From Lophium mytilinum (lineage: Eukaryota), in contig MU004188.1 of assembly GCA_010093605.1 (NCBI GenBank), forward strand, positions 1,491,673-1,555,672: a stretch of DNA of 64,000 nt. The letters run 5' to 3'. The stretch's first letter is position 1. Each line of letters starts with the position of its first letter. The notes beneath the pieces were generated by a model. It was not told the DNA's origin. It searched no databases and worked only from the letters and a program-made list of their open reading frames with translations. Below, one piece after another: positions 1 to 64,000 of the stretch. Both the position numbers and the translations under genes were made by a program.

Positions 1-94
1 AAATGAACTCCCCAAAGCCCGCCCAATTTCATGAAAAAATAGTCTTCGTCTGTTTTCGGCCAATCTTTGTTGCCTGTCTATGTTCACTCGTCGT

Positions 95-3007
95 CTACTG
101 GCCGATGTTGCTCATCCTCCCGTGCAGTGGGCGCTGGATGGGCTGAGCGTACTTCGACACTGGGACCATGTCGTTTGGGAGCTCCTGCTCGCCGTTGACG
201 CTCTCGTCGTCGAGCTCGACGATCTTAGTCGGGACATCTGGGATGTCGTCCTGCTTGTATGGCTGTAGGCTATGCCTGTCCGGCGTCGTCGAATTGCTGA
301 CCATCGACAACGATGTGCTTGATCGGTTGTTGTGGATCAGATCTGGAGTAGGAGGGATGCTTGAGTTGCGGTTTGGGTGCAGGTAAGAATCCTCCTCTCC
401 AAAGTCACTACCCCGGCTGGAATGACGCTCGTGGCCGTCCTGGGAGGCCGAGGAGTGGCGCTTACGCCTATCGCTATGGTTCCCGTCTTCGCTATCTGCC
501 TTTTGGGCAAGTTGCAGACCTTCCACGGCTGCGGCGCATTGCTCCGAGATGTTTCGGATGATGTATGCTATGGCGTCGGTCTTGTCCCGGAGATGCCTGT
601 CGGCAACATCTGCCATGCTGAGAGTAGAGTAACGTTTCCGTGAAACGGGGCTGTTGAGTAAGCGGGACTCCATGTCAGGGGAGACGTCTTCGCCGTCAAG
701 GTGCTTGCCGTCAACGGTGCTCGCGCGGCTGAAAGCTCGGGACGAGACGCGAGATTCCACGCCGGCAACACCGCGGATCGTCCCAACTTCAGAGGTATCC
801 TTTTCATCTGGGTGCTCGAACTCCTCTTCGGCTTCCTCTGGAACATCCTCGAAACCTTCCTCAATGTAGTTTGTCAGTTCTGGGGTGGTGTTGAGTGACT
901 TGACAATGTGCTCCATGTGGTGAGTCTGTCCGTCAATCAACGCGCGAAGGTGAAGCACCACACGCTGAGCCTCATCCCTCTGTCGTTGGATGGTGCCGTT
1001 GGTGTGTTGGAGCGCAGAAAGATCCTTCTTGTTGCGCTTCCTCTCACGCTCGAGCTCCTCGGCAATTTCTTGCTGCAGGACCAAGGCCTCCAGGGCATCG
1101 TCACGCTGCTTCTCCGTTCCAGAAAGACGGACAGTGAGGCGAGCAGTGTCATCCTTCTGTTGATCAATAAGACCAGTAAGGCGACGATTCTCGCGCTTGT
1201 GGCTCTCTATCTTGATCTTGAGGTCCTGGGTTTCCTTGGTGAGCTGCTCAGCAAATGCCTGGAACTTAAGGAACTGCTGCTTCCAACTCTCCAACTCCTC
1301 AACCAAGAAGTTGTTTCTCTTGGAAATTTTGGAGACCTCAGTGTCCATGCGAGTCTTGAGGTTGATGAAGTCTTGCCATGCCTCCATCGCATCGCGAGAG
1401 TATTGGTTACGCTCACGAACAATCTCGTTGAGATGCCTCATCGACACCTTGGTCATCAGTGGCTTCTTGACTGTGCCGCCGAAAATAGCCTTGACTCCGG
1501 TGTTACGACCCTGTAGTGCAGAATTAGCTTCTCCGTAATTGCGATATTGGGGCATTCAGCACGAACCAATTTCTCGCACACGTGGTCCATGACCGTCATA
1601 ACTGCATCTTGATTCCACCAGTCCGGGTCCTGGATGCTCTCCACCTCACCACGCATCACAATAATCTGACCAGCGGGGATCAGCTTTCCACCTCCGTACG
1701 CGGAACGCAGATGCGGTGGAACTCCAGTTGGTGCCACCTCCCCATTGAGGGCCTGGGTGAGACGGTTAATCATCTTAGTTCGCTGGCCAGGGCTGAGCGC
1801 AGTCGGGGGGCTGGACGTCAACACGAAGTTCCGGTCCAAGTCGACGACCAATGCATCGGTAGGGGCGGTGAACAGGGTGCGGCACTCGGCCGTGATACCA
1901 AGAATGTAAGGGCCAGGTTCCTGCACCAAGTCCTTAACGTGGCGTGCATGAACCACGGGAACGTACAGACCGCTCCATTCGTACACTCGTACAGAGAAAC
2001 GAACGGTTTCCGCAGCAATGGTGAGCATTGCTGGGTAGTGGCTCACGAAAATAATGCGTCGTGTCGGTGAAACGGCTGCCTCAAGCACACCTACGATGTT
2101 AGGGATGGACAAGCACATGAAGAGTGGCCACATGGCGAAGTTCTGGAATCCGGTAGGCGAGGACGGGAATTGGTAGCACAGAGCGTAGTCCTTCATGTCG
2201 ATACGCACGAGGTCGTTGAGCCTAGGGGCTGGGAAGCTCAGGATTCGGGAAACTTCCTCGGCGTGGAACAGATTGGTGGCCTTGTTCCAGTGGATCCACA
2301 TGCCGCGGAGGTAGTCGCCGAGCAGGTTGTACAGCGGGTACCTGGAGAGAAAGCTCAAGCAGTAAGGAATCCAGTAGGTCTCCTCGGTGGTGTCGAAGAA
2401 ATCAGGCTCGGTACGCTTGCGAAGATCGCGGATCGTCTCAGCTCTTTTCTCGTCGGCCCTGGACCAGACGCGGAGGGCAATGCCGTAAAGAGTGTGGGAC
2501 GAGTCTTGCTGGAGAACGAAGGAGTGGTGAACGCAATGCGGCTGGCTCTTCCCAGTGCAGATCTCGACATCGTGGGGGAAGCAGGCCTGGTACCATGAGT
2601 CTCTTTGCTAGATAGAACGGATTAAGAAATGAGACACCAACCTTCATAGCCGCATGGAGCGACCTTGCAATCTCGTTGTCTTGTTCGAGTCGAGGGCTGC
2701 TCCCGAGAATCTCTGGAAGCCAGAAAGTACCGACAGCTCCCTTCATGTGGCCAATCTTGCCCTGGCTGGGCGACGGTGCCTTGACCCATTGAGACGGCTC
2801 TCTTCCAACACCACATACCATGTAGGCGTGGGTCAGAGTTTTGGGTGTCCGCTGGCCGGGCTTGATGTTGAGGGTCGAGGGCAGCGGCTGGGTGATACGA
2901 GAATGCAGCGAAGAAGTCCGGCTGGGGATGATGAGGCTGTTGTCGCCCTGGTCCCGCGTGGGAGGACGCTCGCCGGTGCGAGGACGAAGGCTGAGAGAAG
3001 GTGCCAT
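95..3007 (-). CDS. DENN-domain protein (putative Rab GEF) with C-terminal coiled coil; 3 exons
   Basis: ORFs 2438..3007, 1456..2358 and 95..1555 join through GT-AG introns at about 2587-2641 and 1512-1567. Spliced product has uDENN/DENN-like segments (ACFPHDVEIC, LYGIALRVW, YWIPYCLSFLSRYPLY, WSGLYVPVV, PGPYILG, VVDLD) followed by a long heptad-rich region. Confidence 0.85.
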
Positions 3008-4857
3008 GGTAGAAACGAGGGTATGAGCTTGACGATACCGAGACGACGTGCAGGTTCAGCTACTGCGAGGCGGGTGGAAGCGAAGGGTGAATAGAACAAG
3101 CACCAGCTTCACCTTGGACGCGTAAAGGGGACAGCTAGAAAGAAACAGAAGTACCTGCAGGCAACGTCTCAGCCGGCAATTGAGGCGACACTGAGGTCAC
3201 GATGCTGGAGCAGGCCGTGGACTGGCACGAGAAGAACGGAGGGCTGGAGGAGAGGGGACGGGGCGCAATTGAGGGTGGTAGGGTGCTGGGTGAAGCTTGG
3301 GGGAGGGCCCGTTAGTGGCTAGTGCCATGCGCCAGTTTCGGCTCGAGGACGTGAAATGAGAACGGACGAGGGCGGCCCTGCAGCAGCATCAGCCGGGGGC
3401 CCCTGGTGGTGTCTGCGCTGATATGGCCTGGCCGAGTACTGCCGGCTGCGCTGTGCCCTGATTCCCCAGGCACGCGCGATTCGGTGCGCCGTGGGATTGC
3501 GTCCCCAGCAGTTCCACCCATCAGTGAACGACTGCTCCACCACCGCCATCCGCAAGGCCTCGACAACGTCTCATATCGAACTACACGGTGCAAAGCAGCT
3601 CGAGTAGGACGGACGAGTCGAGCAAACGACGCGCAGCTGCACGACCTGCGGGCACGCGGCGCGGGGGCATCGGGATCGGCCAGTGTTGGATGCTCAGAGG
3701 GCGTGATACCGAATTGGCGCGCCCATCTGCACGGTGCTGCAAAAGTCGAGCTAGGCCCATCCCAGGGACGTCGCTTCCAGCAACTCCGGGCGTGCTGCGG
3801 GCGTCGACTGTGCGTGTGTGGGTGCTGGCGAATGGGCGGTTTTCCCCATCCGAACCTGCCCCTGATCATCGCTCGGCGCAGAGGCCCGCATCCAGAGCGC
3901 ACTGTGCCCTTCGCGCCTCAAAGCAGCCCTCTCGTCAGTCGTCACGGCTGCGGTGCTCAGTCATGAAGTCTGCTGTGGAGAAGGGAGTCGGCGCCCACCC
4001 GTTGCCGTGCAGGCGGCACAAACAGAGCGCCTCGTCTACTCGCACGGAGGACTACTTGACATGTCACCGTCCCGCGGCGCCGTACCGGCGTGGTGTCCTG
4101 ACTTACGTACCGTGGGTGACTGCTCAGATGTGAAACGACGGGTGGCGGGAGGATGCAGCAGTGCGGGTCGCAGAGGCCGGCACTGGACTGCTGGGAACAA
4201 CGTGGTTCGGAAGTTTGAATGCGCTGGGCAGATCGATAGACGTGAGCTAGCGGCCCACCTGAGAAATTCGGCATCCCGATCTGGTGCTGTACGATGCCGG
4301 CCCACCTCGTCACAGCGAAGTCGCGAGGTTGTCCTGGGACGAGATGCTGGAGATGTGCGAGATTCACCACCACCAACAAACCTTACTGCAGCCACGCATC
4401 CTGCCTCCAGGGTTCCATCCCGTCCCGTGCGGCGGCTGCTCCGGTTCGAGTTCTGGCTTGGCGCGGGGCCCTGAAAAGAAGGAAAATTCGGCAGGGTTCA
4501 GCACCCATCAGGAGCACAAATCGCTGTGGCCGAACACCGCGACCAGCCAGCCTTAGATTGTGCTACCGAGCAGCATCGGGACAGCTGAGATCGAGTCCCT
4601 TCAGCCAACCGTTGTGCCCAAACAGCACTCCCTCGCTGGCAGTGTTTGCGCTTTCGCCGCCGCGTCTTCATCTCTCCACGGCCACTCAACGCCTTGCATC
4701 TAATCTGGCCTCGCTCTGAGTGGTGAAGAGCGAAAAGGCGAAAATTGCTGGACTGCTCTCCACCCCGACCTGCACTGGCCCCGATCCGCGTGCAGTTTGC
4801 GCCGCCTTGCATCCCGAGATCTCGCAGAGACTCCACCAAACGCCCGTCCCCGCCGAC

Positions 4858-6121
4858 ATGGCCGACCAGCCACTGTTGAGCGCCCTGTGCAGCATCTGGT
4901 ACGTTGCAAGCCTGATATAATTACGCCTTACACCACCACCACTCCCTTACCTGAGTACTGACCTGCCCAAGCAACAACAACCCTCCCAAGTACCGCTGTC
5001 CAGGGTGCGCTGCGAGAACGTGCTCCCTCCCCTGCTACAAGCGGCACCAGCAGCGGGCACAGTGCGATGGCAAGCGGGACCCGTCCCGATATGTCAAGAA
5101 GAACCAGCTGGCCACGGCTGCTGGCATTGACCATGACTACAACTTTATTGCCGGCATCGAGCGAGGACTCGACAAGGTTGATAGACTAATGGAAGAGAGC
5201 AGCATTGGCGCTGTTGAACGAAGTACCAAAATGCCAGGTAGGAATAGTAATTTCGAAAAACGCATGCAAGAAGCCGGAGTCGTCGTCGATAGGGCTCCTG
5301 CTGGGATGAGCAGGGAGAGGAACAATCATACGCGTATGGCCAATATCAAGAGCAAGAAGTATGCTAAAATCCCCCCCTCCACTGCTATCGTCTAACAAAC
5401 TGATAGGAGCAAACACCTCATCTGGACCGTGGAGTGGATCTTCGAGGATGAACGACGTCAACTAGGCGAGCTCTCTGAAAACGTGGCACTCTCTGAAGCC
5501 TATAGATGCCTAGTAAAGCAACCACCGCATCCTTCGAAGAAACGCAAACTAGACCCAGAAGTTCCCGCGACCAGCTCCAATCAGCAAAGTGATCAGCAAG
5601 ACCCTACCGCGGAGCCAAAAGATGTACAGCTGAAATCCGAGCCAACTGAGCAATCCGGCCCTCTCCAGCACTCCGGAGCACCATCCGAAACCAGAGCGCT
5701 ACCACCCGAAGAAGGCTCAACCAGATCGTACGATCTCTCCCGCCAGCCCGGCAAACCTTACTTCTATCTCGTGAAACCACACACGTCCAGCGACCGGCGT
5801 GTGCTCGCTCCACTCACCGCGGACGCCCAGCTATCCACCTGTCTACAGAACCGCGTCGTCCTCGAGTTCCCAACCATCCAGATCCTCTCCACGCCGCCGG
5901 AGTCGCTCCCGCCGACCTTCCAACTCGAGTTCGACTACCTCGAGCAGGCGCGCAAAGAGCAGGTGGAGCTTGAGCAGCTGCTGGCGTCGGTAAAGCCACC
6001 ACCGGACGGCATGCCGATCGACGGCGACGTGAAGCCCGAAACCGGTACGACCAGCGTCGCCGACCTCGACGATAAGAAGATCTTGGAGGTGCTACGGCGG
6101 GACCTGGGGACCCGTTTCTAG
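4858..6121 (+). CDS. BCD1: Box C/D snoRNA biogenesis protein, zf-HIT domain (Bcd1/ZNHIT6-like)
   Basis: ATG at 4858 (MADQPLLSALCSIC), an intron, then KYRCPGCAARTCSLPCYKRHQQRAQCDGKRDP...IDHDYNFI (zf-HIT plus Bcd1 motif). Continues into ORFs 5189.. and 5429..6121 (WTVEW, VVLEFPTI). Confidence 0.85.
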
Positions 6122-8045
6122 TGTGCCACTGCGACATGCTGCTGTCAGGCGTGTAACCGCCGGTGAGTGGATGCAGACGCTCGTAGATGACGTCGTGCAG
6201 CTGCAGCACCGCATCCAAACCTCATAGTCATGTGGGTGACGGTACTGATTGCGCTGCAGCTTTCGCGCGTAGTTGCATGATATGTACATGTACTTGTGGT
6301 TGATGAACAGCTGTACTCGTAAGCGATGGAGGTCCAGCCACGCCATGTTTTGTGTGGCGAGCTGGAGTATGCGATTGCCGCTGCTTTGGTGTGTTGGCGT
6401 AGCGCGATCGGCCCTGCATGCGCTACATCTAGATAAGCCTTCTGGGGAAAGGCGAAGCGAGGATCTGGAAGCTTTTGGCATTAGATGTGTATCGTGAGGG
6501 ATGGTGCAGGGCAAACTCCTGGCGCGCTAAAAAATATGGCTCCTTGAGCGCATACAGTAGTTCCGGGTGGGTACTAGTACAGCATTGACCCTCGTCTGTC
6601 TCCATAAATTAATTTACAACAAACTCGACCGTTTACAGTAGCTTTTAGAGAGGCGTCTGAAACGTCAGGTCTCTTACCCACAGCTATATGTTCTTGTCAA
6701 TATAGACTAGCTGCGTTGTGATGCATGGGTATGCACCGGGGCAGCTATCGTATCTTCACTGCTTCAGTCGTTAATCGGGTCTATCATATATCTACTAACG
6801 GAAGCGTTCTTGGGGCACACACATTTCTCGGATGAGCTATCTCCCATCTGAAATGGTCTACACCCTCTTTGAAATGGAAATATAAACTGGTAGGGTTGTA
6901 GATGCTCTCCTGAGTCGACATATAATCCTAAATAGATATTGGATATGATTGCCAACCTGCATCTAGAATCCTACATCTTACATAACGTTACTCTCTGTTT
7001 ACCCGCATAGTCCAGATGCAGTACCTCCTAGCGGACTGAACAGTGTTGGATTCAGAGTACAGTAGGATGGTTTCCGTGCCTGCTTAAGGTACAAACTATA
7101 AACCAGTCGTCAAAAGACCCTGTGATTCAGACCGACAACTTCAAGTCATTCTCCACACGTCAAGAACCAGACGCTTGAAGTACCTTTGTACAGTGACAGG
7201 TCACAAGTCTAGACACACTGCTTCGCCACTGCTGGGGGTTCCCCCGCACGATTTCGACGACGACTCAAGGGTGACGTCGAGGTTCAAGCAGTGCCTCTCG
7301 ACTATTCTAATTAGCTGCTCAGCAGCCAGGCCACCCCAACAGCGGCGTCGAGTGAGCAAGTTCGCTCCAAGCTAAATTAAGTCTATATACCTAAACTTAT
7401 AGCCTAGTACTGTATACACGTCCGAACCTGAACAGTAAACCGCGAAGATGCTTTAACTGGACAAAGGCTTCAGAGAATAAAGTCATGCTCGACAGTGCTG
7501 AACGTCCACGGTCTCGGATTCGCTAAATTGTAGTAGAGGTCGGCTTGGCTTCTCTTTTCAGCTGATGTACAGCTCTCTTCAAGCTTTTTGCAACCTTACC
7601 GCGTGAAATTGAATAGGCCGATAGTATTGCTGTTTAAATGACAATAGTCTCGCCCCCCCTAAAATAAAGATACGTACGTTCTCTTCTTAGCTGGACCCCG
7701 CAAAGACTCATCCACCGCTAGCCCCTTTCAGGAGTCTCCAATCAAGAACTCAACTATTTCGAGTCTCAAAGCCTTCTAGCTGCGAAACGTCAAAGGACTC
7801 CATTCTCTATCAGGCGCGCAACATCTAGGGGCCATGCTAGACGTATCAGAAACCCTCACTTTGCTCACGGCGGGTCCGGTGAGCTACAAAAGCCAAAACC
7901 CTTCTCATTCGAATCTAGTAATATCCAACCTTTCCCCAGTGATACAACCTAGCCTACTCCATAAGCCGCCCAAAAAGCCGGGCAATATAACAAGTACCCC
8001 ACAAACCCCATGCCTAACACTCTCACCCCTATATACGAAACCTAA

Positions 8046-11000
8046 CTACATAATATCATTCAACACATCCCTCAACAGCGGGCGCGACCCCAACAGCCCC
8101 CTCCTCCCCACCTTTCCCACATTCCCCGGCGTCTTCAGCCCCTGCGAGCCGCGCTGCGGCCTCGTCTTCGGATTGCTCGACACCTCTCCCAGCACGCGCC
8201 TGCTCGCTTGCGAGGGCGTCTCCGGCTGGCTCAGCGTCCCACTCATCTTCTTCGTCGGGGTCTTCGCTTTCTTCCTCGGACTCGGCGACGGGCCGCCCTG
8301 TCCCCCCGCTCCAAAAGCAAACGGACTGCCGTCAAACGAGTGCCCTTCCAAGCTCTCTTTACTGAGCGCTTTGACCCACCCCCTCGCCTCACAAATCCCG
8401 ACCAGCTTGCCGAGTAACTCGTTGGACCGCAATGTTTTCGCGGATCCAATGAGTACCAGCTTCTTCCTCGCTCGTGTCAGCGCTACATTGATGCGCCTGT
8501 AGTCCTTCAGTAAGTCGCCCACGTTATTCGAGTTGTTGCTTCGCACAAACGACACAATGATGACGTCCTTGTCGCGGCCCTGGTATTTGTCTGCCGTGTC
8601 GAGCTCGATTCTGCTGAGCCCGGGGCCGGCGAACCCAGAGCTGCCGAGGCCTTGGGTGGACGCCGTGCTGTTCGTGCCTTGGAGATTTGTTCGGAGGAGC
8701 TTGAGCTGCGAGTTGTAAGGAGACACGACGCCGATGTCGTCAGGGCTGATTCCCGCGGCGAGAAAAGTGGCGGCGAGCTGGGAGACGATGCGAGCTTCGA
8801 CGTCGTTGGTGGTGCGTGCACCCTGAGCGCATTCGAGGTCGGTGCCGAGAGCGTCGGTGTCGAGGAAGAGGACACGGGTGCACGGGTCGAGGGTGCGAGC
8901 GATGTGGCAGGATGGCGAGTTCGAGCTAGGACAGATGGCTGAAGGAGACGAGGTCTGGAGAGGGCGATGGAGAGATGCTAGTACCCTTGGATTGGGGATG
9001 GAAAGGACCTGGCGAGCAACGCTTTGATCTCCGCACTTCATGCGCCCGTCGTATATCAGCTCATTGGAGAGGCTCATGATATCGGCGCTCATGCGGTACT
9101 GGCTATTCAGCGTGGCTACTGCTTCAGGATGGCGCTCGCTCAGTAACCGGAAGAGACTCATGTCAAGCCCGCCTTCTGCCGCCTGCTTGTTCTTGACCAG
9201 TGGTGGAAGTTGAAAGTGGTCGCCAACCAACACAAACGTCTTTGCCATTCGAATCGGACCGAGGCAAACTGGAAGTGTGACTTGTGACGCTTCGTCGACG
9301 ATGCAATAGTCAAAGGTTCGGCGCGAGAAGAGTGGATGAGATATGCTGAGACAGGTAGTTGCAACAACTGGAGGCTCCATCCAGCTCCTCTCCAGGGCTT
9401 CTAAAGATTCTTGTGGCTCAGCAGCTAGAGTAGCGAAAGAGCGTACGTCAGGATGAACCTTAGATGGTAGTCCGAGACGCAGAATCCCGATTTTGTTGTG
9501 GCGAATCTTGAGAAGGATGTTGTCAACAGCAGAGTGTTGGTAAGATGCCAACAGGACGCTCTTCCCTCTTGCAACGAGCGATCGAATGATGTGTGCAATG
9601 GTCCAAGTTTTACCTGTCCCCGGCATACCTAGTACCAGCGCGTAGTCCTGTGCCGCCATGACCTTCTCAAGCGCATCCTTTTGGCCAGAGTTGAGTGCAG
9701 ACTGGCTAGGAAGTAGGTAGGCGCTCGGGCTAGGTTTGAAGACCGGGGCGGCGTCAGCGATGATGAGGGAGCGGAGATTAGACGCTCGGTAGACACTGTC
9801 ATCCATGATCTGGATGAGATTGTTACGAACATCAGCCATACCCTTGCTGAACTCGTCTTTATCGAGCCGAAAAAGGATTGGCTCGGCTTCAGCTTGCTGG
9901 GAAGATATGGGGGTTCTCCGCTTTGAGACTTCCATTATTCCAGCGAATACTTGGTTTGATTCGGGATCAAACCCACGCTGTCTAGTACGAGCATTGTGGA
10001 GACGTCTGTCTACACCGACAGTGATGCGGCGTTTTCGGACGTTAGTCACATAGCCATTAGCGAGAGCAAAATGACCTTTCTCGTCTGAGACGACGATGGC
10101 TTCGCCGACGGTCAGCTGCGACTCGGTGAAGGAAAACCCAGGAGGCGGCTTCTGTTTGATGAAAGTGTAGGTGAAGCGGTTTATCTTCGCTCCGTCTTGC
10201 TGCTCGGACTCTGATCCGGGCTCCAGTATGACGTTGGAGAAGCAACGTCCTAGCCTTTCGCGCTCAGTGCTCAGCATTGTCCAAAGCTCCGACTTGAACC
10301 TCATCATATCCGACTCTTCTTTTGTCAAGAGTGTGTCCCATTTCTTCATGAACTCTTGATCGGAAGGAGTGAGGCCTCGAACTAGCTGATCAAATTTCTC
10401 CTTTGATACTTGGTCTAGCAGCTCTCCGTTGCCGTCTTCAACGAGTCTGTGGTAGACGAAACATTTTTCCTGGGCGTAGCAATTTCGACAGCCGTAGTCC
10501 TCTTTGAGCATTGGTGGTAGCCGGTGTCGATCGCGAACGTAGTAAGCAAGCTCGTTGCGTTTCATGATTATGTGAATGATATCTCTGCGTACTGCTGAGA
10601 TGCGTTTAATCACAGATGACTCAAGGTAATAGAGAATCCCGGATGCAATATCGATATCTTCTCACAGTTAGGCCATGTCTTTGATTGAAGATTGAAGACT
10701 TACCGTATCGATCAGAGAGGAGCAAGGTGTACAACATAGTCTGAACCTCGTGCGATATACTAGTAGTCTTTCCTGTCTTGAGCTCAAGTGGAACAGTCAA
10801 GACTCGCTCTCCAGACTGGTCCCTCATCACTACTTGGAGAGTAGCGTCAATGTTACCTTTAAGGCCAAATTGAGGCGACACGCCCTTTTCCTCGACATCA
10901 AGTAGCTTAGTAATACTCATAATGGCATGTGAACCATTACGATCTTTGATGATGCTATTAGACTAGTAATGAAGTCAACGTCAGGTTCAATAGAAGGTAG

Positions 11001-13464
11001 GACAGAACTCACTCTCGGCTGAGATCGAACGAATATTTCCGCCCATGATTGTAATTCTGGCAACTTGCTCCTCAAATGCGCCGTAACGGACTCAAGTGAT
11101 TCGCCGATGTCTAAAATCGACTCAAATTGCTTTGGTAAGATCTTGCTGATGCGTTCGTAGAGCCATGCTGTATCCCATCGATTCGCTTTGAGGGCTTCCT
11201 GAAAAATCTCGTGAAGGATGTTACCGTAAAGCATAGAAGCACTTGCCCTACTTGTAGCCTTTACCCGGTCTTGCAATACGGCCTTTCGCGTGCAGTGGAA
11301 GGAGTCGCCAACGCTCGTGGCTGAAACGAGATGATCAGGATGGAGAATGAGCATGTTGTTGTCGTCGTCGACAATACACTGCCCGTCGAGAGAGAATTCA
11401 CCAATAATATGGACAAAAGACTCCGTCGTGCAAGGCGTACCGAGCCATGACTGCCGAAGAACGACCTTGTTCTTTACTTTGGTTTTTTCTTCTTCGACCA
11501 TCAAGACCTATTCTTTGTGAGCGGCGTGCTATACTCTAACAAACGCAGCCTCGTACCTTTTCAGGAAGCAATAATCCTTTTGGATTATTATATTGGCTCT
11601 CATCGACTTTAATAACCAAATAGCGTTGAATCGCTCGCTTGTTTCTTTGACTCTTAAATAACTTAGTTCGTAGTTTCTCATTACTGGAGCTTATATGTAC
11701 ATACAGGATTCTGGCTCGCTAAACTGCCTGTCAATGCCTGAGTAGCCATTGCCTCTGCCGCTGCGAGTTGCTCGTCGTCGAAATCATCTCCTCCAAACTC
11801 ATCGTCAGAAGCGTCGTTGATAGTGATGACCGGTGGCTTCCCCGGGGGTGCAGTGTGATCGTCAGCCACACTTTCCTCTGTCTCTTGAGGCATGGCAGGC
11901 GGCAAGTCGGGTCTCTTGTCGTAAAGAGATACAACGTTCTCAACGTCGGCGGCAAAGACATCATCATCATCCAGTCCAAATTCGTCATCACTGCCAAAAA
12001 CTTCCCCTTTCGTAGACTCAGAGACAGTGGGAACGTTTGGAGGGTGAAGCTGTTGAGCATCTTCAAATGATGTTATACTAGGTGCCATTTGTTGGTTTGT
12101 TTGGTCAACAAAGCTCGCCATCTCGATAGCCTCAACCATGTCGAGGTCGATGTCCTCATCGCCGTACTCTGAGGAATTGGAAGACTTCGGCTGCTCAAAG
12201 GCAGTATCCCCATGAGTCTCTCTAGGTGATTGAGCATGTTCAGGGCCGTCTGCCGGCCTTGATGCGACCTCAACGACTTCCCGGCGTCCCACGGCCATTC
12301 GCTGCAAGGGAGAAGCTGACGGATATGCCTGGAAATCTCCGGAATCGGGTAATGGAGACGAGCTCGATGGCATGCTTGACATGTTATGGCGAGGGGGCTT
12401 GGCCATGGTCTTCTGAATTCGTTCGACTAGGAGGCCCACCTTGGACAACTTTGACTTTCCATGTAAAGGACCGTCTGTACTTCGTATTTCAGATACATCT
12501 TCTGCACCAGTCTTGTCTTCTTTAAAAGCGCCCTTGGTCCTCCTCCTCTTGGCAGCTGAGGTTGGCCATTCCACGCCACAGCTCGCCCACCTCCGGAGGC
12601 CGCTCACACTTCCTGCGGTCGCTGAAGAGTGAGGCGATGATTCGTTGATGAGGTTTGCGAATGCGATGCCCTTGTTCGCCGTTGGCGTGCCTTTGTTATT
12701 GCTAGTGTTTACGGTGTAGCGGTTCCACAGGTCGGCAGCTGGATCTGCCTGGGGAGTCTTCAAAGATTGCTCCATACCCTGCATATCTAAAGGGTCCTTG
12801 GCGGGGAAGAAAGCCGATGGTTCGGTCTGTGACGGCGCTGGGGAAGAACTACGTGCGCGTTTCTTACTGCCCTTCTTATGAGGCGCGGGTGTGACGGTGC
12901 TGGAGCTGCTGGGTGACTGAAGGTTCCGCCAGTACAGCTGTTCGTCTGGGGAATTGTTTCGAGCGGTAGCATGTTTTGAGGCATCTTCCGAATTGCCTAC
13001 CAGATCTGCCAATGGTAGTCGTGTTGCTGGTGTCGATGGAGGACAGGTCTTAGAGTGGAGAAGCCTCGGTGTCTCTGTTGTCTTTTGCGATGCCTCTCCT
13101 TGTGACTTGGGCATGGCCTCGAGTTCTTCAAAGGCCTCGTCATTCCGATCATTCTCTTTGTCTCCATCCGCATTCTCGTCCTCCATTGGTGGCACGGCGG
13201 GCGCTCCTTCGATGAACTGGTATTTCTTGAGCTTTGTCCTAGACTGGGTGGAGGCAGTAATTGGAGGTCCCGTCATGGCGTCTGGCTTGTGATTGTTTGC
13301 TCGAGAAACATCATTCGCGCTGCGGGTTCGGTTCCATTGAGGGCGTGGTCTGCTCTTGAACACTGTTAGTATGGCGTTGAGAGTGAGAGTGAGGGTGGGG
13401 AAGTGAATGGGCGTACTTTCGGTTTCTGGTCCTGGTCAAAGAAGGACTTCTGGCGGGTTGACAT
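8046..13464 (-). CDS. DNA2: DNA replication ATP-dependent helicase/nuclease Dna2; multi-exon
   Basis: Nuclease motifs KGNIDAT...ELKTG; Fe-S cysteines (FHCTRK and CRNCYAQEKC); Walker A GMPGTGKT; DEASQ, VGDHFQLPP, QYRM, QGRDKD, RRINVALTRA. Long disordered N-terminus (ORF 11681..13363). Probable first exon MSTRQKSFFDQDQKPK from 13464. Confidence 0.95.
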
Positions 13465-13942
13465 AAGGATGATTGTCCCGCTATGTCGGAGAGGGGGGTG
13501 GGGAGATGGGGTTGCTGGTTAAAGGTGTGGTGGCCTGGGTGGTGTGGGAAAACGCGAGACGCGTGAACTGAACGGAAAAGTCCGTGCATATCGCGAAACC
13601 TAGATTCAGCCTTAGGATAGAGCTCTATTCACCGGGCAACATTGGAGCATAGATGCTACAAGGCTCACAAGCAAATTCACACACTAATGCATTGTGTTCA
13701 TCGTAGGTCAATTGCTATCTATCAGTCAGATACCGTTCCGACGTCACCAAAAGAAGCAATTCCGGAGAAAGGGAAGGTTTGAATTGTTTTTAGTGTTTGC
13801 GGAGTAGAAGCTTGGACCGCCGTGCGAGTCCTCCCCATCTAGCCATCCCACCCTGCAGCGTGAAATACCTCACATCACTTCCCCCCTCCCAGGCCTCCCT
13901 CACCCATCTCCGCTCTCTCACCTCTCAAAGGAAGCTCGCATC

Positions 13943-15177
13943 ATGTCGACCGACAAGCCTCTGCCGTTCGTCTACCAGTTCGCGGCTGGTGAGTACCTCA
14001 ATCGCGGCACGAAGTCCGAAGTCAAGCTCACAGTGAATAGGTGCCGTGGCTGGTGTCTCCGAAGTGAGTAGAGTGGACTGAGAAAGTGCCAAATGATGCT
14101 ACAGTACAGCTGTTAATCGCCCTCTATGTATAGATTCTGGTTATGTGGGTACTGCTCTGGTCTCCTTGACGAATGCGACGCTGACTTGGATATCAAGGTA
14201 TCCGCTAGATGTGGTCAAGACACGAGTGTAGGCTGCTAGACCATCGCGCCCATGGCCTGAAGACTAAAGCGCACATAGGCAAATTCAGACTGGCAAGGGC
14301 GTCGGTGAAGACAGCTACAATGGCATGGTGGACTGCTTCCGGAAGATCATCAGGAACGAAGGGTGCGAACCGCGCGAGAGCCTCCGCTATGCCGAAGCTT
14401 ATTTTTGATCCTAGGTTTTCGAGACTGTATCGCGGTATCACTGCTCCTATCCTGATGGAAGCTCCGAAGAGGTGAGACAGCTCTTCGTTCACGGGAGCGA
14501 GGTCATGCTCATACAACCATTATAGAGCTACCAAGTTCGCTGCCAATGACGAGTGGGGAAAGTTCTGGCGCAACCAGTTCGGCGTGGCCAAGATGAACCA
14601 ATCGCTCTCTATCCTCACGGGCGCATCTGCTGGAGCTACCGAGGCCTTCGTCGTCGTCCCCTTCGAGCTTGTCAAGATCAGGTTGCAAGATAAGGCGCAA
14701 GCGCACAAGTACAATGGCATGATCGACGTCGTGCGCAAGATTGTCACACAGGAAGGCCCATTGGCCATGTACCAGGGCCTCGAAAGCACCATGTGGAGGC
14801 ACGTGCTGTGGAATGCTGGATACTTCGGGTGCATCTTCCAAGTTCGCGCGCTTATTCCGGTCGCGAAGGACAAGAAGGGACAGGTCTTCAATGACCTTAT
14901 CTCTGGCGCCGTTGGTGGCACTGTTGGAACAATCATCAACACTCCTATGGATGTTGTGAAGTCGCGTATCCAGAACACGGCGAAGATTCCCGGACAGGTG
15001 CCCAAGTACAACTGGGCATGGCCAGCCCTGGGCACGGTCATGAAAGAGGAGGGCTTCGGCGCGCTATACAAGGGCTTCTTGCCCAAGGTTCTTCGATTGG
15101 GCCCTGGTGGCGGTATCCTGTTGGTCGTCTTCACCGGAATGATGGATTTCTTCAGGTCGATACGCGGGGACAAGTAG
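13943..15177 (+). CDS. ODC1: Mitochondrial 2-oxodicarboxylate carrier (ODC/SLC25A21 family); several very short 5' exons
   Basis: Spliced N-terminus MSTDKPLPFVYQFAAGAVAGVSEILVMYPLDVVKTRVQ; three carrier signatures (PLDVVKTR, PFELVKIR, PMDVVKSR); MEAPKRATKF and KVLRLGPGGG are typical of ODC. Confidence 0.9.
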
Positions 15178-15567
15178 AGTTCTTGCATATACGGACTGGG
15201 TGCTGTATGTTGGAGACGCTCTTGGTTTGACTGCATTGCACTGTACAATCTGTATTTACGCCTGCAGCGGAAAATGTAGATTATCAGGCTCACGAATCCT
15301 CCCACGTCACACTCAAGCTCGCACAAAACTGTCAAATGAGCATCTAAAGAATCTCTTGATGCTGATACTTGCGCGAGTTATCAGGCTCAAAGCTGTCTAA
15401 TAGTTGTGTAGGTATGGCAAGGCTGAAAACGCCTCGACGCACGCCAAGATTGCTGCGCTGGACTCCGCCTCACTCAATTCCTCTCAACATACAGCTTTCT
15501 CAAACTCCAAACACGCTACCCTAAGTAAATTACTCCATCCACTTCAAAGCTGTCATGAGAGCACACG

Positions 15568-18293
15568 ATGCCCGCCTTTGGCTATTCCGTAGGCGACTGC
15601 GTTGCCTCTGTCGACCTTCTCGTCCGTATCATCAAAGCACTCCGTGACAGCGGGGGATCGGCTTCCGAATTTCAACAGCTGCAAATCGACCTCGAGTTCC
15701 TGGGCGCTGTTCTGAATCAACTGAAAATTCTTGACCTTGTTCCATCAGGCACATCCGCAAGTCAGATTGACACCGCAACGAGATTCGTCCAATCGACCCA
15801 AGGCGCTCTTTCAGCCTTGTTAGAGAAAGTCGGCAAATTCAAAGACTCCCTTGCAAAGTCGCCATTGAGGGGCAAGCTACCGAGTGCATTGAGAAAGGCG
15901 CAATGGGCTCTCATGTACTCCAATGATATCGCTAAGCTTCGTCAGAAACTCACGAACAATACCATCAGCCTCAACCTGTTCCTTGAGACGCAGAGCGTGT
16001 GCGTATGAACTTTACCCAACTCGTCTATATCTCTAATATCTCTAATATCTCTATAGTGGTCATAGCAAGGCCATGGCTTTAGCCTTTACGTCGTCCTAGG
16101 GCGTTGCTGCTTCCAACGCAACATCTCAGGCCAACGTACTGCAGCGCGTGGAAGATAACTTGTCTCAACTCGATATCACTACGAAGCATTGCATCCAGCA
16201 AACTCACTCTAACCAGGAAGTGATAGTATCAGCATTCGAGTTATCGCGAAAAGAAACCTCCGCCCATGCCGCTTCCCACGCTGCGTCCGCCCGTCGCTTG
16301 GAAGATGCAATGTCTGGGCTTACACTAGCTGTCAACGATGGATTTCGTACGTGGGAAGCAGAAAACCAACAAGCTTACCACAGTATGACCCGAAACCTTA
16401 CGGCAGCGGAGGGAACCAACACACGGCATATCACCCAGACGTCCACGGATGAAAACTCTGCAATGGATCGCTTTACCGAAGAAGCGAGAAAGCGCGGAGA
16501 GAGTTCTCAAGTTTCTTTGGAACTGATCCAGAAAGCTATGCAAAGGCAATCGCTACTGCTAGAAAAAGTGCAAGATTCCGTTGATGCCGGGCCTTCCAAC
16601 CTTGAGGCCCTTTGCAGCGATCTACGGGCAGGTATTGCATCTATCAAGGAATTGTCTAGGCACAATCGACAAGGCGTTGCCTATTCAGAATCTCCAGCGG
16701 CACACGGCATAGACTGCACTGAGTCTTCGATTCAGGAAGACCAGCATCCAGCAAGAGATGAGACCGGTAGGCAAAGACGGACAGACACTCAACCGAATCG
16801 AGTCACTACTTTATTAGGACTGTTGGTAGCAGAAATGTAGGTTAGATTAATCTCATTAGAGAGTACGTGCTAAAATATTGATAGACTCGAAAGCTGTATA
16901 ATTGCTCTCTGGGTAGTGTTGTGGTAAGACCGTACCCTTTCTATATTCGGGGCGGCCGAATGACAATTCGTGGCTAACAACGCCTAGGGCACTACTTCAA
17001 AGGACGGTTCTAATTCTCCAAAGAGCTGGAAGGTCCATGGTGCTGTATAGAGCACCTATTTTACAGTATGCAGACTGCATACAGTTCTTCGACGCTGTTA
17101 ACAAGTACCCCCGTATCTTACAATATGAACTGTGCAGAGACTGGGATGTAAGGCCCTAGCTGTGATTCTTTACCCATTTCAGGACCTTCCAGTAACCTTT
17201 GTGGGTAGCTTTTCAACCACATCTTACGACAACAGCTAGTCGACCTCCCGGGATTCGACAAAGTCCGAAATGGCGAGTATTTTCTACTAGATCTTCGATC
17301 AGGGAAGGCCCTCCCAGAAGAGTCATGGGCTTCGTCAATCGTCCCAGGATCTAAAGTCGCAATGTCGATGTGGATGAAGGAATGGAGAAGTGCTCCAGGA
17401 AGCTGTCCCAGGCCGTCTTGTCAAGCTGTTTTGACGCTGGCTAGAAAGAGACAGACATCTTTCTCACAATGGTGGGTTCTTCTTCTACACTCCCTTTATC
17501 GCACCATACTAATTCGCCTTAACGCCCTAGCTCTAAATGCTCTCTTGTATTCCATACCAGCGATCGAGGTCCAGCCGCGCCCAACCAGAAGGCTTATGAA
17601 GCTAGGCCAAATTTCGACGCTGAATTCGACTTCGACCTCCGTATGGGATCAAATCCAAATAACATAAACGCACGTCAAGATCAGACTGTGAAGGATGTGT
17701 TCCGTCGGATACACGTAGCGCCCATGCATCGGCAGCGTCAATTTGATACAACTGGAAGGGTAGCGCAGCTTGAACGCAGTTTCCGGGGAGCGGTATCGCC
17801 ATGGAAGTATGTCTATCTTGAGAGAGATAAGCAAATACGTCGCCAAGAGAGAAGAACTCAGGAGATTGAGTGTTAGTACCGTGCTAGGGTCTTATTCAAA
17901 GGGTTAACTAACGATTAACGGGCAGCGGCAAAAGAAGCCCCGGCTCCAGAAGAAGAGGGCGAGCCACACCAGAGGCAAGGAAATGACTCTAGATCGCAAC
18001 GTCCAGCAGAGGGTTCGTTGAACGAAGTAAGTCTCCCGGAAGCGAATGGAAGTCAAGATACTCAGTCAAAGCCGCCTATGCGAGCTCAATCAAGCGCTCA
18101 ACACGGGCAGGTTCATCGGCAGGACGCCTATCCCAAAGAAGCACGGGCCGCCAAGTCTTAGTCGAATAGAGTCTCTACAGATATGTGGGTATGCTGCCAA
18201 TGCAACCATGGAAACCTTGGCTTCCCCCACCATTGCCCAGTTTGCGGTCATGAAAGTTGTAATGATTGCCGCGGACCAGGTGAGGTCTTTTAA
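15568..18293 (+). CDS. HeLo-like (fungal STAND N-terminal) domain + ubiquitin-like domain + C-terminal Cys-rich zinc-ribbon protein; possibly pseudogenised
   Basis: N-terminus FGYSVGDCVASVDLLVRIIKALRDSGGSASEFQ is HeLo-like. Spliced middle IQFFDAVNKYPRILQYELCRDWD|LFNHILRQQLVDLPGFDKVRNGEYFL...WASSIVPGSKVAMSM resembles the fungal ubiquitin-like domain. Also CPRPSC...CSKC and terminal WVCCQCNHGN...CPVCGHESCNDC. In-frame TAGs at 16097 and 18159. Confidence 0.65.
16027..16053. repeat. 9-bp tandem repeat (ATATCTCTA x3) in the first intron, creating two CTAAT branch-like sites
   Basis: Read directly from the sequence. Confidence 0.85.
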
Positions 18294-18966
18294 GCTCTTA
18301 GGCTGGGAATAGAAGGGGTAGAGCTTCCAAGACTACTTGAACTTCCCTGATTTGCAATTGGTAGCGGAACCTTCGCACGGTATGATCAGCACTGAAAATG
18401 TCTCAACTCAACCGATGGTCTTTGAGAAGTAGAAGAGCAATAATGATATACATCTTGGCGCTACCATTCTTAGTATCGTCAATACTGATAACTCTTCTCC
18501 CACCCATTGCGTGGCTTTATAAAGTACATGTATATCCATACATCCGCGTAGCCCCATCGGCAGTCCTGTTTTTCTAGATGTCTGCCTCCTCACTCACCGC
18601 CTTCATCTCTCGGGCTGCGACAGTGAAATCTAATATAGCTCTGTCAAGACCAGTCCCACTGACAGGACTCAAGCTTCTAAGGCGAAATAGACGCTAGGTT
18701 CCACGAAATTGTTCCTTGTCAGCCTAGCTAAACAACGATGCCTTTCACCCCAGAGCTCTAGTGTCAGACCCGTCCAGTAGATCAGAAGATACCACTATTT
18801 CCAATTTTGTAGGAGAGCGCATGATCGTATCCACCGTACCTGACACAAGAACTGAAACCCACCAAAGTCGACCATACGGTCTAATTACTCTTACAACTCA
18901 TACCCTCTGCGAATCAATTTTATGCAAGTCATACCCTTTCAAACCATCACCCCCATCCTACCTCCC

Positions 18967-20091
18967 TCACCTCCTCGTCCCCCTCCCGGAACCCGCCACC
19001 ATAATCCCCAACAACACCACAGCCCCCATCACGAGGAGCGCTGTCCCAGGCAACGCAGCAAAGTCCCCTCTTCCCCCTCGTGCCCTCCGCTGCACACCCC
19101 CACCTCCCCGTCTCGCCGTCGCTGCCGTCGCCCCTACCACCGCAACCTCCCCTTCATCAAGCTTAAACCACTCCCGGAGCAACGGATCCCTCACCGCCTT
19201 CAAATCCACCATCTCGCGCTCCGCCATCTCCACCCCCTGATCCAGCGGCAACGCTACGTTCAAGCTCTCCGGTGGACCCATGGAAACCAGAGATCCGGGC
19301 GGAAGGTAGGTGTGCAAGGAGGCGACAGGGAGAGAGCGGAAGAGGAGGCAGACCCACATTTCGAGGATGTTGAGGAGGAGGTCGGGGCGGTCGTGGAAAT
19401 TGGAAGCTTGGGGTGGCGTGGGGGTTGAAGGGGGATTGGGGACGACGGCGAGGATGGAGAAGATGTCGAAGCTGGAGCGTTGGACGGCGAAGTAGTGCAG
19501 GGAGGGGTGGTCGCGGCGGTAGCGGAAGTACATGTGTTGTTTGTAGACGCGGAGGGCGAGGTCGGTGGATTGGCCGATGTATTTGCGGGTGCTTTGGGGG
19601 TTGTTAGTGGAACGGGAGGTTGACTTGAGGATGACGTGGGTGATTGAGATTGTAGAGTCAGATGGAAGGAATGATAGAGTGAGACGTGCATGAGAAACAC
19701 AATGGATGGCAAGAATGAAAATACCATTTGAGATGAAGAGCAGAGCAGACAAATGAAGACAGAAACACCCCAAACTTACAACCTATCCAACCCCAAAATC
19801 CCATGCAAATATATCCCCTTCCCTCTGATATCTCCACCAATAGTTTTTAGCCTTCACACCCATATTAGCACTTCCACCTCAAAACCACGATCCCACTACT
19901 CACGAATCAATCGACGCCGACCTCCCACCCTCAATCCACCTAACCACCGCGGGCCTCAAACACCCAAACATGAACTCCTCAATCCCCGGACTACCCTGCA
20001 ACCACGCCGCATACTTCTCATAATGGCGTGACTTCGGATCCTGTACCGTCACCAACAAATGCGCCAGCACAGCACGCGCTTCATCAGCCAT
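18967..20091 (-). CDS. GIY-YIG-like domain protein with C-terminal hydrophobic segment; 3 exons
   Basis: Exon 1 MADEARAVLAHLL...; exon 2 ...IGGDIRGKGIYLHGILGLDR; intron 19592-19779 (GTAAGT...CTAAC...AAG); exon 3 FTRKYIGQSTDLALRVYKQH...LLLNILEMW. C-terminal ALLVMGAVVLLGIMVA. Confidence 0.65.
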
Positions 20092-21299
20092 GACGACGAG
20101 ACCCGACCTCAAGACCGCGGTGCAAAACCAATTGTTTTTCTTTTGAGAAAAAACAGAACCAAAGAGCGACTACGAAGGCATCCAGGCAGCGAACAGGAAC
20201 TGCGTATGCATATATACCACGCAGCGACGGCGAAACAGTGATTAGGCAGAGCGGCTGCTTTGGGGCTAGGCTAGGCGGCTAGCGGTGGCGATGGTGATGG
20301 AGTTGGACCAACCTCTCCTGGTTTTGAGGAGAAGGTGAGAGGCGACTCGGCTCGCCTGACATGCTTGCTTTTGCAGCTGCCTAGTTATCTGTGTAACGTG
20401 CGGCACGGGTGCATGATGTCGAGATGGGAGGTTGGTGGTTGGTGGGCGCGTATTGGGTCAATGCGGAGGTCTTGGCTGTGGGGATAGCATGAGTTGTGAT
20501 ACTTGGAATATTCATCCAAGCACACAGTGGAATCCAATCTTGCGAGTCGTAGTGAGTGCAGGTGACTTTGGGATGAACGAGCGATACTCGATTTTCAAAT
20601 TCTGGAATCGGGTCACGTGAAGTCTACTCATCAATAGAAGTCACCGCAAAAGTCGATATAAAATTTCAGCTTTCCTCAAAGCTGGCAGACCCGCTAGAGA
20701 GATCAAAAGAATGTTAGTCTTTAGTCATGGGGGGTTGAAGAACAGGAGCAGCAGCCCCCATGTTGCACTGGAGCGTCAGAAATTGGCTATGGACTTAGAG
20801 TAGGGTCTGTACAATACGGGGGGAACGTCCAGATTGGAGTGGCTTGAGGAGGCCTCGGGGTATTTGCTAGCACACACGATCGATGATAGTGATAGTCATC
20901 TTTAGCAGCTTATGAAATGAAGAGGTTTCCAAAGAGTCGCTGCTCATAATCGAGTTTAGGGGATGAAAAAGCTCCGTGAGATCACGGCAGAAAGTATCTC
21001 CTCGATGATGTTGAGAACAAGGTCTTGAGTAACCGCAAAGACTGCATACTTCACTAATTCAGTGCAAATTCATCAAGATGCTTCTGTGAATGCAATGTGT
21101 TTTTTGGTGAATCAAAAACAATATGTGGTGTTCACCCAGCCCAGAATACACGTAGGTGCCGCCGTTTTGTATACCGAATTTTCGACCTTCCGAACCGATA
21201 ATATGCAGCTCAATGCTCAAGCATTTTACCACCCGTTTCCGGTCTAGATCGTACAAGGAAAGAACAGAACGCTCAAAGTAGGAACTAGCTCTCCAGTGA

Positions 21300-22725
21300 T
21301 TATAGTATCTTGTGACTGTGCGAAGTTAGCCATTGCCGTATAAGAAAAGTCGTGTCGAAGGGGACTACAATGCTTACCTCCAGTGATGGTCCTCGGAGCC
21401 CTTGTCGCCATACTGAATCTCTTCCATCCAGTCCTTCATTTGCTGTGCAATTGGGCCGGCTTCCTGGTTGTCCTCCAGTCCACACTCCACCAACCGCCCT
21501 TTCCAGCTGATCTTCCGAACGGGACTCACAACAGCCGCTGTGCCGGAGCCGAAGATTTCGAGTAAGCGCCCCTCGTCCGAAGCATCTGAGACTTCCTGCA
21601 TGGTGAACTTGCGCTCGTCCACCTTCCAGCCCTGCGGCTCGAGTCTCTCTCGTGCGAGCCCGAGCACTGAGTCACGCGTCACACCCTCTAAGATTGTTCC
21701 GTCGAGCGGTGCAGTAAGCAATTCCTTCTGGCCAGTCTCCTTGTTCTTGATAGCCGCGAACAAGTTCATGGTGCCAACCTCCGTGACGTACTCCTCCTCT
21801 CCGAACAGCCAGAGGTTCTGGTGGAAACCTCTGCTGGCGGCTTGCATCTGGGGCACAATGCAGGGCGCATAGTTGGCACCAAGCTTCTTGTCGCCAACAC
21901 CGCCTGGCCATGCGCGCACGGCATAGTCTGTAGCTTCTAGTGACACGGCTTTGAATCCGGTAGGGTAGTATGGGCCGACAGGCGAAGCGATGACATAGAG
22001 GAGCGCAGAGGCGGGTGGGCCAACTCCCAGGGTGCGCTGGGTACCGATGATGGTTGGGCGGAGGTAGAGGGAGTATCCGCGGGCCCTGGAGAAAGATTAG
22101 CAATCTGTATAGAGAACATAAGTGGCGTGTTCTCACTCTGGGATGAACCTCTCGTCCAGCTTGACAAACTTGCCGATCAGATCGATGAGCGCATCGCCGT
22201 CAAAGTTGGGCAACGCAATTCGCGCGGCAGATTTGTTGAACCTCTCCATGTTTTTGTCAGGGCGAAACAGTCTTATTTTTCCGTTCTTGTCCTTATACGC
22301 CTTCATGCCCTCAAAGGCCTCAAATGCATAGTGGAAGACGCATGTCGCGGGATCTAAGCTCAGATTCTGGTAGGGAGTGATGCGTGCGGGCAGCCATCCT
22401 TCTGAAGCTGTCCATTCCAACGAGAGCATATGATCTGATATCGGTCATCAGCCCATGTAGCTCGGTGAAGCCCGGAGTCATTACCTGTGAAGTTTCGCCC
22501 AAACACAAGCTCCTCTGGGGGCAGAAGGGTCTTTGGAGTTGTAGTCTTCTCGATGGATAGCTTCGAGGGGTCAATGTCCAGTATGTTTTTGCCCACTGAA
22601 GCATCAGCGTGAATGCTGTACGCTCGCCGACATCGCTGGGCAGACGAGCTGGTCTGGACGAGCAAGGAGCGGCGAAATGTCGAGGCAAGAGAGCTGGCGA
22701 GCAGCGAGGACCGTTGCTGAAGCAT
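21300..22725 (-). CDS. BAT1: Branched-chain amino acid aminotransferase, mitochondrial-type
   Basis: [39 protein letters not shown]-lysine motif [31 protein letters not shown]. Arg/Ser-rich presequence [19 protein letters not shown]; 3 introns. Confidence 0.93.
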
Positions 22726-24325
22726 GTTGCGAGCAATTGCTTCCGCAGTGTGGAGGTTGAGGGTTGAAGGCAGCTCAAGAGTTGGCTTTATCGAGTCTTG
22801 AGTTGAGTCAAAATAAGTTTCTAAGCATCCCGAGCTGACAACACCGTGAGATGCCGCTGATGGCCGGCAATTCAGGCACGGACCCCCCGAACTCGGTGCC
22901 ATCTTAGGCGGTGAGACGCCAAAAAGCCGGGGAAGATGCGTGGGGGCTCCGAATCCCGTCACAAATCACAGCCTTGACATCACAACACCACTCAGCTGGG
23001 ACTACCTCCGGGAGTATTTCCTCCGGTTGATGGATTAGAACTACTACCTACAGCAAGCAATGATAGTAGCAACTAGGGGTTCTGGGGTAAGTAGGGTGAG
23101 TTATGGATATAATGTTCCCTTACATCAATATTCAGACGTTACGGCCTGAAATCTAGCCCAGGTCCAACCAACTACTTTCTTATAGGCTAGGTAGGGTGAT
23201 AGAAGATGGCTCTCGGGATCATCCGTCATAAGGGCTAGAGACTTAGGGCCGCACTTGTGATCCATCTGATGTCGCGCGTTTGATGGTGCATAGCATGAGG
23301 AGCGGACTGGTGAAGAGCATTCAGTAGTATTGCTTGTAATCACTATATAGTAGGAATAATGATCATCATCATCATAAATTCTGAAGCCTAGTTAGTAAGT
23401 TGTCGACCTGTACCCGCTGTTTTCAATCCATCGATTCTTCACCGGCCACTCCCAGCCTCACGCACCAACTGCATACATTCTCTTCACCAGGCTTCCAAGC
23501 CTCTCTACATTCTAATCGTCCGAGATTGAAATCTAGTTAGCAGTCCTTGAATGGGAGGTAGCTAGCGGGTCGAATGATCGGGGGGCTTGTCGAAAATCTA
23601 CCTAGTTAGCAGGAGCCGGTTGAGGCAAGAAGTTGGGCGCGGGGTGGACGACTTAATATACGGAAAAAAGTGCTTACTAAGATTGATGACTCATCAGCGC
23701 TAGTCTCTTTAATCGACCCTGAAGCAGGACAATGTAATCGTGCCAGCGGGCGAGCTTTTCCGTATGTGGAGCAAAGAGCACGTGATTACTGACTGCAATA
23801 TAGCGAATTGTCCTGTCAACGATCTCTCTTTCCATAATGAATATTATTAGAGGTCGAAGCCTCAGAACCCGTCGCAAGCACATGGGTATGTTGATTGCCA
23901 AGTTTGGACCTTACCTAGATAATAGATTGCGAGCGCCACAACTGCGCAGCTATCTAGCGCCACACCTTTAAGGCCAGCTCGCGTGGGGTCCAGCAGAGCC
24001 GCTTTGTTTTTGCTCAGCTGGCATTTGATAGGCCTCCAAACACCCTCTACAACGCGTATATCGAACTGCTCTCCTTTTAATTGTCAGAACTGTATCGGAC
24101 GTCACAGTCGTGCCTCCGCGAGCGTTTAGGGGCACTGCGACCCAGTCAGCCTGTCTCAGACACCACCACCCATCGCGGGACCGTACAGTTGTAGAGTCAC
24201 TCCATATTCACATATAGCTTATTCTCAAACGCGTCGACGCCACCCTCAACAAGGTACCGGAAGTCCATGCAGTCCATTCTCAATCGCTTCCACGTAGTCG
24301 CGCAGGCGCCTCGAACGTTCTCGCA

Positions 24326-27300
24326 ATGTTCTCCTCCGCATTAAAGTCCTTCACGTCGAACATATCCTCCAACTATACCCTCAGCCCTCACCCCAACTCG
24401 ACCTCGGGACCATGGAAAATATACGATGCGAAGAAGAAGTCTACCGGGAAGGCGGCGTCGGTGTTCGTCTTCGAGAAGAAGTCGCTCGAGCCGTCTAGCG
24501 GAGGTATGAGCGGAGGGCGTATGAATGCTGCGTCGTTGAAACGGGCACACGAGGATGTTCTCGAGCGATTGAAGAAAGAGGCTAGCTCGCTTGCACGGTT
24601 ACGACACCCAAGCATACTCGAGTTAGCGGAGCCGGTGGAGGAAACTCGTAATGGGGGGCTCATGTTCGCGACGGAACCGGTCACCGCATCACTGGCTGGG
24701 TTACTGCAAGAGAAGGATGACCAAGAAAGGGCTGGTGGCGTAGGCGGACGAAGGAGTCGATATGTTGTTGAAGAGGCGGATGGCGGAAGACGGAGACGAG
24801 AGCTCGAGATTGATGAGCTTGAGATACAAAAGGGCTTGATTCAGATTGGCAAGGGGCTGGAATTTCTTCACGAGAGTGCTGGACTTGTCCATGGCAATCT
24901 TACCCCGGAGGCCATTTTTATCAATGCTAAAGTAGGGAATATCAATTTCAGTCAATGGAAGTTGCTTGCTGATGGTTGTGACAGTCTGACTGGAAGATAT
25001 CTGGCCTTGGTTTTTCAAGCCCCCCAGAGAACTCGACGAAGCCAACTTCTGTTGCTCCGATATCCTTATCCGAAGTACTTAATTACGACGCCCGTGTGCC
25101 CCGGTCTGTTCAGCTCAATCTCGACTATGCTTCCCCGGACTTCGTGATGGACAACAACGTGACGCCGTCGGCCGACATGTTCTCGCTGGGGATGCTGATA
25201 ATAGCTCTATACAACTCGCCACATCGAAGTCCATTGGAGGCCAATGGCAGTGTATCTTCTTACAAGCGGCTATTCTCCTCATCCTCATCCGTTCCAAGTC
25301 AAACCAACAACTTTTTATCCTCTCAACCCTTGCCACGAGATGTAGTTTCTGGCCTCCTCCCACGCCTTATTACGAGAAGACCAGCCCAGAGACTAGACGC
25401 CCGAGAGTTCCAACAAGCCCAATACTTCGACAATATTCTAGTGTCCACTATTCGATTTCTGGACTCATTACCAGCAAAAACACCTAACGAGAAATCGCAG
25501 TTCATGAGGGGACTACCACGAATACTACCTCAATTTCCAAAGTCCGTTCTCGAAAAAAAGGTTCTTCCAGCGCTTCTTGAGGAGACCAAGGATCGAGAAT
25601 TGCTATCGTTGGTCCTTCAGAATGTCTTCAAGATCGTCATGGCGATGCCGTCGGGCACTGGCAAGCGTGCCTTCACGGACAAGGTCATACCACGATTACG
25701 AGAGACCTTTTTGGCTACAAGTGGGGCCAAAGGAGCAGCTCCGGAAAGAGATAGCTTGAAAGAGGCTGGATTAATGGTGCTGTTGGAGAACATGTCTACT
25801 GTTGCTGAGAATTCATCTGGCAAGGAGTTCAAAGATGGTAAGTTGATCGAAGAATCTATTAGTTCCTTTACGAAGATTTTTGGTAGATGTACCCGCACTA
25901 CTCATTGGCTTTCCTTCGACTTAGCTTGAGGAACGACTGTGCTGCTACTTTCTCGGCAACCCTCTTGTAGAGTTTCATTGGATCTTGGACAGCTAACACA
26001 ACCAGACATCCTACCCATTATACAACATGCTCTGGAATCCCCGACCCATTCATTGGTCGACGCATCCTTGAGAACGCTTCCTATGATACTACCTATTCTG
26101 GATTTTTCAACGATAAAGAATGAGCTCTTTCCTGTCATTGCGAACGTGTTCAGCAAGACAAGTAGTATGGGCATCAAGATCCGGGGTTTGGAAGCCTTCG
26201 TGACCCTTTGCGGTGGTACTTCCGACCCCATGGCATCGCAATGTGACGGTTTGGATGGGAAGATGCCGGAACAACCAAAACCAAAACACGGCAGTGCAGT
26301 TCTGGATAAGTATAGTATCCAAGAGAAGGTAGTACCTCTTCTGAAAGCTATAAAGACAAAGGAACCTGCTGTTATGGTACGTCTACCTCGCGACCCTAAA
26401 TTTGGGAGAGTTTCCTCAGATGCAACGCTCACTGACAATGCTACCCCTAGATGGCCGCACTCAACGTCTTCAAAGAAGTCGGCAAAATTGCTGATTCGGA
26501 CTACCTGGCGATGGAAGTCCTGCCCATCCTATGGCAATTCAGTCTCGGCCCGCTCCTCAACCTCCAGCAATTCCAATCCTACATGACCCTCATCAAATCC
26601 CTGTCCGCACGCATCGAGCAAGAACAAACCCGCAAGCTCCAAGAACTCTCATCCAACGGCGCTCCAACCGCCGGCTCAAACGACTTCATGAGCTTCGCAA
26701 CCATCGGCGGCACAAACGGCACCGCCACCAACAACGGCGAAGAGACCGACTTCGAAGCCCTCGTCCGCGGGGGGCCAGGCGGCTCATCCTCAACTTCTAC
26801 CACAGACATGCTCCACGACCCCTGGGCCAGCACTCCCGCTTCCTCCTCCACCATCCTCCCTTCCCGCCCCTCAAACCCCCGCTCCTCCTCCGCGCGCCAG
26901 GCATCCCCCGCCGCCGCCTTCTCCTGGTCCTCCCCACCGCCCTCCTCCCCCGCCCCTCGCCCAGGCCCCCTCTCACCCCCCGCCCAATCAACCTCGCGCA
27001 CTGTCACACCCGACCACTCCCTCAGCGCCTTCGCGCCCCTAACCCCTTCCACCACAACGACAGGCATGAACGCAACGTCCGCGCCGTCCTTTTCGCAGCC
27101 GCTGCAGCCGACGCGCCCGGGAATGGGCATGAGCATGCAGAGCATGGGCAACATGAACAGTATGAGCGTCCTCACGCCGTCGGCAGTTTCTACCCCTTCG
27201 TACGCAGCGCCAGTGCAGAACCAGGCCGCGAGTGTCAACTGGGGCGCTGCGACGAGCTCGAGTGCGTGGCAGAGCACGCCGCAGCTTCATGGGCAGGCGC

Positions 27301-27539
27301 ACTCGGCGTTTGCGATTCCGCCGCCGCCCGCGCAGGGGCAGGGTGCGTTTTCGGGGTTTAGTATTGCGCCGCCGCCGGTGTCGGGGCAGCGGGTGGGAGC
27401 GGTGGGTGGGATGGGGATGGGTGCGAGTGGTGGAGGCATGGGGATGGGAATGGGGATGGGAATGGGGATGGCGCAACAGGCTCCACAGCAGCAGCCGGGG
27501 CAGAAGCAGGGGATTGATAAGTATGAGAGTTTGCTGTAG
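24326..27539 (+). CDS. SCY1: SCY1-like pseudokinase with HEAT-repeat region and low-complexity tail
   Basis: LKKEASSLARLRHPSIL, FATEPVT, FLHESAGLVHGNLTPEAIFIN, DWKISGL, LDYASPD. ORFs 24326, 25096, 25939 and 26451 are linked by introns; ends GIDKYESLL. Confidence 0.92.
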
Positions 27540-27729
27540 GATTGCGGGATTGAGCGTTGGATACCACTTGTTACGATAATGACTGGAGTGGATTGCATAG
27601 AGAGCGTTGGTTTTTTGGTATAGGTACTTTGAGCTGGAACTATCAATAGTCCTGTGGACGGAAGCATTGGAAACTGATTTGCGTGCGTAAAGTTGTTTAT
27701 TGAAGATTCCTGCTTGTATTTAACGTGTG

Positions 27730-28187
27730 TCAGTGAGTCTGCACATCAGGCATGGTAAGGAGTAACACTTCATTCGATGCCTCGAGGCGACTGATCGTAT
27801 TCTCTGCATACTCTACCCACGGCCCAGAATCACGCTCGTTCATCCTTAAAGTCTCACGCAGTCCCCAGACCATAAACGCAGCCGAACCACAGACGACAAG
27901 AAACATAAAGCATTGGTAGGCAGGGCTATTTTCTCTTGATCGTTGACGACGTTCTGATGCAGTTTCCACGAAAATCGTGCCATATGCCAGCGGTGGTTGA
28001 TGATATGTGTTAGGTGTGATTTCGGAGTAGGAAGGCGGATGTGATTGTGTGTCATTGCGCGAAGTGGAGTAGTCGCATGCCTTAATAGCAATGGCGTTAG
28101 TTCCGAGCATGCTCAAGAGATGAGGACACATACTGAAGGCATGTCGATAGTAGCATCGTCAGTTGTGGAGTGAGAGGGGTCGCCCAT
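27730..28187 (-). CDS. Small hypothetical single-pass membrane protein with PPxY-like motif
   Basis: ATG 28187 (MGDPSHSTTDDATIDMPS), intron GTATGT...CTAAC...AAG, then ACDYST...PPSYSE...CFMFLVVCGSAAFMVWGL to the stop at 27730. Confidence 0.5.
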
Positions 28188-29883
28188 ACTTCTCTTTCTG
28201 CGTTCTTCCGCGTTCGAAGATGGTATCGTTATTGAAGAATGTTGGAAGAATAGCCCAGGTGTAAGAGAAAGTAAGATTGAAGCACTGAAGAGCAGCGTGC
28301 TTGCAGTCAATCTTCAATACAACGAGAAGTTCATGGGATCGAAATATTTCGTGCTGTGGTTATAGAGACGTTGAGGCGCATGCGGCACGGTATCCTATTT
28401 TAAGACACTGCCCACAGCATGGCCCGCGGCTAGGAGGCGCTGGTATTGCGCAGGATTTCAAATGCCTACAAATGCGCCTCGTGAAGATGTGAAACCGCGA
28501 GAAAAAATCTTGGACGGGCTTGCCGCACGTTTCACGTTATGTTGAATTAATACCCGCCGGTGAAGTTTGCGCCCCAGAGATCGGGTCGCTGGAAAAAGCC
28601 TCCAATTGGGGTCCTGGGATACTTCAAATGAGGAAACTAGCTTTTATTATTGAGAAACCACAAGATCAACTGTGTAGAGAATAATTACCTAGAGGGGGCG
28701 GCAACGCAGAGGGGATGTGGCGTGGTCTGGTCGCAGTCACCTTTTGCAACGATATTACCGGGGTTGAGAACAAGATCCTTGGATCGACGGTTGAAATAGG
28801 TTGCTGAGGCGTCTCGACGAAAGGGTAGACCACATGGCTACAAGAAACTACAGTATTGACAGTTAGAGAATCATTTCGTAGACGCGACGTTCTACCTGGT
28901 GTGGCCTTATTGCAGCCAGTTCTTATAACGAGATAGACGGAGCTAGTAATCAGGGTGGCGATGGAGAGTTATGAAATGAAGTAATTAGGGGCTTCGATAG
29001 CGCATGCACGCGCTGGCTAGGAGAAGTGACGAGATCGACCGCGTAGATAAGTTTTCTTGGTAGATGCAGCGTGCCACGCCGTGCATACCCGTCGTAGTCC
29101 GCTGAGGCCCTTCCGTGGAAAAGAACGCTCTCTAATTACAAGAAGTGTCAGAATCAACGATGTAGAGACATTGTCGTTGGAGGCGGGGGGGACGTGGAGG
29201 GTGTGGCGTGATTTTCTTTTGTAAGTGTTGAAAAGACTGTTAATCAGGACTGAAGTTGAAGCATCTGAGTGAGCTTATTGAGGCAGTGCAAATTTGCTTT
29301 GCAGTTGTGGCTATTCGCCGGACTAACAGTGCCAGGACACGTTTGATAGACTGGAGACGACATACAATGTCTATAGGACCGTTTTCTCCTAGACTTGACC
29401 GTGTCCACGAAGCCGATCTTGTTAGACTTCACCGTAACCAGCATGAAACGGAGCATAGTAACTGTGATGGCTTCACAACCGATTACTCTACCCAAGTCGA
29501 CCTGACCTACTATTTCACCCGGCCAAAGCAGTTCCAAAAGACTCCAACGACACCTCTCTCCAACAAGAGGCCCGTCCGTGCGAATACTCACACGGACAAA
29601 AAGAAGAGACTAGCCGCAATCAGTACCTACGCCTTCACTAAATCGAGCAAACCGGTCCAAAACCAACGCAAGGGCCTGCCCGGACGAAGTCCTGATTTTA
29701 CACGCTTCTGCAAGAGTGAATAAGGGAAATACAGGATGTTGGAGATACATCAAAGGTAGAACTGCTACTGTTAACCGTGTAGCGCTAGTAGCCTCGACTA
29801 ATGAAGATTTTGTTTGGGATTGCTGAGAGGGCCGCGATTCTAGAGTCTTTCGAAGGACCAGTGATGCGGCGAGGAAAGGGCGA

Positions 29884-31074
29884 TCAGGCAACGGCCGCTT
29901 GTGATTTGTGACCGTAAGTCGCAGCAAAGTCGGCGGCATACTGCTTCTTCGCTGCCAAGGCGAGATCTTCGTATTTCTAGAACGGTAAGTCAGTGCACGT
30001 CCACGGCAGGAGGTCAGGAATATAATTAGAGGCTGGCTTTACCTTCTTCTCCGAAGCAGAGAGCGCCTTGTACTCGCTGGTGATAAGCCTGGAAGAATCT
30101 GGGACGCTGATTCCCTTCATTTCCCCACTGTCTCTGCGTTCCTTGTTAAACAACATATAAGCATTTTGCGGTCTCTTAACTCGTCGCTCGTCCTTGATGG
30201 GTCCGGTGTCTTTCGGGTACACCCTGGAGCTCTTGACGTTCCCAGCGTTCTTTAGCTTAGTATATTGGGCTCGAAGCTGGCGGCGCGCGTTATTTGCGAG
30301 GCGGATCTGTTCGGGTGTGTGACTCAAGACCCATTCCTTATAGGCGGCCTCGTTCGCGGCCTTATTCTGGTTGGCAAGGTGATTGTAGTGCTACAGATCT
30401 ATCAGAAAAAAGAATCGAGACTAGACAGATCGGGAACTTGTTGGTGGACTAACCTCTCTCTCGGCGGGGGTCAAGGCTTTGAACTGTGCCCCTCCTTGCT
30501 TCATAATCTCCGTAGCTGGTGACTTACCCTTCCCCTTCTCCTGGATCTCTGAGACGTAGACCATCCAGGCGGAGATAGGAAGCTTCTTAGGCAAAGTCAT
30601 CAGGGCAGCCTCCTTAAGTTCGTTGTGGCGCGCCCTCTGCTCCGCTAGCTCCTTCCTTGCTTTGCCTGCCTCGGTCAGAGCCCGTTTTGCGGGTTTCCTC
30701 TTCGGCGCGGCCTTCTTCGCCGCTCGCTTTTTCGTGGGCGCGGCCTTCTTCTTGGTTGCAGTTTTCTTTTTTGCTGCCGTCTTCTTTACGGCCGTCTTTT
30801 TGGCGGCGGGTTTCTTGGTCACCGTCTCTTTGACCGTCACTTTCTTCACCGTTTTCGTAGGCTTCTTCGCTGTGGCCGCGGCGGTCGCATAGGAACGGCG
30901 GGAAAGAGCATAGGCGAGCTTATAGGCGTGCGACAGACCTCCGATCGAGGCAATTGAGCTCGCGCTGCGGGCGTTGATGGCGCGGTGGAGGACGCGTGAG
31001 ATGCGGGCGAGGTCGTGTGTTGATGTTTTAGGTACATCAGCTGCCAGGCGGCAGAGGACGCCGCGGGCCAACAT
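29884..31074 (-). CDS. Mitochondrial HMG-box nucleoid protein (two HMG boxes, Lys/Ala-rich linker)
   Basis: Presequence-like MLARGVLCRL; H1-like KKTAVKKTAAKKK region; HMG box 1 PKKLPISAWMVY...FKALTPAERE; HMG box 2 VKRPQNAYMLF...YKALSASEKK|KYED; 2 introns. Confidence 0.85.
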
Positions 31075-31397
31075 CGAGGCAGGGCGTGATTGAACGCGGA
31101 GGGGAAGCTGAATTGGATGCGTGCGACGGCGGTGAGGGCGGTGGGTTCGGGGCTGATGGAGTGGAGAGGGCGTTCGTTGGTGTTGAAAACGGGGTGGTTG
31201 GGTCGCGAGTTGGCAGGGCTGGCTGGAGCTTTCTCCTTCGGGTAAAGTGAGCTCGAAACACCGACGTCAACGCCCCCAGCCACACAGATATGAAGAACAC
31301 CAAAATGATTTTGAAGTGTTTCTCTTCGTTCATTCAAGTTACTCCAGCGATCTACACATACCATAAAGCCGTGATATTTCGCTCTACTAACATAGGT

Positions 31398-31448
31398 GCA
31401 TCTCGAGTCTGAATGGCAGCATCTCGAGTCTGAATAGCAGCATCTCGA
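31398..31448. repeat. 21-bp tandem repeat, about 2.5 copies (GCATCTCGAGTCTGAATRGCA), upstream of the HMG gene
   Basis: Read directly from the sequence. Confidence 0.85.
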
Positions 31449-31853
31449 ATCCAAACAGCCAACCACCGACCACCGACTATATAGTAGCTAAATCAAAATG
31501 GATAAAATCAATTAAATACAGAACATAACACCATCACCAACGCCTAGAAGATACACAGCATTACTGATCCGACACATACTCAAGGCTCTCCTAATCTTTT
31601 GTCACTTCAAAACACCGTGCCGTATCGCACGGCGCATCACATACAGTCCCCGCACTCACAAACACAGCGAGTCCAGATCAAATACCAGAGCCGGTAACTT
31701 GCACACTCTCATCCCTCGGATCCGCCCCCTAGCTCTAGACTCGCGCTTGCATCCACACAGATTACTAAATATGCCTAGCGAGCGTTGCGTCGTGTACGCA
31801 TCACATTCGAGATATAGTATGCCACGGCGGCATTGTGCGGGCCATCGGGGCGG

Positions 31854-32270
31854 TCAGAGACCGCTGTCAACACTAGGGCTTGAGGCGCTGTGTGGCAAGC
31901 TCCAAGGCGCGTCGTTGCAGTAGTTGGATTCCGTGGGGGAAGGGCGACAGCGTGGGTCGCTGGGGCATTTGCGACAGTTGAGGTAGTGTTGTGGACAGTG
32001 GTTCCATCCGGTTTGGTAGTCTGTCATCTCGGATCTGCCGTTGTCGTTGATGCCGTTGAGGTGGCCGGCCATCGATGGAGTATGAGGACGGCAGCATCGT
32101 GGGTCCTTTGGGCATTTGCGGCAATCTAGGCGGCGAGGTGGACAGGTGCTGGAGTATTCCGAGATGTAGATCTTTTTGCCCGGAGCGTGGATGGAGACGT
32201 CATTTTGAGCTGCTAGGGAGGGGGTGAAGAGAATGAGTATCACGAAGGCAGATGGTAGGAAGCTCTTCAT
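31854..32270 (-). CDS. Small secreted cysteine-rich protein with duplicated C-P-x5-CRKCP-x-DPRC motif; probably truncated
   Basis: Signal-peptide-like MKSFLPSAFVILILFTPSLAA; repeats CPPRRLDCRKCPKDPRC and CPQHYLNCRKCPSDPRC. Confidence 0.7.
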   Translation of the reverse strand: MKSFLPSAFVILILFTPSLAAQNDVSIHAPGKKIYISEYSSTCPPRRLDCRKCPKDPRCCRPHTPSMAGHLNGINDNGRSEMTDYQTGWNHCPQHYLNCRKCPSDPRCRPSPTESNYCNDAPWSLPHSASSPSVDSGL

Positions 32271-32458
32271 GGTCACTAGTCCATCAGCCATGATATCAGA
32301 GCGCGGACCCTTTAAGAGGATAAAGGGAAGGTTCATGTGGAATGTTCTCTGTGGCATGCCGAGATATCTTGTTTGATTGGTAGACATTGACTTTCTGGAA
32401 TGTAAAAACTTCCTTGAGCTTCGAGATTACCTCAGCTTACTATGATAGAAAACCAGCT

Positions 32459-33355
32459 CTACCACTTTTCAATAAACGGCCTAAGGTCGATCTCCCAAGC
32501 AAACGTCGACCGGTGCTGGGTATGTAACTGCCAATAAACCTCTGCAATCTGTCTGAGGTCAGCAAGGACGTAGAGAAAGGGACATCCTAAACAACTCACC
32601 CCATCGGCGCTCAATTTGGCATCGGCAGGTGCATCCTTAAGCCACTCCTTCGTTCGCGGGATATCGATAACCCCGTCAATGATTGCGTGAGACACATGGA
32701 CACCCTTGGGACCGAATTCCCTAGCCAGCGACTGGCTCAGCGCTCTCAAGGCAAACTTGCCGCTGGCGAACGAGGACATATGTGCTGAGCCTCTAACGGA
32801 TGCCGTGGCGCCAGTGAAGATGAGAGACGGTGGGTATTTAGATCCCTCCTCGACGCCTTTTAGTAGCAAGGGCAGAGTTGCCTTTGAGAATAGGAATGCG
32901 CCCTTCCTATACGCGCATTAGATCAGATATAGTGAAGAAAATTGTCAAGGAAGCGCTTACCCACTGACATCCAGACCAGCCGTGAAGTCATCCTCTGTCA
33001 GTTCTAGGAACGGTTTGCGGACGAATCTACCGCTCGCATTGAACACGGCCGCCTTCTAGCTGTCAGAATCTCATCAAGTTGAAAACATTGGGAGACTCAC
33101 AGCAGCGCTCACGCCCGGACCAAACTCCTTCTCAATCTTCTCAAATGCAGCATTCACGCTCTTCGAATCAGAGATATCAGTGCCGATTCCAATTGCCTTG
33201 CCTCCGTTGCCATTAATCTCTTTGGCGAGAGATTCGAAATTCTCCGGGTTCCTGGCAAGAAGAACAACAGGATAGGAGGCCGCGAACTTCCGGGCAACTG
33301 CGGCACCAGTTCCAGGACCGACGCCTGCGACGATTGCGATAAACTTAGATGCCAT
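32459..33355 (-). CDS. Short-chain dehydrogenase/reductase
   Basis: IVAGVGPGTGAAVARKFA (Rossmann fold), AVFNAS, LIFTGATASVRG, FASGKFALRALSQSLAREFGPKGVHV, EIDLRPFIEKW; 3 introns. Confidence 0.9.
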
Positions 33356-34541
33356 TTCGATGGAGACGACTTTATTGGATATGAGAGTGGTTTATTGTAC
33401 GGAATTTGTTAGAGAGAGAAGATGGAAGAGAGATGGAGAGAATATAGAAATGATGTTGGCAGAGACAATTAATAAAGAGAGGTTGTGTTTAGTTAATGGA
33501 TATGCGGGCGGGGACTTGATTTGTCAATAACGGACTGAGGGACGCGATGCGCGAGGTATGTCATAATCATGTTCAATGGCGCTATCGGCTAGCGTAGCAT
33601 TTCAAATACAGCTCTCGATATATTATTTGCCCAGGTGGGAGTACATGCATGTACTCCTTGGGTTATTGTGATTGAACTTGGCTATGTTATATGAGTAAAG
33701 ACGATTTCAAGTGATACGGAAATGGCCACGTGATCAATAAGTGCTAATATAGTTGGAATATGGATCTATTTGGGGTACTATTATCTCCTGAAATCTAACG
33801 ATATCAAAGTATGACCACTTCCATAGATCCGAGGACCTGTGATAACTTTACGTAGAGTGAGACTGAAGGAGACTGAGCTGGGGCATAGATCACAAGCAGA
33901 CGAAATCTTGTTTGTGCTTTGTGTCGGAAATGTAGATAGTTGTGTGTCCGCATTGATGAACTTCAATACACACTGGAGGCCGTGCTTCCGGGGAGAATAT
34001 TCACTGGGCGACCGAATGGGTATGAAGTCCAGTGCAGCAATCATTAAGTCTCTCATCATGACTCAATCTAATGGATGTCTCTCACCATCAAACCACCCGT
34101 ATCATAGAGTAAATATCAGGGGTAGTCTGCAGGCAAGCAGGGCTTTCGGCCCATTGGGTTTCCTCTCCGCTATTCGTTTAACTTTATGCGGCCACTAAAC
34201 TGGGCTGCCAAGTAGATAATGTAGCGGGTTCGATCTCAATCATCGATTTTCGTCCGGTTGGTGCTTAGGCGACTTCCTAGAGATTCCTATACCGTTAGCA
34301 GAAACACGCCTGTCTAGTCTTAGTCACAGAGCCGCGAGTTGTGTACAAGCCAGTGTGTGGCGAGTTGATTGTGGTTCGTGCCAGAAACAGGTATCTTCCG
34401 CCTTCGCTGCTCCATGCTTTTCATTCCGTTGCCGAAGTCGAATAAGAGATGTACTCCGTTCCATTGGCTTGACCGCAGATACACGAAGTCTCGTGAAGCC
34501 CGGCCCCCATGAAATTGTCGTCAACCCAGATCCGCAATCCC

Positions 34542-35175
34542 TTACTCCTTTGTCCTCTTCAGCTTGGCCTCCCTGCCGGTGCTCTTGCGGTCCAGAATGT
34601 TCTCGCGGTCACGGTCGAGCTTGAGCTTGGTCTGGGGTTAATTAGTATTGGCGCTGGTGCTATCTTGCTTTTGCGATACGTACGATCACCACTTTTGAAG
34701 GAGCTGCGGGCAGTTAGCGATAGATCACCTAAATATTTAAGGGCGGTTCATACCAATGCCAAGAGGCACACTCTGGCCGCTGGTCTTCTCCCGGGTAACA
34801 CGCTCGACGTGGATCACGTATTTGAGACGGTAGACAGATGTGACTTTTCCTTCGCGGCCCTTGTTGCTGCATCACAATTCCCGTCAGAATGGCCGATCTC
34901 GATGGCTGCGATGCGCCTTTTGGAACGAGTACGTACCTTCCCCGTACAACAATGACTTCGTCGTCCTTTCGGATGGGGATTGAACGGACACCGCCGTACT
35001 TCTCACGGAGCCTAGAGAAATCAATGAGCAAGGCCACGGACAGAGCCATGGCGGGCACTCACTCCTTGGAAAGCGGCGCGCTCATGATGGTTCGGCGCAC
35101 GCTGCTAGGGGCCTGGAAGTGGGCCTTCCTGCCCTTCCTCCGGCTGGAGTGCAACGCTGAGTTTATCTTCGTCAT
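34542..35175 (-). CDS. RPL26: 60S ribosomal protein L26 (uL24)
   Basis: Spliced product [48 protein letters not shown]...[17 protein letters not shown]...[12 protein letters not shown]. Confidence 0.95.
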
Positions 35176-35624
35176 GGTGGGCGATGTGTCGGTGGAACTG
35201 CGAGGTCGTCGTTGTCTTCTCGCGGGCTTCAATTGTGGGCAGCGAGCAGAAGTTCTCGCTTAGAGATTAGCGCCCCGGGGTCCGGCGAAACAGTCCTGCC
35301 GGCGTCGGTCTTGGCACCGTGATCTGGGCCGGGGGTCTTCCCGTTCGAGCTGTCGCGTTGTGTGGTGACAAGGACCTCACCTCGCCCGCAGTCGTGCAAC
35401 TCGCGCGCGCCCTCGATCAGCTTCAAGAACGCCGGCGACGTGTTTACACCGGCCTTGCTTTTCGTTCGTCTGCGCGCGTGGGGAAAGAGCAACCGACGTG
35501 TTCTACGCCCTCTCATTGACGACCCACTGGAACTGCCTTTCGACACTCCACACCTCCATGTATTCCACACCCCGGAAAGCGAAATCCGCGCGGAAGGTGT
35601 CTGTGGTTGTCTAGCGGCTTCGCG

Positions 35625-38600
35625 ATGGCGCCCAACGACTTCTATCCCTCAGGGAACAATTACTACAATGCGCAGACAAACCCGTCGCAACAATATCCTG
35701 GGTATCAAACCCAGAACACCGCTGGACAATCCACGAATCGCACCTACCAGCCCCAGAATCCGGCGACAAGCCAGCCGGATTACATATCATACTCGGCACA
35801 AGCGTATAATGGACAGGGGACATATGGACAGCAACAACAAGACGGTTCGTGGAGCAATAACAGAGCGGCGGAGGCATTGAGGAACCTCAGCAACACTGCC
35901 TACACAGCTGGTAGCAACACAACTGTCAGCAGTGCTGGCTTCACTCCAGCAAACACTGCTACCTCGAACCGCTACTCGGCTACGGTTTCCCAACCACCGC
36001 AAAATCAGTATGAGTCGAGATTGAGCAGCACCCAGGCCCATGCTTCCTACGGACAGACACAGGCGAGGCCAAGGAGTGTCAATGCGACTGCTAATGCGCG
36101 TGCCCCTCCGGCTGCAAGTCAAGGGCTGCCTTCACCAGCAGTCGCGGCCGGTTATCCGTCGCAACGTGTCCAAGCGACGTTCAATCAGCAACGATCAGCA
36201 AGCCCTGCCCATCCTGCGTTTCAGGCAAACCATAGTTCAGCTCATTCGACTTCGAAGAAACAGTCTAGTTCTGCATCGGCAACTCAGTACACCGACTTTA
36301 GCAACAGAGTCCTTCCGCATGTCACGGAGCCAACCCGGAATGCCCTTCCAGCTGTCGCTTCAGCTTCATATAACTATGGAGACCGCCATGCTACAGCACC
36401 GGTAATACAGACGACAGCCGGGCATTTTGAGCAGCCCACAATCACCGTTGACCCAATGCAAGTCTATGACCCGTGGCCGGAGTACCAGCGGAAACAGGAA
36501 GCGTTACGAGCCCAGAAAGCTGCCGAAGACGCTGTCCTTGCTGAGCAGAAGAGAAAAGAAGATGAAGTGAGAAGGATAGAAGAGGCCAGGAAGAAGGCCG
36601 AGGAAGAGCAGAAGAAAGCCGAGGAAGAGCGAATAAAGGCCGAAGAAGAGAGGAGGCTGGAAGAGCAGCGGCGTATAGAGGCGGAAAGACGCGCTCTTGA
36701 ACCCCAAGTCCCAACTCCCGTACCAGCTTCGGCTCCAGAGAAAAAGTCGAAGAAGCCAAGAGCGCCCAGAAAAAGTGCTGTCTCTGCGAGCGTGAACACT
36801 GTTTCAACTGACGCTCCTCAGACATCAAGCAGCGGTCAGGACACTGAAGCGGAGATCAGGGCCTTGATGGTCAAAATGAGGGAGCTCAATAGCAAGGATC
36901 CAGCATTACTGGCAAAGATATGGGAACAAGAGAGAAAGAGCCATGTGGCAAGTCAGCAGGCTCAGACTCAGACTCCGGCGGCGCCCTCACCGACCCTCCC
37001 AGGAGGTCAGATACCTCGCAAACAAGCTCAAAAGGCGGCTACTACGAAGGCACCCAAAGCTGCCAGTACATTTCAAGATGTAGCAGTTAATGGAACAAGC
37101 ACCAGTGGCGCAAGCAACACTCCAGTCCCTTCATCGTCAACGACAGCCCCGGCTGTTCAGACTCCAACTCAACCGCATCAAATACAGCAAACGCACACAC
37201 CGGTACAAACTCCAAAACCAGTCCGACAACAAAAAGGCGGCACTATTTGGCCCCCAGACAAGACACAACTTTTGGCTGAAACCGCTTCCAAATGGCTCAA
37301 TGACATCCTGGAAAACAAAGATAGACCAATTACTCCTGCTCAGATTCTAAGAATGCTCGACAGCAATCCATCCTATGTTGATCTTTGCGAACAACTTGAG
37401 AAATTGGGTCTAAAATTGGATCGGGCTCTCTTTGCCAAGTCATTGTTAGCAGCGGTCCCGGACGTCAACTCGGCATCCCGCCAATCTGCTCAAGCAGCTC
37501 AACGTCCACCACCAGCCAATTCTCAACCAAATGGCGGGGCCAGTTCATCAACTAGCATCTCGAGGAGCGCTGGTACAGCTGCCCCATCAGGACCGAAGAG
37601 TCAAGTTGCAAATGGATTGTCCGTCCAGACTGCTACCGGACATATGGAGAATGCACCGCCACCAGTCTCTCATTACCCTCCCCCCGACTCTACCCCTTCT
37701 AATACCCCTTACTATAACAACTATCCACCATTCCCAAGGGCAGATTCACCTCCTTACATGCCTCAGGATGATTCTCCGCCGCCGTTGCCCGCACCGGTGG
37801 CACAAATGGTGCCCAAAAAGGAGTCACCGAGAGTCACGCCTAGGCCAGCGCCAGCGTCCAAGGAAGAAGCCGCAAGAAAACGAGACTTTAGCGAATTCGT
37901 CGATTTGACAGCTTTGTCGGATGAAGATGATCTACCTCCGGTAAAGAAGTCAAAAGCCGAACAAAACTTTCCACGCCAGTCTTTGGCCGGATCTGCACCC
38001 CCAAGCGCTAGGGATACCCACGCCCCCAGTCCGAATTTTGGGCCCTTCCCAATGGTGCCATCACAACCACTGCAGGGCACTACAACGCCACCTACGAAAG
38101 ACCCGAGATTTACCAATATCGTCCAACCGATAAACAAGAAGAAGGCGCTTCGACGATCAGCCTACGACATCAAGACGATCGCTCGCGATGTATTACTTGC
38201 TACGGGACGGCATCCGCACATGCGAGCTTTGAACGCCCATCTGGAAGTTTTGAAGAGCTCGTTTGCCGAAGTCGACAATACTTCCGACCTGAGCACTCTG
38301 AGATGGGATATTATCGATCCTGGCGAGCCACCAATAGGCTATTTGCAAAACAGTCTGTTTACGCAAGAGCAGGAAGACGCCGATGACGAGGATGACAGTG
38401 ACGACGAGCAGTCGAGGGCCCAAGCGCGACCACAGGTTGCTGTTCAGCAGATGGTCGGTGTTGGGGGAGGGGGAGGGATGAGTTCTTTCTCCGCAACACC
38501 GTCTTTTAGCAGCCTTATGAAGGAAGCCCCGAAGAAACGCGGACGAGGTCGACCACCCCGGGCGAGCTATCCCGTTACTTCCAGGCCATCCGGATTTGGA

Positions 38601-39686
38601 GACAGCGAGAGTTCTCCCCGTACCAAACCGCCGCCTACGAACAGAGCAGCTGGGGGTGAAAGAATACCGAGCTCACGGCCTTCTGGCTCGAGTGGAATTG
38701 CTGAAACGCCGCGTTCGTCAGCGTCTGCAACTGGTTCAGCTACGAATGCTAGTCAGTTTCGTCCTAGTGGCACAGGTACAGGATATGCGGCATTGCGGGA
38801 GCACAACGAGGACGGAACGCCCGTCAAGAAGAGGGGACGACCCGTTGGGTGGCGGAAAGCTATACACGGATCCGCAGAGGCCCAAGGCCGCGAGGTCACC
38901 CGCGGACCGAGCGGGTTGCGCAACGTTAGTACTGCAGGTGCCGACTCAACCACCACAAAAGCATCCAAAGGACCGAAATCTGCCAACAAGATGAAAACCC
39001 AACCGAACTATCAGGTGTTCAAATGCAAATGGCAACTCTGCACGGCTGAATTGCACAACCTGGAGACTTTGAGGAAGCACGTTGAGAAGATTCACGGCAA
39101 AGCGGCTGCCCATGGGGGATTCGACTGCCTGTGGGAGAATTGTGGAAAGGACATAACTTTTTACAATAAACGAACTGGCGACTCCGAACAACAGCATCAG
39201 TATTTCGACTTTGACAACATCTCGAAATGGCGTGAGCATCTTGAGCTTCAGCATTTTAGCCCCTTAGCGTGGACTATGGGTGACGGTCCCCCTAGTGGAC
39301 TCTCAGGTGAGCAGAACGGCTGGTTACAGATGAGCCATGCTAATGCGTAACTAGATGCAGGGCACAACTCGGATGCGAATATGAGCGACCACCGTGCCAG
39401 GCGCGTCACGCCTAGAATAACTGCGCCATCGTCTTTGCACGACAACCCTAGAGATGACCGTGCCACCTCAAGCGCAGCGCCCGAACCCGCTCGCCGAGGA
39501 AGACCACCGAAGCCATCTCAAGAGCAAGTTGCTCAAGAAACAGAGCAAGCAATGCTCAAAAAGAAGAGGGATATCGGGCCTGGAGTGGACAGGGGAGGTG
39601 CGCGTCTAGTGACCCCGAAGCGGCGCCGAGGCTTCGATGATGCTGAGGATTTCGATGAGCTTATCGTCGACAAGGAAGATGAGTAG
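35625..39686 (+). CDS. Large AT-hook / C2H2 zinc-finger nuclear protein
   Basis: AT-hook-like KKRGRGRPP, KKRGRPVGW and RRGRPP; zinc fingers CKWQLC...LRKHVEKIH and CLWENC...EHLELQH; one intron at about 39307-39354; divergent from RPL26. Confidence 0.8.
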
Positions 39687-40199
39687 GAGCATGAGCAGCG
39701 ATGGCGCTGCTATCGGTACATATTCTGGGGTTGCAACCATCGTAGCTCAGAAGGTCATGGATTGTCTTTGAATTCTGCTTTGTACGTTATACCCCTTTTG
39801 CGGCGACCGGAGGACAGCATCTGGATCACAGGGGCAGTTCTTTTTGCTAGCAGAATATCTTGAGGGCATGCACTAGTTGCGGGTATGCCGTCAAAGATGA
39901 GAATAGTTATTGTAGCAATGAATTCAACAGAATACATTCATCGCCATCCCATTGATCTGTTCACGGCCTGAAAACGCCTACTAATGCTACAAAGTTCCTT
40001 TTTGGCAGCACTATCCCCGCAGATCCCTGATAAACGCCGTGTTCTCTAAGACAACCGGTCCCGCTTCGAATAAGCTTGCTCGGGGCTTGATTGAGCAGAA
40101 GTATACACAGAAGATCCGCTGTCTATTCCCTGACGTCCTCCTCTCTGAAATCCTCCTATGCACCATGTCCTGGAATTCGTTCGCCCAAAGCTCCTCCCT

Positions 40200-40367
40200 C
40201 TAGCTCTTTGCCTTTCCTGCGCCTTGCTGCGCGCCGGGTATGCTCTTCGCCTTAAGCGCCTTGTGTTCTTCTGAGTTGATTTCAAGGAAGTGGTAGAGGA
40301 CAATGAGCAGCATAGAGAGGCCGCCCAGGAAGAGCGCTAGCGAGTAGAGGGTGTTGTCTGAAATCAT
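40200..40367 (-). CDS. OST4: Oligosaccharyltransferase small subunit Ost4 (55 aa; below the ORF-track cutoff)
   Basis: Manual translation MISDNTLYSLALFLGGLSMLLIVLYHFLEINSEEHKALKAKSIPGAQQGAGKAKS* fits the Ost4 pattern MIxD...LIVLYH. Probable 5'-UTR intron at about 40430-40481. Confidence 0.88.
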   Translation of the reverse strand: MISDNTLYSLALFLGGLSMLLIVLYHFLEINSEEHKALKAKSIPGAQQGAGKAKS

Positions 40368-40822
40368 CTTGACGGTCGCTGGAATTGTGGCTTCGGGGGT
40401 GGATGCGCGGGCGAAAGACGGGGGTGCTTCTAGACGGCAGTCAGTTGCGGAATTCGGAGCACTTCAGTCATTCAGAACTCACAGATTGCTCCTTTAAGTA
40501 ACTTCAAGGAATTGGTCCGTCGGCAAGTGAGGTTGTTGAGCGTCTTGGTGTTTAGATAGAAGCCACCTTGAGCTTCGCGTCCATCCATGCTCGGACCCCT
40601 AGCACAAAACAGCGCAGTAGTCAGCGGTAATTTATTCCAACCCCACCGCGAAACTCGACCGTCATTCTCGTTCACAGCCTCCGCAAACCCAGTGAATCAC
40701 ACCCCCGACCCCGGTTCTCGAGCGCCCCAACTTCACCCACACTCACTCGAGGACGCTTCCGGACAGTTGCCAACCCTCATCCCCATTTTTCCTAGTAGAA
40801 AGAAGGCCACAGCTCGCCCACC

Positions 40823-42163
40823 ATGCCTCCAAAGGGAATGAACCAGCCAAAGGCCAAGGACAAGGTCGCTGTTGACAAGGTACTTGACAGTCTGGCCTAC
40901 TCATAAGACAGCAGCTAACTTGAGACAGTCCTTTGGCATGAAAAACGTATGCTACCCCCTCCTCCCCCGCCTCTAGGACGCCCCCACACACCCTTCCCCG
41001 GAGACGCGGTCGCTAATATCTATCCCGAAAATCACAGAAAAAAGGCGGAGCAGCACAGAGACAAATCAAACAACTAGCCCAATCGCAGGCCGGCTCCGGG
41101 ACACCGGAGCAGAAGAAGAAGGCGGCGGAGAAACTGCAGCGCGAGAACGAGAAGAAGGCCGCTGAAGCCGCGGCTCGCGAAGTGGCGGATCTCTTCAAGC
41201 CCGTGCAGGTCCAGAAGGTGCCGTTTGGCGTCGATCCGAAGACGATTCTGTGCCAGTTTTTCAAGAAGGGACATTGTGACAAGGGGCGGAAATGCAAGTT
41301 CTCGCATGACCTTGCGGTGGAGCGGAAGGGTGAGAAGAGGTCGCTGTACACAGATCTTCGGGAGGGAGACGAGAATGAGGAGGATGATGTCAAGAAGAAG
41401 GATGATATGGTGGACTGGGACGAGGAGAAGCTGCGGACTGTGGTGCTGAGCAAGCAGGGTAACCCGAAGACGACGACGGATAAAGTGTGCAAGTTCTTTA
41501 TTGAGGCCGTCGAGAACGGGAAGTATGGGTGGTTCTGGATTTGTCCGAATGGAGGCGATAAGTGCATGTATAAGCATTCGCTGCCGCCGGGGTATGTTTT
41601 GCGCTCCTCTCCCTCCTTTCCAATCGAGCTTTTTGATGTCGAACTGGAGGCGCCAAGGAAACATTTTCTTGATATTGACTATTTACAGCTTCGTCCTCAA
41701 AACGAAAGAGCAACGCGCCGCCGAAAAGGCTCTCATGGACAAATCACCCATGGCCACCCTGACCCTCGAAGACTTCCTAGAATCCGAACGCCACAAGCTC
41801 ACCGGCACACTCACACCCGTAACCGAGGAAACATTCGCGAAGTGGAAGAAGGGCCGGATGGACAAGAAGCAGGCAGAGGAAGAGGCGAAGGCGATGAAGG
41901 AAGCAACTGGACGCGCCATGTTCGAGAAGGGCGACTGGCAAGACAGCGAGGCGGACAGCGACGACGAGGACGCAGACGGCTCGTGGAACCTAGAAGCCTT
42001 ACGGCGCGAAACAGAGGCCGCGCGGCAGCGGAAAGAGGAAGAGCGTCTGCGCAAAGCCGAGGGTGGCGACGATGGTGGCGGTGTCGTGCCTAATGGCGTC
42101 GAGAGCAACGGCATCCAGAAAGGAGAGTCGTCCGCATCCGCATCCGCATCTGTCGCATCTTAA
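40823..42163 (+). CDS. TMA46: Translation machinery-associated CCCH zinc-finger protein (Tma46/ZC3H15)
   Basis: MPPK...[102 protein letters not shown]. Confidence 0.93.
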
Positions 42164-43157
42164 GAACCCTCTTTATCTCCAAAGTCGACTCCAAACAATC
42201 GTGTCGCCGACACCCGGAATCACCGCCTATCCATTACGGCTCAAAGCCGAACGGACTCGGAGCGTTTGCTCGACCAGCAATGGCTTGTGAGGAGCTCTGG
42301 CTCGGGTCATTAAGGTCATTCGAGCCTTGTGGCTGTCACGAGCAGCATCCGGGAACCTCGGGCATACACTACCGTTTGGACGACGGCTTGTTTCATTCGT
42401 TCTTGATGTTTAGCGGGCGCCAAAAAGGGTGTCTTTGGATTAGACGCATCTAAGCGTCATGACTTTGACGAGCATTCTTCATGAGATATCTCATGGAGGG
42501 GCACGATCGGGCTCCTGCAGGCTATGCTAGGGGACTGGTTCTCGGCCCAATCCGAAGGTATCTATAGATACTCTTATGTCGGTCGCTGGCAGATATGTGG
42601 AAGTTTTTAGAATCGAAGGATCTACGGAGCCAATGAGACTTCTTGCAATTGTGATGCATACTGTATTTTCTTACTACACGTTCCCGCTTACAGATCGCTA
42701 CCTTGACGTGGATCTTGACCCTTTCTTCAAGCTCGTCACGTGCTGATGGCTGGTTCCAAGTGTGCGAACCTTGGTTTCAAGTTTGTCATCCAATGTAAAA
42801 TAACTGATCGGACACAGACTATCAACTAGACATTGCCTTGTGCAACAGTTGACCAAGCGTAAAAGTCACTCGGAAAATGATCAGGGGCTGTAATGGAATC
42901 TGGATTTTCTGAACTAGACTATAATGCACTGCAATAGGAACCCCTCAAGCTCGTGGGCTACCCCAATTTTGCCGCTTTTGTGAGCTCGGCCAAGGAGGAG
43001 GGAGGAAAGAGTGCCAAAATAAAAAGAAAAAGGGTCAATGCCATTCCAAGCACCTGAAATGAAGGTAAGCCTATCACGTTCCCAGCACTCCAGAGAAATT
43101 CTTAGTCCGTTTCATCGCCCCCTAAGCCGGCATTAACATTGCCTTCCGATATCCTCC

Positions 43158-45475
43158 CTACTCAACACGTCGGCCCTCGACAACGGCTGTGATTTTGATA
43201 AGCTTGTGGATAAGCAGACGCAGGCCAGTCTCGGGTTTAGCGTCGACGCTATCAGCAATTGACATTTGCTTGCTAAACTCCTCCGTGTCGATGTCTGTCG
43301 CCTTCGCCTTGCCCTTGCTCTTGTGATGTTCCTCGCCTCCGATCTTCGCTTTCTTCGCCGCCTTTTCGATTTCCTTCTTCTTCTTAGGTTCCACTTCAGG
43401 CTCATCAGTCTCTTCGATATAAGTGTACCCATCGTCTGGAAAGAACATTTTCATCGCATGAGGCCACTCCGGGATGTTGCCGATAGTCATCTTTTCGAGG
43501 ATGTGGAAATGCGTCTCCCAGTCAGGGTGACGAACAGTGCAGAACCACTGGAGAGTAGGACGGGGGTTCGCTACGTGCCCATAGCGAGTCTGGGAGACCT
43601 CGAGACGATAGTCAGTTCCTGTGATACGGAATACCCAGACACGTTCCGTCTTTGCGCGCAGCAAATCTGGGCCGCCCGTAGGAAATCGGATGTATCTATC
43701 ATGGAAGTCGGGATCGCGAGCTCGAAAAGTGTCGAGGACAATCCGGTTGGCGTATGCAACGAGGAAAGGCGGCAGTCGGTCCTTTCGGACCACCCTTGAG
43801 GCATTGACGTGGAAATGCCAGGCGCGTCCACTACAAAAGACAACATAGTCAGTAATTAGCTTCAAGCGTTTATGTACAGTAAGCAGCTTACCTTGAGGGA
43901 GACAACAGATTGACATTCATCATATTAGCTGGGAGATCTTTGCCTATCTCCAGGAGCGACCATTTCGTGGGCAAGCGAACGATCTCATCGTCATCGTCAT
44001 CGCGATCCTCGAACTCCAGCTGGAGCAAGAAGTTACGACCGGAGTTGTTGGGATCACGTAGGATCGCCGTAACCCTGAACACAGGCTTGATCAAGCTGTT
44101 TGCTTGTATTTGATGATGAATGGGGCTGAGGACATTCGCAGCTCTGATCAAACGCCCAAGCAAGTCATCCTCAACGCCGCCCGTGACACTATACAGTCTA
44201 TTAGCCTATGACGAAAATAGCTAAACACACTACCAAATGCTCCCAGAGACTTACGGTTTCTCGATACTGCCTGACACACGCGTATCATCTCGTTCCATCA
44301 TGTCCACAAATTCGTCGCGCATATAGCAGTTCTCTTGGGAGGGTTTGAGGCGGCTTCCAAGATTCAGCAGACCGAGGCTAATGCCCATGTTGTAGACTTG
44401 ACTACGCTGTCGGATCACGTTGAAGCATTCGATGATGGTCTCCTCCATTGCTTCCAGCTTATCATCTCGAATCTTCTCTTCGATTTCGCGCTGGCATAGC
44501 GGAGCAAGCATCTCCACAGGAACAAGGGTTTCCACTGGGTCAACCATGACAGCGAGAGACTGTGGGCCTCCGTACGGTTTTATGCGAACGTTCTTGATCC
44601 GCTCCTCGAGGCAGATGAACTTGGCCTGCGGAGCGAAGTTGTAGAGGGCGATCTTAGCCTTGATGAATTTCTCCACGCGCGGCTTCGCATCATCGACCCG
44701 CGCCTGCTCGAGGCCGGTGATCATGATACGAAGAGGCATATCTGGGCCGGTGTTCTGAACACTGGTATACACCAAAGAGCCGATTTGGATCTTGCGAAGT
44801 TCTTCCAATTGAGGGCCTAACAAATGGTCCGGGTGAAGGTCTGGATTGGTCAAGTCTTCTGTCCAGTCCACATAGCCCTAGGAGTTACTGTTAGTTGCGA
44901 CATAACCTCGCCGCACCGATCGTAAAAGGGCTGCGTACGGTGAATCCAAGGTCGCAGTCGGAATACTGATTGTATGGATCCGTGAGTGTCTTTGCCGCAT
45001 CTTTGAGAGTACTCTCGCTCCATTTCTCGTACGAAAAGGCCTTGATTTTGGCGAAATTGGCACTCTTTGGTCCTCTACCACGTTCCCTATCTAGAGTTAG
45101 TAACATTAAGGCCCAGAGAGGCTGGCAAACTCACATCGTGGCCGTGCTAGTTGCGTTGATGTGACTAGGTTTACTGTGAACTGCGCAGAGCCAGTTTCCA
45201 CGAGACGCGAAATGGAGATACCGCCACGTGACCGACCGACGTAGATTGCGAACTATGAGGACGCGTGCTGCTGATCCGCAGATACAGGCTGCACGTTGGC
45301 AAGAGGGTTGAGGCCAAGATGAAGAGTTTGTCGTTTTTGGAGCGATGAGGTGTTGACGCGGCAGGTGAGGTAAAGAGGAAGACGTCGAGGCAATCGCGCG
45401 AGCTGGCAGTCGTAGGCTGCCTCCGCAGAAGCAACGACCTCGATAATCCAGAACAACGACGGAAAAGTACCTCAT
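43158..45475 (-). CDS. Fungal hypothetical protein, multi-exon; start uncertain (45475, or an ATG split by the intron at 45136)
   Basis: ORFs 44891..45106, 44251..44871, 43888..44163 and 43158..43916 are separated by GT-AG introns with CTAAC/CTGAC sites. No function recognised. Confidence 0.65.
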
Positions 45476-46324
45476 TCACCCGGGCAAATCGCCCATCATC
45501 AAACAGTTTTTCCAGTTTCTGCAGTAAAAATGGCGCTTGTGTTGCCGGTTCTGTAACACCAAGGCCTCGTCGCTCTAGACAACGACCATCGCCACTGCCA
45601 AAAGACTGCTCTTGACGGCGCGCCCGAATTCGACGGTTTTGTCGCTATATCGACCTAAACGCGAAGAAGTGCATCATGTGGGACTAAGAGGATGTTCCAA
45701 TGCGTCCCGAAGATCGTACTAAACGCTAGGAGGAACTACCTCAGGGTGCATATTCAGGAGCTAAAAACCTCGAGCTGCTGAATCGTGGAGCCCAATCCAT
45801 GACTTTTATAGAGCACGCACGTGTTTGGAGTGCCCCTGGGCGATGCGGAGAAACCGGTGATTGATGACATCTTTCGCTGCTTTTGAATTGCATCACGAAG
45901 AACCGTGCTTTGACATGAGAAGAAAAGGTTCGAGGCGCCCCTGAGCGTTTGGTTCGATAACAGAGGTCGATGTCACATTCATGAGCCCGTGAATCGGAAG
46001 CATAGTAGTTGTATTTTGGCAAAGCAGTAGGATGGACGAGGGATCTTCCGACTTCCCTCGTGGAGGACAAAACTGAACCTTGGAAGGGACGTTTTGAAGA
46101 TATGGGTTCCGTGAGTCAGCAGAATGCCAAGATATCTTCAACATCCCAGGGAAATTTCCGGGGACTCAACTTCACGACTCGTCGCGCGCCAGCCTACAAT
46201 CCATTCCAGAACAGTTGACTATTTGCGGTGTCTTTTACTGCCTTAAAGGCCTCCTACACAATCCAATTGCCTCTAGCAATTCTCCAGTGGCGCACAGCCT
46301 CCAACCCCATCTCCGGCCGCAATT

Positions 46325-46907
46325 ATGGTCCGCTTCGGCAGGAAAGAAGTCTACCTGTACGCACAACCATAGAGAATTCCCACCTACTGCTTTTCAATCG
46401 GCTAACCCCCGCAGACCCAATGCAGTAATAGCATTAATGAAATCCGAACACCTCCCCGCAACCCACGCCAAATTCCGCGTCCCCCTCACCTTCTCCAAGC
46501 TCGACCTCCGCGACTACCTCTACCACGCCTACGGGCTCCGCACCGACAAAATCCGCTCCTACGTGCAGCAACAACGTGTGCAGCACGACCGGCCCGACGC
46601 CACGATGCCGCAACAAAATAAATGGTTCCGGCCAAAGGCAATCAAGCATATGACGGTCGAAATGGACAAGCCGTTTCTGTGGCCGGAAGATCCGGACAAT
46701 TGGGAGCCGTGGAGCAAGGAAATTTTCAATGAGCTGCAGCAAAATGCGAATGACAGGGATAAGCCGGCGACAAGAGTCAAAGCAGCGAAAATGGAGGGGG
46801 ACACGTTAGCGACGCAGGCGCGAGAGCTGCTGGAAGGGAAGAAGAGGTGGAGGCGGACGCCTGTGGATGAAGAGGCGGTGGAGGTGGACAGCGATGTGAA
46901 GATATGA
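46325..46907 (+). CDS. MRP20: Mitochondrial large-subunit ribosomal protein uL23m
   Basis: Spliced MVRFGRKEVYL|PNAVIALMK...AKFRVPLTFSKLDLRDYLYHAYG...KHMTVEMDKPFLWPEDP. An additional upstream exon is possible. Confidence 0.88.
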
Positions 46908-47313
46908 GGAAGGCATCAGGCGGAGGAGTCACGGATGCTTTGCAATTGAAGATAGGTGGATGACAGTGTGTATTCAAACGAGTGTGTATGATAGGGTCCA
47001 CGGCGCGAGAATTCATGGATCGGCTTCATTTGGCTTTTGAGGTTTGGAATTTGGCAGTAAGCATTCGTGAGTGTCATTCGTCACTAGGGTTACTACGTAG
47101 AAGACGGCGCTATGTATGAAGGGCCATAGGGATCCAGCCTAAAGTTCCCAAAAATCTCCATTATGTTCAGTCACATTTCCGATTTAGATATTAACTATCC
47201 ATGACCTGACCAAGGGAATGACCAAACTCCACCATCCAAGCATATTATCGCCGGGTGTTCGCTATGAACGGATGACGAAAAAACAGCAAGACCTCCACTT
47301 GACACTGATCTTC

Positions 47314-50300
47314 TTACGAACCCAGCAAAATGGGCAACAACGGCAACAACACATGAGCACCAACCTGGTTCGCTAGCGGTACGATACTGGTGAAATCCTC
47401 GATCCTCCAGCCTCGTGGCGCACCTTCAGCAAGGTAGATCATGCCGCCAATCACGGGCGCCATGGCGAGCAACATCCATTTGAAGTTCTTGATGACTTTG
47501 TCGACACTGATGAAGAATCCAGTGCCTTCGAGTTCCTTGGCAGTGGATGTCCATTCCATCTTGAGAGAGAACAGGTGGGCGAGGAGAGCATGAGATATGT
47601 GCCAGGACATGCCGCCGAAGAAGATCACTTCCCGGCCTTAGGTCAGATTATGGGTAGACGAGCGACGGGGAACGTACGGAACAAGGGCATCCATTTTATA
47701 CCCTCGAGTAGGGCCCAGAAGAACGTCTTGTCGCCCATGCGGTGGCGGAACCAAGCGAAGCTACCTTTTGTTACAATCCGAATGTGGAAGAAGCGGGAGA
47801 AAACTTACCAAATGGGAGAGATGATGTTGAAGACGAAGAGAGTACCCACTAACATCTTCCAGCTTGAAAGGTAGTAATGGTCCAAATTGGCGGCATACCA
47901 CCCAGTGATGATATAGTTGACAATCGACAGGGGAAGAGCCGCTCCAATCGCATAATACGTACCGATGTACCCGATGATGGTGAACTTCGAGGTAATCTTC
48001 ATGTTTGACCAAAGAAAAGTCCGGAATAGCTTCGTGAAAGGTCCACGCCAAAGCCAGGTGTGAATGGGGTTAAACATCTGCGAGGTCGTGAGAAACGATT
48101 GGATTGAAAACTTTGGTTTGCGTACAAGCTCTGAACACCCATAGGCATATTTTTCCCATCTGAGCAATTCATCGAAGATGGTTAATGAGACACCTTCTTT
48201 AAAATTGCCATGATCTAGATGTGTATCAGTTGGAGAACGCTTCACTTTTAGAGTTATCTCATACCGTAAGTTGCCATTCGGATGACGAAACCAGCAATCT
48301 GTAAGCGGAGGGAGATATCAAAATCTTCGGAGACATGGCTTTCGCTCCAAAATTTCTCGACGCCGTTGTCTTGGAACGACACACTCTGCACCGCTTTCCA
48401 GCGAAGGAAGGCATTATGACCAACGAAGGGTGCAGTGTCACCACTTCCAACGGCGTGGCGGATCGAGAGGTAGACAAGATTTGTGAAGTACGTGATCGCT
48501 TGATTGGAGTCAGTGGAATCTTGGAGAGCTTGAGAGTTGTACGAACCATCTTCAAAGATGGAATGAATGACTTGCATGACGCCGCCTGGAGCAGTTAGGT
48601 ACTTTACCTATGAAGTACGGGAGGAGGTTGACGCACTAGCATGTTGGATGATGGCAACATCAGGACTCTCGGCCATCTCCATAGCCCCCAGAGCCAAGCA
48701 ATCGACAGGCACTTGAGTATCACAATCGACGAGCAGTATGATTTCTCCTAACCTGATGTTTCCCGAAGCTTGCGTGCGGCCTTGATCATCGTCTAATACC
48801 TTACGCATGGCCTGCTCGTACAGATCGTTCTCTTGTTCGAGAGTAATATCCTCTTCCGTGCAGCCTAGTTCAGCAGCGCGAGCTTCGAGTAGCCTCTGCA
48901 GCTCGTCTTCGACCCGAATGCTAAAGTTGAGACAGTAGTTCAGATTGGACGCTTTCTTGAATTTACCAGGCCTCACGAAGCCGTCTTTACCGTGTGGGGG
49001 GCGGGAGCACCAGCCAATATTGTTAAGCTCATAGAATCGCTTGCGTGCGTCTGTCAGGTCAGGCTTGATAGCTTGCATTCCATCTTCACAGACGAAGCTG
49101 CTTCTTATTAACATCCCCAATGAGCCTACAAGTAAGTTGAAGAGATTTACATAGAGGCAGTTCCGCCCTCGGCTTCATACTGCTTGATCGCGGCCATCAG
49201 AGAAGTTACGGTCGGGATGATAACACCTTTTAGGCCTTCTTTGTAGACTGCTCACGTCGTTAGTGGCGCTTAGAAACATTGCATGAGAGGTGCCACATAC
49301 CTGGCATCTGTATACTAATGTGTGGGAGGGCCAAATCACGATGGCGTTCCCTGCGTGGTGCACGCGATGAGTAGTATTTGGAGTTTCCTTCTTTTGGGTC
49401 TTGAATAGGGCCCACAAGCTGGAAAAGTGATCCGATCAGAACGACGAAGAAGAAGAGTGCAAAGAAAACGAATAGTGGAAGAGTCGCAAGCAAACCAAGA
49501 CGCTTCAAGCCGACCGATCCCAACGTACGGATCTCGACGATGATGTTTCTAACAGCCAAGCTCTCCACACAGACGATCAGACAAACAGTCATGCCAATCA
49601 TGAGACTGTGGGTGAGCAAAAATGGTCGTTTCGGGATCTTCATAGCTTCTTCGTCGTCGACGTCGAGATAAACCCCATCTCTCTTCTCCAGTTCTTCAAG
49701 CTCGATTCCTCGTGCAATGATGTTGCTCTTAGACCCTTTCTCACTACGTGAATTCTTGCCATAGACGCTAGGAGTCGTGTATCCGGAATCGCGGCCAGTT
49801 GTGGGTTGGAACATGAATCGGCGATCTTGGTCAGGAATTGCTGCGCCCCAAAGCTAGAAAGCATCAGCTCTGTCTAGTAATGGTATATACACATCACTCA
49901 CAGTTCCCATAATCTTACTCTCTACATCTGCGCCTTGGACCATCAAGTCCTCCGCGGTATGGCTCCAAACAAGGATCAATTTTTCCTGACGAAGGAGACA
50001 CATGAAGTCTCTCCGCCGCACTCCAGTGTCGTTCCTCGCGAGTTCGCGTATACTATCGACCACTGGTACAGTTAAATTGTACGGTCCGAGAGTAAACTCC
50101 GTATCGTCCTTTCCAATCCGAGAGAAGATGGGTGAGCATATTTCCGAGGACATGGTAAACGCGACAGCCAGGTTGAGCTTCTCGCAGACAACCTTGAGCT
50201 CTGCGTTGACATCTTCCGGCTCTGAGATATAATCGACTAATTCGCCGTCTTCAACTTGCATGACTACCCCAAGGTAGTCATACCCCGATGCTCGTAGGCT

Positions 50301-50679
50301 TTCATCTGGCTTCAGCCATCCCTTGTCAAGAAGTCGGCGATACAGAAACTTGGCCATCTATCTAAGCGTTAGTAAGCTCATTTCTCACAACATCTGACCA
50401 TAGCTCGCTCGCCACGTTAAAATGTTACACATTGGCAATGCGGTACACGAGTCAAGATTCCTGCCCGAAAGGCCGGAACCGCATCAACAGATCCGAAAAT
50501 GGACAGGTCGTATTGTTCGAGACTTTACTTACAACTTCATAGCGAGAGACTCTATGTTCCTCAGGCATCGGAAGAAGTGTCCTATTCCGTGAATTTTCAG
50601 GCCTGGAGAACCTTGGTGCGACGGGTATAGGATACGTAGGTATTGAGATGCCAATTGGCGGCGGTATCGTACCACTCAT
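47314..50679 (-). CDS. Family 2 processive glycosyltransferase (multi-pass; putative beta-glucan synthase)
   Basis: ISIQMP|VYKEGL, RPGKFKKASNLNY, DxD motif LVDCDTQVP, APFVGHNAFLRW, SHVSEDFD, ELLRWEKYAYG, several TM helices; many introns. Confidence 0.88.
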
Positions 50680-53249
50680 CGTGTTCCTCGAGCCCAATAT
50701 TGAGCGTAATAGAAGCAAGAAAATACAAGAGGGAGAATGAAAAAGGACAGGGACACTGTGAAATGTAGAAGACGGCCGGAAAGATGTAGTGCCGTCCAGC
50801 TCCGCAAAGCAAGGCTAGAAGATGGCAGGGCCCGTTCCGGACGTGGATATAGGTGCCGCTCGCGGGTTGTCGATAGTTGAGGAATAGCCCCGTGGCCTGT
50901 CATCATCGACCCATTAGCATCTGACGAAGAAGACGCCTCAGTCATGGCTTGACAGATTCCCGCCCAGCCACGTGGTCCAGGTAGGACCGAAGCACTCCGC
51001 AAGGCTTGAGGCTAGTGGCACGCGACTTCAGCGTCGCCGCTGGCAACCATCCGGACGTAACCGCCATAGTCGGGGAAAAGGTTGACGAAATGCAGAACGC
51101 ATGTGATGTACGAGGATTTGAACACCGGACAAGGGTGATGAATTTAGGGGTAATTTTCGTCTCAATAGCATGACTAGGGTACAGTACAGGAAAGTATGCA
51201 AAGCAGTGTTGATCGCTGATTGTCACGGAGTATATACAGACATGAGGCTTGGGAGGTCTTACTTTGGCACTATTTCGGGACTGGTGAGACAGGCTGCTAT
51301 GCCCTCACGAAACCAGCTGAAATGATTGGGCTGAACCGAACTGACAGTCTATGAAGGCCGAACGGCCCGTTCCGCGTACGCAATGATGAGATGTCTAGCA
51401 TCAAGAAGAGACACAGAGCAAAGGGAGACGTGTAGTGAAGACGCTAGTCAGTGATCGCGAAATTATGCCCACTTTCGCAGGTGGTCAGCTGAACTCCTTC
51501 TAGTAACTAGAAGGACAAAGGACGAGGTATGAAAAGTAAGGCCAAGACGAGGCATTGAAAATCTATCTCGTTCTTAAACGCTGCAAGGACGACGGAAGAC
51601 AGCCATTTCCTGACGACGCAGCTTGACATCTGTTTGGCGCAACGGATGGACTGAGACAGGTGTTGAAACGCGTGGGACAACGGAGAGACCTTGGGGTAGG
51701 ACGGGGTTAGGCACCGAGGGCCTGGAAGTGGACCATAGTGGTCACGCAAAAAAGCCCCGGTGTCATCTTATGCCAGTCTTTCGCGACATCGGTAGTTGTG
51801 TGTTTCAAGTGGAGAATGAGAGAAGCTGGTGAGGCACACAAAGCGGTGGAGTGGTCTAGGGTGATCGTCCGAAGGCGCCAACGAGGTCAAATTAAGACTT
51901 TCCCCGGGATCCACGAAACACCACAGGGTCCTCCAAATGCAGTTGGGCTGAGATGCGGGAACGCCCTGAGATCCATGCCGCGCGCCTTGCTGCTATTAGC
52001 TCTATCCCGCGAAGGGCTTTGTCAAGCTCAAGCCTTGTGGCGTCGGGAATTGATAGAATAGAGAATGGCGTCGCAAGTCGGTTGGGACGGCCTCAACACC
52101 AGGAATGCTATCATGACCCTGGCTGCTGCCAACGAATGCTTTGCTTCCACAGTCTACGGTTGGCGCTCAAAGCGAATAGCTGCGTCGGAAATTCCGGGCC
52201 ATGGAGATGCGTGACAAGTCCACTCACCACCCTTTACACGTCCGCAAGAAAAAACCTTAATGGCACTCACCCTAGACCCTCGCATGAGCACTGCACGGAG
52301 GCCACGTCTCCACGTCCCGAACACAGTCAACTGGCTCTCGTAGAACAAGGCCGCTCAAACAGCCTGTACTGTGTAATAGGAGTAGGAGACGACATGACCT
52401 TGCTAACTCGATCCGGAAGTGCAGGATTGTTCACCCTGGCTGAGACCCTGGATCGAGGAAAGCTCCATCAGATTCGCATTCCGCGCACATGGGCGCGGCG
52501 CTACAGGGGACACCCGGAAGCTAGCCCCATCCCTCTGCTGAGTAGGACACTGAATTCACACCATTGACAACACTAATCATACTGTGTATTCAGTCAGTCT
52601 AAGAGATCCCATGCGCAACATGTATCTGTTTAAGCGCTTTCATCATGTTGTTATGGAAACGCTCTGAAATGCCACTGACACATGACCAGACTGTGGCTGC
52701 GCTTCAGGTATCGGCCATAGACCAGAGTGATGTAGTCGTCGGCCAAATTGGGACGTCTGACTCTCCTTTGAGGCACTCTTATTAAGATCCCTGCAGTCGG
52801 CCATGTCTCTGCCTGGAGCACCCTCAATTCTAAACGGTCGACTCTGTGTATGAAACCGCCTGACAGGAGCGAATCCCGACCCCTGGAATAGTATATCCTA
52901 GCCCCTTTGGCAGTGCTTTTCAAACATAGAGCAGCCACCATTCTGGAGTGATCGGTGTTGATCTCAGCAACTGTCAAGAGTCTCCTCCGTCTCATCACGA
53001 GCATTTGCTTGTGTTCCGGCGATCTTGAGTGGACGCCACTAGTCAGATATGTCTCTTCTCCGACTAAGGATCTGTTCTTGATCGCCAATGTTTTCAGCAG
53101 ACCGCGATATCCGATATGCTAATCAGATGCTGTCAGATGCCTGCTATAAGGCTCTCCCCATCCGCATAAATCTGGACTTGATCGCCGCTAGAGAGTCGAA
53201 GGCTCCTCTAATACGTAAACGGCCGCTGTTGCGTGTTCAAGCTATTCAC

Positions 53250-55102
53250 ATGGAGGAGCAAAAGGAGAAAAAACCCGAGCGAATGCCCAGGCCTTCGCCG
53301 CAACCACATGTTCAGGTTGAAAATCCTTTCCAAACGCCTCAAACTGGATCCGTTGCTTCCGTGGCTTCGGCCTCTGGGTCGTACTTCATCGCTGGTGAGC
53401 GAGCTCTTTCGCACTCCACTTTAAGTTAGAAAAAAATCATGTTTGGAGTTGAAAGCTTACAGATTATTGCCACAGAGGAACAGGCACCGCCTTTGAAGCA
53501 ACGGAAGTTCAAGAGCGCAAGATTAGTCGGAGAGTACGAGAAGCCATGGGTAAAGGAGAAGGAGCCGCGAAAGATATGGGATAAAGTCATCTTCTTTGGA
53601 TTTCTGATCGTTGGATTGGGCATCGGAGCTTACATCTGCTATGATGGATGGCGGAGTGTTCCCCACGACAATGTGAGTTGAAATGCACCTCTTTGTGATA
53701 AATAGGTTAAAGGTGGCCTCAGTATTGTCCACTCTTCGAAGACGACTTCAGAAACGGGATAAACCCAGAATATTGGAACCACGAGGTTGAACTCGGCGGC
53801 TTCGGGACTGGTACGTTCGATTGGACGACTTCGGATCCTAGGAACTCCTTCACGGATCCTGAGGGCCTCCACATCGTTCCGACCTTTACTACAGATACGA
53901 CCGACATCACCGAAGCCCAGATAAACGACGGCTATGTCCTCAATCTTACAAAAACGGGTGGTGATGGTAGTTGCACAAGTACGAAAAAGATACCGGGCGG
54001 AGATTGTTCAGTACGCAGTAACATAACCAGCGGATCCATCATCAACCCTGTGCGGAGTGCGCGTCTTACGACTCGAGGAAAGCTTAATCTGACTTACGGC
54101 AAAATTGGTGGGGTTTCCCTGCTGATAGGCCGAAAGAAGCGACATTAACAAGATGCAGAGGTCGTGGCAAAACTTCCCAAAGGCGACTGGCTATGGCCAG
54201 CCATCTGGTGAGTCTACGCCATAACCACTTCTTAGCCATTGCTCACGATGTAAGGATGATGCCTGAGAAAAACACATACGGCGAATGGCCAACGTCTGGA
54301 GAAATAGACATCATGGAATCGAAAGGAAACTACGGCGACGAGTAAGTCTGCAGCTATCCAGACACCGATATCGATATGTAACGAGTTTCCAGCTACGACG
54401 GCGGCCGAGACGAGATCTCCGGAACCCTCCACTGGGGCCCCACGACCGTCCTGGATTTCTTCTGGAAGACGACCGGCAAGCGGGATATCCGCCGGACCGA
54501 CTACTCCAATGACTTCCATCTCATTGGCATGGAGTGGACTCCTAATTACATATATACTTATGTCGACTCGCGTCTCGCGGTAAGCTTCTCTCACTCTCGG
54601 ATCCCGCTCTTGCGAATAATGCTAATGTCTTTCAGCAAACTGTCTTTGTTAGGTTCTCCACCAAACTGGGCAACCTCTGGAAGCGCGGCGGGTTCCAACA
54701 TATGTTCGTCAATGGCTCAGCCTTGGTAAGGACACACCAGCCTTCAATTTCCGAGACCTAAGCAGCTGACCTGACTTGCTCCAGAGCGATCCGTGGTCCC
54801 AGACCGGTCGTCCGAACACCCCTTTCGACGAGCCATTCTATTTGATCCTCAATGTGGCTGTTGGCAGCACTACTGGGTATTTCCCGTAAGTCCAATAACT
54901 CCATTCGGTAAGAGTAAGGGGCGTTGTGGCTGATGATGCGGATAGTGATCGTCAAGGCGATAAGCCCTGGATCAACTTCTCGCCCACGGCTGGACGAGAC
55001 TTCTGGAACGCGCGGAACTCGTGGATGTCGACGTGGGGAAAGGGGAATGAGCGTGGGATGACGATAAAGTCGGTGAAGATGTGGAGAGAGGGGAAGTGCT
55101 GA
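53250..55102 (+). CDS. Glycoside hydrolase family 16 (beta-glucanase/glucan-binding type), type II membrane-anchored
   Basis: N-terminal TM (VIFFGFLIVGLGIGAYIC), HEVELGGFGTGTFDWTT, PVRSARL, GDWLWPAIW, catalytic GEIDIMESKGN, FYLILNVAVG; many introns. Confidence 0.9.
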
Positions 55103-55282
55103 GTAAGATTGGATCTTAGCAGACTTGGATCTCTCTAGAGTAAGGCTTATATCTAGATACCCTTCAGCCTCCCAAGTTTTTACTGCAGATAGGCTTTGCG
55201 GGATAGACGACGAGGGCGATGGAAGAGACCAGAGCTAATGTCGATTATTGGTTTTTGTTTCATCTTGTCTTGTCCTATATCA

Positions 55283-55765
55283 TCAGGCTCCATCTGCAGG
55301 CCATGGATCTTTCCACTCGCTCATGTCTGAAACTCCTCTCTCGTGCATACTATCAAAGTGCTCAAGAATGTGCTCATTCCTCAAGTCCCAAGTAAGGAAG
55401 CGATCGCCGCAGAATCCGCAGCGCCTTTTAAATCCGGCAACATAATCTTGCTTCGACTGCCTCACGATGTCCTCAGCATCTCGGTCGGGGTGCTCATGTC
55501 GGATGTGAAATAGCAGCTCCTTGTGTCTGCCAAAGACGGCATATTTCTCTCCCTCAGGTTTGTGTTTGCAGATTCCACATATATAGAACTCCTGTGGTTG
55601 ATGGGTCTCCTCATGTAGCTTCCAGTGTTCTCGAGAGTTGGTTCGGTAACCGCATTTGGCTGTACACCGGTAGACGTATCCAACGCCACTGAGATCTCGA
55701 GGGAAGGCACCTTGTCTGCCGCACATCGCTATATACTGCTCGATCGATTGACGGACTTCTTGGAG
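55283..55765 (-). other. In-frame 160-codon C2H2 zinc-finger extension beyond the TGA of the Ras-kinase gene
   Basis: Same frame as ORF 55766..58387 and open immediately after the TGA. Fingers CTAKCGYRTNSREHWKLHEETH, CGIC...LLFHIRHEH and CGFCGDRFLTWDLRNEHILEHF. Confidence 0.75.
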
Positions 55766-58455
55766 TCAGTGGTCGTTCGATGGTGATGTTTTCTTTTGAG
55801 ACTGCGACGGTGTCTTTGGCACTGTGTAGCCAAGCTCGATATTGTATGATTCCCACCCAGAAAGAATCGTATTAGGAAAAACTACGGCGACAGACTCAAT
55901 TGACCGAATGGGTTCGAACATAGGAGGCGGGCTCCAAGGAGAGTTGACTTTCAGGCGATGCCGGCAGCATTCACCTGTCCATTGCTCGGCGTCCGTGAGG
56001 GATACTAGGTCAGGAGCTGAGATTCGGTTGTCGGAGCGAGGTTGTAGCATCGCGTAACACCAACTCAACATTGCCAATTGAGAATCTGATTGTATGAGCC
56101 TTAAGCCTTCCTTACTCCAGCATCTCGTGAGTTGACAGAGCCTTATGATCCACTGCACTGTCTTAGCCTTGTTCACATGGAAGGCTTTCCTCCCATCTAG
56201 GGTTTGCTTAAAGTCGTGGAACGTGGTAAGTGAGACGCCATGCTCCCACAATAGCACTGTAGCCATCTCCAAGAACACGCATCCAAGCGAAAAGATGTCA
56301 GCGGCTCGACCACGTCTCTTTTGTTCCGCTACTTCTGGGGCACAATACATAGGTGTCTTCGAGTCGACAGTGCCGATAGTGGAGCTTGTCAACTCGTCCT
56401 GCACATCATGGGCGATTCCAAAGTCGGTGAGGATGATAGTCGCTCCCTTGACGAGGATGTTGGCAGGCTTGATGTCTCGATGTTTAATCCGCTCTGAGTG
56501 AAGGTAAGCCAGCGAAGAGGCGAGGCAGCCAAACCAATGCCGCATAGGAGAATCGGGCGCCGGCTCAGGATGTCTATCCAAATACTCGGCGAGATTCATC
56601 GTCGCCACTGGCTGCATGAGAATGGCAAATTTGTTTCCTACGGTATACGTGGCTGATATCCTGATGACATGTTCGTGATTTAATCGTTTCATGATGTCGA
56701 TTTCGCTGCGAATCCTGCGCGTAGTCTCTGCGGAGCGAGCCCTTTGCACCATGATAGTTTTCCTGGCATACGTGACAGCGGCCAAACCGTCTGGTTGCTG
56801 TGATTTTGCCTCGACTTCATCCACAAACCCATAGTGTCCATTGCCAAGCACATCGATGTGCCTGTAAGGGACGTCCCGAGGGCTTTCGTAATCTTCGTGT
56901 TGTATGATTCTGAGTACCTGTCGCTCCGGTGCGTCCCGAGTGGCTTCAGTCCCAGTCTCTAATGGAAGTTCCTTGTTATCGATCCCAAGGCTAAGATTCG
57001 TAGTAGCTGTTTGGATCGACGACGCAGTTTTGTCCTGCTCAGACTTCGCTGCTGCATCAAGTGCCCTCATTAAGTAGTTTACCGCGTGAATTCCCATATA
57101 TTCGAAGTCTGCGGCGCCTTGGCCTCGCACTGTCCCTTCACTTACTGCTAGAGCAGTGAGCTTTCCTCCATCATTTTTCTCGTTCTCGTGTGCGCTCTCA
57201 GAGGCTTTAGCTCGTGATCTCGATGCTGATGACGTAGATCCTTGCGAAGGAGATTGAGACTCCTTACTTGGCGATTTTACTTCCCCAAGGGGAGTCGAAG
57301 GACACTGTGGCGTCGGCTTTCCCGTCCTTTGGTCCTTATTACTAGAAGTGGAGATTGGGAATGAGAATAAAGCTTCCTGTGGTGTGTGGCTCCTATGCTG
57401 TGTTGATCGCGTATCTGACAACCCGATTGATCTTGGAGGCATTGGCGCTTGGATTCGAGATGATGACAATGAGCCCGCCGGGGAATCGTGTAGACCAGTG
57501 TCAGCAAAATCATCATCCTCGTCGGGAAAACGAGACATTCCCAAAGGTGGATGAATTGTCTTCTGTTGCTGCACAGACAATAGCCCTCGCTCAGGGGAGG
57601 TTTTACGCCTACGCAAGCCATCCCATATGACCTGTTCATCACCCTCGTCAAGCTCCTCCAGCCCGTCGATAGTTCGCAATTGATCGGGATTACCCTTGAC
57701 TCTAGTCTTGGCGCGTTCGCCGTGCCGTAAAGCAGAAAATCGCTCCGCTATATTTTTGACTAGCCCTGAGCGTTGACTGGATTTCTTCGGCTTCTTTGGA
57801 GGTGATGCAATGCCTGTCTTGAGCAATCGAGAAGCTGCTCTCTGTTTCCGCAATTCGCGGACCACATCGTAAAACGCCCTTTCTACATTGATGGACTCCT
57901 TCGCGGAAGCCTCAACAAACCCGATCCCGTGTCGTTTGGCCAACAAACCCGCCTCGGCAGTGCTGACTTCTCTTTCTATCGCCCTACTATCGCATCGGTT
58001 TCCAACCAGCATTATTCGTCGTGAGACGGCTCCCTCCATCTCATAGTGGGGCCTATTGATACGGTGTATGTGACCGATGTATTTGGTCACAGCAAGGTAA
58101 GACTTCCTAGACGTAATGCTGTACACGACAAGGAATCCGTCCGCATCTCTTATCCATTGATGCCTCAGTGCAGTGACCTCTCCTTGCCCAGCCGAGTTTA
58201 TAACTTCTACCAAGGATGGTTGGCCATCAATTATAGCTTCCTTTCGGAAGGAGTCGTCGACAGTAGGGTCGTAGGTGGTTACAAAATGGTTCAGGATAAA
58301 CTTAGATGGTGTTAGGGACGTTACTATGTAAGGCGCAGGTGCAGTCAAGGAAATGTAGAACCAACTTGATTGATTAAGCCAGTACAATCTTCTGGATTTT
58401 CACCGAGAACTTCCAGTTTATACGTCGGTCTCCTCGTGCTTGACACATTGTCCAT
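55766..58455 (-). CDS. Ras-like (Ras2-derived, degenerate) domain fused to a Ser/Thr protein kinase
   Basis: Exon 1 58455-58366 (MDNVSSTRRPTYKLEVLGENPEDCTGLINQ), intron 58301-58365, exon 2 FILNHFVTTYDPTVDDSFRK...NSAGQ...QWIRDADGFLVVYSITS...LVGNRCD...FVEASAK. Kinase motifs GNGHYG, YARK, HRDIKPAN, DFG, APE, DIFSLGCVFLEM. Confidence 0.88.
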
Positions 58456-59132
58456 CGTGACATCTCACGAAGGCAAAGAGCCTCCTGCTGGTGGGCTGCC
58501 TTAACGCTGGGAGACCCTGATGACGCGACGAGAATACTTTGGGGGATTCGCGAGACACAAGAATGCATGCTAGCCATACTAGCATATAGGAAGCCCCATA
58601 CTGCCACAGCGACTTGAGACGGAACGTAAGTGAAGAAGCAGAAGGCTGGAAAGTACAGTACAGTGAAGCTGATCCACGATCCAGGCTAGGCCATTGTAGG
58701 ATAGCTTCGTGTGGCTGTGTGGCGCGTATTCCTGGGTGCTGCAGGTGGGGCGAACTATTCCAAGGTTGAGAGGTGTGTGAGATACATTAATTGGACGTCT
58801 ACAGACTGTTTTCACGTCCGACAGTTGACTCCAAACATTCTCTACGCAACAGAGAGCTTTCGATCTTTGAGAATGTACACTCAGCCAATAAGCGGGGTTT
58901 TGTCACCCCTGGTAAGACTTCGTGCACTAAAAGCCACCTGCAGACTACTCTTCGGATTTGTGATGAATCGTTATCACTTCGTTTTGACTCTTTGCTTCAC
59001 GTAGTAATCAAGATATGTGTGGTATATTGCTTACGCATCGGTTGACCAGGCACCATAGCGCAGTCTACATTTCTCCTATGGCATTAGCCAGAGGTATCCA
59101 CAAGGACCAACCTGCATAACCACCTCGCTGAT

Positions 59133-60086
59133 TCACAACATCCTCTTCACCCAATCCAACCTCGTCCCTACAGCCGCGACCGACAATTTCGCCGACGGGA
59201 CCAGCATATCAAACCCATGGAACGCCCCATCCCAGACATGCAAATCCGCCTTTCCTCCAGCCTTCCAAATCCCCGCCGCAAACGTAACCACCTCATCCCT
59301 GAACGGCTCCGCAGACCCCACATCTAAAAACGTTGGTGGCAGCCCCGAGAGATCCTTTGCCCTCGCCGCCGCCGCATACTGACTGACCCCTTCACTCCCC
59401 GCCTGATCCCCAAGCAGGCTCGACCACCCAAACGCGCTCTTCTCCTGGTTCCACGTGCCCACATTCGGATACTGCCTCGCAGAAATAGAGTCATTGTGGT
59501 CATCCAACATGGGACAGATAAGGCAAAGAGCGCGCAACGTCGGGCCGCCCTTGTCTCTGACCGTTAGAGCCAGACTCGCGGATAGTCCACCCCCCGCCGA
59601 CTGGCCCGCGAGCATGAGTCTTTCCGGATCGATGCCTAGCTCGCCGAAATGCTCGCCCACCCACTTCAAGCCGGTGTAGCAGTCGTCTAGTGGAGCTGGG
59701 TGGGGATGCTCAGGCGCGAGGCGGTATTCCACCGACACGCCTACGGCGTCGAGGTGCTCGACCCAGTCGCAGAGGAAGGAAGCTCCGAGATAGCGGTTGC
59801 CCATGAACATGCCGCCGCCATGGATGAAGTAGATGCCTGGTCTTGGCTTGTCGGTGCTGGTGCTGGGCTTGAAGATGGATATGTTGATGTCGCCATTGGG
59901 GCCAGGGATAGTCTGTTCCTCGACGGTGATTTGCCGTCCAGCGGTGGCCTTTTCCGCAGTATACATCGAACCCGTGAGCTGCCGCAGCATCGGTAAGATC
60001 TCCTTGCTCAACTTGGGACCAACGGGCAGCTGAGCAAGAGCCACGCTCAGCTCGGCATCGTACGGTGGGGCTGGAATCGCTGCCAT
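59133..60086 (-). CDS. Alpha/beta-hydrolase, hormone-sensitive-lipase family esterase; intronless
   Basis: HGGG oxyanion motif, VEYRLAPEHP, nucleophile GQSAGG, EPFRDE, HGF. Confidence 0.92.
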   Translation of the reverse strand: MAAIPAPPYDAELSVALAQLPVGPKLSKEILPMLRQLTGSMYTAEKATAGRQITVEEQTIPGPNGDINISIFKPSTSTDKPRPGIYFIHGGGMFMGNRYLGASFLCDWVEHLDAVGVSVEYRLAPEHPHPAPLDDCYTGLKWVGEHFGELGIDPERLMLAGQSAGGGLSASLALTVRDKGGPTLRALCLICPMLDDHNDSISARQYPNVGTWNQEKSAFGWSSLLGDQAGSEGVSQYAAAARAKDLSGLPPTFLDVGSAEPFRDEVVTFAAGIWKAGGKADLHVWDGAFHGFDMLVPSAKLSVAAVGTRLDWVKRML

Positions 60087-61157
60087 TATTGCTGGCGAGG
60101 CTTTGGATTGGTGGTTTGTCTCCAGTTGTCTTTTGTTCGGAAACTCTGGGCTGCGATCGTCGACACGACTATCTTCACTTGAGGTCTCGATTAGCAATCT
60201 ATCCGTATTTCTAAACGCCGTTTGCTGGTCGGTACCGATATCCGAACCGGCTCTACGGCCTCTCTCCGAAACGCGATACTAGTTCATCTAGACCTCGGGG
60301 GTCCCCATGCGGGGTAGTGGCGGACGTACTTTTTCTGACAGCCGCAAAAGATTGGTCGAGAAAGCCTTCGGCCGAACCTATTAACTTATGACGGGAGGTA
60401 GACATGCCCGAAGAGCTTGAATATTACTAAAATTGGATGGAGGTTGGAGGCTCGTGGGGCGGATAAATCTACTCCGCGGGAACAGCTTCCGTCAAGTGAA
60501 CGATGAAGGACTGATTATCGAGACACACTACCATGCCCTCTGTAAGCTTTATAGATACAGCACAAAATTCCGAGTCTAACAACTGTTAACCGTGCTTGAA
60601 ATACTTCAAATTTCTTTACAGAAATTTGAACGTGGTGTAAACCGATCATTTGGTATGTCTGACACGTTTTTTTAGCCATCTCGGACAGCCGTAAAAGGTA
60701 TAAGTAATTGTACCTGGCAACTGTCGATAGATGCTGGAATGCTCTCGCGGCATAAATTTGGTGGACTAGATAACGGTTTAGTGTAAGTCATACGCGGAAA
60801 GTGCAGCGATGATGAAAGAGCATGAACGCAGTGTTTCTCAGAGAGAACCAGTAAAAAAGAATTTAATTCTCTGCTACGCGACAAGAGCTATTTTATATCG
60901 CTAAGTGCATTGCCAGACTTCCGAAATGCTGGTATGAGTGTCTCAATCTTTTCCAAGGGGTATTGTTTACGCACGCCATCCAATGCAAATTGAGTGAAGA
61001 ACGAAAGTGACATAGGAAATCAGGACCATTTTGAAAAAGGAACGACTCAAGAGTCTTGGGTATATAACGCCAAGTGACAGGTTCCGAGCGCCGGATGCTA
61101 GACGGAAAAAATGAAACCCGTGAAAGTAGAGAAGGGCGTGAGAGGATGAGTATCCTG

Positions 61158-64000
61158 TTAAGCTCGCCACAAAGACTCTTCTTCAATCGGCATTGGAGTG
61201 CGATTTTGCAACTCCTCCAGGGACTGGTCGAGGATGTCCTCCTCGCTGTCTGCCCGCGAAGCCATTGATAATGGAGTTCGCAGGAGCAATGCTTCGCGTG
61301 AGGCCCTTGAGTCAGTCTCGGTTTCCAAGGGCATGGCGTCTGGCCTTAAAGCTGTGGGCTCCTCCTCACTAGCTTTTGCTTTTGCTTTTGCTTTTTGCGC
61401 CCGCTCCCTCCTCAACTCTTCTCTCTGCCGCATTACTTCCTGTTCCTTGTCTACTGCTTTCTCTCGACGCTCTTCAACATCCTTGCGCTTGACCACCTTC
61501 TTTAGCGCATCGCTTGCTTGAATGAGACCATCAATACTAATGGCGTGATTCGTCATCTGGTGGTTTATGTAGTGGTACACTCCCGCAGGACTATCACACT
61601 CCCTCAAAGCTTTCTCGTTTAGCTTAAGCAACGCGAGTGCCACCTGGAAGAGGAAGGTTGAGCCGTCATGCATACACAAGACGACATCCCAGACGCGAAA
61701 TAGTGCCTCGGCTGATAAGCAATCAGTGAAGACGGAAAGAAACCACTGGAACGTGAGCGCTTCAAGCTCAATCTCAAGCTCATCAAGATGAGCTGAAAGC
61801 TTCGGTAGCAGCTCCACCACATATTCGCGTAGAACAGTCTGATCTGCACGAGAAGTGAGGAGTTGCTGATCGTAGTACTTCTCAGGCAAGATATTCTCGA
61901 TCATGGTGGTCAGGACCCAAAATGCGTCCTCGGCTGTTGGCATGATGAGGAGTAAGCAGGCAGTGATTAAATTCATGCCCTGGCAGTAGCCAACCTCGGG
62001 ATTCCGGCGGGAGTAAGCGATGAGCACCTCGTTAAGCTTGTGGACGCCCGCCCCTTTGCGGAAATAGATGTTATCCGTGAGCGTTCGATTAATGTCCATC
62101 TGTATCTGCGCTACGATGCTCGGATTATCCACACCATTGTTTACGAGATCGTCGTAGTAGCCGGGGACACGAAGTGCGGATGCTCCGCTGCATTCGGCCC
62201 AGATCTTAGCGCGGTAGGCCACAGGTATGCCTCCTAGGACCAGTTGCTTGAATTCTTGCCATTTTGCTCTCCCGATTTTTCCCTTATTTCCCAGGCCGGC
62301 GACACCAATGAGTTCCCCATCCCCGAGAAGGGCTTCTGGCATAGTAAGATTTCTTGGGCGACCTTCGCCAACAGTAGCGGACTCGCCCTCTCGCTTTCGC
62401 TCTGCTCGAACTTTGCGAAGAAAGTCATTCCATTTTACTGTTTTATCTCTCTGTAGAGAATCGTGTAAGTCGGTCAGTTGCTCTAACAAAGCTTTGACCG
62501 GGTCTGGCTGGTGCTGCTGTGGCCGGATCGGGCTTGCAGGTCCGACGGATATCGATGGACTTGTGATAGCAAATTCTGCATTTCCTGAAACAATACGGGA
62601 TGGTGCGGGCTCAGGATTGACGCTGACAAGAGGCATGGTCCTGGTCTTAGATACGACGACTGGAGGGGCTTTAGGAGCCGAATCGGTTTCTGCGGCATCG
62701 ACCGTAGTTATAGGTGCAGCAGACGGGGTGTGAGACAGTAACTCCGTAGGGAATGTAGCCAGCTTCAAGAAATCTTGCCATCGGCTTGGCGCTTGAGGAC
62801 CATTCTGTTCTTCGATAGACGAGCCGGTGCTCCCAGGCCTTGATGCAGGTCTAGAATCAGACGGTGTTTCAATTGGAGGAGTCTTGACATCTGGGTCTTG
62901 TCCGATGGTCTTCAGAACAGATCTCGCATCGCTCAGCGATTCGACATTACTGTTACGTTTGTGCTTTGCAATAGCGGCGGCCGCCTCGCTTTGCCGCTTT
63001 TTCCGTCTTTGGTCGTAAATGAATCCGAATCTATCCGTCAGATATTCGCTGCTTTGGCTGAAGTTGTTGTGTTGCTGGACTAAAGTTGGAGGCCTGGAGT
63101 CTTCCGGCAGTATTGTGTCCATTTCGACTGGTCCGAGGTTGCTCATGTTCCGGTTTAGGCTATTAGGGCTTGCAACACCCTCTGGGGGTATGCTTTTGAT
63201 AGTCCCGTTAGGTCCAAGAGAGCTTCTTGCGGCGCGCGGCCGCCCGTTTGCCTTGGCACCAGCATTGGCCGGTCCAGTTGACTGAGACGTTCTCGGTGAC
63301 TCCGTAGAAGGTGCGCGATCCGCAGCACTGCCGCTAGCAGACGTTGCGGCGCGACCTCTCAGGGTACCCTGTTTGTCACCAGGGCGGATGGCCTGGCTCT
63401 TGCCAGCCACCGCTTGCAATACCCAGTTCGTTACCGAGACTGAAGATCTTCGAGATGATGCAGTTGATTGCTCCTCATCTTGACTCTGAAGACGGCGGAG
63501 GGTGGGCACTGCGCCGCCCTGTCCATTTGACGGAGGTACGAATAGGTCGCTACTGATGGGCTTCCGCGGTAGTTTCGAGTTGCTAGACGCCCGAGATCGA
63601 GTTTGAAAATCAGTATCGGTGCCCAATTTGCTGGTTATGCTGGGCGCCCGGCTCGTTTTAGTATTCGTGCCACTCCACAAGAAGTTCTTCCAGTTGCGTG
63701 CTGAATCTTTCGGCATCCCAGAAGTAGAGTTGAGCGACTCCGTTTCGCCATCAGCTATTCGTTGGCTAAACAGTGACGCATTGTCCTGTATGCTTGTGGT
63801 GTCAAAGTCGGAGACGTTGTCCGCCATAGCTCGAGCAATCCGCTGTTCCATTGGATCATCGGGGTGTGTGCCAGGGAGCCCGCTGTCACTCCTCCTGTTC
63901 CTCGCCTTTGGATCCTCATTCCGTTGCTCCTGACTGCGGTCAAGCTCACGTAGACGCGATTCGATATCCATATTTGAAACCTCGCATTCCTGCAACATCT
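61158..64000 (-). CDS. TBC-domain Rab GTPase-activating protein (5' end lies outside the window)
   Basis: TDRFGFIY, GIPVAYRAKIW, IQMDINRT (Arg finger), GYCQGMN (Gln finger), QWFLSVF, RVWD. ORF is open at the window edge. Confidence 0.93.
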   Translation of the reverse strand, partial: MLQECEVSNMDIESRLRELDRSQEQRNEDPKARNRRSDSGLPGTHPDDPMEQRIARAMADNVSDFDTTSIQDNASLFSQRIADGETESLNSTSGMPKDSARNWKNFLWSGTNTKTSRAPSITSKLGTDTDFQTRSRASSNSKLPRKPISSDLFVPPSNGQGGAVPTLRRLQSQDEEQSTASSRRSSVSVTNWVLQAVAGKSQAIRPGDKQGTLRGRAATSASGSAADRAPSTESPRTSQSTGPANAGAKANGRPRAARSSLGPNGTIKSIPPEGVASPNSLNRNMSNLGPVEMDTILPEDSRPPTLVQQHNNFSQSSEYLTDRFGFIYDQRRKKRQSEAAAAIAKHKRNSNVESLSDARSVLKTIGQDPDVKTPPIETPSDSRPASRPGSTGSSIEEQNGPQAPSRWQDFLKLATFPTELLSHTPSAAPITTVDAAETDSAPKAPPVVVSKTRTMPLVSVNPEPAPSRIVSGNAEFAITSPSISVGPASPIRPQQHQPDPVKALLEQLTDLHDSLQRDKTVKWNDFLRKVRAERKREGESATVGEGRPRNLTMPEALLGDGELIGVAGLGNKGKIGRAKWQEFKQLVLGGIPVAYRAKIWAECSGASALRVPGYYDDLVNNGVDNPSIVAQIQMDINRTLTDNIYFRKGAGVHKLNEVLIAYSRRNPEVGYCQGMNLITACLLLIMPTAEDAFWVLTTMIENILPEKYYDQQLLTSRADQTVLREYVVELLPKLSAHLDELEIELEALTFQWFLSVFTDCLSAEALFRVWDVVLCMHDGSTFLFQVALALLKLNEKALRECDSPAGVYHYINHQMTNHAISIDGLIQASDALKKVVKRKDVEERREKAVDKEQEVMRQREELRRERAQKAKAKAKASEEEPTALRPDAMPLETETDSRASREALLLRTPLSMASRADSEEDILDQSLEELQNRTPMPIEEESLWRA

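Follow-up and report, generated by a model that had tools for sequence, protein, structure and literature searches.

PseudoGTPases are G-domain proteins that have lost nucleotide binding, and to our knowledge natural examples derived from Ras proper are rare. Tight nucleotide binding by Ras requires K16 together with the Mg site. G domains are found in one polypeptide with a protein kinase in the ROCO family (LRRK2, DAPK1 and the Dictyostelium Roco kinases), and a Ras domain precedes a kinase in fungal Ras-Ank-kinases such as Trichoglossum hirsutum GP486_002665 (P0170) and the metagenomic sequences P0010 and P0172-P0179. Here we describe a gene of the wood-dwelling fungus Lophium mytilinum (Dothideomycetes, Mytilinidiales) that combines a Ras-derived domain lacking its P-loop with an intact kinase. 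It is located in a stretch of DNA of 64,000 nucleotides, which we call the window, and lies on the minus strand, reading from an ATG at 58455 to a TGA at 55768-55766, with one intron of 65 nt and a product of 874 aa. An earlier note, made from the letters of the window, had described a single 874-aa frame after one 65-nt intron, with which the coordinates, the translation and the RNA-derived contig X3 all agree. The features of the locus are the following, in the order of transcription:

58456 to 58531, minus strand: 5' UTR; contig X3 (record 3) starts at 58531, 76 nt upstream of the ATG
58366 to 58455, minus strand: exon 1, whose 30 codons cover beta-1, the degenerate P-loop and the beginning of alpha-1
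58381 to 58404, minus strand: G1/P-loop codons, GENPEDCT for GxxxxGK[S/T] (translation and motif table)
58301 to 58365, minus strand: intron 1, 65 nt, GT..AG, with a CTAAC branch site (GTTGGT...CTAAC...AAG)
55769 to 58300, minus strand: exon 2, 844 aa
57812 to 58300, minus strand: rest of the Ras G domain, with switch I YDPT, NSAGQ (58198-58184), NRCD (58000-57989), SAK (57907-57899) and alpha-5
56921 to 57799, minus strand: linker of about 293 aa, predicted from pLDDT to be disordered; short helices span 182-190 and 401-424 (exon-2 residues)
57569 to 57693, minus strand: 125-nt 'intron' (GTAATC..GTGCAG) on which the public 250-aa model relies, as deduced from the P0009 tail and the sequence
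56003 to 56866, minus strand: protein kinase domain, with HRD at 56482-56474 and DFG at 56425-56417
55769 to 56002, minus strand: family-typical C-terminal tail, with G-x-C-C (GECC from 55975) and W..N.ELGY.VP, then the protein end
55766 to 55768, minus strand: stop TGA, followed by CTC (UGA-CU context)
55283 to 55726, minus strand: downstream ORF in the same frame, 147 aa, with three C2H2-type fingers, a WKDPW motif and its own stop

The Ras and kinase parts are expressed as one gene, with one ORF on one RNA. Contigs X3 and X4 are taken as RNA-derived solely because they are without intron 1, no listed holder being recorded as RNA. Contig X3 omits exactly 58301-58365 (CT..AC ends on the plus strand), shows no difference from the window, spans 58531 to 55000 and has no joint besides that of intron 1, so that it runs unbroken across the whole ORF and covers both domains, as the earlier note had asked of RNA evidence. 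The joint between exons 1 and 2 is also present in contig X4, as a loose end; a second joint in X4, from 55940 to 56129, was disregarded (non-canonical ends GA..GT, depth 3.3, side 22). The public model P0009 begins with the same 30 aa that exon 1 encodes, MDNVSSTRRPTYKLEVLGENPEDCTGLINQ. By our own arithmetic, the chance of a stop-free frame of 844 codons is about (61/64)^844 = 3e-18, and that of a stop-free linker of 293 codons about 8e-7.

The two profile searches suggested for this protein returned, on the exon-2 product, Ras (PF00071) at 1.7e-31 and Pkinase (PF00069) at 2e-40, and when exon 1 is included the Ras match improves to 4.7e-35 (121 bits, HMM positions 3-161 of 162). The best solved relatives by sequence are K-, N- and H-Ras (about 1e-31). 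The AlphaFold model of the Ras part displays the full six-strand, five-helix G-domain topology, with a pLDDT of 93 over beta-1 and the P-loop, and superposes on KRAS 6mbq with a TM of 0.91, an rmsd of 2.1 Å and 40% identity (Foldseek). The Pfam, K/N/H-Ras and superposition results bear out the description of this part as a complete Ras fold.

The nucleotide-binding motifs are altered in the way that the earlier note had read them (G1, G3 and G4 changed, YDPT and SAK kept, no CAAX), and the motif table agrees. In G1, GENPEDCT, K16 is replaced by C, and G12, G13 and G15 by N, P and D, respectively, which places the acidic residues E11, E14 and D15 at the phosphate positions. In G3, NSAGQ, D57 has become N and T58 has become S, with G60 and Q61 retained, and in G4, NRCD, N116 and D119 are retained and K117 is replaced by R in both Lophium and Mytilinidion. 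T35 of G2 is kept in switch I (YDPTVDDSF), and G5 reads EASAK in both species. The switch II of Lophium is eroded, with QGEV instead of QEEY. The CAAX box is absent, the Ras domain being followed by the linker and the kinase and the protein ending in ...SPSNDH. A canonical P-loop, G....GK[ST], is not encoded in the 840 nt upstream; a different first exon restoring it, which the earlier note had named as a finding that would overturn its reading, was not found in this interval, and the exon joint is confirmed in the RNA-derived contig. With its phosphate- and Mg-binding residues, K16 and D57 among them, gone and the P-loop occupied by acidic side chains, the Ras-derived domain would almost certainly no longer bind or cycle GTP/GDP.

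The kinase domain, predicted with a pLDDT of about 80-97, contains LGNGHYG, the VAIK lysine K514, the alpha-C glutamate E533, H607-R-D609, D626-F-G and P655-E656, and retains the residues that are near-invariant in the family (G486, G488, K514, E533, H607, D609, K611, N614, D626, F627, P655, E656 and R665). The Pkinase match and this comparison agree with the claim that all catalytic motifs are present, and the domain is predicted to be an active Ser/Thr kinase. The motifs of the C-terminal tail are also found near the C-termini of P0010, P0012, P0013, P0015, P0017, P0170 and others. Between the two domains, the linker, defined as residues 168-460 of the exon-2 product, has a pLDDT below 50 over exon-2 residues 168-411 and 421-460, and no Pfam family, Ank included, is found in it at E<=0.01. 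A short motif just after the Ras domain aligns with the Ras-Ank-kinase relatives.

We consider it probable that the 874-aa product of this one expressed gene acts in signalling, as a kinase for which the Ras-derived domain serves as a nucleotide-independent docking or regulatory module. In such a protein the kinase would be the output, and the Ras-derived domain would be a constitutive module, either tethering the kinase to a partner of the Ras pathway that recognises the Ras fold or acting on the kinase in cis. The anatomy of the gene, its splicing, the unbroken RNA, the dead P-loop in three taxa and the intact kinase motifs are observed; the loss of nucleotide binding, the activity of the kinase and the docking or regulatory role are what we infer. 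An ancestral GTP-gated kinase, comparable to the Ras-Ank-kinases with intact P-loops, would have become ungated.

The dead P-loop is shared with Mytilinidion resinicola, in which it reads GEHREDCT and is identical to that of Lophium at 6 of 8 residues; the Lophium P-loop matches canonical Ras at only 1 of the 8. The P-loop was lost before the split between Lophium and Mytilinidion. In a third relative, organism C, the spliced transcript encodes EDCTGLINQ; the 28 nt concerned contain 2 differences, neither of which alters the amino acid. Both genera also have N or S at D57 and R at K117, and both keep F28, T35, G60, Q61, N116, D119 and SAK.

The sequences of these relatives bear directly on an alternative that we regard as unlikely, namely that only the kinase works, the Ras domain being left over from a former GTP-gated kinase and decaying by drift under relaxed constraint, above all in Lophium. 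The Ras part does evolve about three times faster than the kinase, and it shows signs of relaxed constraint. Identity to Mytilinidion is 70% in the Ras part (121/173) vs about 90% in the kinase, and the end branches of the Ras tree measure 0.38 for Lophium and 0.11 for Mytilinidion, a factor of 3.5, compared with 0.066 and 0.054, respectively, in the kinase tree. Organism C differs from Lophium at 39 of 313 nt in the C-terminal half of the Ras domain, which is the level of the linker (49/395 and 26/268), and at 30 of 562 nt in the kinase. The listed differences of organism C, 40 of 232, include four in Ras codons 99-118, and all four are nonsynonymous (0/4 synonymous). In addition, the relative P0015 has a still more eroded Ras domain (PF00071 6.5e-7), without P-loop or DTAG, ahead of its kinase. 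Against simple decay, the frame is intact in three taxa and all its indels are in frame: organism C has three indels within the two ORFs, each with a length divisible by 3, one of them a +6 indel in the linker at 56989, whereas 3 of its 4 indels upstream of the ATG involve one base only. The dead P-loop, too, is kept, both between the genera and in organism C, where it has changed synonymously only, and conservation favours the core of the domain, Lophium and Mytilinidion agreeing at 35 of 42 family-conserved Ras columns vs 79 of 120 variable columns (Fisher p=0.048). The high-confidence prediction of the G-domain fold, over beta-1 and the P-loop in particular, also speaks against a remnant that is merely drifting.

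Somewhat more unlikely is an integrated decoy or sensor, in which the dead Ras would mimic cellular Ras for the Ras-modifying toxins or Ras-binding factors of competitors and the kinase would report the event. The partner domains of the kinase clade speak indirectly for this idea, as they include domains typical of fungal non-self recognition and cell death; among 119 relatives, counted from the domain table, we find HET in 7, DUF7580 in 5, TPR in 5, fucose lectin in 4, WD40 in 3, HeLo in 1 and Ank in many. Fungal NLRs, too, have Pkinase listed as one of their N-terminal domains (PMC9815663). That the Ras part evolves faster would suit a target mimic under conflict, but a surface read by toxins should persist, and yet one residue is inserted into switch I in Mytilinidion, and in Lophium it is switch II that is eroded. 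Moreover, Pfam detects no NLR, HET, HeLo, death or other executioner module in the protein, and the neighbouring genes are of housekeeping type (Abhydrolase_3, RabGAP-TBC, GT2 and L23-like). Ras-modifying toxins, as far as is known, target Ras in its GTP or GDP form, of which a nucleotide-less Ras would be a poor mimic.

The docking or regulatory reading presupposes the fused protein, which the public annotations of both species do not contain, since they separate the Ras and kinase models. In Lophium the model KAF2496273.1 ends after 250 aa, the 125-nt 'intron' at 57569..57693 shifting the frame to a stop, and in Mytilinidion the consecutive models KAF2808465.1 (Ras, 204 aa) and KAF2808464.1 (partial kinase) are kept apart. 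A separate 250-aa Ras-like protein and a separate kinase, with the fusion not being the main product, could be argued from these models, from the GT..AG ends of the 125-nt intron and from the fact that assembled contigs lose rare isoforms. We consider this quite improbable, because the joint at 57693-57569 is absent from the RNA-derived contig X3, which is unspliced there and continuous from the 5' UTR past the stop, and because about 290 linker codons are open in frame, with the organism C indel in the linker also preserving the frame. The relatives are single Ras-...-kinase polypeptides, and the protein collection contains no ATG-initiated model of the kinase part of at least 464 aa. The gene model is corrected here, public annotation having cut the protein down to 250 aa.

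That the domain is still a switch, gating the kinase through non-canonical binding of a nucleotide or another guanine-containing ligand, is highly improbable: both genera retain the base-binding N116, D119, SAK and F28 as well as T35, G60 and Q61 despite the earlier loss of the P-loop, and what persists of G4 and G5 could reflect residual binding of such a ligand, but K16 and D57, which belong to what tight binding needs, are lost, and E11, E14 and D15 occupy the phosphate positions. The conserved E-D-C-T P-loop, with the base-binding motifs intact, could form a repurposed ligand or redox pocket.

Downstream of the kinase, the stop has the context UGA-CU and is followed by 13 in-frame sense codons and then by a conserved three-finger C2H2 ORF. 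The zinc ligands of this ORF are invariant in 16/16 aligned sequences, Pfam finds no family in it, and elsewhere the three-finger module and a kinase of this family are found on a single polypeptide. UGA-CU is the core read-through motif reported for fungi (PMC4207609). A recoded two-part unit, with a minor read-through isoform that would be a dead-Ras, kinase and zinc-finger protein, is rather improbable, and the link of the finger ORF to the Ras-kinase gene is putative; if true, read-through would couple the kinase and a Ras-fold docking domain directly to fingers that bind nucleic acid or protein. Shuffled sequences fold better than the 116 nt that follow the stop (z +1.87), which thus contain no structural stimulator of read-through, and a predicted complex between the kinase (residues 455-844) and the finger ORF scored 0.00, which has no bearing either way. 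An in-frame intron of 216 nt (55974..55759, GTGAAT..CTGAC..AAG) that would join the kinase to the finger ORF was rejected, as contig X3 has no such joint; it would also remove the conserved G-x-C-C and W..ELGY tail, after which the relatives likewise end. On the plus strand, an ORF at 54382-54729 considered as a glycoside hydrolase is without Pfam support.

In order to place the protein among its relatives, we considered the domain composition and phylogeny of the kinase family. The architecture is not unique: Ras and Pkinase occur together in 11 of 119 close kinase relatives (E<=1e-40), always with the Ras domain N-terminal, and 10 of these 11 also contain Ank. All 11 are unnamed or 'hypothetical', and the literature search, whose coverage lay outside subscription journals and supplements, did not turn up any fungal protein described as a Ras-(ankyrin)-kinase or as a Ras pseudoGTPase-kinase, in agreement with the earlier note, which knew of no characterised fungal protein of this architecture. 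The kinase clade is fungus-specific, and N-terminal Ras domains recur in it. In the kinase tree, a clade of 24 of the 30 rows (support 99/98) includes our kinase and all N-terminal Ras fusions in the tree, and the nearest full-length kinase relatives have an HMG box at the equivalent C-terminal position. The Ras tree places the domain in a group (91/98) together with the Ras domains of fusion group B and two further Ras of its subtype, without resolving the order among them. The kinase clade lacks resolution along its backbone, and a single exclusive clade uniting every Ras-bearing kinase is rejected by the AU test (p=0.0015); the trees therefore do not demonstrate common descent of the Lophium fusion with the Ras-Ank-kinases. 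Two further searches with the protein recovered kinase matches only, namely 2 weak loci at 24-25% identity in a metagenome scan and 5 weak matches in a word-based protein search.

Domain shuffling in this kinase clade is rampant, which tempers the novelty of the fusion. Ras-kinase fusions already exist in relatives. A dead Ras joined to an intact kinase, with relatives that have canonical P-loops, provides a ready evolutionary comparison, which could reveal how a G domain controls a kinase in cis, a question of the LRRK2 type, and what stays useful in the Ras fold after nucleotide loss. It also draws attention to a fungus-specific kinase clade that freely swaps its N- and C-terminal partners (Ras, Ank, DUF7580, HMG, HET and lectin).

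Plant kinase-fusion and tandem-kinase resistance proteins resemble the Lophium protein in combining a kinase with an extra domain that is a possible bait, but this is an analogy only, as the Lophium protein shows no sign of an immune role, a pseudokinase partner or an effector. With the ROCO proteins it shares the presence of a G domain and a kinase in one polypeptide; ankyrin repeats, found in ROCO proteins, also occur in its relatives, and the idea of a G domain regulating the kinase in cis could apply to both. In contrast to ROCO, the Lophium G domain belongs to the Ras family (121 bits for PF00071 vs 24.9 bits for Roc PF08477, cut-off 27), is N-terminal and has a dead P-loop, and the protein has no COR, LRR or WD40; Pfam at E<=0.01 finds neither COR nor LRR, in line with the earlier note. 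The Ras-Ank-kinases share with the Lophium protein the N-terminal Ras, a kinase from the same clade at the C-terminus (40-46% identical), the tail with G-x-C-C and W...LGY, the short post-Ras motif and an intron at the same place after alpha-1, the latter inferred from a read-through insertion in P0172. They differ in having ankyrin repeats where the Lophium protein has the disordered linker, and canonical P-loops where the first exon is visible (GAGGVGKS in P0172 and GDGGVGKT in P0178), whereas the Lophium P-loop is dead. As in other pseudoGTPases, the G fold of the Lophium domain is kept and G1 and G3 are destroyed, presumably leaving an interaction module, but in contrast to that class as a whole it is of the Ras subfamily proper, with 40% identity to K-Ras, is fused to a kinase that looks active and keeps G5 and, of G4, N116 and D119.

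The gene lies on the minus strand, and the 874-aa product claimed in the earlier note is borne out by translation of 30 + 844 codons after removal of a 65-nt intron. The features of the locus are:

58455, minus strand: ATG of exon 1 (30 codons), encoding MDNVSSTRRPTYKLEVLGENPEDCTGLINQ
58365-58301, minus strand: intron 1, 65 nt, with 5' GTTGGT, a CTAAC branch site and 3' AAG
58300 to 55769, minus strand: exon 2, 844 codons
57693-57569, minus strand: 125-nt intron (GTAATC..GTGCAG) modelled in the public protein KAF2496273.1
55769-56002, minus strand: GECC (G-x-C-C) and W..N.ELGY.VP motifs, which members of the kinase clade share near their C-termini
55768-55766, minus strand: stop TGA
55283-55768 (stop included), minus strand: in-frame open continuation, 160 codons past the stop
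59133-60278, 61158-63998 and 47805-50357, minus strand, and 46098-46907, plus strand: neighbouring genes

The neighbours resemble ordinary housekeeping-type genes (Abhydrolase_3, RabGAP-TBC, a DUF7928 and glycosyltransferase-2 gene in pieces, and an L23-like ribosomal protein).

Four public sequencing runs match the stretch (X1 to X4), of which X1 and X2 may be source DNA and hence not independent. The X3 run has no differences from the window. Its 7026-nt contig begins at 58531 and lacks exactly 58301-58365; the rest of it, from 58300 through 55000 and further on, contains no other joint. This exact GT..AG skip indicates that the contig comes from spliced RNA, and thus that the intron is real and the message unbroken over Ras, linker, kinase and stop. 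The contig extends about 3.5 kb past 55000, to approximately 51441, probably by merging neighbouring or convergent transcripts, so the gene's 3' end cannot be placed from it. In X4, from a relative that we call organism C (nucleotide identity to Lophium roughly 88-95%), one contig breaks off at 58300 and then shows 28 letters matching the end of exon 1, indicating that the same splice is used there.

Both domains proposed from the sequence were recovered by Pfam in the exon-2 product, Ras (PF00071, 1.7e-31) at its start and Pkinase (PF00069, 2e-40) at residues 479-766, with no Pfam family at E<=0.01 between them; once exon 1 is added, the Ras model is matched at positions 3-161/162. The nearest solved sequences are K-, N- and H-Ras (~1e-31). 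The AlphaFold model of the first 250 residues (mean pLDDT 75; 93 across beta-1 and the P-loop) has the complete beta1-alpha1-beta2-beta3-alpha2-beta4-alpha3-beta5-alpha4-beta6-alpha5 order, and its Ras part superposes on KRAS with a TM of 0.91, an rmsd of 2.1 Å and 40% identity. In the model of the exon-2 product the Ras part is folded and the kinase is confident (pLDDT about 80-97), while residues 168-460 are predicted with pLDDT <50, two short helices excepted.

When the Ras part was aligned to P0052, a canonical fungal Ras, and to the Ras domains of the fusion relatives, the nucleotide-binding motifs were confirmed to be altered.

G motifs of canonical Ras, Lophium and Mytilinidion resinicola
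G1 (P-loop): canonical GGGGVGKS; Lophium GENPEDCT; Mytilinidion GEHREDCT
G2: T35, kept in Lophium; kept in Mytilinidion, with a one-residue insertion in the loop
G3: canonical DTAGQ; Lophium NSAGQ; Mytilinidion STAGQ
G4: canonical NKCD; Lophium NRCD; Mytilinidion NRCD
G5: SAK, kept in both

F28, G60 and Q61 are likewise retained. Judged from established knowledge of Ras, ordinary GTP/GDP binding is very unlikely, because K16 and D57 are lost and three acidic residues occupy phosphate positions. The degenerate loop is itself conserved, since Lophium and Mytilinidion share 6/8 P-loop residues, versus 1/8 shared with canonical Ras. The organism C transcript codes E-D-C-T-G-L-I-N-Q; two of these 28 nt depart from Lophium, in each case synonymously (TGT to TGC, ATC to ATT). 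An alternative first exon restoring a canonical P-loop was also sought, but the 840 nt upstream encode no G....GK[ST] in any of the minus-strand frames.

In the kinase, the nearly invariant residues of a 26-member family alignment are all present (G486, G488, K514, E533, H607, D609, K611, N614, D626, F627, P655, E656, R665 and others), and solved kinases are generic matches only (best NEK7, 5e-20). The family tail consists of G-x-C-C followed by W..N.ELGY.VP, and the relatives, like the Lophium protein, terminate within about 10-25 residues of it, which makes the TGA a family-typical end. One may speculate that the paired cysteines are acylated or metal-binding.

In a HMMER scan of 1.84 billion representatives, two of the best 150 proteins listed exceed about 50% identity to the Ras part: the Lophium model itself, and the protein of Mytilinidion at 70%. 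The kinase-part search gave 119 proteins at E<=1e-40, whose partner domains in that table include N-terminal Ras (11/119, 10 of them with ankyrin repeats too), Hsp70 (8/119), HET (7/119), DUF7580 (5/119), TPR (5/119), C-terminal HMG box (4/119), fucose lectin (4/119) and WD40 (3/119). All 11 Ras-bearing proteins, one being a Trichoglossum hirsutum 'hypothetical protein', fall within the 19 best kinase matches. Canonical P-loops are present in the two metagenomic Ras-ankyrin-kinase relatives with a visible first exon (GAGGVGKS in P0172, GDGGVGKT in P0178), and P0172 has a 16-residue read-through insertion precisely at the Lophium intron position. Erosion of the Ras domain has gone much further in P0015, a second pseudo-Ras-kinase. 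In P0037 the kinase precedes the Ras domain, whose P-loop is canonical and whose NKxD motif reads AKAD; these two proteins indicate that Ras-kinase pairings arose repeatedly.

In the kinase tree (30 rows), the Lophium and Mytilinidion kinases fall in a 24-row clade (support 99/98) whose backbone lacks resolution; besides the HMG fusions and the DUF7580-kinases it contains every N-terminal Ras fusion of the tree. Grouping the 13 Ras-linked rows in one exclusive clade is rejected by the AU test (p=0.0015); the Mytilinidion kinase is counted among these rows because of its neighbouring Ras model. In the Ras-domain tree (19 rows), Lophium groups (91/98) with the fusion group B Ras and two other 'QWIRDG'-subtype Ras, and a short post-Ras motif also aligns between the Lophium protein and group B; fusion group A Ras domains sit with the other Ras type. 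This placement in different types suggests that Ras domains were probably captured or exchanged more than once within the kinase clade. The nearest full-length kinase relatives, four Geoglossomycetes proteins (P0013, P0014, P0168 and P0169; 46-47% identity), have an HMG box inserted between G-x-C-C and the terminal W..ELMGY tail, so in another lineage DNA-binding modules were joined to the kinase clade C-terminally.

The stop reads TGA CTC, a UGA-CU read-through context; 'UGA CU' is reported as the core read-through motif in fungi and mammals (PMC4207609). An ATG at 55726, 39 nt past the stop, opens an ORF for a protein of 147 aa that contains three C2H2-type fingers and ends in WKDPW. This protein is a separate entry in the ESM Atlas, and its zinc ligands are all invariant in 16/16 aligned sequences. 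Among longer proteins with the finger module, 17/20 also have a same-family kinase and HET, in the order fingers, kinase, HET, which is not colinear with the Lophium locus. Folding of the downstream sequence gave no RNA structure stimulating read-through, and the X3 contig covers both ORFs but does not prove that they share one transcript; read-through or a coupled gene pair should thus be regarded as a lead rather than a finding. In organism C the finger ORF stop at 55285 is changed from TGA to GGA, so that this ORF would run on, and there is an in-frame CCG insertion behind 55690.

The anatomy and expression of the Ras-kinase protein are far more certain than its role. In our view the best-supported reading, which we consider probable, is that the kinase has a Ras-fold module serving docking or cis-regulation independently of nucleotide: in the Mytilinidiales the gate would have been welded, with phosphate binding gone and the fold, effector-lobe core and base-binding motifs persisting. 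That the Ras domain is instead a decaying vestige we regard as unlikely. Continued function is favoured by a reading frame intact in three taxa, by organism C indels of -3, +6 and +3 inside the two ORFs (3/4 of those upstream of the ATG are single bases), by the conserved dead P-loop, and by the identity of Lophium and Mytilinidion at 35/42 columns conserved in other Ras domains versus 79/120 variable ones (p=0.048). Against it count the lower between-genera identity of the Ras part (70%, 121/173; kinase about 90%), its branch lengths (Lophium 0.38, Mytilinidion 0.11; kinase 0.066 and 0.054), organism C differences in the Ras C-terminal half (39/313 nt) similar to those in the linker (49/395 and 26/268), and synonymous/nonsynonymous counts of 0/4 in Ras, 6/10 in the linker and 4/3 in the kinase, among 40 of 232 differences listed. 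The Ras N-terminal half and the kinase differ at 10/182 and 30/562 nt.

A Ras domain acting as decoy or sensor seems quite unlikely, and the locus looks to lie outside any obvious NLR or HET cluster. To two separate products, as in the annotation, we give little probability. KAF2496273.1 ('ras-domain-containing protein [Lophium mytilinum]', 250 aa) is present in protein collections and agrees fully with exons 1 and 2 through ...RAKTRVK, followed by 18 out-of-frame residues, because the modelled 125-nt intron shifts the frame into a stop; 57693-57569 is left unspliced in the RNA-derived X3 contig. This intron may give a minor Ras-only isoform, one contig being insensitive to rare isoforms. The two ends of the ORF correspond in Mytilinidion resinicola to consecutive models, one for a Ras-domain protein of 204 aa and one for a partial kinase of 239 aa, and the kinase-part protein search returned no Lophium model of at least 464 aa for this kinase; the fusion is thus absent from public proteomes. 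A switch responding to a non-canonical ligand is highly improbable, even with the base-binding motifs kept.

The earlier note knew of no characterised fungal protein with this architecture. Neither the literature, as far as its text was accessible, nor a paper on the domains of fungal NLRs yielded a published Ras pseudoGTPase-kinase fusion or a fungal Ras-(ankyrin)-kinase; in databases such proteins are called 'hypothetical' or carry automatic names. Among known kinds, the Lophium protein was rated as belonging to the G-domain kinases and the pseudoGTPases. Those of its relatives that have a canonical P-loop resemble GTP-gated kinases that would follow a ROCO-like logic, but they differ from ROCO proteins in being Ras-type and without COR.
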